IMG/VR virus record: IMGVR_UViG_3300047565_000055
Span: 1-34,126 of that record
DNA from: a virus
Lineage: Duplodnaviria > Caudoviricetes
Direction: 5' to 3' (one strand)
DNA: 34,126 nt
A program made the position numbers and the translations under genes. Shown piece by piece: positions 1 through 34,126 of this stretch (positions are counted from its first letter, which is position 1; each line of letters opens with the position of its first letter). The notes under the pieces were generated by a model. The model did not search any database. It was not told the DNA's origin and saw only the letters and a list, made by a program, of their open reading frames with translations.

Positions 1-127
1 CCGATTCTGGGCACGCCTCGTTGTCCATGTAGTTAATGATCAAAAAATCGACATCCTTATCGTTCAACAATTCGTCATGAAACCAAAACGGATTGGTTGG
101 ATTCCAATCCATGTAAACCCCTTGTTT
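1..127. repeat. Terminal direct repeat, left copy (identical to 34000-34126); circular-assembly overlap
   Basis: Exact 127-bp identity of the two ends, inside the terL coding sequence; 127 is a common assembler k-mer. Confidence 0.95.
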
Positions 128-538
128 CGTCCTGGATGCCAATTCCGTGTAACTATGAAACGACATGTTGTTGCACTCGTTCATGTAAAGCCATTCACGT
201 CTGGCCCCTCGCAATTTGGCGTCATTGTCTGCGCTGAAAAATTCGATCTGGGAACCGTTGCCAAATGTATATTTAAAATCCGTTGCATTCCACCGATCTT
301 CAAACCACCGGCCCGTTTCAAACATAATCTTTTTAAAATCCTTCATTGCTCCGCGCTTCAAATGCGGAATTGATTCCGCGACGATCGAGATTTCAGAAAA
401 CGGCGTCTTTGCCGCGATGTCGATTAATATCGGAATGATTGCGTACGTTTTGCCTGCGGACGTGCCCCCCTGGACGCCACGGATGAAACGGCGCATTTTA
501 AGTATTTTGTTGATCGCAGTCGTCCGGATAAATGCCAT
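1..538 (-). CDS. terL: Terminase large subunit, N-terminal ATPase part (PBSX-type); continues across the join into 33344-34126, about 397 aa in total
   Basis: Manual translation from ATG 538: MAFIRTTAINKILKMRRFIRGVQGGTSAGKTYAII (Walker A) ... KLRGARRDWLYMNECNN (Walker B) ... YMDWNP; in frame with the 33344..34111 ORF. Confidence 0.93.
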   Translation of the reverse strand, partial: MAFIRTTAINKILKMRRFIRGVQGGTSAGKTYAIIPILIDIAAKTPFSEISIVAESIPHLKRGAMKDFKKIMFETGRWFEDRWNATDFKYTFGNGSQIEFFSADNDAKLRGARREWLYMNECNNMSFHSYTELASRTKQGVYMDWNPTNPFWFHDELLNDKDVDFLIINYMDNEACPES

Positions 539-630
539 TAAAAAAGCAATTGAAAAATAAAATACCAAAACGCTACCCCGGTAAAAAACCAAACGGAAAA
601 CCCAAACAGTTTGTATTTATTCAACTTCAT
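538..630 (-). CDS. 30-aa hydrophobic membrane peptide between terS and terL (not in ORF track)
   Basis: MKLNKYKLFGFSVWFFTGVAFWYFIFQLLF; ACAACACAAC leader; TAATG stop/start overlap with terL. Confidence 0.6.
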   Translation of the reverse strand: MKLNKYKLFGFSVWFFTGVAFWYFIFQLLF

Positions 631-1003
631 GTTGTGTTGTTTCTGGGAATAAAGGTTGTTCAATGATCGTCTGTGTCATGTTCAAAGTTTCTTTCGGCTT
701 TCCGTATACCCTGGTCAATAGCGTATCAATCGAGTAAAGGCTGCCCTTCTCCAGGGACTTTCTTAATGCCCCGGCGATCGTCTTTTCTAAAACCGTTGCC
801 TTTGGATTGTCCCAGACGGATTTGAGTTCCTGCATGTCCATTGCCATTATCGCCTGGATGCAATCGTTCACCTCTGCCACCTTGTACCCTTGTTCCTTCA
901 ATTGGCTTACATACTTTCGCGGACGACCGTTCGGGTTGTTCGTTTCCCCTTTTTGCGGAATTGATAAAACGCCGCCATGTGCCTGCTTGACTTTCTTTGC
1001 CAT
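617..1003 (-). CDS. terS: Putative terminase small subunit
   Basis: KGETNNPNGRPRK motif and C-terminal LLTRVYGKPKE; directly upstream of terL. Confidence 0.7.
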   Translation of the reverse strand: MAKKVKQAHGGVLSIPQKGETNNPNGRPRKYVSQLKEQGYKVAEVNDCIQAIMAMDMQELKSVWDNPKATVLEKTIAGALRKSLEKGSLYSIDTLLTRVYGKPKETLNMTQTIIEQPLFPETTQHEVE

Positions 1004-1029
1004 CCCTTTGTTACTCCTTTGTTTTTTAC

Positions 1030-1749
1030 CTATACGTTTAATTGAATCGCGAAACTTGTTCCCCGGTGCCTGGCCTCTTTTATCATGCCTGGATATTCCC
1101 GGATCAACTTTTTGATTGCAGTTTTTTCCTTCTCGATCCGCTTACTGTCCCGGCAACCGCCTTGCAACTGTGTGTGTTCATGCTGCATGAATAGTATGTT
1201 GGATCTGACCGTTATTCCCCTTTCCTTCAAATGTCGCAGCGTTAATTCATAATCCTCTTTCACCTCATACGCCTCGTTGAAATAATACGTTCCGTCGTTG
1301 ACCACTCCCATGCAGGAACCCAGACAAATCCCGTTGAATAAAAAAGGGTTATAGGAATAGTTTGTTAGATTGTTTCCGACGGTGAACAGTCCCAGAATCT
1401 TACTGTCCACCTGGTAACAAACCTCAAAAAGTTTTTTGATTTCGTCAATGTAGACGAATTCGTCGTCTACCCTTTGAACTTTGTATTTCAGTTGCGTCCG
1501 TTCAACATAGCCGCCGTATTGCAAATCGTCATCCAGGAAAAAAACATTGTTAGGATTATTTTTTAAAATCCAATTCCTCGTTTGAGTTATGCCTTTGACT
1601 TCGTTCGGGATGCCGACGATTTTGTTGTCGTATATTCTGTACTGTGAAACCTCGCTTTCTGGCACGTACAAAATGCCCGTTGAAAATATCTTTTGTGATG
1701 TAATCAACCCGGCCCGGCCCTTTGACGGTATGCAAATATCAAATTGCAT
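1030..1749 (-). CDS. GT-A fold glycosyltransferase of the GREB1-like / TET-associated (TAGT) type
   Basis: ICIPSKGR start, GITQTRNWIL, FLDDD (DxD), KEDYELTLRHL, C-terminal GGC; true start taken as MQFDICIPS at 1749, overlapping the ParB gene end. Confidence 0.75.
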   Translation of the reverse strand: MQFDICIPSKGRAGLITSQKIFSTGILYVPESEVSQYRIYDNKIVGIPNEVKGITQTRNWILKNNPNNVFFLDDDLQYGGYVERTQLKYKVQRVDDEFVYIDEIKKLFEVCYQVDSKILGLFTVGNNLTNYSYNPFLFNGICLGSCMGVVNDGTYYFNEAYEVKEDYELTLRHLKERGITVRSNILFMQHEHTQLQGGCRDSKRIEKEKTAIKKLIREYPGMIKEARHRGTSFAIQLNV

Positions 1750-2368
1750 CCAATACCCTTTTTTTGAATGTGGCAAAATCAAAGACGCGTTCCAATCCGC
1801 TTGTTGCTTTGTCCGACGTGCTGCCAATCGCGCAGCCACCCTGGCGCACTACCTGGCATTTAAAAATCGATTTGATCTGTTCCCACTCCTCGCTATCCTC
1901 GTCCGCCATGATCAAAACATATTCTTTTTTTGGAATTACTTGCAAAGACTTCTCCAGATGCAAAACGTCATCCTCCTCCATTTTGTCGATCTTGTCAAGT
2001 TCTGGAATATCCAAACCCCAATCCGTTAACTGTTCGACGTCCCAATCGGATTTTAATTCCTCCCAATTCCATTCACCAAATCCGACGTTGTCCTTGATCA
2101 AAAATTCTGCCCTTTGTTCTTCGGTCCAATCGTCCGCCAGGATTACCGGCAATTCTTTTAATCCGATTTCCTTTGCGGCCTTCAATCGCATATTACCACC
2201 CAGGACGACCAATTTTTTGTCTGCATCCGTGTAACAGATCAAAGGCCTTTTTGTCAACATATCCGGGAACTCATGCAGGGATTGGACAAGTTTATTAAAC
2301 TTGTCATCCTTGATAATCCGAGGATTATTTGGATTTGGCTTTATTTCCGATATTTTCCTGACTTGCAT
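1739..2368 (-). CDS. ParB/Srx N-terminal domain protein
   Basis: IKPNPNNPRII...VLGGNMRLKAAKEIGLKELPV...FLIKDNVGFGEWNWEEL. Confidence 0.85.
   Translation of the reverse strand: MQVRKISEIKPNPNNPRIIKDDKFNKLVQSLHEFPDMLTKRPLICYTDADKKLVVLGGNMRLKAAKEIGLKELPVILADDWTEEQRAEFLIKDNVGFGEWNWEELKSDWDVEQLTDWGLDIPELDKIDKMEEDDVLHLEKSLQVIPKKEYVLIMADEDSEEWEQIKSIFKCQVVRQGGCAIGSTSDKATSGLERVFDFATFKKRVLDAI
1769..1793 (-). promoter_or_regulatory. Variant of putative late promoter (GGAAC-N12-TTGCCACA) 19 nt upstream of the glycosyltransferase start
   Basis: TTGCCACA box exact; AAC box shifted by one base relative to the four full copies. Confidence 0.4.
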
Positions 2369-2564
2369 CTAACTTGTTTTTGTTTTCAAATACAAAACGG
2401 ATCAATTCATTTACGCAAGGTTGGCATCCACGAAATGAAAACTCCGATTCTGGATCAATGATTTTAGACAGTCGTTCGAACTCGATTAGTTCATCAATCG
2501 ACGGATGAACGTCGACGCCTGCGATAATTCTTTCGTAAAGGAATGTTTGAGATAATACGTCCAT
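2325..2564 (-). CDS. Hypothetical protein with CxxC (GCQPCV)
   Basis: 79-aa ORF packed between sigma-like and ParB genes; A-rich leader. Confidence 0.65.
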   Translation of the reverse strand: MDVLSQTFLYERIIAGVDVHPSIDELIEFERLSKIIDPESEFSFRGCQPCVNELIRFVFENKNKLDASQENIGNKAKSK

Positions 2565-2575
2565 AATTTTTGGTT

Positions 2576-3046
2576 TTAAAGATCCATGTGTTTTTTTATT
2601 TCAATTCTTGCTTTTTTAATCGTCTTGCAAATGCCAGAATATTCGATGCCGGTTATGGCCTCCACCTTTCTATAACTGCCATGTTCCGCATAAAGTTCGA
2701 GCAATTTGGCATCGTACCAATAAATTTTGTCTAAAGGTACAACAATGATTTCAATTGGCGATTCATCCGCAACGTCTGCAAACGATTCCAGTGCCGTTTC
2801 TCTGCCCTGCAACTTATTGAATGAACTTCTTTCCCACCTAACCATATTGACAAGCATTTTGGCCACGTATGCCACAAATTTGCCACGTTCAAACAGATCG
2901 ACGATGTCTGCGTCTGGCTTCAATAGCAATTCAGTAAATACGTGCTGCTTAACATCGTCGCGAATATCTGGCGGCTGAATCCTCGACAAACAATTCTCCA
3001 GATCCTTTGACCGGTAAAGTTCTTCGATTATGTCTTTTGCGTTCAC
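2576..3046 (-). CDS. Phage sigma70/ECF-like factor (putative late-gene regulator)
   Basis: Region-2-like DDVKQHVFTELL...FVAYVAKMLVNMVR and region-4 HTH SYRKVEAITGIEYSGICKTIKKAR; lies at the replication/late boundary; GTG start. Confidence 0.7.
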   Translation of the reverse strand: MNAKDIIEELYRSKDLENCLSRIQPPDIRDDVKQHVFTELLLKPDADIVDLFERGKFVAYVAKMLVNMVRWERSSFNKLQGRETALESFADVADESPIEIIVVPLDKIYWYDAKLLELYAEHGSYRKVEAITGIEYSGICKTIKKARIEIKKHMDL

Positions 3047-3082
3047 GGTATAAATTTACGGGTTTTTTGTTGTTTGTCTTTT

Positions 3083-3117
3083 TAGGGATGCGCAGCGTCA
3101 GCGTCGCGCATTCCCTA
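3083..3117. other. GC-rich hairpin flanking the origin-like element
   Basis: TAGGGATGCGC ... GCGCATTCCCTA (one bulge) enclosing AGCGTC x2. Confidence 0.55.
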
Positions 3118-3149
3118 TGTATTTATATTTATAGTTATATCAACTCGAT

Positions 3150-3375
3150 AGTTCTGTTATAGTTTTGTTATAACTCTGTTATTAAACGCTTGATATTCAA
3201 TAAATAGCACATGATTAAAATTTGACATATCGCATGTTTTGAACGTATGATAAAAATTCATCATGTATGACATTGTTTTTTGTAAAGTATTGGACATCAA
3301 CTGTTTATAAAATATGGTTAAAAAACCTCTGTTAATAACAAAATATAACAAACGTATAACAAAGTTATAACAAAA
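3150..3375. repeat. Putative replication origin: inverted arrays of phased iterons with two IHF-like sites
   Basis: TGTTAT at 3155, 3166, 3177; ATAACA at 3335, 3345, 3356, 3367; TATCAAGCGTTTA on - strand at 3183-3195 and CATCAACTGTTTA at 3295-3307; AT-rich, directly downstream of primase-helicase. Confidence 0.6.
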
Positions 3376-3380
3376 TGCAC

Positions 3381-5138
3381 CTAATCAATCGCTTCATATT
3401 GTCGCGATAAAGTATTGAAACTGAACGACGTAAAGCCAATTTTCCCAATCCACCACCAACGAATTTTCTGCACATAGGCCGTTACCACGTTAGTTTCAAA
3501 ATCTCGATAGATCGTCAACCCGTTATCTGTCTTATTGAAAAAATTAGCCGATCCGCTGATCGAATACATGGTTGGAACTTCATATTTCCCCGTCGCTTTG
3601 TCCTTTTGTAACTTGGTTGGATGCGCAATTAAAAAAATGTGAATCCCTAATTTCCTGGCTGCCATCCGGATTTTGGACAGTACGTCGGATATGTATTGGG
3701 TTTCTGTGTATCCGTTTGGTACCTTGTGTTCAATATAGTTCCAGGGATCAATTAGCAGCCCCTTGATGCCCTTACGCAATACCAATTCAGCCGTCTTTGC
3801 CAATATGCCGTCAATCGTTATATCCGCTTCCATCGTGTTTATAAAAAAGAAATTGTCGGACAGATACCCCGTTACCATCTCCAATTCAAATTTTGAAATT
3901 CCCGTCGAAGATTTGTTAAATGGCTTTTCGGATAGTTTTTCGATCAACTTGGTTGCATGGAATACCGGCGGCGAATTCTCGAAAGAACAGACGGCCCATT
4001 TCCATCCATGGTTAACTGACGTTTTGGCCATTAGCCAATCTGTGAATTCAGACTTTCCGGATCCAGGGATTCCGGTAATTGTCGTTAGGTCCCCTGGCAT
4101 GAATGAAATTAATTTGTCCAATGATTCGATTCCAATTTTTACCCCCTCTGGATAGCCGTTCTCGTAAAGATCAAAGATTTCTGTTTCCAGGGTTTCCTTT
4201 TCAACGATTCCCTTAATAGGAAACGGTATTGATTTCTCGATCATGGACCGGACGGCATCCGCCCCGTGTTTTATCAATACGTCGTTGGCGTCTTTGCAGT
4301 CGGACGGATATTGAATAAAAGAACATTTTTCGATCCCAAAACGCCTGGCCAATTCATCTTTGAGATTCTGCCCTACCTGGTCGTTATCCGTCGCGATAAT
4401 GATTTGTTTCTTGTCAATGAAATATTCTGCGCAGTTATCCAGGTACGGCAATTTCATTACTCCCTTTGGCGTCGTTCCATTCGGTACGCTTACCACGTTA
4501 TAAATTCCGGCCTCGTATAACGACATGGCGTCGATTTCACCTTCGACAATTACGGCCGTGTCTGTGTCCTTGATCGCATCAATATTGTAAAAGATCAATT
4601 CCGCATCTTTTGCCAATTTGAAATCCTTTCCAGGGCCGCGGAATTTTATGTTGATTAATTCCTCATTTCGAAAGTAATTAAAACAAACGACGTTGGTTTC
4701 TTTCTGGGCCTTTGGCATCCACTCAAACGATTGCGATATTTTGAACCTTAACAACGTATTGTTTGATATGCCGCGATCCTCAAAATATTTTATAAAATGC
4801 GGATGTATTTTCTCCAGACGTTGCACCGGACGGACATAATCTTTGGAATCCTTCTCCAACTCGAAATTATAGATCCTGGCGACATGCTCGACGGCATCAT
4901 TAAAGCCGCAGTTCGTGTGTTTCATAACAAACGCGAAAACGTCGCCAGATTCGCCGCACCCAAAACATTTGTAAAAATTACCGTTAACCGGTATTTTGAA
5001 CGACGGCGTTTTCTCGTTATGAAATGGACAATTCCCGACGTAATCTGAACCGGTGCGTTTCAACTTGATGAAAGTTTCAACGACCTCCGAAACCTTTGCA
5101 ATTGCTTTCAACTGCATGATTGATTCATGGCTTATCAT
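3381..5138 (-). CDS. Bifunctional DNA primase-helicase (CHC2 zinc finger + TOPRIM + DnaB/SF4 helicase)
   Basis: CPFHNEKTPSF...FYKCFGCG; IVEGEIDAMS, ATDND; GIPGSGKS Walker A, LLIDPWN, FLIAHPTK. Confidence 0.93.
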   Translation of the reverse strand: MISHESIMQLKAIAKVSEVVETFIKLKRTGSDYVGNCPFHNEKTPSFKIPVNGNFYKCFGCGESGDVFAFVMKHTNCGFNDAVEHVARIYNFELEKDSKDYVRPVQRLEKIHPHFIKYFEDRGISNNTLLRFKISQSFEWMPKAQKETNVVCFNYFRNEELINIKFRGPGKDFKLAKDAELIFYNIDAIKDTDTAVIVEGEIDAMSLYEAGIYNVVSVPNGTTPKGVMKLPYLDNCAEYFIDKKQIIIATDNDQVGQNLKDELARRFGIEKCSFIQYPSDCKDANDVLIKHGADAVRSMIEKSIPFPIKGIVEKETLETEIFDLYENGYPEGVKIGIESLDKLISFMPGDLTTITGIPGSGKSEFTDWLMAKTSVNHGWKWAVCSFENSPPVFHATKLIEKLSEKPFNKSSTGISKFELEMVTGYLSDNFFFINTMEADITIDGILAKTAELVLRKGIKGLLIDPWNYIEHKVPNGYTETQYISDVLSKIRMAARKLGIHIFLIAHPTKLQKDKATGKYEVPTMYSISGSANFFNKTDNGLTIYRDFETNVVTAYVQKIRWWWIGKIGFTSFSFNTLSRQYEAID

Positions 5139-5518
5139 AAAATCATTTTATTTTGTTCTGGCTTCGCTTTCCATCTTTTATCCATTCCAATTTTTCCGGC
5201 CTTCGACCTGGCCGATTTTAATTCCTTGTATTGGTTCATCGACCGGATTAAACGATCCGAAAAGAAAGTTTCATCAACGATTAAAAAAAGGTCATAACTG
5301 CGGATAACGGCCTCGACTTTTTCTTTCGAGCAATTAATCGAAAAGGCTATGTCGTCCACGGATTCAATAGGCAAACGATTTCCTGGGGCATCCCTTAACA
5401 TTTCAATTAATGCCCAATAAATTCCATACCCTTCCATTCCCAACTGTCTGCGCAACTTGATAATTTTAACGTCATTACGCGCGTTACTGTCATGCGAAAA
5501 ATAAAATGATTCTTTCAT
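5135..5518 (-). CDS. Replication initiator-like protein (DUF4373 / Lin1244-type N-terminal wHTH only)
   Basis: YFSHDSNARND..IIKLRRQLGMEGYGIYWALIEML...RSKAGKIGMDKRW; ATGA overlap with primase-helicase; start taken at MKESF 5518. Confidence 0.75.
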   Translation of the reverse strand: MKESFYFSHDSNARNDVKIIKLRRQLGMEGYGIYWALIEMLRDAPGNRLPIESVDDIAFSINCSKEKVEAVIRSYDLFLIVDETFFSDRLIRSMNQYKELKSARSKAGKIGMDKRWKAKPEQNKMIL

Positions 5519-5521
5519 AAA

Positions 5522-5637
5522 ATAAAAAAAACCCGAAAAGTGGTAAGGGTGAAACCGCATTGGCTTTCGCCTATGCTCCTTACCGCCTTTCGGGCGTTAA
5601 TGTTTTTTACTTCTCGATGGGTTTCACTTCACCGATG
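5522..5637 (-). ncRNA. Structured cis-regulatory RNA / attenuator upstream of the initiator
   Basis: 17-bp outer stem (5532-5548 with 5578-5594), inner GAAA-tetraloop hairpin, 8-nt bulge GGUUUCAC complementary to upstream GUGAAACC (5620-5627), followed by a U-tract. Confidence 0.55.
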
Positions 5638-5640
5638 TTG

Positions 5641-6111
5641 TTACAAAGATAGAATAAAATCGTAAAGATCAAAAAATTGATCCGTCGTCCCAATAAATTC
5701 ATAAATGCCCCCGGCCCGGCGTTCACGGATCTGTTCCGACAATTGATCTGGCCGCGGCTTATCTCGTCCGACCTTGATTTCGATCATGACAGACCGCCCG
5801 TTGATCGTCGCGGATATGTCCGCCGTACCCTTGCGCGTTGACGACGGGATCCATTTTTTAACGCCAATTTTTGCGCCAGACGGTTGCTTCTCCACGCCAT
5901 CGACCAAACGCCCAGAAACATTAATTCGCGTCGCCCGGTGTTCTTTCCAGGACAGAAAGTTACAGATGAACGACGTTAACCCATTTGCCGCTTCAACCTT
6001 TGGGACTTTTGGCTCCAGATAAAAACCGTCTTTGAACGCCGACGGATATTGCACTTTGAACCATTCCAGGTGCGCCTCCATGTATCTGGGGTGTTCACTT
6101 TTTTTTGCCAT
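5641..6111 (-). CDS. VRR-NUC / PD-(D/E)XK nuclease (putative Holliday junction resolvase)
   Basis: KGTADISATINGRSVMIEIKVGRDKPRPDQ; start taken at MAKKSEH. Confidence 0.8.
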   Translation of the reverse strand: MAKKSEHPRYMEAHLEWFKVQYPSAFKDGFYLEPKVPKVEAANGLTSFICNFLSWKEHRATRINVSGRLVDGVEKQPSGAKIGVKKWIPSSTRKGTADISATINGRSVMIEIKVGRDKPRPDQLSEQIRERRAGGIYEFIGTTDQFFDLYDFILSL

Positions 6112-6334
6112 TGGAATACGTTTCATTAAAATAATCCTCAAAGGTTGAATCTTTTGAAATGCAGCCATTAACCCATGCCTGGCGTAAATGATCCTTTTCT
6201 TTCTCCAGACTAACCTCCATTAATTCAATCAACTCCCTGGCATCAATCTGTTTCAATCCCATTTTTTTTGCAATACTTACATAGTGCAAAAATTGAACAA
6301 GCATAGTTTGTTGTTTCATTTTTCTTTTTTTCAT
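6095..6334 (-). CDS. Hypothetical protein
   Basis: ATGA overlap with upstream gene; LEKEKDHLRQAW..G...FEDYFNETY. Confidence 0.65.
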   Translation of the reverse strand: MKKRKMKQQTMLVQFLHYVSIAKKMGLKQIDARELIELMEVSLEKEKDHLRQAWVNGCISKDSTFEDYFNETYSNGKKK

Positions 6335-6726
6335 AATGTGTTTTCCATCGTTAACGCCATGATCATTTGGGAACTCATTAACGGCGTATAATCCGCCAGG
6401 CCTTTGGCGATCCACAAACTGAATTTCTCCTGCAACCTTTTTGTTTTTAACTGATCCCGTTCAAAAGGTGAATCGACAAAGTAAAGAATTGAATAAGAAA
6501 TTTCATTTGTCTTTTTTCTTTCGCCTCTAAACTTGATCAAACCGGCATCCATCAAAACGCTAACCAATGCCGTTACAGTTTGGTGCGGCATGTCAAGTTC
6601 TATTCGCATTGTGTCAATATCCGTTCCAGGGTGTGCCTGGACGTAATCCAATACTCGGACAGACTTGATTTCCATTTCGCCGGTACCCATCAATTTAAGC
6701 CAATTTTTTACGCTTGCATCACTCAT
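6331..6726 (-). CDS. Winged helix-turn-helix protein
   Basis: VLDYVQAHPGTDIDTMRIELDMPHQTVTALVSVLMDAGLIKFRGERK. Confidence 0.65.
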   Translation of the reverse strand: MSDASVKNWLKLMGTGEMEIKSVRVLDYVQAHPGTDIDTMRIELDMPHQTVTALVSVLMDAGLIKFRGERKKTNEISYSILYFVDSPFERDQLKTKRLQEKFSLWIAKGLADYTPLMSSQMIMALTMENTL

Positions 6727-6767
6727 GTTGTTATTTTTTTAAGTTGTTTCCAAAATGGAAATAGTTG

Positions 6768-6796
6768 AAAAAAAGGCCACCATGAAAATGGCGGCC
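6768..6796 (-). terminator. Intrinsic terminator after ssb
   Basis: GGCCGCCAT-TTTC-ATGGTGGCC followed by T7 on - strand. Confidence 0.75.
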
Positions 6797-6808
6797 GTAT
6801 GCTCAAAA

Positions 6809-7081
6809 TTAGAAAGGCAAATCGTCAATTACATTCTGCGCCGGGGCCTCTGGCTGCTTTAAATCGGATTTCTTAAAATTACCGATATACACTTTTTTTC
6901 CTTTGGCCTCGCGTTCTTCCTTGCTTTGGCGAACAGAAACGGATCCGATGTTTCCGTATTGGTCAACGTCTGCGTTAATCCAAATGTCAATGTTCAAATA
7001 CAGTTTGCCATTCTTTGCCTGCGTTAATTTTTCCTTTGGAATGTCCGAAACGCAAATCGAACCGATTAATAACTGATTCAT
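6809..7081 (-). CDS. ssb: Single-stranded DNA-binding protein (small phage type)
   Basis: Acidic C-terminal DDLPF tail, beta-rich core, in recombination module. Confidence 0.7.
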   Translation of the reverse strand: MNQLLIGSICVSDIPKEKLTQAKNGKLYLNIDIWINADVDQYGNIGSVSVRQSKEEREAKGKKVYIGNFKKSDLKQPEAPAQNVIDDLPF

Positions 7082-7126
7082 AAAAATTGCCGGATGTCGG
7101 TTGCCGGTGCCGTTAAAAGTTGAATA

Positions 7127-7687
7127 TTATACAATGTTGTTAGGGATGCCGTACTTCAATACCTGGCGTTCCCAGAACCCTGGATTTTGTCTTATCAACG
7201 CCTTTTCTGTTTTTAATGTCTTTGGACATACCCGGACAATAATTCCCACCGGCGTATTAGTCGCCATACAATACCCCGTTAACTGTTCAGCATATCCGAA
7301 ATGCTCAATTGATCTGGCCAACGGTATCTCTGAAATTTTCAGATCAATGATTAGTTTACCTGGCCGCACCATATCGATTCTGCCCTTGTATGCCATCGAC
7401 AAACCGTCGTGTTCCATGTTGCACGTGATCGACATTTCTGTTTTCATGTGCTTGACCAATTCACCGATCTGGGCCAATAGCACCCTGGCAATGGGGACAA
7501 CCAATTCACGGTTGGCCCCGTTATACTTCTCTGGCTCCAGGATGTAATTATGTACGGCCGTTCCCAACATCATTTTTTTAGTTGGCACAAAATCGCCCTT
7601 TTTGATCCCGGAATAAGAAAGGCCAGGCAAGGCCCGGTATTCGTCAAACGACAAACCAGGGTGAATTTTTAAACCGATTATTTGCAT
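7127..7687 (-). CDS. PD-(D/E)XK exonuclease (RecE / DUF3799-like)
   Basis: EYRALPGLSYSGIK, MMLGTAVHNYILEP, KGRIDM...IIDLK, GYAEQLTGY. Confidence 0.8.
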   Translation of the reverse strand: MQIIGLKIHPGLSFDEYRALPGLSYSGIKKGDFVPTKKMMLGTAVHNYILEPEKYNGANRELVVPIARVLLAQIGELVKHMKTEMSITCNMEHDGLSMAYKGRIDMVRPGKLIIDLKISEIPLARSIEHFGYAEQLTGYCMATNTPVGIIVRVCPKTLKTEKALIRQNPGFWERQVLKYGIPNNIV

Positions 7688-8718
7688 ACTTCGACCATTT
7701 CAATTCCAGGAATCACGTTACCCGTTTCATTGATATGTTTCGCCAGGGCCTCCGCCATCTGACCGATCGTTAATTTCTGCCATGACTTAACCCGGACAAA
7801 CTTGTTACAGTATGGCCACAATCTGACAAAGTTTGAAACGATAGTTTTTGCCCATTGTTCCGATTCCTCCGCCACGACCTTCATTTCTTTTTTGACCTTT
7901 GGAGTTTCCACGATCAACGTTTCGGCCTCTGCGATCAAAGCATTGGTTGAGGTTTCCAAATCCAGATCCATCTGCATTGCCATTTCAGCAAGTTGTTTGT
8001 GTTTCTCGATGGATTCGATCGCCACGGCTGCATTCGCCAGATCATTTGCGTACGTTGACCATATCGCGTGAATGTTTCTTTTCGCAGTTTTCAAATCGTC
8101 CGCCGGATTGTATTTCTCGATGGAATCGAAAATTTCTTTCGCGTGTCCATCCTTTACATGCTTACGTTCAAACCTCTGAAACTCTGGCAATTTCCATCCG
8201 TCCAAAATCGATTCCATGTCTGCGATCATGCCCGGTATAAATTCAACGGGTTGCTTACTTTTTAGGCAATTTTGGTAAGATTCCAAGGTTATATTTTCCA
8301 ACTCGAAACGGTATTGCGACGCGATCCGAAACCACTCATTAACGATGTGCGCCTTCAATGCCGCCGCCTCGTTAGCAATCAACTGTTGCGACTGTGCAAC
8401 CTCTGCGGCTGCTTTGCGCATCTCCAACTCGATGGCTGCCCCTGCGTCAATATTTGCCGCCATGCGCTTTTCAAAATCCATCGTTGGCGTTATCAACTTT
8501 TCGTCAATCATTCTGGTGAACTCCAGGCGTTTCGCCTTTGCGTCCGCCATCGTCTGTTTTGCGGACTTCAAATTGTGTTGAACAACATCGAGAGGATTAC
8601 CCTCGATGCCGTTGATATAATCCTGCACGGCTAATTCAGCGCGCTGCAATTCGTCAAATAACGCGGTTTTTATGTCCGCTAACTTTACCCATCCAGACTG
8701 TATTGGTGTTAAGTTCAT
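7678..8718 (-). CDS. Coiled-coil protein of recombination module (DUF1351-like position)
   Basis: Long helical 346-aa ORF between SSAP and exonuclease. Confidence 0.6.
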   Translation of the reverse strand: MNLTPIQSGWVKLADIKTALFDELQRAELAVQDYINGIEGNPLDVVQHNLKSAKQTMADAKAKRLEFTRMIDEKLITPTMDFEKRMAANIDAGAAIELEMRKAAAEVAQSQQLIANEAAALKAHIVNEWFRIASQYRFELENITLESYQNCLKSKQPVEFIPGMIADMESILDGWKLPEFQRFERKHVKDGHAKEIFDSIEKYNPADDLKTAKRNIHAIWSTYANDLANAAVAIESIEKHKQLAEMAMQMDLDLETSTNALIAEAETLIVETPKVKKEMKVVAEESEQWAKTIVSNFVRLWPYCNKFVRVKSWQKLTIGQMAEALAKHINETGNVIPGIEMVEVCK

Positions 8719-9431
8719 AAAATAAAGTTTTGGATGTTTTTAGATTCCCTGGCAACATCAAGTTGCAGGCGTTGCCCCTCTGACAATTCAACGTTCTCGA
8801 CGGCCCATTCATACAACGTCAATTCAGAACCCGTCGCCATCTGTCCGGCCTCGATGCCTGCGCAAAGTTTGTCGAACTGTTCCGGCGTTAATACGCGCCT
8901 TGACTGCGTCGGGGCCTCGACAACCTCTGCCGTTGTTTCCTCTGTTACGGCCTCCATTTCCTCTGGGACATAAACGGGGTTTTCGTAAATGTCTGGCGTA
9001 TACCATTTGACGCCGTTGGACATGGCGCGCGCGAATAGCATGTTTTTTGGGAACTTGTCAAGGTTCTTTGTTCCTGCTTTCCTGGCGTCCTCGATCGTAA
9101 AAGTTGAAACGCCCAACGACATGATTTCATTACCTGGCAACTTCGCGCCGAATTCAATCGAGCAAATTTTGTCTGTGTGTTCCAATACTTTGTAATCGTA
9201 CTTCCCGAACCCCTTAACCCTGGCGGCCATCAAGCCGGCCCCGATTGTAGGTTTTCCCTGGATAATGTGAATTCCAGACATCGCAGCAAATGGACTGATT
9301 CCCATTTCTGCGCCTGCCATGATCTTAACAACGGCTTGTTGCGCCGACTTGATGTCGGAAAACATGCCCGACTTGAAAAATGTTTCTCCGATACTTAACG
9401 CGTCGGCTGCGCTTTTGACAATTTGATTCAT
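8715..9431 (-). CDS. Single-strand annealing protein (RecT/Red-beta-like recombinase)
   Basis: KIMAGAEMGISPFAAMSGIHIIQGKPTI...FPKNMLFARAMSNGVKWYTPD..PVYVPEEM. Confidence 0.75.
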   Translation of the reverse strand: MNQIVKSAADALSIGETFFKSGMFSDIKSAQQAVVKIMAGAEMGISPFAAMSGIHIIQGKPTIGAGLMAARVKGFGKYDYKVLEHTDKICSIEFGAKLPGNEIMSLGVSTFTIEDARKAGTKNLDKFPKNMLFARAMSNGVKWYTPDIYENPVYVPEEMEAVTEETTAEVVEAPTQSRRVLTPEQFDKLCAGIEAGQMATGSELTLYEWAVENVELSEGQRLQLDVARESKNIQNFIL

Positions 9432-9444
9432 GTTGTGGGTTTAT

Positions 9445-9750
9445 TTAAAGTGATGGAATAATAAGCGTTTTCACGGCTTTCGTTAACGATCCGTACTTTT
9501 TGACGATGGCCGCTTTGTCTGCGTCTTTTAGGTACGCGCTTACTAACTTTGCCCGTTGATCCGCCGGGATTTTCTTTCTGCCTGGTTTTAACTTCTCCAT
9601 TGTATTTGGTTTTTGTTTAAAAAATTCTGGTGTTAACTCTGGAATAAAATTCCCGTATCTTTCTAACTGCCATCGTTCGTATGGCGTTACCGGCAAAATT
9701 GATCCTGGATCTGTCCGACGATCCACAAAAGTATTAAGATAATTCCCCAT
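9445..9750 (-). CDS. Hypothetical protein; C-terminal part (from M at 9600) is ribbon-helix-helix-like; start uncertain
   Basis: KPGRKKIPADQRAKLVSAYLKDADKAAIVKKYGSLTKAVK; strong A-rich leader before the internal ATG. Confidence 0.5.
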   Translation of the reverse strand: MGNYLNTFVDRRTDPGSILPVTPYERWQLERYGNFIPELTPEFFKQKPNTMEKLKPGRKKIPADQRAKLVSAYLKDADKAAIVKKYGSLTKAVKTLIIPSL

Positions 9751-9773
9751 GTGATTACTGTTTTAGATTTCAT
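9687..9773 (-). CDS. 28-aa membrane peptide (not in ORF track)
   Basis: MKSKTVITWGIILILLWIVGQIQDQFCR, poly-A leader. Confidence 0.55.
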   Translation of the reverse strand: MKSKTVITWGIILILLWIVGQIQDQFCR

Positions 9774-9815
9774 TTTTTTTGAATTGTGATTTCAGAACAT
9801 GATTCAGAAATCGGA

Positions 9816-10166
9816 TTATTTGATACATTTTGAGTTGTACATTTCAGCGCAGGCATCGCAAACGATCAACGTTTCGAGAGGATAAACCAGGCCGTAAGTT
9901 TCGCCACATTTGCACGTTGTCGCCTTTTTTATAAGTACCGGTTCGATCTCTGCGATAAAATCCGCCTCCCATTTTCTGATAAAACGTTCTGGCTTGATTT
10001 TACTTTTTGAATTATAAAAATCTGCGCAGGCATCACAGACGACATACTCTTCGTTGTCCGTTACCAGGATGTAAGTTTCGCCGCAATCGCATTTTGTTGG
10101 CTTCGATTCGACGATTTCAATACCTGCGATGAACTCCGCCACGTATGTTGAAATAAACTTTTGCAT
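9816..10166 (-). CDS. Tandem-duplicated zinc-ribbon-like protein
   Basis: Two copies of CxCGETY-x11-VCDACA. Confidence 0.7.
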   Translation of the reverse strand: MQKFISTYVAEFIAGIEIVESKPTKCDCGETYILVTDNEEYVVCDACADFYNSKSKIKPERFIRKWEADFIAEIEPVLIKKATTCKCGETYGLVYPLETLIVCDACAEMYNSKCIK

Positions 10167-10187
10167 TTGATTCTACTTTGAGGGTTG

Positions 10188-10211
10188 AAAATGGGGCCGG
10201 ATGGCCGGCCC
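10188..10211 (-). terminator. Hairpin terminator after first leftward early gene
   Basis: GGGCCGG-CCAT-CCGGCCC then CATTTT. Confidence 0.55.
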
Positions 10212-10219
10212 TGGTTGGT

Positions 10220-10513
10220 TTAAAATGATGTGTAAAGGCCGGTTACTGATTCGAAAATGTTGGTCAACTGATCACAGTAAACGCCAGAAAACTCTGCCTT
10301 TTGTTTAATGTCAATTCCGCGAACAGAAAAGAAATTCATTTCGTAAAGGTCAGAACCATTCAATTCAATTTTCAAATACTGCGCACCAGATGCGTTACGG
10401 GACAATTTCATCAACAGTCCGCCATTTTTTGTGGTTACGAAATTCTTTGATCCGGTCATTACGATAAAACGCTTTCCACCTAACTGATTTAAAATTGTTG
10501 TTGCGATTTCCAT
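10220..10513 (-). CDS. Conserved phage early hypothetical protein
   Basis: MEIATTILNQLGGKRFIVMTGSKNF...GVYCDQLTNIFESVTGLYTSF; directly behind a host-type promoter. Confidence 0.75.
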   Translation of the reverse strand: MEIATTILNQLGGKRFIVMTGSKNFVTTKNGGLLMKLSRNASGAQYLKIELNGSDLYEMNFFSVRGIDIKQKAEFSGVYCDQLTNIFESVTGLYTSF

Positions 10514-10529
10514 GTGTGTTGTTGTTTGA

Positions 10530-10620
10530 GATTCAAAGATAGTATAAAAAACAATATCCAAAACATTTTATAAAATATTTTTTATTTTTTTTATTGGAAA
10601 TAAATTCCCTATATTTGTTA
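10530..10620. promoter_or_regulatory. Divergent Bacteroidota-type early promoters
   Basis: TATCTTTG on - strand (10534-10541) and TATATTTG on + strand (10610-10617) match the TAnnTTTG -7 element; upstream TTG elements; AT-rich spacer. Confidence 0.75.
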
Positions 10621-10637
10621 CATATTAATTATTGCAC

Positions 10638-10754
10638 ATGGCTAAAATCGTCGCAATCTGGATCCGGTGCCGCCTATGCCGTTCCATCTATACAATATCA
10701 ACACTAAAACAAACAACATGCCCCAAATGCCTATGCCTAAATGGCCCGAAATGA
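10638..10754 (+). CDS. 38-aa zinc-ribbon protein, Mu Com-like pattern (not in ORF track)
   Basis: MAKIVAIWIRCRLCRSIYTISTLKQTTCPKCLCLNGPK; first ORF after rightward promoter; ATGA overlap with next gene. Confidence 0.65.
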   Translation: MAKIVAIWIRCRLCRSIYTISTLKQTTCPKCLCLNGPK

Positions 10755-10918
10755 ACACAATTGAACGCCACAAACTAATTGGCGAACTGATCGACGCAAT
10801 GATCTATTCCGGCCAGGCCGTCGCCATCCTCAAAGACTGCGTCGAAGGATTCCGCGCAGCCGGTTACATTAAATCGGTAATTTTGCCCGACCATCAAACT
10901 ATTGAAAATGGTATCTAA
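10751..10918 (+). CDS. Hypothetical protein
   Basis: Start moved to MNTIERHK (ATGA coupling). Confidence 0.6.
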   Translation: MNTIERHKLIGELIDAMIYSGQAVAILKDCVEGFRAAGYIKSVILPDHQTIENGI

Positions 10919-11243
10919 TTTCATTACGTCAATCCACCACCTCCGCATTTGCTCCGAATACATGGACGACATCGTCCGCCAACATCCTGGCTCCAGGGCT
11001 GCGGCAATGTTCGAAGGTTATTCGAAAAAAATTAAATGGATCCTTCGCGACATTTATACCCATCCACATTTTACCGATCCGATCCGCGACGGGATCAAAA
11101 AGGAAATCGAATCCGATCCGCTGACCTATCGCGCCATCATGGAAAGGATTTCCCTACTCGCCCCAGAACAACGCGACATGTTGGAATTCGTGGTTAATGA
11201 CATGATCGACGGCAAACAAATTAAAATCCAGGTTGATGAATAA
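10908..11243 (+). CDS. Hypothetical protein
   Basis: Overlap-coupled helical ORF. Confidence 0.65.
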   Translation: MVSNFITSIHHLRICSEYMDDIVRQHPGSRAAAMFEGYSKKIKWILRDIYTHPHFTDPIRDGIKKEIESDPLTYRAIMERISLLAPEQRDMLEFVVNDMIDGKQIKIQVDE

Positions 11244-11325
11244 CAAACAATTTCAACACGGATTCATTACCGGCTTTCTGGCCGCCATGATCGCATTTCT
11301 CATAATCGGAATATTTGCTACATGA
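11236..11325 (+). CDS. 29-aa membrane peptide (not in ORF track)
   Basis: MNNKQFQHGFITGFLAAMIAFLIIGIFAT; overlaps on both sides. Confidence 0.55.
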   Translation: MNNKQFQHGFITGFLAAMIAFLIIGIFAT

Positions 11326-11444
11326 AAAAAAACTTTGAATTAATCGTGCAAGTTATTTTCTTTTTTGCCGTCGCCGTACCCGTCGCCATCTGTTTTTATC
11401 TGGCAAATGAAATAATGTTCACCTTCAAAAAATTCAACAAATGA
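11322..11444 (+). CDS. 40-aa membrane peptide (not in ORF track)
   Basis: MKKNFELIVQVIFFFAVAVPVAICFYLANEIMFTFKKFNK; ATGA overlaps at both ends. Confidence 0.6.
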   Translation: MKKNFELIVQVIFFFAVAVPVAICFYLANEIMFTFKKFNK

Positions 11445-11650
11445 ACACTACCAATTCAATATCTGAATACATAGACAAAAACCAAACGCGTAAAAATGTA
11501 CGTTGGCGGATCCATGGCGGCAAATGGTTCTTTGAACTTTTCCCCGGATTTTGGCAACATGAACAATCATTTGATTCATTTTTCCCAAAATATGAATTTG
11601 TCCGTTTCAACGACAAAGGATCCAACCCAGACAAAACTAAAATCGTATGA
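11441..11650 (+). CDS. Hypothetical protein (aromatic-rich)
   Basis: ATGA-coupled 69-aa ORF. Confidence 0.65.
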   Translation: MNTTNSISEYIDKNQTRKNVRWRIHGGKWFFELFPGFWQHEQSFDSFFPKYEFVRFNDKGSNPDKTKIV

Positions 11651-11859
11651 AAAAATACGCGATCAAATGCCGGACAATTTCCGGCAATACCTTGTATTTC
11701 TGCCACCAGATCGTTGCAGGCACAAAGCAAAACGTGTTCGTTCCTAACTTAAACCAGGCCTTGTTTTATACCGAAAAGCAAATCGACCAGGCCGAACTTG
11801 AATTACTTAAAAATGTTAAATATCATGACGTCAAATCCTATACAATTGAAATTCTGTAA
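11647..11859 (+). CDS. Hypothetical protein
   Basis: ATGA-coupled 70-aa ORF. Confidence 0.6.
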   Translation: MKKYAIKCRTISGNTLYFCHQIVAGTKQNVFVPNLNQALFYTEKQIDQAELELLKNVKYHDVKSYTIEIL

Positions 11860-12010
11860 ATACTGCAATGAAACGAAAAGCCGCGACGATTTCCCCTCTA
11901 ATCCAATGATGAACGATTTAAGGGAAAACAAATGTAAAAAATGCCGCGCCGAATATGACAAAATGAAACGCGCAAAACGCAAAGACGGAAATGTTATTTC
12001 ACATTTCTAA
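11825..12010 (+). CDS. Small CxxC..CxxC zinc-finger protein (start uncertain, 11825 or TTG 11846)
   Basis: KFCKYCNETKSRDDF...ENKCKKCRAEY. Confidence 0.6.
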   Translation: MTSNPIQLKFCKYCNETKSRDDFPSNPMMNDLRENKCKKCRAEYDKMKRAKRKDGNVISHF

Positions 12011-12492
12011 AACCGAACAAAGCCGTGTTCGTCAACCTTCCCGGATTTATGCAACGCCAACAATTCCCGGACAGACTTTCCAAAAGTTTTCTGAAAATGC
12101 GGCCCGTCAAAGAAACGCCAATCGCCGCCCCACTCCCAACCGTACTGTTTAAACACGTTGACGACTTCCATCCAATCGGATTTCCCGTCCTTGTCAAAAT
12201 CGGATTTCATATCCCAGGACGCCGATTTGCCGTCAATGATCAAAACGATGTCAATTGCCAGGCCGTAATTATGAAACGAAAAGCCGGATCTGGCGTTGGT
12301 TTTTATAGTCCCTGGCCTCGTCCTGCCCTCTGCATAAATTGCATCTTGTTCCGCAAACGTGCGCAGCGTATGACTAAACCGGCAAATTGCGCGGCCCTTT
12401 AACGCCTCGCAAATATCCGCGTAAAGTTCCCCGACCTCGTCGCGGACTTTCGGATGTAGCAATTTAATGCGTTCCAATGTCTTTGGATCCAT
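12007..12492 (-). CDS. Endolysin, M15 family L-Ala-D-Glu peptidase (CwlK/Ply500-like)
   Basis: LRTFAEQDAIYAEGRT, SFHNYGLAID, GWEWGGDWRFFDGPHFQ. Confidence 0.92.
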   Translation of the reverse strand: MDPKTLERIKLLHPKVRDEVGELYADICEALKGRAICRFSHTLRTFAEQDAIYAEGRTRPGTIKTNARSGFSFHNYGLAIDIVLIIDGKSASWDMKSDFDKDGKSDWMEVVNVFKQYGWEWGGDWRFFDGPHFQKTFGKSVRELLALHKSGKVDEHGFVRF

Positions 12493-12552
12493 TATCGTTT
12501 AAATCTATGTGTTACGTATACCTGGTTGATTTGATCCAACAAAAGGATCAAT

Positions 12553-12714
12553 TTACTCAACATTTGAATCTTTGGCAAAAAGGCCAATTAAAAGTGTTCC
12601 CAGGCCCGTGGCTACCTTTGCCCAATCTTTTGAGGCTACGCCTTCAACAATCAAAGGAAGGCCGGCAACGGCTCCGAAAAGGGATGTTTTAACGTTCTTA
12701 AAAATCGATTTCAT
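12553..12714 (-). CDS. Putative holin, 53 aa (not in ORF track)
   Basis: MKSIFKNVKTSLFGAVAGLPLIVEGVASKDWAKVATGLGTLLIGLFAKDSNVE; two hydrophobic segments, upstream of endolysin. Confidence 0.7.
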   Translation of the reverse strand: MKSIFKNVKTSLFGAVAGLPLIVEGVASKDWAKVATGLGTLLIGLFAKDSNVE

Positions 12715-12926
12715 AACTTCATTTTATTTTGAATGATTAACAATACTATTGATCCTAAAATCCCACCAATGAACCAGACAAATTTTTGAATCCCTTTTTT
12801 CCAACTTTCCAGGCCATCAACGCGGCCATTTGTCTTGGTTGTCTGGATCAAAATTTTGTCCAACTTCTCGTCAAATTTTTTATCTATCGCGTCAATCCTT
12901 TCCAGGATGAATTGGATTTGATCCAT
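12711..12926 (-). CDS. Lysis-cassette membrane protein (coiled coil + C-terminal TM; XhlA/holin-like)
   Basis: QTTKTNGRVDGLESWK then FVWFIGGILGSIVLLII. Confidence 0.65.
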   Translation of the reverse strand: MDQIQFILERIDAIDKKFDEKLDKILIQTTKTNGRVDGLESWKKGIQKFVWFIGGILGSIVLLIIQNKMKL

Positions 12927-13050
12927 CTTTGAGTTCGTTTTTTTGTAGTTGTTTTAAAATCTCATTGTTTAATTCCTTTAATTCTTTTTGCATAAATTCA
13001 ATTCTGGCGATTAAATCGTATGCCCTGGCTTTCATCTCGACCAATTCCAT
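12892..13050 (-). CDS. 52-aa coiled-coil protein (not in ORF track)
   Basis: MELVEMKARAYDLIARIEFMQKELKELNNEILKQLQK... Confidence 0.6.
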   Translation of the reverse strand: MELVEMKARAYDLIARIEFMQKELKELNNEILKQLQKNELKDGSNPIHPGKD

Positions 13051-13051
13051 G

Positions 13052-13261
13052 TTATTGTTTTATTGTTATGGGTTTAATTTCAAAACATGTATTGACATAT
13101 TCCTCAACATCAATTTCCGTTTCCGCCTCGGTTATAGTGGCAAATAAATGCGCATTGTTGAAATTGGGTGTCCACCGATCCGACAAAGGTTTCGAATGAT
13201 CCTCTGTGTAAAATAAATCATTCGTTGCGTCAAGGATCACGTATTTGGTAACTACTGCCAT
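13052..13261 (-). CDS. Hypothetical protein (possible fibre chaperone)
   Basis: 69-aa ORF directly after the tail fibre gene. Confidence 0.6.
   Translation of the reverse strand: MAVVTKYVILDATNDLFYTEDHSKPLSDRWTPNFNNAHLFATITEAETEIDVEEYVNTCFEIKPITIKQ
13136..13160 (-). promoter_or_regulatory. Putative late promoter CAACA-N12-TTGCCACT upstream of the lysis cassette
   Basis: Exact spacing match to three intergenic copies. Confidence 0.6.
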
Positions 13262-13262
13262 A

Positions 13263-14717
13263 TTAAATGTTTGATTCGAGATACATTCTGTTCAATGCCA
13301 AAAGTTTAGCCGTTGTTCCGGTAACGCTTTGGATATGCGCCTGCATGTAGAAAAATTCTGTGTTGCCCGGCAAGTTTGCAGTTTCCTGCGAATTTTTTAA
13401 AACGGCATTTGTTAGCGCGTTCCGTAATTCAAAATAAATTGTTGATCCATTAGGCTCGCAGTACATGTAAAAATCATAAATGGTTGTTGTGTTCGCTGCG
13501 ATCGTTGTGTCGATCCTGGTTGTTGTGGCGGTGTTGCGAATCATGAATTGTAAATTGGTGTCTGCACTATCCAAACCAATTCCCAACGTGTTGTTCAATG
13601 TCGAAGGTTGCGCGTTCAATGTTGCGTTGTTTGCACTCAATCCAACAAAAAGACGATGCGTTCCACTCCTGGCCTCCAGGGCAAACCTGGCAAAAAAGAA
13701 AAACCCACCCAGGCCGGCGGAACTTCCGCGCCATGCACTTGTTGACGATGCCTGGATTCCACTCGCGCCCGTTGCAGTTGTACCGGTTGAAAACGTCGCC
13801 CGGTTCATGGAGTTGATCGCAGACAAATTGTTTTTAATTGGGTGCGCCTGCGCTGCGTTCGTACCGTTGTTCCTGGCCGTATAAGATGTGCCCCAATTTA
13901 TCGCTAACGTTGTACCGGTACCGGCCAACCACATGAACGTTGTTGAATTAAATAAAGCCGGCTGAAAATCGAAATGATTTCCGGCTGAATCAACAGATCC
14001 AACCAGACGACGCGTCGCCATGCTATCTGTGAAAATCTTTGTACGTCCTGCGGCCGGTGTTGCAGGGAAACCGGCATCAACTAAAGTGAGATCGCCGCCA
14101 TCAATTTCAACGTTTGCCGCTCCTGCAAATGCCCCTGCGTTGTTGTATTGAACTTCTCCGGTTGTGCCACCTGGTGAACCGGATCCGGACGGCGTCTGCC
14201 ATGATCCATCCCCACGTAAAAAAGTTGTTGCGGATGGCGTACCCGTTGCAGATAATTTGGCAACAGTTACAACTGCGTTATCTATCGTCCACGTTGCACC
14301 GGATCCCGTTACAGTTATGTCGCCCTTGTCGCCATCCGTTACGCCACCAGATACCGTTGCCCATGACAATACAGATCCATCTGTTGTTAAATACTTTCCG
14401 TTGTTTCCCGTCTGCGTTGGAAACGCTGCCACCCATGTATACGCGTCGTCCCAATTTGATTGTTTTGTATTTAACGGGATCGAATACCCGGCGGCGTATG
14501 TCAACGCCAATGTTCCGGACGTTGTGATAGGATTTCCTGCTATTGCCAATCCCGTTGGGACAGACATATCAACAGACGTTACTCCAGAACCTCCACCGGC
14601 CCAGGTGCGATTCTGTGAGAGATCGTATGTTACGCCGCCAATGGTCAACGTCCTCGTTTCCGGGACTGCGTTATCAATACCGGCCGACGTTATATCTGTT
14701 AAATTTATTCCGGCCAT
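13263..14717 (-). CDS. Tail fibre protein
   Basis: G/T/S-rich fibre motifs ([58 protein letters not shown]) plus beta-rich C-terminal domain. Confidence 0.8.
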
Positions 14718-14718
14718 T

Positions 14719-17376
14719 TTATGGGTTTGTTAGGGTGAATCCGTTGTTTGCCAATGTTGCCGGACTTGTCAATGTGTAAGTATTCAAAACGCTAACATAT
14801 CCTTGCAACGTTTTTGTTCCGCCGCCGTTCAATGTTAGGTTTCGATAAACTTGTTTCGCCAATGTTGTTGGGCCGCCTTTGATGTCCTGGTTTCCGTTTC
14901 CATAAATCCAGGTATGGGCGTTTGTTGATGTGTCCAATATACCGGTTGCCATTGGTTGCGTTGCGTTATTATATTGCAATGACATTGATCCGTTATTATT
15001 TGTACCAATTATAAATGAACTTGACGCATTGCCCCCGTTTAATGTTCCATTAAATGTCAATGCAACATTTCCGTTCCCACTTGATTTGTATAATGTAAGA
15101 ATAATATTTGATGAAATAAATATATTGCAATCAAATGTGTTTACATTACTTCCTCCAACATTATTAAATATTCCTTGATTGTTTGTTGTGAATGAAAACG
15201 TTCCCGTTCCACTTTTAAAGAATACTGAATTTACCATACTAATTCCGCCACGCAATTCAACGTTTGGATTTCCGCCGCTGAAATCATAGGAATATGATGT
15301 TGGCCCAGGCCCATGTAATTGTAGTTCACCAATAAATAATAAATTGCCTACCCCCGTTTTTTTCATTGAATATGATGTCGGGCTATATGCGGCGTTTGTT
15401 ATTCCATGAACAATAATATCGTAATTTGACAAATCAAATTCCGTATTTGTTCCACTATTTAGATTGCCATAAATTGTTGTATTTGATCCAAGTTTTTTAC
15501 CGGTTCCAGCAACATATAAATTCGCATAGGATGAATAAGGTAAAGTAAATACTGAATTATAATTATAAATAATTAATGAAATAATATTTAATGACGGATT
15601 AAATATCCCGGTTGTCATTAATGTATCGGATGCGTTCAATTGTAGTGTTGAATATGAAATCAATTGGCTTGTTGATGATGCGCCATTAATTGATGATGGA
15701 TGATTAAATATTAATGTTTGTCTATTTTGAGCAATATTATAACCGACTAATGTTAAAGTAATTCCGGCGGCAATTACAACCGGACAATCAAATGTTAACT
15801 GATCTGCCCCGCCGGTGTTTGTTAATATACTTTGATTATTTGTTGTAAATGTCCATGTTCCGGTTCCGCTTTTGAATCTTGTTGTTGAATTTATATTGGT
15901 AACATCCATTCCATTTCTTAACTCAACCGATGGATTCCCACCGCTAAAATCTAACATGTTTGATTGTGATCCATAAACTTTGCCAATAAATGTAATTGAA
16001 CCGGCGCCGGTTTTTGATAATGGATAACCCGATGGCGCACCAAATAAATTACTTGTTCCATTTACAACAAGGTCATATGTCGCACAATCAAGATTTCCAT
16101 AACTTACTAAATTCCCATTCAACGTCGTATTAACGCCCAATGATTTTGTTCCGGTTCCATAAATACCAACGTGATGAAATGTTGTAATATTATTTGAAAC
16201 TATCGCGGAATAATCTCCGATAAAAAGTGTTGTATTTATGAATGTTGAAAAATCTGCGACACCGGTACGCATAATATTTTCAGCCGCGACTTGCGTTTGC
16301 AAATAAATTTCGCATTGATTGACCAATTTACTTGTTCCATCAACTCCATTGATCGAATTGTTAAAACGCCATACCGGGCCGGCATATCCACGCGCCAAGT
16401 TTAATGTTACACCACTACCAACAATTATTTGCGCGTTGATTGTAATTTGTCCGGATAACGTATTTCCAACATTCATGAATTGACTTGCCGTTGTTGTAAA
16501 TCGCCAGGTATCAGTTGATGAACTTACAATGTTTGATAATGAATTTTGCGATGAATATGTCAACCCGTTTTTAAATTCAATATCGCATCCGCTTAAATCC
16601 ATATACCCATTAACACTACAAAGGCCACCAATAACAACATTTCCCCCGGCTCCACCGGTTCTGATCAATGATCCTTTACCATAACCCAAATCCCAATAAA
16701 CTTTTCCAACTCCTAAATTTCCGCCAACATTTAAATTCCATACTCTTAAATCTAATGTGTTGTCGTATGTCGTATCTGAACCAAAAGTTCTGATAATTAA
16801 ATCCCCGGTTGTTGTTAAATTACCGGTTAAATATTTTATTCCAGGGCCATTAAATGAAACGTTTGAATAAGGTAAATTTAAAACCGGTTGTGGAATAAAA
16901 TTTGTTGAATAATAGTCAACAAATCCGTTTCCATTTGATGGGATAAAATTATCGATTCGGTTATTATACCCATAAAGCCTAAACGTATGGCTATCACTTG
17001 CACCGGTTCTTTGATTTGTTAAATCAAGTATCCCCGTACATTGAATATTTCCATAAACATAAAACTTTCGCGCATAAAATAAACCGCCATTTGTTCCGTA
17101 CTCTAAACGCCCGGAAATAAACAAATTGTTGACTTCAATTAATGCATCAAAACCCGAATCGTTTACAACTCGATGTTTGATATAAACATCATCAAATCTT
17201 GATGGAAATTTCCCAACCCTTCCCGATGCAGTTTGCCAAATGCTTATATCTGTCCAATCCCCATCACGAACGGAATAAAAAACTTCCCTTTGTTGTACTT
17301 TAGGGATTCCATTATCCGAATCATTACTGAATTTTTGAACGTTGCTATCCTGCAAGTTTACCGGGAATCCGAACAT
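14719..17376 (-). CDS. Large beta-solenoid repeat protein, putative receptor-binding/adhesin tail protein
   Basis: About three ~200-aa repeats (GTKSL.., DFSGGNPxVELRxG, FKSGTGTxxFTTNNQ, FDC); visibly AT-richer DNA. Confidence 0.65.
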
Positions 17377-17389
17377 AAACAATAATTAT

Positions 17390-17809
17390 TTAAAAGTTAC
17401 CACCACGCAAAAGGACATCCGTTCCGTCTGCCGCTGATCCGTAAACCGATTGAGAAACGCGGATAATTTGTCCGGCGTTAATTATTAACCCGTTTGTAAA
17501 CGTGATTGTTGTTGTTGCGCCAATCGCGGTGTTTGATGCCGTTACGGCTGACATTACAACTTCAGAAATTAAACGCGGATTTAATCCGGATTCATCGGTA
17601 AGAAAAACCCGGTGAACCCTGGCGGCGGATGCCGCTGCCGTTACCTGGCTTGATGTGAATGTAATGAAATCAACCCTGGAACCATTGGCCCCGGCGGTGA
17701 ATAAAGTTACCAATGTTCCCGATCCATCGCGCGCGGTGTTTGCGGCTGCGATGTTTGCGGTTGCTGCTTTTGGTGTCAATGTAAAAATTGGCGATGTATT
17801 TGCTGGCAT
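17390..17809 (-). CDS. Putative tail/fibre structural protein
   Basis: MPANTSPIF..NTARDGSGTLVTLFTAGANGSRVD; fibre cluster. Confidence 0.6.
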   Translation of the reverse strand: MPANTSPIFTLTPKAATANIAAANTARDGSGTLVTLFTAGANGSRVDFITFTSSQVTAAASAARVHRVFLTDESGLNPRLISEVVMSAVTASNTAIGATTTITFTNGLIINAGQIIRVSQSVYGSAADGTDVLLRGGNF

Positions 17810-17815
17810 GATATT

Positions 17816-18133
17816 TTAATTTAATGATGGATCAATAGGATTATCAATTGGGACAACGGGAACAATTGGTTCCGGTTGCGGTTCAACGCGAATGATTGAA
17901 TCGATATACGCTTGCAATTCCGCGTCGGTTGATTCGCGAATTGTGATCAAAACGGAATCAACATCAACAACCCTGGTAATGTGGATTTGTTGGATTCCAA
18001 ATTGATTGTTGCAATACGTTGTTTCTACTGATTCGAATGTACCTTCAACCATTCCGGTTTGTGGACAATCATAACTTACCGGGCCGTTTGGATCGCTTTC
18101 GATCACATGCCCATCGGGTGCAATGTAGTTCAT
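17816..18133 (-). CDS. Hypothetical protein (fibre cluster)
   Basis: Start taken at MNYIAPDG, 1 nt after the upstream stop. Confidence 0.55.
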   Translation of the reverse strand: MNYIAPDGHVIESDPNGPVSYDCPQTGMVEGTFESVETTYCNNQFGIQQIHITRVVDVDSVLITIRESTDAELQAYIDSIIRVEPQPEPIVPVVPIDNPIDPSLN

Positions 18134-18134
18134 G

Positions 18135-18827
18135 TTAAATAAAATTATAATAGTTAAATAATTGCGCTGCAAATCCACCGGCTGCGTTAACCGATTTGTT
18201 TTCATATCTCAATGTATCGGAATTCCAAAAAATTCCCTCATTGTTGTTTGGCGATGGCAAATAGCAATCATGTAGTTCGCCAAGTTCGTAACCGTTATCG
18301 ACCTTCGTGTAAATTTTTCCATTGTTTGCATGCGCATAAACAACAAAGCCAACGATCACAGAATGATTTGGCGCAGTTGGTTTTACTTTTGTGATCGCGC
18401 CAGGTGTTGTTGGCGACAAATACAAAATATTTCCATCCGCCCACGTTTCGCCTTGCAATGCCCCGGTTGTATTAATGCTTTCGATTAGTCCACTTGTACA
18501 AATAAACCCAGATTCATTGCTCGCAATATCTTGAATGAACATTCCCAACGTATCGGTTGAATTTGCGTCATTATTCGCCTGCGCGAAATTTACTTGCAAC
18601 CTTTGGCCCTGGGCACCGGTAATTTTTACAACTTGATACGCCGCGCGCGTAACTGCGCCACCGGTACCATTAACAACCAACGCGTATTGATGTTGTGAAA
18701 TAATTTTTTGATAATCCGTTCCGACTATCTTAAATGATTCACCCGTTGTTGGATCCCCGATTAACAATAAATCAGTTAACGCTGCGTCAACTCTGGTAGT
18801 TAATTGGTTAATTTTTTTATTCGCCAT
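18135..18827 (-). CDS. Tail fibre-associated structural protein
   Basis: MANKKINQL N-terminus, GNILYLSPTTPGAITKVKP, ELGELHD...WNSDTLRYEN. Confidence 0.65.
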   Translation of the reverse strand: MANKKINQLTTRVDAALTDLLLIGDPTTGESFKIVGTDYQKIISQHQYALVVNGTGGAVTRAAYQVVKITGAQGQRLQVNFAQANNDANSTDTLGMFIQDIASNESGFICTSGLIESINTTGALQGETWADGNILYLSPTTPGAITKVKPTAPNHSVIVGFVVYAHANNGKIYTKVDNGYELGELHDCYLPSPNNNEGIFWNSDTLRYENKSVNAAGGFAAQLFNYYNFI

Positions 18828-19341
18828 AAATTAGTTTTTCTGTGTCATTTATCAAAAATCTATCCGTATCGTTCCACAAAAGGAAGTTCCCTAAATCCGC
18901 AACCGCTTGACATTTATTCGCGTCAAATCGAACTCCTATCGTAACATCAACGGAAACCCCACACGTTAAATCTTGCAATTCATAGTCCCGAATAGTCAAG
19001 TTGTATTCCTCGTCAACTTCCCATTCAGTATATTCTTGATCCTTTAACAATGCCAAATAATCCAACGCCACCGACAACATATCGGATTTGACCTCCCACT
19101 CATTTTGCAATGATCTATTGGCAATGTCCATTAAATCAAAAAAATGAAATGTAAAACTAAAGTTTGCAACCCTATTCGTCAACGATATTGTTGACGTCGG
19201 TTTCAACTCGCAAAACAAGGCCGGATATGTTACGTCCGCGTCGTCCAAAAATTCATCAAATCCACCAATGAAAAAATGGTTAATTTGTTTGTGGCTTTCC
19301 GCTAACTCCGTTAATCTTTGTATGACTTGTTTTAATGTCAT
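18817..19341 (-). CDS. Putative tail terminator / head-tail joining protein
   Basis: TYPALF motif, acidic beta-rich fold, after the adaptor. Confidence 0.55.
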   Translation of the reverse strand: MTLKQVIQRLTELAESHKQINHFFIGGFDEFLDDADVTYPALFCELKPTSTISLTNRVANFSFTFHFFDLMDIANRSLQNEWEVKSDMLSVALDYLALLKDQEYTEWEVDEEYNLTIRDYELQDLTCGVSVDVTIGVRFDANKCQAVADLGNFLLWNDTDRFLINDTEKLIYGE

Positions 19342-19410
19342 TTTTTTTATCTTGTTGCGCTAAAAATAAACGCAATTTGTTTTCGTTTTTTTTTGATGTG
19401 TTTTTTGGCA

Positions 19411-20010
19411 TCAAATATAATATGGATCATTAGAATTAAAACCAGCCGGCGGACGCTTATTTAGTGAATATTCGTCCAATGGTATTTCTGTTTCATCACC
19501 CAGATAAATTGGCGACGTATACGACGCGCGTTCTGGATGCACAACATCAACGCCAGAAACAAAGTTCAAGTATTCCGGGAAATAATCGTCCGCGTACTCG
19601 ATCAAATAATTGCGCAGCATTTTGGCGTAATGTTCCGCCCTCGACTTATACTTTGCGACAATCGAATACATTTCTGACATGCTCGGTTGTGTCGCATTGT
19701 CGACTGTCTTTTGCGAAACGCCTTTATTCCAAAACTGATAATTTAACCCCTCTGGCAATTCCGACATAACATAATTGCAGCAACATTCAACGATATAGTT
19801 GTCGACCAAATTTTTGTAGTTGCCAGACAACGTGTTGTTTGATATGTCCGACAATATCTTATTGAACAAAGTTGAACCCAGAATTGGCATAATATACAAA
19901 TCCTGGACGGCTTTGATTTCCGGATATATCAATTTGTCATCAACATTATCATGCAACGACATGCGTTCTTTTATGACGGACGGCAAAATTAAATATGTTA
20001 CTGTTGCCAT
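19411..20010 (-). CDS. Putative head-tail adaptor protein
   Basis: Follows portal; NVDDKLIYPEIKAVQDLYIMPILGSTLF...FPEY. Confidence 0.6.
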   Translation of the reverse strand: MATVTYLILPSVIKERMSLHDNVDDKLIYPEIKAVQDLYIMPILGSTLFNKILSDISNNTLSGNYKNLVDNYIVECCCNYVMSELPEGLNYQFWNKGVSQKTVDNATQPSMSEMYSIVAKYKSRAEHYAKMLRNYLIEYADDYFPEYLNFVSGVDVVHPERASYTSPIYLGDETEIPLDEYSLNKRPPAGFNSNDPYYI

Positions 20011-20014
20011 TGTT

Positions 20015-22045
20015 TTATTTTTTCTTTATTACTACATGTTTGATCCAGGCATGACGACAATGGAATTCAATTACCCCCTTGTTATTCCAAAAACCCCCGG
20101 CCCTGGTAAATACCGAATAACCTAAACGTTCAGAAAGTTTCTGGATGTCCTGGCGGCTGAACATTCGCGTTTCGCTTAATCTAACCATTCGAACACAAAA
20201 CGGACGCGACGTTGGTATTATGCTATCTCCCAGGACGCCGTCGCGCTTTTCATAGGTATACAAAACGCGCAAATCTGGTAACGTTTGCTCTGGCAATCTT
20301 ACCCCAACAGTACGAATTGGCTTACCACCTTTAACGACTGCGGCGATAACATTTAGTTTGATAAGGTTCTCGACTATGTCATCGACGATATTACGTTCAT
20401 ATCCCAACGCCTCTGCAATTTGCTCATTCGACAAATCCGGTTGTCTTTTCAACAACTCCATGATTTTTAACTCCCTTTCATTATACTCTGCAAATGCGCC
20501 AAACGTCATTTTAAAATCCTCGTCCTGGCCCGTGTAAACCTCGCTTTTCAATATGCTAAAATTGGCGCGATCCTCTCCATATTCCTCAAACATCGCGGCG
20601 ATGAACTCGTCTGAATCCTCATTGAATTGCTCGTCCATCGTCTGCGGATCGTCGTCGACGCCCAGATATTGGTTGATCTGGTCATTGGTAAAACCATACG
20701 CGGACAATTGGATCGACGCCTGGCCCTTTGTTAGTTTACCCTGGCTGAATAGCCGGACAATGCGCATTAGATTCTGTTGCTGACGGCCGGACAACTTAAC
20801 CAATGTTTCATTGCCCATCTGTTCCGGCTGCACGTTATTAGAGGCCGTCGGGATGCCATATTTTGCCGGATCAATTCCGAACTTCTCCAGGATCCATTCT
20901 TTCGGCAAAAGTTCTTTAAACTGCACCGGATCGAGTTCCATGCCCACCGGCTCCACGTCCTTTAACTTGTATTCAGCCGGTACGTTTGCAATGCCGGAAA
21001 AATACCCGACAATTTCCTCGATCTGTTTTTGTTTGTGCGTTACGTATGTGTTCTTGAAAATTTCATACGCCGTTTTTAACTCGCTTGAATTGCCCAACTT
21101 GCCCTCTTGTTGAATTCCAAATAAAAGAGGATGCGTTATGTTATGGCCAGAATAAATATTTCCCGTTATCAAGTTGTCGATCCCTGCGAAATTTTCTTTC
21201 GTGAGATCGCTTTGCCCCAGGTCGTCAATGGTTGGTTTTTTCGCAGGATCATTGTTGAACGCAATCAACAATTTTTTGCCCTCTGCGCCCGTCGCCGCAT
21301 TCTCCATGCGCGCCGTTATTTTTCTTTTCTTATCCTCGTCCGGCTCGCCATTATAAAAGTTAATGAACTTCGACGCGCTAAACCCGGTTTTTGCATTTGT
21401 TAGCGTATGCCTGGAAACCTCAATATCTGATTCAACCCAATTACATGCAGCCACCCAGGACGGCAAAGCATAGGGGTTCTTTCCGCACCTATATTCTTTA
21501 AAGTAAAATATTGACGACGTTGTGCAAGTTGGATGGAAAGCCGGATATTCCGCTTCTGGTTGCTCCCAGGTGTTGTTCCACTTTTTACGATAGTAAAAAC
21601 GATCGTTGGTTTCACTCGATCTGATGCGATCGTACGACATGTGATAAATGTTAAAGCCACCACCCAATTTAGGGATAACCTGGAAATAAACGCCGCCAAA
21701 ATTCTCGATGTCCAAACATGCCAATTTCATCAACTGATCCCAGGACTGTTTTTCATTGGCCTTTTGCAAAAATACTTTCCCCGGCTCCGATTCCGTCGTC
21801 AATCCGTTGCCCATTATGTAAACGCATTTCCCGTTTATAATGGCGTTGTGTTTCGCTGACTTATTGTAAAGCCATAACAGATAAGTTGGATAATCGTTAC
21901 GATCGCCAAACGGCACAAAATCAACGCCGCGCTTTTTTTCCATCAATGGGATGCGAGAATCCGCGAATTGCATTGAACCCACTTCCATTATATCGCCATC
22001 CGACTGTTTAGCCTGCATAGCCCTTGTATGTCGTTTCTGGTTCAT
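20015..22045 (-). CDS. Portal protein with C-terminal wHTH and MuF-like extension
   Basis: FGDRNDYPTYL, SAKHNAIINGK, GHNITHPLLFGI...GKLG; C-terminal SRPFC...HCRHAW. Confidence 0.8.
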   Translation of the reverse strand: MNQKRHTRAMQAKQSDGDIMEVGSMQFADSRIPLMEKKRGVDFVPFGDRNDYPTYLLWLYNKSAKHNAIINGKCVYIMGNGLTTESEPGKVFLQKANEKQSWDQLMKLACLDIENFGGVYFQVIPKLGGGFNIYHMSYDRIRSSETNDRFYYRKKWNNTWEQPEAEYPAFHPTCTTSSIFYFKEYRCGKNPYALPSWVAACNWVESDIEVSRHTLTNAKTGFSASKFINFYNGEPDEDKKRKITARMENAATGAEGKKLLIAFNNDPAKKPTIDDLGQSDLTKENFAGIDNLITGNIYSGHNITHPLLFGIQQEGKLGNSSELKTAYEIFKNTYVTHKQKQIEEIVGYFSGIANVPAEYKLKDVEPVGMELDPVQFKELLPKEWILEKFGIDPAKYGIPTASNNVQPEQMGNETLVKLSGRQQQNLMRIVRLFSQGKLTKGQASIQLSAYGFTNDQINQYLGVDDDPQTMDEQFNEDSDEFIAAMFEEYGEDRANFSILKSEVYTGQDEDFKMTFGAFAEYNERELKIMELLKRQPDLSNEQIAEALGYERNIVDDIVENLIKLNVIAAVVKGGKPIRTVGVRLPEQTLPDLRVLYTYEKRDGVLGDSIIPTSRPFCVRMVRLSETRMFSRQDIQKLSERLGYSVFTRAGGFWNNKGVIEFHCRHAWIKHVVIKKK

Positions 22046-22388
22046 ATCCTTGTTGTATTAAGTTCGCCGCCGGGTTTAGTAACATCTTGCCACATTCAAC
22101 CAAATTTAATCCCGTTGGATCCAGATTGGTTGAACTCCGTTGTTCAAAAACCTCATAAGAATATTGCCCGGCCTGCGCGTTTTGAAATAAAGTAATAGTG
22201 TTAAACGTGTAAATGTTCGCCCTCTCTGGGAATTCACTCGAATCGCTTGCGGAATTTACAACGATCTTATATTGAACTTTTGTTGATACGTTTGTAAAAA
22301 TGAACAAATAAAACGGATTCGTTATCGTCGTCGATTCGTTCAACGTTACGATTGTTTCCGCTTGCTGCCCAATAGTGTAAACGATCAT
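22008..22388 (-). CDS. Hypothetical virion protein
   Basis: Beta-rich ORF (GQYSYEVFEQ..LVECGK); start at MIVYT after late motif. Confidence 0.6.
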   Translation of the reverse strand: MIVYTIGQQAETIVTLNESTTITNPFYLFIFTNVSTKVQYKIVVNSASDSSEFPERANIYTFNTITLFQNAQAGQYSYEVFEQRSSTNLDPTGLNLVECGKMLLNPAANLIQQGYEPETTYKGYAG

Positions 22389-22395
22389 GTTATCA

Positions 22396-22420
22396 TGTGG
22401 CAAAAAATGAACGTTTGTTG
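22396..22420 (-). promoter_or_regulatory. Putative late promoter CAACA-N12-TTGCCACA (portal unit)
   Basis: Between terminator and ATG 22388. Confidence 0.7.
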
Positions 22421-22424
22421 AAAT

Positions 22425-22452
22425 AAAAAAGGCCGCCATATTACCGGCGGCC
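22425..22452 (-). terminator. Intrinsic terminator after tail tube gene
   Basis: GGCCGCC-N8-GGCGGCC followed by T6. Confidence 0.8.
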
Positions 22453-22485
22453 CCTCATTGGTCATGTGTAAACCCACAACATGAA

Positions 22486-22998
22486 TTAGGTTGTCAAAGT
22501 ACCCAGGGCGGTTGAGTTAACCTCATACGCCATATTCTTCTCGTCGCCGCTAAATGCCAATTCATAGCCATTGCGATCTGCCAAAACCTTGCCGGTTTTT
22601 GCTGCAACTGAATCCATCATTAAACCATATTCGCGACCGTACATCCAACCGGTTCCGTTCTCGTCAACAAAAACAAAAATCAATCTGTTTTGTGCCAACA
22701 ACATCAACTCATTGCGAACTGCGGTTGTCATTTTGTTGATTGGGAACTTCACAGTTTGCTTGTTGCTCAAAGTACCCATTTCGCGGCTGCCTGCGAAGGC
22801 CTCGTCCGCCTCTGCGGTGTGCGCGATCAAATTATATTTCTTAAATGTCTTTGTTGCAACCTTTGTGATTGCGGTTATTACCCCGGCCGTTTCTGTAATC
22901 GCGGAAACGTTCTCGAATTCGATCACGTAAATTTCCTTTACTCCGCCGTAATTGAACCGACAATCCAGGTTGTAACCTTGTGTTAAACTACATGGCAT
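22486..22998 (-). CDS. Major tail (tube) protein
   Basis: MPCSLTQGYNLDC..GGVKEIY...FVDENGTGWMYG...TGKVLADRNGYELAFSG. Confidence 0.7.
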   Translation of the reverse strand: MPCSLTQGYNLDCRFNYGGVKEIYVIEFENVSAITETAGVITAITKVATKTFKKYNLIAHTAEADEAFAGSREMGTLSNKQTVKFPINKMTTAVRNELMLLAQNRLIFVFVDENGTGWMYGREYGLMMDSVAAKTGKVLADRNGYELAFSGDEKNMAYEVNSTALGTLTT

Positions 22999-23018
22999 GT
23001 TTGTAATATTTTAAATTA

Positions 23019-23041
23019 GGGCCGGATAATATGTCCGGCCC
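23019..23041 (-). other. Hairpin between capsid and tail tube genes (mRNA stabiliser / weak terminator)
   Basis: GGGCCGGA-N7-TCCGGCCC, no strong U-tract. Confidence 0.55.
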
Positions 23042-23054
23042 GTTATTGAATCAA

Positions 23055-24053
23055 TTAACCCAGATACAGAACGTTGTTCGCTTGACGTGCAACATGCGCG
23101 GCGATTGTGAAAATGTGTTTCACAAACATATCCTCACGGTTGTTGGCTACCTTGTTGATTTCCATCTTGTTGATGTCTGCCACCAGGTCGGTGCACCAAA
23201 TCAAGTTTGAGGGCAACGCGGCGATTATACAATTCTCTGGAACGGGAACGAATTTGATTTCGATTCCGTTGTAGAAATATTTGTCGGCCTTGATGTCAAC
23301 GCTGAACAGATCGCGATATGTTGCACTAACATTAAAAATGTTGATGAACTGTTTGTGTGAATATGGCGCGTAAAGGAAAGGCTTTTCAGTTTGAGCAAGA
23401 ACAACGGCCGGAATTGCAGCGTAAACTTTACCGTATTCGGTTGCTACGTTTGTGCTTGAAATGGTAGTTCCTGCAACCTTAACGCGTGTTCCCAATGCGC
23501 CATTGTTGTAGATCATTTTTGCGACAACGCCATCGAATTGAGTTGCAGTTTGTGCGGCTGCCCAGGTTTGTTCTGCGGCTCCAACTTGGTTCTGCGCAGT
23601 TCCAGGAGTTAGGCCTGCAATTGAAGTTTTTGTTGCGGCCAAAATACCAGACCACCACTTTGTTTCTGCATCCAATGAAACCTCTTTACCGTATGCGGCA
23701 AGTACAGTTCTTTCAAATTCAGTTGACATCATTTCCCAGGCTCCTGGCTTCATTGACCTTTTGAACCTTGACGGCCTCAAAGTGTTCGGATCAAATTCAT
23801 GATAGAACATTACTTTGGTTGGGGTTACTGCGGTGTCAACCAATGAAAATGTTCCATTGCTTGTTGGTGTGCCGGATGAATACGCCTGCAATGCAACGAT
23901 GTTAGTATTCTCGGTGAAAATACTTTCGTTCTTAACATCGCTTTCAAACGAAACTAAATTTTCAGAAATGGTTTTGTTCTCAAATAAAAGTTCTTCTAAT
24001 ACGGGTTCGTATGCCTTGCCGCGTATGTCTACAATTGTTGCTGAAATTGCCAT
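23055..24053 (-). CDS. Major capsid protein
   Basis: 332 aa following protease and scaffold; QFDGVVAKM, FYNGIEIKFVP, SNLIWCTDLVAD. Confidence 0.8.
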   Translation of the reverse strand: MAISATIVDIRGKAYEPVLEELLFENKTISENLVSFESDVKNESIFTENTNIVALQAYSSGTPTSNGTFSLVDTAVTPTKVMFYHEFDPNTLRPSRFKRSMKPGAWEMMSTEFERTVLAAYGKEVSLDAETKWWSGILAATKTSIAGLTPGTAQNQVGAAEQTWAAAQTATQFDGVVAKMIYNNGALGTRVKVAGTTISSTNVATEYGKVYAAIPAVVLAQTEKPFLYAPYSHKQFINIFNVSATYRDLFSVDIKADKYFYNGIEIKFVPVPENCIIAALPSNLIWCTDLVADINKMEINKVANNREDMFVKHIFTIAAHVARQANNVLYLG

Positions 24054-24055
24054 TG

Positions 24056-24235
24056 TTATTTAATTTTTGATTTTAAAGATTTTTTTTCTTGTTGCTCCGT
24101 TTCCTCGATTTCGTCCGGGAACCTTGATTTTAAATGTTCAAGTTGTTCCTGGCTCAAAACCGATTCCGACGTAAACGGATTAGAGGCCGGGCCATACGCC
24201 CAAATCTCAACCCCGTCTTTGATTTTTAATGCCAT
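24056..24235 (-). CDS. 59-aa hypothetical protein between scaffold and capsid (not in ORF track)
   Basis: MALKIKDGVEIWAYGPASNPFTSES...KKSLKSKIK fills the gap exactly. Confidence 0.65.
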   Translation of the reverse strand: MALKIKDGVEIWAYGPASNPFTSESVLSQEQLEHLKSRFPDEIEETEQQEKKSLKSKIK

Positions 24236-24238
24236 GTA

Positions 24239-24790
24239 TTAAAAGTTTTTTTGTGCGCGGAATTTTTCCAACGGCGTCATTTCGTCAAATCCTTTAACGG
24301 GTTCAGCCGGTGTTTGGACAGATGAATTCGCGATGGTTTCCACCAGGTGAAACATTTGTTTCAAAGTTTCGGCCTGCTTTGCAATGGTGTTTTTTTGCTC
24401 GTCAATGGTCGACCTCAATTCGGCGATGTCGGTTTTCGCGGCCGCGAAACCTTGTTCCATTTCGCTAAACATACCAGGGAGTTTTTTCATCGCCTCGACT
24501 TCAACCTCGACAACCGGGGCCGCCTCTGGCTTTTTTACCTCTGTGATCAATCCGCCGCTTACAACGATTTTGGTTCCATCCTCAAATTCATGTTCGCCAT
24601 CTGGGGCCGGTTGACCGTTCAACGTAACTGATCCGCCGACTTCTACTTTGTCAATGCTGACCATTGCGCCAGACTTCAATTTGTACTCTGCAAACTTTTG
24701 AGGTTCGGCTGCGGCCGGCTGCGGATTTGGGTTTTCTGCTTCGCCGAATATCATGGTTCTGATCAATTCAACTGCTTGTTTCGGTGTCAT
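24239..24790 (-). CDS. Putative capsid scaffolding protein
   Basis: PAPDGEHEFEDGTKIVVSGGLITEVK plus coiled-coil C-terminus; between protease and capsid. Confidence 0.65.
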   Translation of the reverse strand: MTPKQAVELIRTMIFGEAENPNPQPAAAEPQKFAEYKLKSGAMVSIDKVEVGGSVTLNGQPAPDGEHEFEDGTKIVVSGGLITEVKKPEAAPVVEVEVEAMKKLPGMFSEMEQGFAAAKTDIAELRSTIDEQKNTIAKQAETLKQMFHLVETIANSSVQTPAEPVKGFDEMTPLEKFRAQKNF

Positions 24791-24809
24791 GTGATAATTC
24801 TTTTTTGTT

Positions 24810-24834
24810 TGTGGCAAATTTTAAAATGTTGTTG
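24810..24834 (-). promoter_or_regulatory. Putative late promoter CAACA-N12-TTGCCACA (scaffold/capsid unit)
   Basis: 19 nt upstream of ATG 24790. Confidence 0.7.
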
Positions 24835-25840
24835 AATTTAAAATGTCAACAATTTTTTCAAACTGTTCCAGATATTCGTCTTTTTTGCGCATGCCGAAAT
24901 TTCCTTCGACGCTAAAACCTTTAATAAATCCGTCCTTGATCATTTGCCACGCGACCGGATTTTCGACAAACATCGAACCAAATAGCGTTCCGTCTGCCAG
25001 ATCCTCAAAACCTTTCATTGGTCGGATGCCGCGCGACTTGTCCGATTGGAAAACCTCAAACAACGTTACTCCAGATACTTTCATATCTGCGTTATGCATC
25101 AAATTAACATTGTTGTGAAATCCTTTTTTAGCCATTTTAATGGCAATTTTTTTGATCGTTTCCGGTGAAAAAAAGACCTCGTATTCTCCCAACTCTGGAT
25201 CTGTCCGAAATATTCTTTGGTTGGCGATCATCAAAGGCCCGGATATTATGCGCTTTTCCTCGTCCTGGATCGCGAATCCTTTTCTATCGATTTGCGCCAA
25301 TTTACGTTCCGCCCATGCGATCCCCTCGTCGCCGCCCCAACAAAGCCACATTAAACGTCCGCACCCTTCGCCCAATGGACGATCTGAATTCTGTTTGTGC
25401 CTTTGAAACGCGGACATTCTGGCGATCGTTTCGCGCGACAATTTTTCTCGATTTGCGATTTGCGATGCGCGAATTTTACCGGTTGCCTCGCCACATTCTC
25501 CCCATCCGTTTTCCTCAACCCAACGCAAAGCCGTTTTAGCATTTTCGACGGCGGCCTCTGGATAATCATTCCAGGAATCTTCTGCAAAATGTTGCTGCCA
25601 CATTGATGAACAAATCGCGACGGCTTGCTCGTTGCTTTTGCCCTCATTGACAACGTACGAAATGCAACGCGGCATAAATTCAGTTTCATGTTCACCTTTC
25701 GCAGGCTCGACAAATTGATCATTGAATTTAACAAAATCTTTTTTGATTGCAGGACGATCGACCAGGGCCACCCAATCGACTTGTAAATCGGATTCCATAT
25801 CCTCGTCAATCAACATTTCATAAACCGGTAATTTTTTCAT
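24821..25840 (-). CDS. Prohead protease, XkdF-like, with internal inserted domains
   Basis: VALVDRPAIKKDF ... EKRIISGPLMIAN ... NVNLMHN ... IKGFSVEGNF. Confidence 0.8.
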   Translation of the reverse strand: MKKLPVYEMLIDEDMESDLQVDWVALVDRPAIKKDFVKFNDQFVEPAKGEHETEFMPRCISYVVNEGKSNEQAVAICSSMWQQHFAEDSWNDYPEAAVENAKTALRWVEENGWGECGEATGKIRASQIANREKLSRETIARMSAFQRHKQNSDRPLGEGCGRLMWLCWGGDEGIAWAERKLAQIDRKGFAIQDEEKRIISGPLMIANQRIFRTDPELGEYEVFFSPETIKKIAIKMAKKGFHNNVNLMHNADMKVSGVTLFEVFQSDKSRGIRPMKGFEDLADGTLFGSMFVENPVAWQMIKDGFIKGFSVEGNFGMRKKDEYLEQFEKIVDILNSTTF

Positions 25841-25860
25841 TATATCTTTTTTTAAAATTG

Positions 25861-27924
25861 TTATCCTAATCTTGCTGCCCTCTGCAAACGTACGTTACGT
25901 TCATCACTATTTCGTATGTCCGAATCCAAAACATACGCCCGATTTACGCCACCAGACGCCGCATTTCCGATTCCCTGGATGGATGCCGAATCCAATCCCA
26001 TCGTAGTTGCCTGCGGCCGTACCGGGGCCGGCAATGCCGCCGCCGTTGGAACGCCTCCGCCAGATCCACCCTGCCCAGGTACCTGGACGGCAAGTATTTT
26101 TTTAACGTTTGCTACCCCGGCCAATACTGCCAACCCTGCATTGATAGGGGCCAGAAACGGCCCGACGTATGGGATCCCGACAGTTGATTCATACGCCTTT
26201 TGCGCAGACGTGAAAGTTGAGATCGTAGCGGACGCAATCGCCAACGCCTTCCCGGCTGCGGTGTTTTTACCCAACAATTCAGCCGTCATATTCAACGTCG
26301 ACGCCACGGCGTCCGCCGCCTCGACTGTTGCAGCAATTTTAGCCCTGGCCAGATCACGTTCTGAAATCGCGATCGCCGTATTTATCGCCATCTCTTCGTT
26401 GGCGTATTTTTGTTTAATCTGGGTTGAATCCAGGCCGGCCTTTTCTTCGGCTGCGACCTCCGCATCTCGTTTGCGATGCAGTTCATTGATCTGGGCCGTC
26501 GCCTCCTCTTTTGCAATTTCAATCAATCGCTGCGCCTTGCTAAACGCGTCCATTCTTTCGGTGTCCAACAGTTGACGTTTGAGATTGAAAAACCCTTTTT
26601 CATTCTCCGCCCTTTGATCCAATACCGACTGTTCACGTTCCAACTTAATCTCTGCGACCTCTTTAATATACGCCGCATCCTCCAGATCCAGGGCTTGTTT
26701 TCTTTCGTTGAACGCGATTTCTGCATCAACGCGCGCCTGCGTTCCTGCGGTTGTCGCGTCAACATTTGCCTGCAATCTGGCCAACTCGATGGCCTTTTCT
26801 TCCTGGCGGATGGCGTTCAGCGTTTCCGCTTTTTGCAGTTCATCCGTGATCAATTCCGCAATCGCCTTGCGCCTTTCAAACGCTAAAACGCTTTCCGATT
26901 CCCTGGCGGACTTGATCATTTCGATCTGTTCTTTCAACAGTCCACGTTCATTCTGGATCTGTTCAGATCTCTGCCCGGCTATCTCCTCGCGCTTACCCTC
27001 CAACTCTGTTTCCGCTGCGATCAATGCCAATTTTGATTCCTTATTCCCGTTGGTTGCTGCGACCTCTGCCTGGGCCGCTTTGACTTTCAGTTGCGCCGCC
27101 TGCAATTCAAACGCCAACTGTTTGTTCAATATCTCGCCCAACTTCGTGTTGGCTGCTAATCGATCCTCGATCGACGCGAATTCGTTGTCGCGCACCTGGC
27201 GTTGTTCCTCCGCCAGACGTTTATAAATGGCTGCATTCTTTGCAGCATTGGCGGCGGCAAGTTCAGCCGAATTGTTTAAAGCCGTCTGGGCCTCTGCGGC
27301 TTTCCATGTTTCTGTTGCATAGTCCGCAATGGCACCGGCCGCGGTTGTGATAATGCCGGCCGTATCGTCTACGCCCGTTGCGACGTCAAGCATTTCCTTG
27401 CCGGCCTCTTTTACCGAATCAATGGCCGCGCTAAAATCGCCTTTGAATAAGTTCATTAACGCCGTCCCCAGATGCCCAAATACTTCGAGCAATGAATTGA
27501 ATCTTTCGATCAAGTTATTCTGGATCGCTTCGCCAAAATCAATGATTGCTTGTTTCGGATCCGCGAAAATGCTTTTGAACCATCCGATTATTGGGCCGAT
27601 ATTTTTTTGTAAAAATCCGATTAGGTCAGAAAACGCCCTGGTTAAAAAGTTCATCGCGGTTGTCATGAGATCCGCGATCACTTGATTTTTGCCCAAGGTT
27701 TCCTTGAATACCCCAAACGCGCCTTCAACTACTGAAATAATACCCAGGCCTTTCAATGCAGAACCCAAGCCGCTAAATGCGCTACTGCCTTTTTTCGCAT
27801 CCTCTCCGGCCCCCTCTGCGGCCTTGCCCGTCTTTTTAATCTCGTCCTGCGCTTTCTTAGCGGACGATTCCGCCGACGACGTGTCGTATTCTAATTTGGC
27901 TTTGATTTTAATTTGATCCGACAT
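25861..27924 (-). CDS. Tail tape measure protein
   Basis: 687 aa Ala/Glu-rich helical protein with hydrophobic segments near both ends. Confidence 0.8.
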   Translation of the reverse strand: MSDQIKIKAKLEYDTSSAESSAKKAQDEIKKTGKAAEGAGEDAKKGSSAFSGLGSALKGLGIISVVEGAFGVFKETLGKNQVIADLMTTAMNFLTRAFSDLIGFLQKNIGPIIGWFKSIFADPKQAIIDFGEAIQNNLIERFNSLLEVFGHLGTALMNLFKGDFSAAIDSVKEAGKEMLDVATGVDDTAGIITTAAGAIADYATETWKAAEAQTALNNSAELAAANAAKNAAIYKRLAEEQRQVRDNEFASIEDRLAANTKLGEILNKQLAFELQAAQLKVKAAQAEVAATNGNKESKLALIAAETELEGKREEIAGQRSEQIQNERGLLKEQIEMIKSARESESVLAFERRKAIAELITDELQKAETLNAIRQEEKAIELARLQANVDATTAGTQARVDAEIAFNERKQALDLEDAAYIKEVAEIKLEREQSVLDQRAENEKGFFNLKRQLLDTERMDAFSKAQRLIEIAKEEATAQINELHRKRDAEVAAEEKAGLDSTQIKQKYANEEMAINTAIAISERDLARAKIAATVEAADAVASTLNMTAELLGKNTAAGKALAIASATISTFTSAQKAYESTVGIPYVGPFLAPINAGLAVLAGVANVKKILAVQVPGQGGSGGGVPTAAALPAPVRPQATTMGLDSASIQGIGNAASGGVNRAYVLDSDIRNSDERNVRLQRAARLG

Positions 27925-27926
27925 GG

Positions 27927-29957
27927 TTAATAAATTCGATTAATAATTTTAAGTAGTTCAACATTGCAGACGTCCTCGTTGGTTGCGTTGAAATCCGTGA
28001 TTCGATTCAGTCGATATAGTACGCCATCAATCCAGATTAGCCGTGAAAAATCAATTTTATAAATATCTTTGAAGGCCAATTTCATGGTGCAAGTTAATAA
28101 CCTGGAATCCTTGTCCGTTATCTCTGCCATGTATGCACTCCAATAATTGTTAAATAAATTGTTTGCCGTATAGTTAGCCACCTGGAAATTTAATTCTTGC
28201 GGCGGCGAAAAACAAAGATCAAACGTTGGCGTTATCGGATCGTCGACGTGCCCGGCATATCCGTAACTTGTTAAACTGCCAACAGATGAACCATTGTTCA
28301 AAATGTTCCACGTGCCAACTCCGGTTATTTTTTTTGCCTGCATGATCCGTATAACCGAATCCATGCGATCCTCCGAATTGTTTGAATTCGACAATTTATA
28401 AATCGATGAAAATATTTTGTCCTTTCCGTTAAACTTTGTGATTACCGTGTTGGCGAATATCAATTCAACAGACGTTGTTTCCTTTGCGAATTCATATTCG
28501 GTGTCGAAAATATAATCGCCATAACCCTCGTTAAATTTCTTACGATAGTTTTCAGAAAAGAAATCGTTGTCGCTTTTGAACTTGTAATTGTAATAACGCG
28601 AATTAAGTTCCGACATCGGTTTGATTCTAATTGGCTTTGATCTGTCAACCTTTAACGACCAATCCACGGATGTTGCATCCTCGTAAAATGTAACAAACGG
28701 CAAAACCTTTAATTTTTTTTCCGTTTCGTAATCCTCAAAAACATAAAGGTTAAACATTTTGCAAATCGTCGAAAAAAACTCGCGTTGAAAAATTCCTTTC
28801 GGAATCGTATCGTTAACGGCGATCGTATCGTCATACCCAACAGATATAATTCCAGGCGTTGTTAATTCAATCTGAAACAATGTCCCCGTGTTTATCGAAT
28901 AGTCGCCAACGTTTGCGCTGACCTGGACGGATAATGTATCCGCCGGATTTATAGTAATATTGTTAACCGATAAAATCAAGATCGTTGCATATCCTGGCGT
29001 ATACGAAACAACATCCGCGGCGGTTGAAATCGTTGTTCCGTTTTTTTGCAAATTAACTCTAAACGTATTTAATACCGGATCTATTGCGTTGATCACGGCG
29101 TCAATTTCCAATATTATGTTTGTTGTGATCGCGGTTGCGCCGCCGTATGTAAATATTGTATTTCCGCCGCTTGCCGTGAAATCACCAGACGTTGAAACCG
29201 AAAAAACAATCGGTTGCGCCGAAAGATAATTCGTTGTTGTTGGTGTTGCTTGAAACGCCGTTGAATTATAACGATAAAGGTTCTTTTGATTGTGAGGAAC
29301 GATTAACCGATTAAACAACGCGGACGACAACGCCGGGAAATCCCAGGTATACCCAGACGCAGTTATCATTTTTTCCAGGATTTCCTTTGCGTATAATGCC
29401 GGACGGAATGTGTTAAACTCAAAATCTGTTTTCAAAGTTGACGCCGCGCCGTAATCAATTAACGGAAAATAAAGGCCGGCCCCTGCTATCGTGTTCCATG
29501 ATGCAGATATGTTCGCATAATTCCAAGCCGTATTGTATGCGCTGAAATCAAGTTCTTCAATTTTCTTATTTGCCAGGGCCGCAACAAATCCGCCCAACTC
29601 TCCAAATACTGCGCACTCATATTCTATAAAACCATCCTCGACAACAATTTCGAGGATCCGGAAAACGCCTTTGAACACTTGCATATTTTCCGCAAATATT
29701 ATCGCATCCGCTGAAATCGCAGGGTTGAAATTCATGCCAACATTTAATTCAGCCGGATTGTAATCGTTGCGCGCATTTATGTTGAATATGTTTCCAAATA
29801 TCTTGTTGTTGTTTTTGGTCCCTGGCAAAACAATCGTTTTTGAAAATGTTGTATTCTTTGCGCCAAAATCCTTGATGTCATCAATCGACATCGTTAGCAA
29901 TGTGCTAAACGATTCGTTAATGTCCACCGCTTGTTTTTCTACAAAAAGTTGGATCAT
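27927..29957 (-). CDS. Tail tip / baseplate hub protein
   Basis: SIDDIKDFGAKNTTFSKTIVLPGTKNNN, FRPALYAKEIL, DWSLKVD, IWIDGVLYRLNRI. Confidence 0.7.
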   Translation of the reverse strand: MIQLFVEKQAVDINESFSTLLTMSIDDIKDFGAKNTTFSKTIVLPGTKNNNKIFGNIFNINARNDYNPAELNVGMNFNPAISADAIIFAENMQVFKGVFRILEIVVEDGFIEYECAVFGELGGFVAALANKKIEELDFSAYNTAWNYANISASWNTIAGAGLYFPLIDYGAASTLKTDFEFNTFRPALYAKEILEKMITASGYTWDFPALSSALFNRLIVPHNQKNLYRYNSTAFQATPTTTNYLSAQPIVFSVSTSGDFTASGGNTIFTYGGATAITTNIILEIDAVINAIDPVLNTFRVNLQKNGTTISTAADVVSYTPGYATILILSVNNITINPADTLSVQVSANVGDYSINTGTLFQIELTTPGIISVGYDDTIAVNDTIPKGIFQREFFSTICKMFNLYVFEDYETEKKLKVLPFVTFYEDATSVDWSLKVDRSKPIRIKPMSELNSRYYNYKFKSDNDFFSENYRKKFNEGYGDYIFDTEYEFAKETTSVELIFANTVITKFNGKDKIFSSIYKLSNSNNSEDRMDSVIRIMQAKKITGVGTWNILNNGSSVGSLTSYGYAGHVDDPITPTFDLCFSPPQELNFQVANYTANNLFNNYWSAYMAEITDKDSRLLTCTMKLAFKDIYKIDFSRLIWIDGVLYRLNRITDFNATNEDVCNVELLKIINRIY

Positions 29958-31099
29958 TGGAATTGCGTTTTATACGTTACTCCAAAATCAACATCGATGG
30001 TTAAATTAATCAATCCGTCAACGATATGTTCTTTGAACTCATAGTTGTTTGCAATTATGATCACCGGATAAAGTTCCCCATCGTCCTCGACGTAAACCTC
30101 TGGCGACGTGATCAACTGCGCAAGCCATTGATATTCTGCATCCGTCAACCAATCTGTATTCATCCGCAATTTTTCCCGGAATCGTCCGGCAAACTGTGTC
30201 GTTTGTTTGTACATGGTGTAATTGTTCAAAACAGAAACCCCACCCGTTGCGCCTACCCGGTACGGCAATTGCTTAAACGTTTTGCGTTCGACGTCGTATG
30301 TTTTACGTGAAACCTTGTTGAACATCATGGTTTCATATCCGCCCCACTTATTCAAAAAATGAACGTTATAGTTTGTGTAAAGGCCAGAACAAAGGATATT
30401 AACGACGTAAGTTCTGGAACCTATGGCGACCGAATAAGTTGTTGTTGATGTCGTAAAGTTTCCGGGATAATCTCCATTAATCGCAGACGGTGAAATGTTG
30501 ATCAACTGCATTGTATTTGCCGCCGTCGGGGTTATCGTTTTAGTCCTGGTTGCAGTCCCACCCGTTACCACTACGTTAAACGGTGTCGCCACCTCTGCAA
30601 AGTATGGCACAAAATAATTGCCCGTCGTAAACGTCAAGTTGATTGCCGATGGACGATCTGAAATTACGTCGTCGTCATAATAGGATAATGATTCGTAACC
30701 TGGAAACCGTCCGTTATAATAGTTAAAATATACCCTGGATGAATCCGTTAACAATACCGCGGACGTCGTCGTCCCGTATTCCTCGCGGATATTTAAAACG
30801 CAGGAAACGCGCCATTTCCCTTCTCCCATTTCGTCCGCCAACATTTCGCCGCCAACATTTGCGCTAAACGATTGGACGCAATATTCACGGATCACGGCCC
30901 CCAGGTCAATGATCCCCCGGTTAGTTGTTGGATGCGGAAAATACTTCCCTTTGAAAACCTGGACGCCGTTTATTTCAAGTTCGGCCACGTATTTGTAATT
31001 GGGATAAGTTGTCGGATTTGCTGCATGCGCGTCGTATACCGTGTAAACCAGGGGATCGTTTACGCTTGAATATTGCACCGGTGTAAATTCAAATGTCAT
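29954..31099 (-). CDS. Distal tail-like structural protein
   Basis: VHFLNKWGGYE, LRMNTDWLTDAEYQWLAQLITSPEVY. Confidence 0.65.
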   Translation of the reverse strand: MTFEFTPVQYSSVNDPLVYTVYDAHAANPTTYPNYKYVAELEINGVQVFKGKYFPHPTTNRGIIDLGAVIREYCVQSFSANVGGEMLADEMGEGKWRVSCVLNIREEYGTTTSAVLLTDSSRVYFNYYNGRFPGYESLSYYDDDVISDRPSAINLTFTTGNYFVPYFAEVATPFNVVVTGGTATRTKTITPTAANTMQLINISPSAINGDYPGNFTTSTTTYSVAIGSRTYVVNILCSGLYTNYNVHFLNKWGGYETMMFNKVSRKTYDVERKTFKQLPYRVGATGGVSVLNNYTMYKQTTQFAGRFREKLRMNTDWLTDAEYQWLAQLITSPEVYVEDDGELYPVIIIANNYEFKEHIVDGLINLTIDVDFGVTYKTQFQ

Positions 31100-31719
31100 T
31101 TTGTGATATTGTTTATAATGTCAACGCGCAAAGCCGCGGACAATTCATCCTCGAAAATAGGGATAAATCGTTCCGTTGCATCACGCCAAAAATGCCGGGG
31201 TTTAATACCCTGGCGTTTAACCATGTACGCCATACTTACTGCCGCGCTTGTTGTTGGATCTGGCATCGCCTGGCCTTTCCTTTCTCTGTCTGTTACAGAC
31301 GTTTTAACGTTTCTCGCGCTTAACCCCTCGCGGCTTATGTAATCCTTTAAAGACTTAACCATTTCGCCGTCTGGATCAACCCCTTTCGTCGTATAGTTAA
31401 ACCTGGATCCGCGATCCACCGCCCACCCATTTACGCCCTCGTCGACGTATGACGTATATTCCAGGGCATTAATGCCAATTGATAAAACGTCGCCATTAAC
31501 TTGCAATTTCGTTGGCTTGATCTTGTCCTGCATGCGGCCAGAACTCGCGACGTCTTTTTTCTCGATTTCGTCATTGATCAAATCAATGTAAACCGCGGCC
31601 AATTTAACAAACGTGTTTTTCGTGTCTTTGAAATTGACCGGCTCAAAATCCGACGCCGATTCCGACGCCAGGTCGACGTCCGACAAATTTACAACCTCGT
31701 GAACGATACCGTTTGCCAT
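31096..31719 (-). CDS. Putative tail completion protein
   Basis: ASSGRMQDKI, YVDEGVNG, GIKPRHFW. Confidence 0.55.
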   Translation of the reverse strand: MANGIVHEVVNLSDVDLASESASDFEPVNFKDTKNTFVKLAAVYIDLINDEIEKKDVASSGRMQDKIKPTKLQVNGDVLSIGINALEYTSYVDEGVNGWAVDRGSRFNYTTKGVDPDGEMVKSLKDYISREGLSARNVKTSVTDRERKGQAMPDPTTSAAVSMAYMVKRQGIKPRHFWRDATERFIPIFEDELSAALRVDIINNITK

Positions 31720-32384
31720 TACTTGTTTATGTGTTTTTGATAGGAATTAAACGCCTTCAAATACGCCAAATCATTAAACGCCTGGACGACCGGCAAATCG
31801 AAAGCCGCATCTAACGTTATACCCTCATGCTCTGCCACTTGCTTTGCCGAATAGATCCAACCGTATTGATCAATGAACGGATGCGGTTTTTCTGGCTTTG
31901 CTATCTCGTCCCCGTCATCCTCGACCGGCTCCGATTCAAATAACCCTTTGTAAGAATTAACGAATTCCGAAAAAGAAATAAAGAATTTTGTTAGATCCTG
32001 CAATACATGGCGGACGTCCATTTTGAGCAATACGTCAGACTTCTCCATGTGCGGCCTCTTATCTTTCCAGATCGATGCCCCAACCAGATGCATTGAATCG
32101 ATCTGGCCTAATTTTATAAAATGCTGAACTTCGACAAACTGCCCCAGGGTGATTTTAGACGCGTCCGTTTCGAACTTGATCCGCGACCAGAAAGGTTTTT
32201 TGTCGATATTTTTAAACTGTCTGGCGGCCCGGTTGGAATATTTCAAAAACAGATTTGGATCCATTTGATCCACTTCGTTGTACGTCATGCCGTACATGTC
32301 CATTACAATCCATGCGATCTGTGAAACCTCGTCGTTTCCCTCGTTCCAGAATGTTGATATTCTTTGATAGTCCGCCAACGTCAT
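31719..32384 (-). CDS. Putative tail assembly chaperone
   Basis: ITLGQFVE; C-terminal YGWIYSAKQVAEHEGITLDAAFDLPVVQAFNDLAYLK. Confidence 0.5.
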   Translation of the reverse strand: MTLADYQRISTFWNEGNDEVSQIAWIVMDMYGMTYNEVDQMDPNLFLKYSNRAARQFKNIDKKPFWSRIKFETDASKITLGQFVEVQHFIKLGQIDSMHLVGASIWKDKRPHMEKSDVLLKMDVRHVLQDLTKFFISFSEFVNSYKGLFESEPVEDDGDEIAKPEKPHPFIDQYGWIYSAKQVAEHEGITLDAAFDLPVVQAFNDLAYLKAFNSYQKHINK

Positions 32385-32390
32385 GCCTAT

Positions 32391-32415
32391 TGTGGCAATT
32401 TCAGACCGTTTGTTG
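32391..32415 (-). promoter_or_regulatory. Putative late promoter CAACA-N12-TTGCCACA (tail unit)
   Basis: Between terminator and ATG 32384. Confidence 0.7.
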
Positions 32416-32421
32416 CGGCAT

Positions 32422-32444
32422 AAAAAAACCCGGCGTTTGCCGGG
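32422..32444 (-). terminator. Intrinsic terminator
   Basis: CCCGGC-AAAC-GCCGGG followed by T7. Confidence 0.8.
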
Positions 32445-32450
32445 CGTCTT

Positions 32451-32600
32451 TTATTTTCCTTGCAACTTTTTTAAATGATTCTTAACCGCCAGGGCAATCA
32501 TTTTGCGATTGTGATCTGTATTTGGAAATGAACATTTACCGGCAAATTTTAAAATCCTTGTTGCCTCTTCGATCGTCATTTTTTCGTTGAAAGTTATCAT
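32451..32600 (-). CDS. Small early hypothetical protein (cassette 3)
   Basis: Start MITFNEK behind TATCTTTG promoter. Confidence 0.65.
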   Translation of the reverse strand: MITFNEKMTIEEATRILKFAGKCSFPNTDHNRKMIALAVKNHLKKLQGK

Positions 32601-32614
32601 GTTGTATGTTTTAG

Positions 32615-32670
32615 GATTCAAAGATAAGGGATAAAACAATATGTTTAATAATATTTTAAAAATATTTTAA
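32615..32670 (-). promoter_or_regulatory. Bacteroidota-type early promoter with AAAACAATAT box
   Basis: TATCTTTG at 32619-32626 (- strand); shares GATTCAAAGATA with 10530-10541. Confidence 0.7.
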
Positions 32671-32673
32671 AAT

Positions 32674-32698
32674 AAAAAAACCCGGCTTTTTTGCCGGG
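32674..32698 (-). terminator. Intrinsic terminator
   Basis: CCCGGC-AAAAAA-GCCGGG followed by T7; near copy of 32422-32444. Confidence 0.8.
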
Positions 32699-32705
32699 CG
32701 TTGTG

Positions 32706-32912
32706 CTAATTAAGCCGAAACTGTGGGGCCATCGAGTACCGCCCGTATGGCATTATGAACTCCATGCCATTGTGTTTGTGGATCTTGCACCGGACGACCT
32801 CGCCTTTTTCGATCTTGACAAACGCCGTTTTTTCGGTACGCTTCAACAATACGACAGATACAAAAAGTTCACTATCTCCGATAAACCTGGTTGTTAATAC
32901 TTGATTTTCCAT
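32706..32912 (-). CDS. Small early hypothetical protein (cassette 2)
   Basis: Start MENQVL; C-terminal PYGRYSMAP. Confidence 0.7.
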   Translation of the reverse strand: MENQVLTTRFIGDSELFVSVVLLKRTEKTAFVKIEKGEVVRCKIHKHNGMEFIMPYGRYSMAPQFRLN

Positions 32913-32932
32913 GTGTGTGTTGTTATTTGTTT

Positions 32933-32988
32933 GGTAAAGATAAAACAATAATGTTAAATAAAGCAAATAAAACAATATCTTTTTTTTT
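32933..32988 (-). promoter_or_regulatory. Early promoter with two AAAACAATA boxes (near copy of 33233-33288)
   Basis: TTG...TATCTTTA on - strand. Confidence 0.65.
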
Positions 32989-33199
32989 AGATACTTTTTT
33001 TCTCGATCACGCCCTTGATGATTATGTACTTGACCGTTGTGTTTTGAGATACAAAGCAATCAATTCCGTTTGCGAAAAGGATCATTGCCATTACGTCGGC
33101 CTGCTTGAAATTGCAGTACGATTTTGGGAATAAACCGTATTTTGTTTCAACCGCGTAAGCATTAAGGCCGTTTCTTAATTTTACTGTTTTAATTTCCAT
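32987..33199 (-). CDS. Small early hypothetical protein (cassette 1)
   Basis: Start MEIKTVK behind duplicated promoter. Confidence 0.65.
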   Translation of the reverse strand: MEIKTVKLRNGLNAYAVETKYGLFPKSYCNFKQADVMAMILFANGIDCFVSQNTTVKYIIIKGVIEKKSI

Positions 33200-33232
33200 G
33201 ATCTTGTTTTTTTTGTGTGTTGTGATTTGTTT

Positions 33233-33288
33233 CATAAAGATAAAACAATATCGTTAAATTAGACAAGAAAAACAATATCTTTTTTTTA
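33233..33288 (-). promoter_or_regulatory. Early promoter with two AAAACAATAT boxes
   Basis: TTG...TATCTTTA on - strand. Confidence 0.65.
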
Positions 33289-33289
33289 A

Positions 33290-33320
33290 AATAAAAGAGG
33301 CCCAGGTAAAAACCCAGGCC
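33290..33320 (-). terminator. Intrinsic terminator after terL
   Basis: GGCCTGGGT-TTTT-ACCTGGGCC then TCTTTTATTTT. Confidence 0.7.
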
Positions 33321-33343
33321 GGCCAAAACTAACAACACAAAGG

Positions 33344-34126
33344 TTAATCGTAATCGTCCGCAAACGAATATTCTCCGATTGCTTCAAACTGCGACAACTT
33401 ATTCAAGCCAACATATCGGATGGCATCAATAGTATGGTTTAAAATATCCTCTGGCGCATTCAACGCCTTGCCCTCGCGATCCTTCGCCCACCGATATTGG
33501 CGCAGTTCCTTGATCACGTTTAACGAATTTTTGGTTACTCGCATCTCATACCCTTGCAGTCGATCAATCGAGGCCTTAACTGAATCCGGGCCCTTTTTGG
33601 CGGCCTCGACATAAAACCCGGCATTAGTCAATTCGGCAATCGATTTTGGTTCCGCGGAATCCGCGACGATGCACCTGGACGAATTAACGCCAAACTGTTT
33701 TAAATGCGCGACGATTTCGGCATTGGTTAATTTTGTCTGGTATAAAAGTTCGTTAATGTAGATTTTGCCGTCGTATCTGTAAACCTCGACCAATGCAGTT
33801 GGATCATTTGTGAAACCCCAATCGAGGCCGTACGCGATAAATTGCGCATCCGCCGGGATCCTTTCGCATGGCTGCCAATTTGAAAATATCACGCCCTCCA
33901 GGGATCCGATTTCCCCCAGGCCATAAACTCTAAACCAATTCGCCCAAAATGCAGAACCGGCGTCCGCCTTTTCCTTTGCCTTCAATATAAAATTAAGGGC
34001 CGATTCTGGGCACGCCTCGTTGTCCATGTAGTTAATGATCAAAAAATCGACATCCTTATCGTTCAACAATTCGTCATGAAACCAAAACGGATTGGTTGGA
34101 TTCCAATCCATGTAAACCCCTTGTTT
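33344..34126 (-). CDS. terL: Terminase large subunit, C-terminal part (RNase H-like nuclease)
   Basis: YGLDWGFTNDPTA, IVADSAEPKSI, NHTIDAIRY. Confidence 0.93.
   Translation of the reverse strand, partial: KQGVYMDWNPTNPFWFHDELLNDKDVDFLIINYMDNEACPESALNFILKAKEKADAGSAFWANWFRVYGLGEIGSLEGVIFSNWQPCERIPADAQFIAYGLDWGFTNDPTALVEVYRYDGKIYINELLYQTKLTNAEIVAHLKQFGVNSSRCIVADSAEPKSIAELTNAGFYVEAAKKGPDSVKASIDRLQGYEMRVTKNSLNVIKELRQYRWAKDREGKALNAPEDILNHTIDAIRYVGLNKLSQFEAIGEYSFADDYD
34000..34126. repeat. Terminal direct repeat, right copy
   Basis: Identical to 1-127. Confidence 0.95.

Follow-up and report, generated by a model that had tools for sequence, protein, structure and literature searches.

The RNA that runs past the stop codon of the likely tail tube gene of an uncultured freshwater phage is complementary to the start of the recombinase mRNA of the same phage. 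As judged by sequence, this complementarity is real and selected-looking, with partial co-variation among relatives. The 3' end of the capsid and tail tube transcript probably acts as a trans-acting antisense RNA that represses translation of the recombinase, and that the pairing between the tube 3' untranslated region (UTR) and the recombinase start is a selected RNA pairing in some form is regarded here as very likely.

The stretch of DNA analysed (34,126 nucleotides, hereafter the window) comes from a record that represents a complete circular phage of about 34.0 kb with a terminal repeat of 127 nt, and its minus strand carries the recognisable genes. Sequencing runs listed as containing the stretch are mostly freshwater metagenomes, the best-matching of them perhaps the source sample, and include no RNA datasets. 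RecT homologs in GTDB genomes were found in Bacteroidota at six of seven loci, and no tail tube homolog was found in GTDB genomes. The target gene at 8715-9431 (minus strand, 238 aa) encodes a RecT-like ssDNA-annealing protein (phrog_561, E 1e-13), in agreement with the original prediction, which had named an SSAP. The gene upstream of the UTR, at 22486-22998 (minus strand, 170 aa), had been called a tail tube; it likely is one, with a tube-like fold in its structure model (pLDDT 73) and Foldseek matches that are weak but consistent, the top rows being mostly tail-tube-fold chains with a best E of 2e-3 and none at or below 1e-3. A likely major capsid gene (23055-24053, minus strand, 332 aa) was assigned by gene order and by its Atlas neighbours, of which the nearest named clusters are Phage_cap_P2 and Phage_capsid (score 0.98; in each, a minority of members carry the family). 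The fold model of this capsid ORF was unusable (pLDDT 28), and PDB sequence searches gave no significant match.

An exact match was confirmed between the plus strand at 22469-22486 and the reverse complement of 9426-9443. The antisense segment (22469-22486, minus strand) begins with the final base of the TAA that stops the tube gene (22488-22486) and, by virtue of this match, the minus-strand RNA past the tube stop complements positions -12 to +6 around the AUG of ORF 8715-9431, that is, the leader (-12 to -1), the AUG and the second codon of the recombinase mRNA (9426-9443, minus strand). The two sites lie 13 kb apart, both on the minus strand. Complementarity extends to 27 of 30 nt (9414-9443 with 22469-22498) by reaching into the last codons of the tube (22487-22498, minus strand), and this extended pair heads the list of 591 inverted pairs in the window. 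The extension into the tube codons is not retained in the four paired relatives. The segment had been judged not to be a plus-strand gene, and the antisense frame indeed runs for 2 codons in the window and for 4-71 in 17 classified tube-end copies; a plus-strand small ORF was ruled out, as its frame and length differ among relatives.

Exact inverted matches of at least 18 nt between distant sites were present in 15 of 300 order-2 and 14 of 300 order-4 Markov genomes, so that 18 nt on its own is an event of about 5%, close to the few percent estimated beforehand. Another exact inverted match of 18 nt (4782-4799 with 10564-10581) occurs in the window; it is AT-rich, partly palindromic and probably due to chance. 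The extended 27/30 match scores 24, a value reached by none of the 300 order-4 simulations (maximum 23).

The UTR was predicted to fold as described earlier, into a hairpin followed by a terminator. The hairpin (22462-22484, minus strand; arms 22484-22479 with 22467-22462) has a 6-bp outer stem with a predicted energy of -5.8 kcal/mol and exposes GUUU in its loop. The predicted intrinsic terminator (22456-22427, minus strand) marks the end of the capsid-tube transcript, and the folding z of the 81-nt region is -3.3. Across 14 aligned UTRs, 97.6% of the hairpin cells are paired. Both-sided changes are found at only one of six hairpin pairs, as against five of nine (compensatory) pairs in the terminator stem, and the hairpin arm is therefore conserved as sequence, loop included.

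Co-variation was assessed by a duplex scan of 24 genomes, comprising the window and 23 related genomes, some of them incomplete, of 22-37 kb, each with its own tube UTR; two fragments without a recombinase (G014 and G015) were excluded from these counts. About 1,900-3,100 segments were scanned per genome, and 815 starts from other phages' loci served as controls (mean -10.1, sd 3.0, minimum -22.1 kcal/mol). The best genome-wide duplex of the UTR was a start-codon region in nine of the 24 genomes (G000, G006-G009, G013, G001, G002 and G010). In all nine the UTR-start duplex beat all 815 control starts, and the top start led the second by 4.9-17 kcal/mol. The cross matrix of UTRs and starts was block-diagonal, with cognate pairs at -24.5 to -35.9 kcal/mol in the window clade, -17.1 to -20.6 in G001/G002 and -24.2 in G010, where the partner is the start of a gene for a DUF3987 primase-helicase (the next-best start reaches -14.2). 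Cross pairs between the three blocks ranged from -5.6 to -17.0 kcal/mol.

The RecT proteins of G001 and G002 are a separate lineage (62-65% identity), with their own branch in the SSAP tree, a quick tree. Here the UTR and the recombinase start each differ from those of the window yet match each other (own pairs -20.6 and -17.3 versus cross pairs of -11 to -15 kcal/mol), the pairing being built on a 9-nt centre common to the window type and extended into the codons, not the leader; their 9-nt start motif occurs at 5 of the 815 control starts. In G013 an AAA_24 protein, presumably Sak4-like, replaces RecT and the matching leader is retained, although this could merely reflect a swap point located after the ATG. 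The RecT genes of G010 and G011 fall within the RecT clade of the window (SH-aLRT 92) but are without its leader, and their UTRs are altered too. A second helix of 7-9 bp is formed in G007-G009, where the partner is bipartite with unequal spacers. Since the two sequences have changed in concert in some relatives, pairing of the late RNA with the recombinase mRNA is likely.

The co-variation that the original prediction had proposed as a check was thus seen as three cognate blocks in nine genomes, and was absent or weak in the other 15. Loss of complementarity in close relatives, which had been named as evidence against the idea, was found in part. Among the 14 genomes with a tube identity of at least 77%, no start-codon partner above background was detected in G003, G011 and G054 (97-100% complete) or in G012 (a fragment, 75% complete), and G055 has only a weak AT-rich start partner, which 1 of the 815 controls equalled. 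None of the ten more distant genomes has a start-codon partner. G003 retains the hairpin and GUGGGUU without a partner of its own; the duplexes of its UTR with the leaders of the window clade and with the primase start of G010 (-18 to -21 kcal/mol) are stronger than any with its own starts, and its seed had 18 exact hits in viral contigs, none recognised as a start from this phage group. This fits a relic left after a module swap, or a UTR aimed at an unseen host target. In G011 the best hit of the UTR, with 11 exact nt, falls within the coding sequence of RecT (L136 near 6977-6995) and the primase leader has short partial matches to the UTR; neither was counted. The second-best partner of the G010 UTR lies within its RecT gene, a few codons from the site in G011.

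Six of the nine positives carry one inherited motif, and the scan therefore contains only three independent blocks, one of which is a single genome (G010) and one two genomes (G001/G002). The margin of G001 over the best control is 0.4 kcal/mol, with 4 of the 815 controls matching at least 13 nt, and the genome-level P values of 0.04-0.06 are the floor set by the size of the control.

Of 33 viral loci in which the 3' end is complete, 19 have a 15-nt core of the segment (22471-22485) after the tube stop; metagenome loci entered this comparison as UTRs only, without their recombinase genes. Among distinct UTRs grouped by tube identity, the core was found in 11 of 13 at 85% or more, in 0 of 18 at 75-85% and in 0 of 20 below that. 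In the 11 it is unchanged, loop bases included, with indels in its flanks. Pairing of the core is purely Watson-Crick, and no G-U-compatible substitutions were seen in it. Conservation of the UTR could be due in part to the hairpin. On the target side, a matching leader stands upstream of the recombinase at 11 of 80 loci, every one in the RecT clade of the window. Among the window genes with orthologous starts in all of G006-G009, the 10-nt recombinase leader is identical across these genomes, a constancy shared by just one further leader, that of the gene starting at 20010. An exact scan of viral contigs returned at least 118 loci; among the matches listed, 17 are tube ends, 11 are starts (7 RecT-like, 2 with the N-terminus of the AAA_24 gene and 2 unrelated) and 90 are other sites.

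The predicted duplex has an energy of -26.0 kcal/mol, and opening the two sites costs 7.0 and 2.7, which leaves about -16 kcal/mol net. The loop GUUU is predicted to be unpaired with a probability of 0.9-1.0, and the recombinase leader to be largely open. Pairing would begin where the exposed loop meets the open leader, after which the hairpin would melt and 15-18 bp form over positions -12 to +6 of the recombinase start, AUG included. Translation of the recombinase would thereby be blocked once the late genes are expressed, and strand annealing or replication that would compete with packaging may be stopped.

The antisense RNA would be late and abundant, belonging to the capsid operon with its own candidate promoter. 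This putative late promoter, CAACAA-N11-TTGCCAC with a fixed spacer, has four copies in the window and none in 100 shuffles, and is also present in close relatives. The copies, all on the minus strand, are located at 24811-24834, heading the scaffold-capsid-tube transcript, at 22397-22420, directly after the terminator, and at 32392-32415 and 13137-13160; one copy precedes the first morphogenesis gene, another the scaffold-capsid-tube block, a third follows the terminator and the fourth belongs to the lysis region. Atlas neighbours of ORF 2576-3046 carry Sigma70_r4, ECF or GerE domains, which makes a late sigma-like factor of the phage plausible, and the motif is perhaps read by this ORF. A candidate early promoter of the form TAnnTTTG, which we take to be a host-type consensus, lies at 10535-10555 (minus strand), upstream of the gene run that includes the recombinase. 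Neither motif was found inside the tube CDS of G000, G006-G009, G013 and G010, and the G001/G002 tube has one TAnnTTTG 218 nt before its stop. In the window clade, TAnnTTTG and the late motif thus provide no internal promoter, the mark of a type I 3'UTR-derived sRNA. With no promoter motif in the tube gene of this clade, the UTR would act as an mRNA end or as a processed fragment. It shares the intrinsic terminator of its parent mRNA, as a type II (processed) 3'UTR-derived sRNA requires, and the antisense segment would form the tail of a late mRNA of roughly 2.4 kb, or be cleaved from it as a fragment.

A broader reading is put forward tentatively and with some doubt. The 3' end of the late mRNA that is most abundant in lytic Bacteroidota phages may be a built-in, retargetable repressor that mirrors the start of a DNA-metabolism gene, constituting a protein-free late-to-early feedback and one case of wider anti-leader tails. 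Its target would be RecT, the AAA_24 replacement or the primase-helicase, depending on the lineage, and would be shut off at packaging.

The original prediction further held that the core complements the starts at 630, 6726 and 32600. The 9-mer core has exactly four plus-strand sites in the window (627, 6723, 9428 and 32597). The starts at 6726 and 32600 are ORF starts (6723-6731, of a 131-aa HTH gene, and 32597-32605, of a 49-aa ORF, both minus strand), but 630 lies within the last codons of the ORF at 617-1003 (627-635, minus strand) and opens only a 30-codon frame. Duplexes at 630, 6726 and 32600 (-17.8, -14.7 and -15.7 kcal/mol) are inside the control range. A multi-target regulon via the 9-nt core was rejected, the sites not standing above the 815 control starts; it is unsupported because the extra sites are ordinary Bacteroidota-type leaders. 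What stands of the earlier interpretation is a selected, thermodynamically feasible trans pairing, with conservation in the clade and co-variation in a second lineage; the multi-target part does not.

Other terminator spacers, after terL and after a 90-aa gene, are rich in U and G and show loose complementarity to A/C-rich leaders, in most cases with no partner that stands out. As such spacers are also loosely leader-complementary, the specific pair may be a tuned case of a more general feature. Carried further, the UTR might belong to a low-specificity class of anti-leader tails that damp many phage or host mRNAs or bind a U/G-preferring protein, with the recombinase match a by-product or minor tuning. 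We consider this unlikely. The loose complementarity of these spacers speaks for it, as do 13-15 nt low-complexity leader matches of spacers in G054 and G009, the persistence of TTCAT among more distant tube UTRs (8 of 18 and 3 of 20), and near-matches in Chitinophagaceae, of which 30 were inspected and fell on unrelated genes, 10 of them on plausible starts. The wide lead of the best start over the second in the nine positive genomes is at odds with low specificity, and the host data also argue against such a class. TTCATG was unseen in 29 readable host groEL UTRs (30 loci), and a generic host 3'UTR motif was rejected; TTCATG was likewise found in 0 of 20 other host spacers, a small sample from 400 kb of two genomes in which TTTCAT occurred 2 times against 0.4 expected. 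Near-matches were present in 72 of 201 Chitinophagaceae genomes, by eye without evident excess over a reversed control, and a conserved host target was rejected.

The effect of the duplex could also be reversed or mutual, such that the early recombinase mRNA binds the late 3' end and opens its hairpin or makes a nuclease site, suppressing premature capsid and tube message. The duplex has to melt the conserved UTR hairpin, and co-variation carries no direction, both of which are compatible with this possibility. In all three blocks, however, the duplex covers the AUG or the immediate leader, a position of consequence to target translation but not to the late RNA; moreover, the terminator stem is untouched by the duplex and the capsid-operon RNA should be in excess. 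On balance a reversed effect is distinctly unlikely, and repression of the recombinase by the late RNA is preferred.

Coincidence combined with independent constraint, in which the UTR is kept by its hairpin and the leader by the demands of translation efficiency, with both resembling the common leader consensus, is very unlikely. It gains from the frequency of 18-mers in simulated genomes, from the second such match in the window and from the several close relatives without a partner, but the match would have to arise by chance separately in each of three lineages, twice at the recombinase start, and the loop bases are conserved in sequence while the terminator stem bases vary. An element acting at the DNA level (inverted recombination sites, protein-binding sites or short copies homogenised by the phage recombinase) would agree with a purely Watson-Crick core, with an encoded annealing protein and with two inverted sites around a 13-kb block, yet it is highly improbable, given that all close relatives in which both genes were found carry tube and recombinase on one and the same strand, that the contigs of 4 runs (one of which covers the stretch at identity; contigs drop rare forms) contain no strand-switch joint, and that the partner overlaps a start region in every case, belongs to a different gene in G010 and is bipartite in G007-G009.

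To our knowledge, the shut-off of phage recombination and replication at packaging is usually ascribed to proteins. If the preferred reading is true, a structural-gene mRNA end that doubles as a repressor would couple this shut-off to virion supply at no coding cost, and would show antisense control where mRNAs lack Shine-Dalgarno sequences. As the window, G001 and G010 variants are ready-made compensatory pairs, repression of the recombinase by the late RNA is directly testable by reporter. The mirror between UTR and start is also a searchable signature for hidden regulators in phage genomes.

The tube UTR shows several features expected of a trans base-pairing RNA, namely complementarity to the initiation region of a distant target, co-variation, and a seed predicted to be accessible and to hybridise favourably. 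It is not a cis-encoded antisense RNA of the OOP, sar or aQ type, the sites being 13 kb apart and both read from the minus strand. The C4 antisense RNA of phages P1 and P7 is likewise trans-encoded, with target sites that co-vary between related phages; it is a structured, processed RNA of the immunity region that acts on its own operon. Rfam 15 (including C4) gave no match at the tube 3'UTR locus up to E = 1, and the sole hit in that search was RT-5 at 11629-11725 (E 0.21), under its gathering score. Full-text literature searches, with subscription papers mostly outside their scope, found no late phage mRNA end that represses an early DNA-metabolism gene in trans, consistent with the earlier remark that such a late-to-early RNA feedback was not recognised as described.

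In Bacteroides, start-codon pairing by GibS and FopS represses mRNAs without a Shine-Dalgarno sequence (PMC7366714, PMC11697453). In the portions of these reports drawn on here, the two B. thetaiotaomicron RNAs resemble the tube UTR in belonging to the likely host's phylum, in having a short seed followed by an intrinsic terminator, and in pairing beside or across the start codon of mRNAs lacking Shine-Dalgarno sequences; 1 of 14 members of the FopS family is classed there as 3'UTR-derived (PMC11697453). By the same accounts they are host-encoded, mostly have their own promoters, act on multiple targets and present a single-stranded seed, whereas the tube UTR is phage-encoded, forms the end of a structural operon, has one dominant phage target and holds its seed partly in a hairpin. 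By analogy, the tube UTR would work like a 3'UTR-derived or FopS-type sRNA. CisR of Vibrio cholerae, as described in the part of its report consulted, likewise derives from an mRNA 3' end, and base-pairs in trans with the mRNA of a phage, which it represses; it is host-encoded, Hfq-assisted and targets a CTX-phage gene (PMC13250501), whereas here, on the evidence of sequence, both regulator and target are phage-encoded.

Among phage regulatory RNAs, OOP, aQ, sar and sas are cis antisense RNAs, and VpdS, PreS and 24B_1 act in trans (PMC12197685, bioRxiv 10.1101/2024.10.31.621285). Like the pairing proposed here, they pair with mRNA to steer development, and sar blocks translation initiation. 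By their descriptions in these sources they are cis-encoded, or are stand-alone sRNAs that act on lysis-lysogeny or host genes, and none of the seven as described there is a capsid-tail mRNA 3' end directed against a recombination or replication gene. A supplementary table cited in one of the sources holds 38 uncharacterised phage sRNAs that may bear on novelty (PMC12197685).

Several minor observations were made. A TTTC(T/C/A)A(C) loop, possibly protein-binding, is common to many terminator hairpins after terL, the 90-aa gene and some tube genes; such terminators, preceded by U/G-rich spacers, were seen in G003, G004, G006-G009, G012, G024, G054, G055, G057 and G058. The terL 3'UTR of G054 and the tube 3'UTR of G055 each have a low-complexity 13-nt match to the leader of a gene with the same N-terminus, the gene matched in G054 being a helicase-methylase. 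The 30-codon frame at 538-630 (minus strand) is hydrophobic, overlaps the end of ORF 617-1003 and reaches the likely terL start. Inverted AT-rich repeats (3148-3182 and 3344-3375) surround a 64-codon ORF just downstream of the primase-helicase gene and may be an origin or operator. In G003 an early-region cluster of small genes (L121:6520-8830), with N-termini suggesting nucleotide-metabolism functions, replaces window genes. Repeated A/T-rich promoter-like blocks lie directly behind terminators at 32914-32993, 33214-33293, 10525-10584 and 32610-32669, each heading a small early ORF in what resembles a cassette-like early region.
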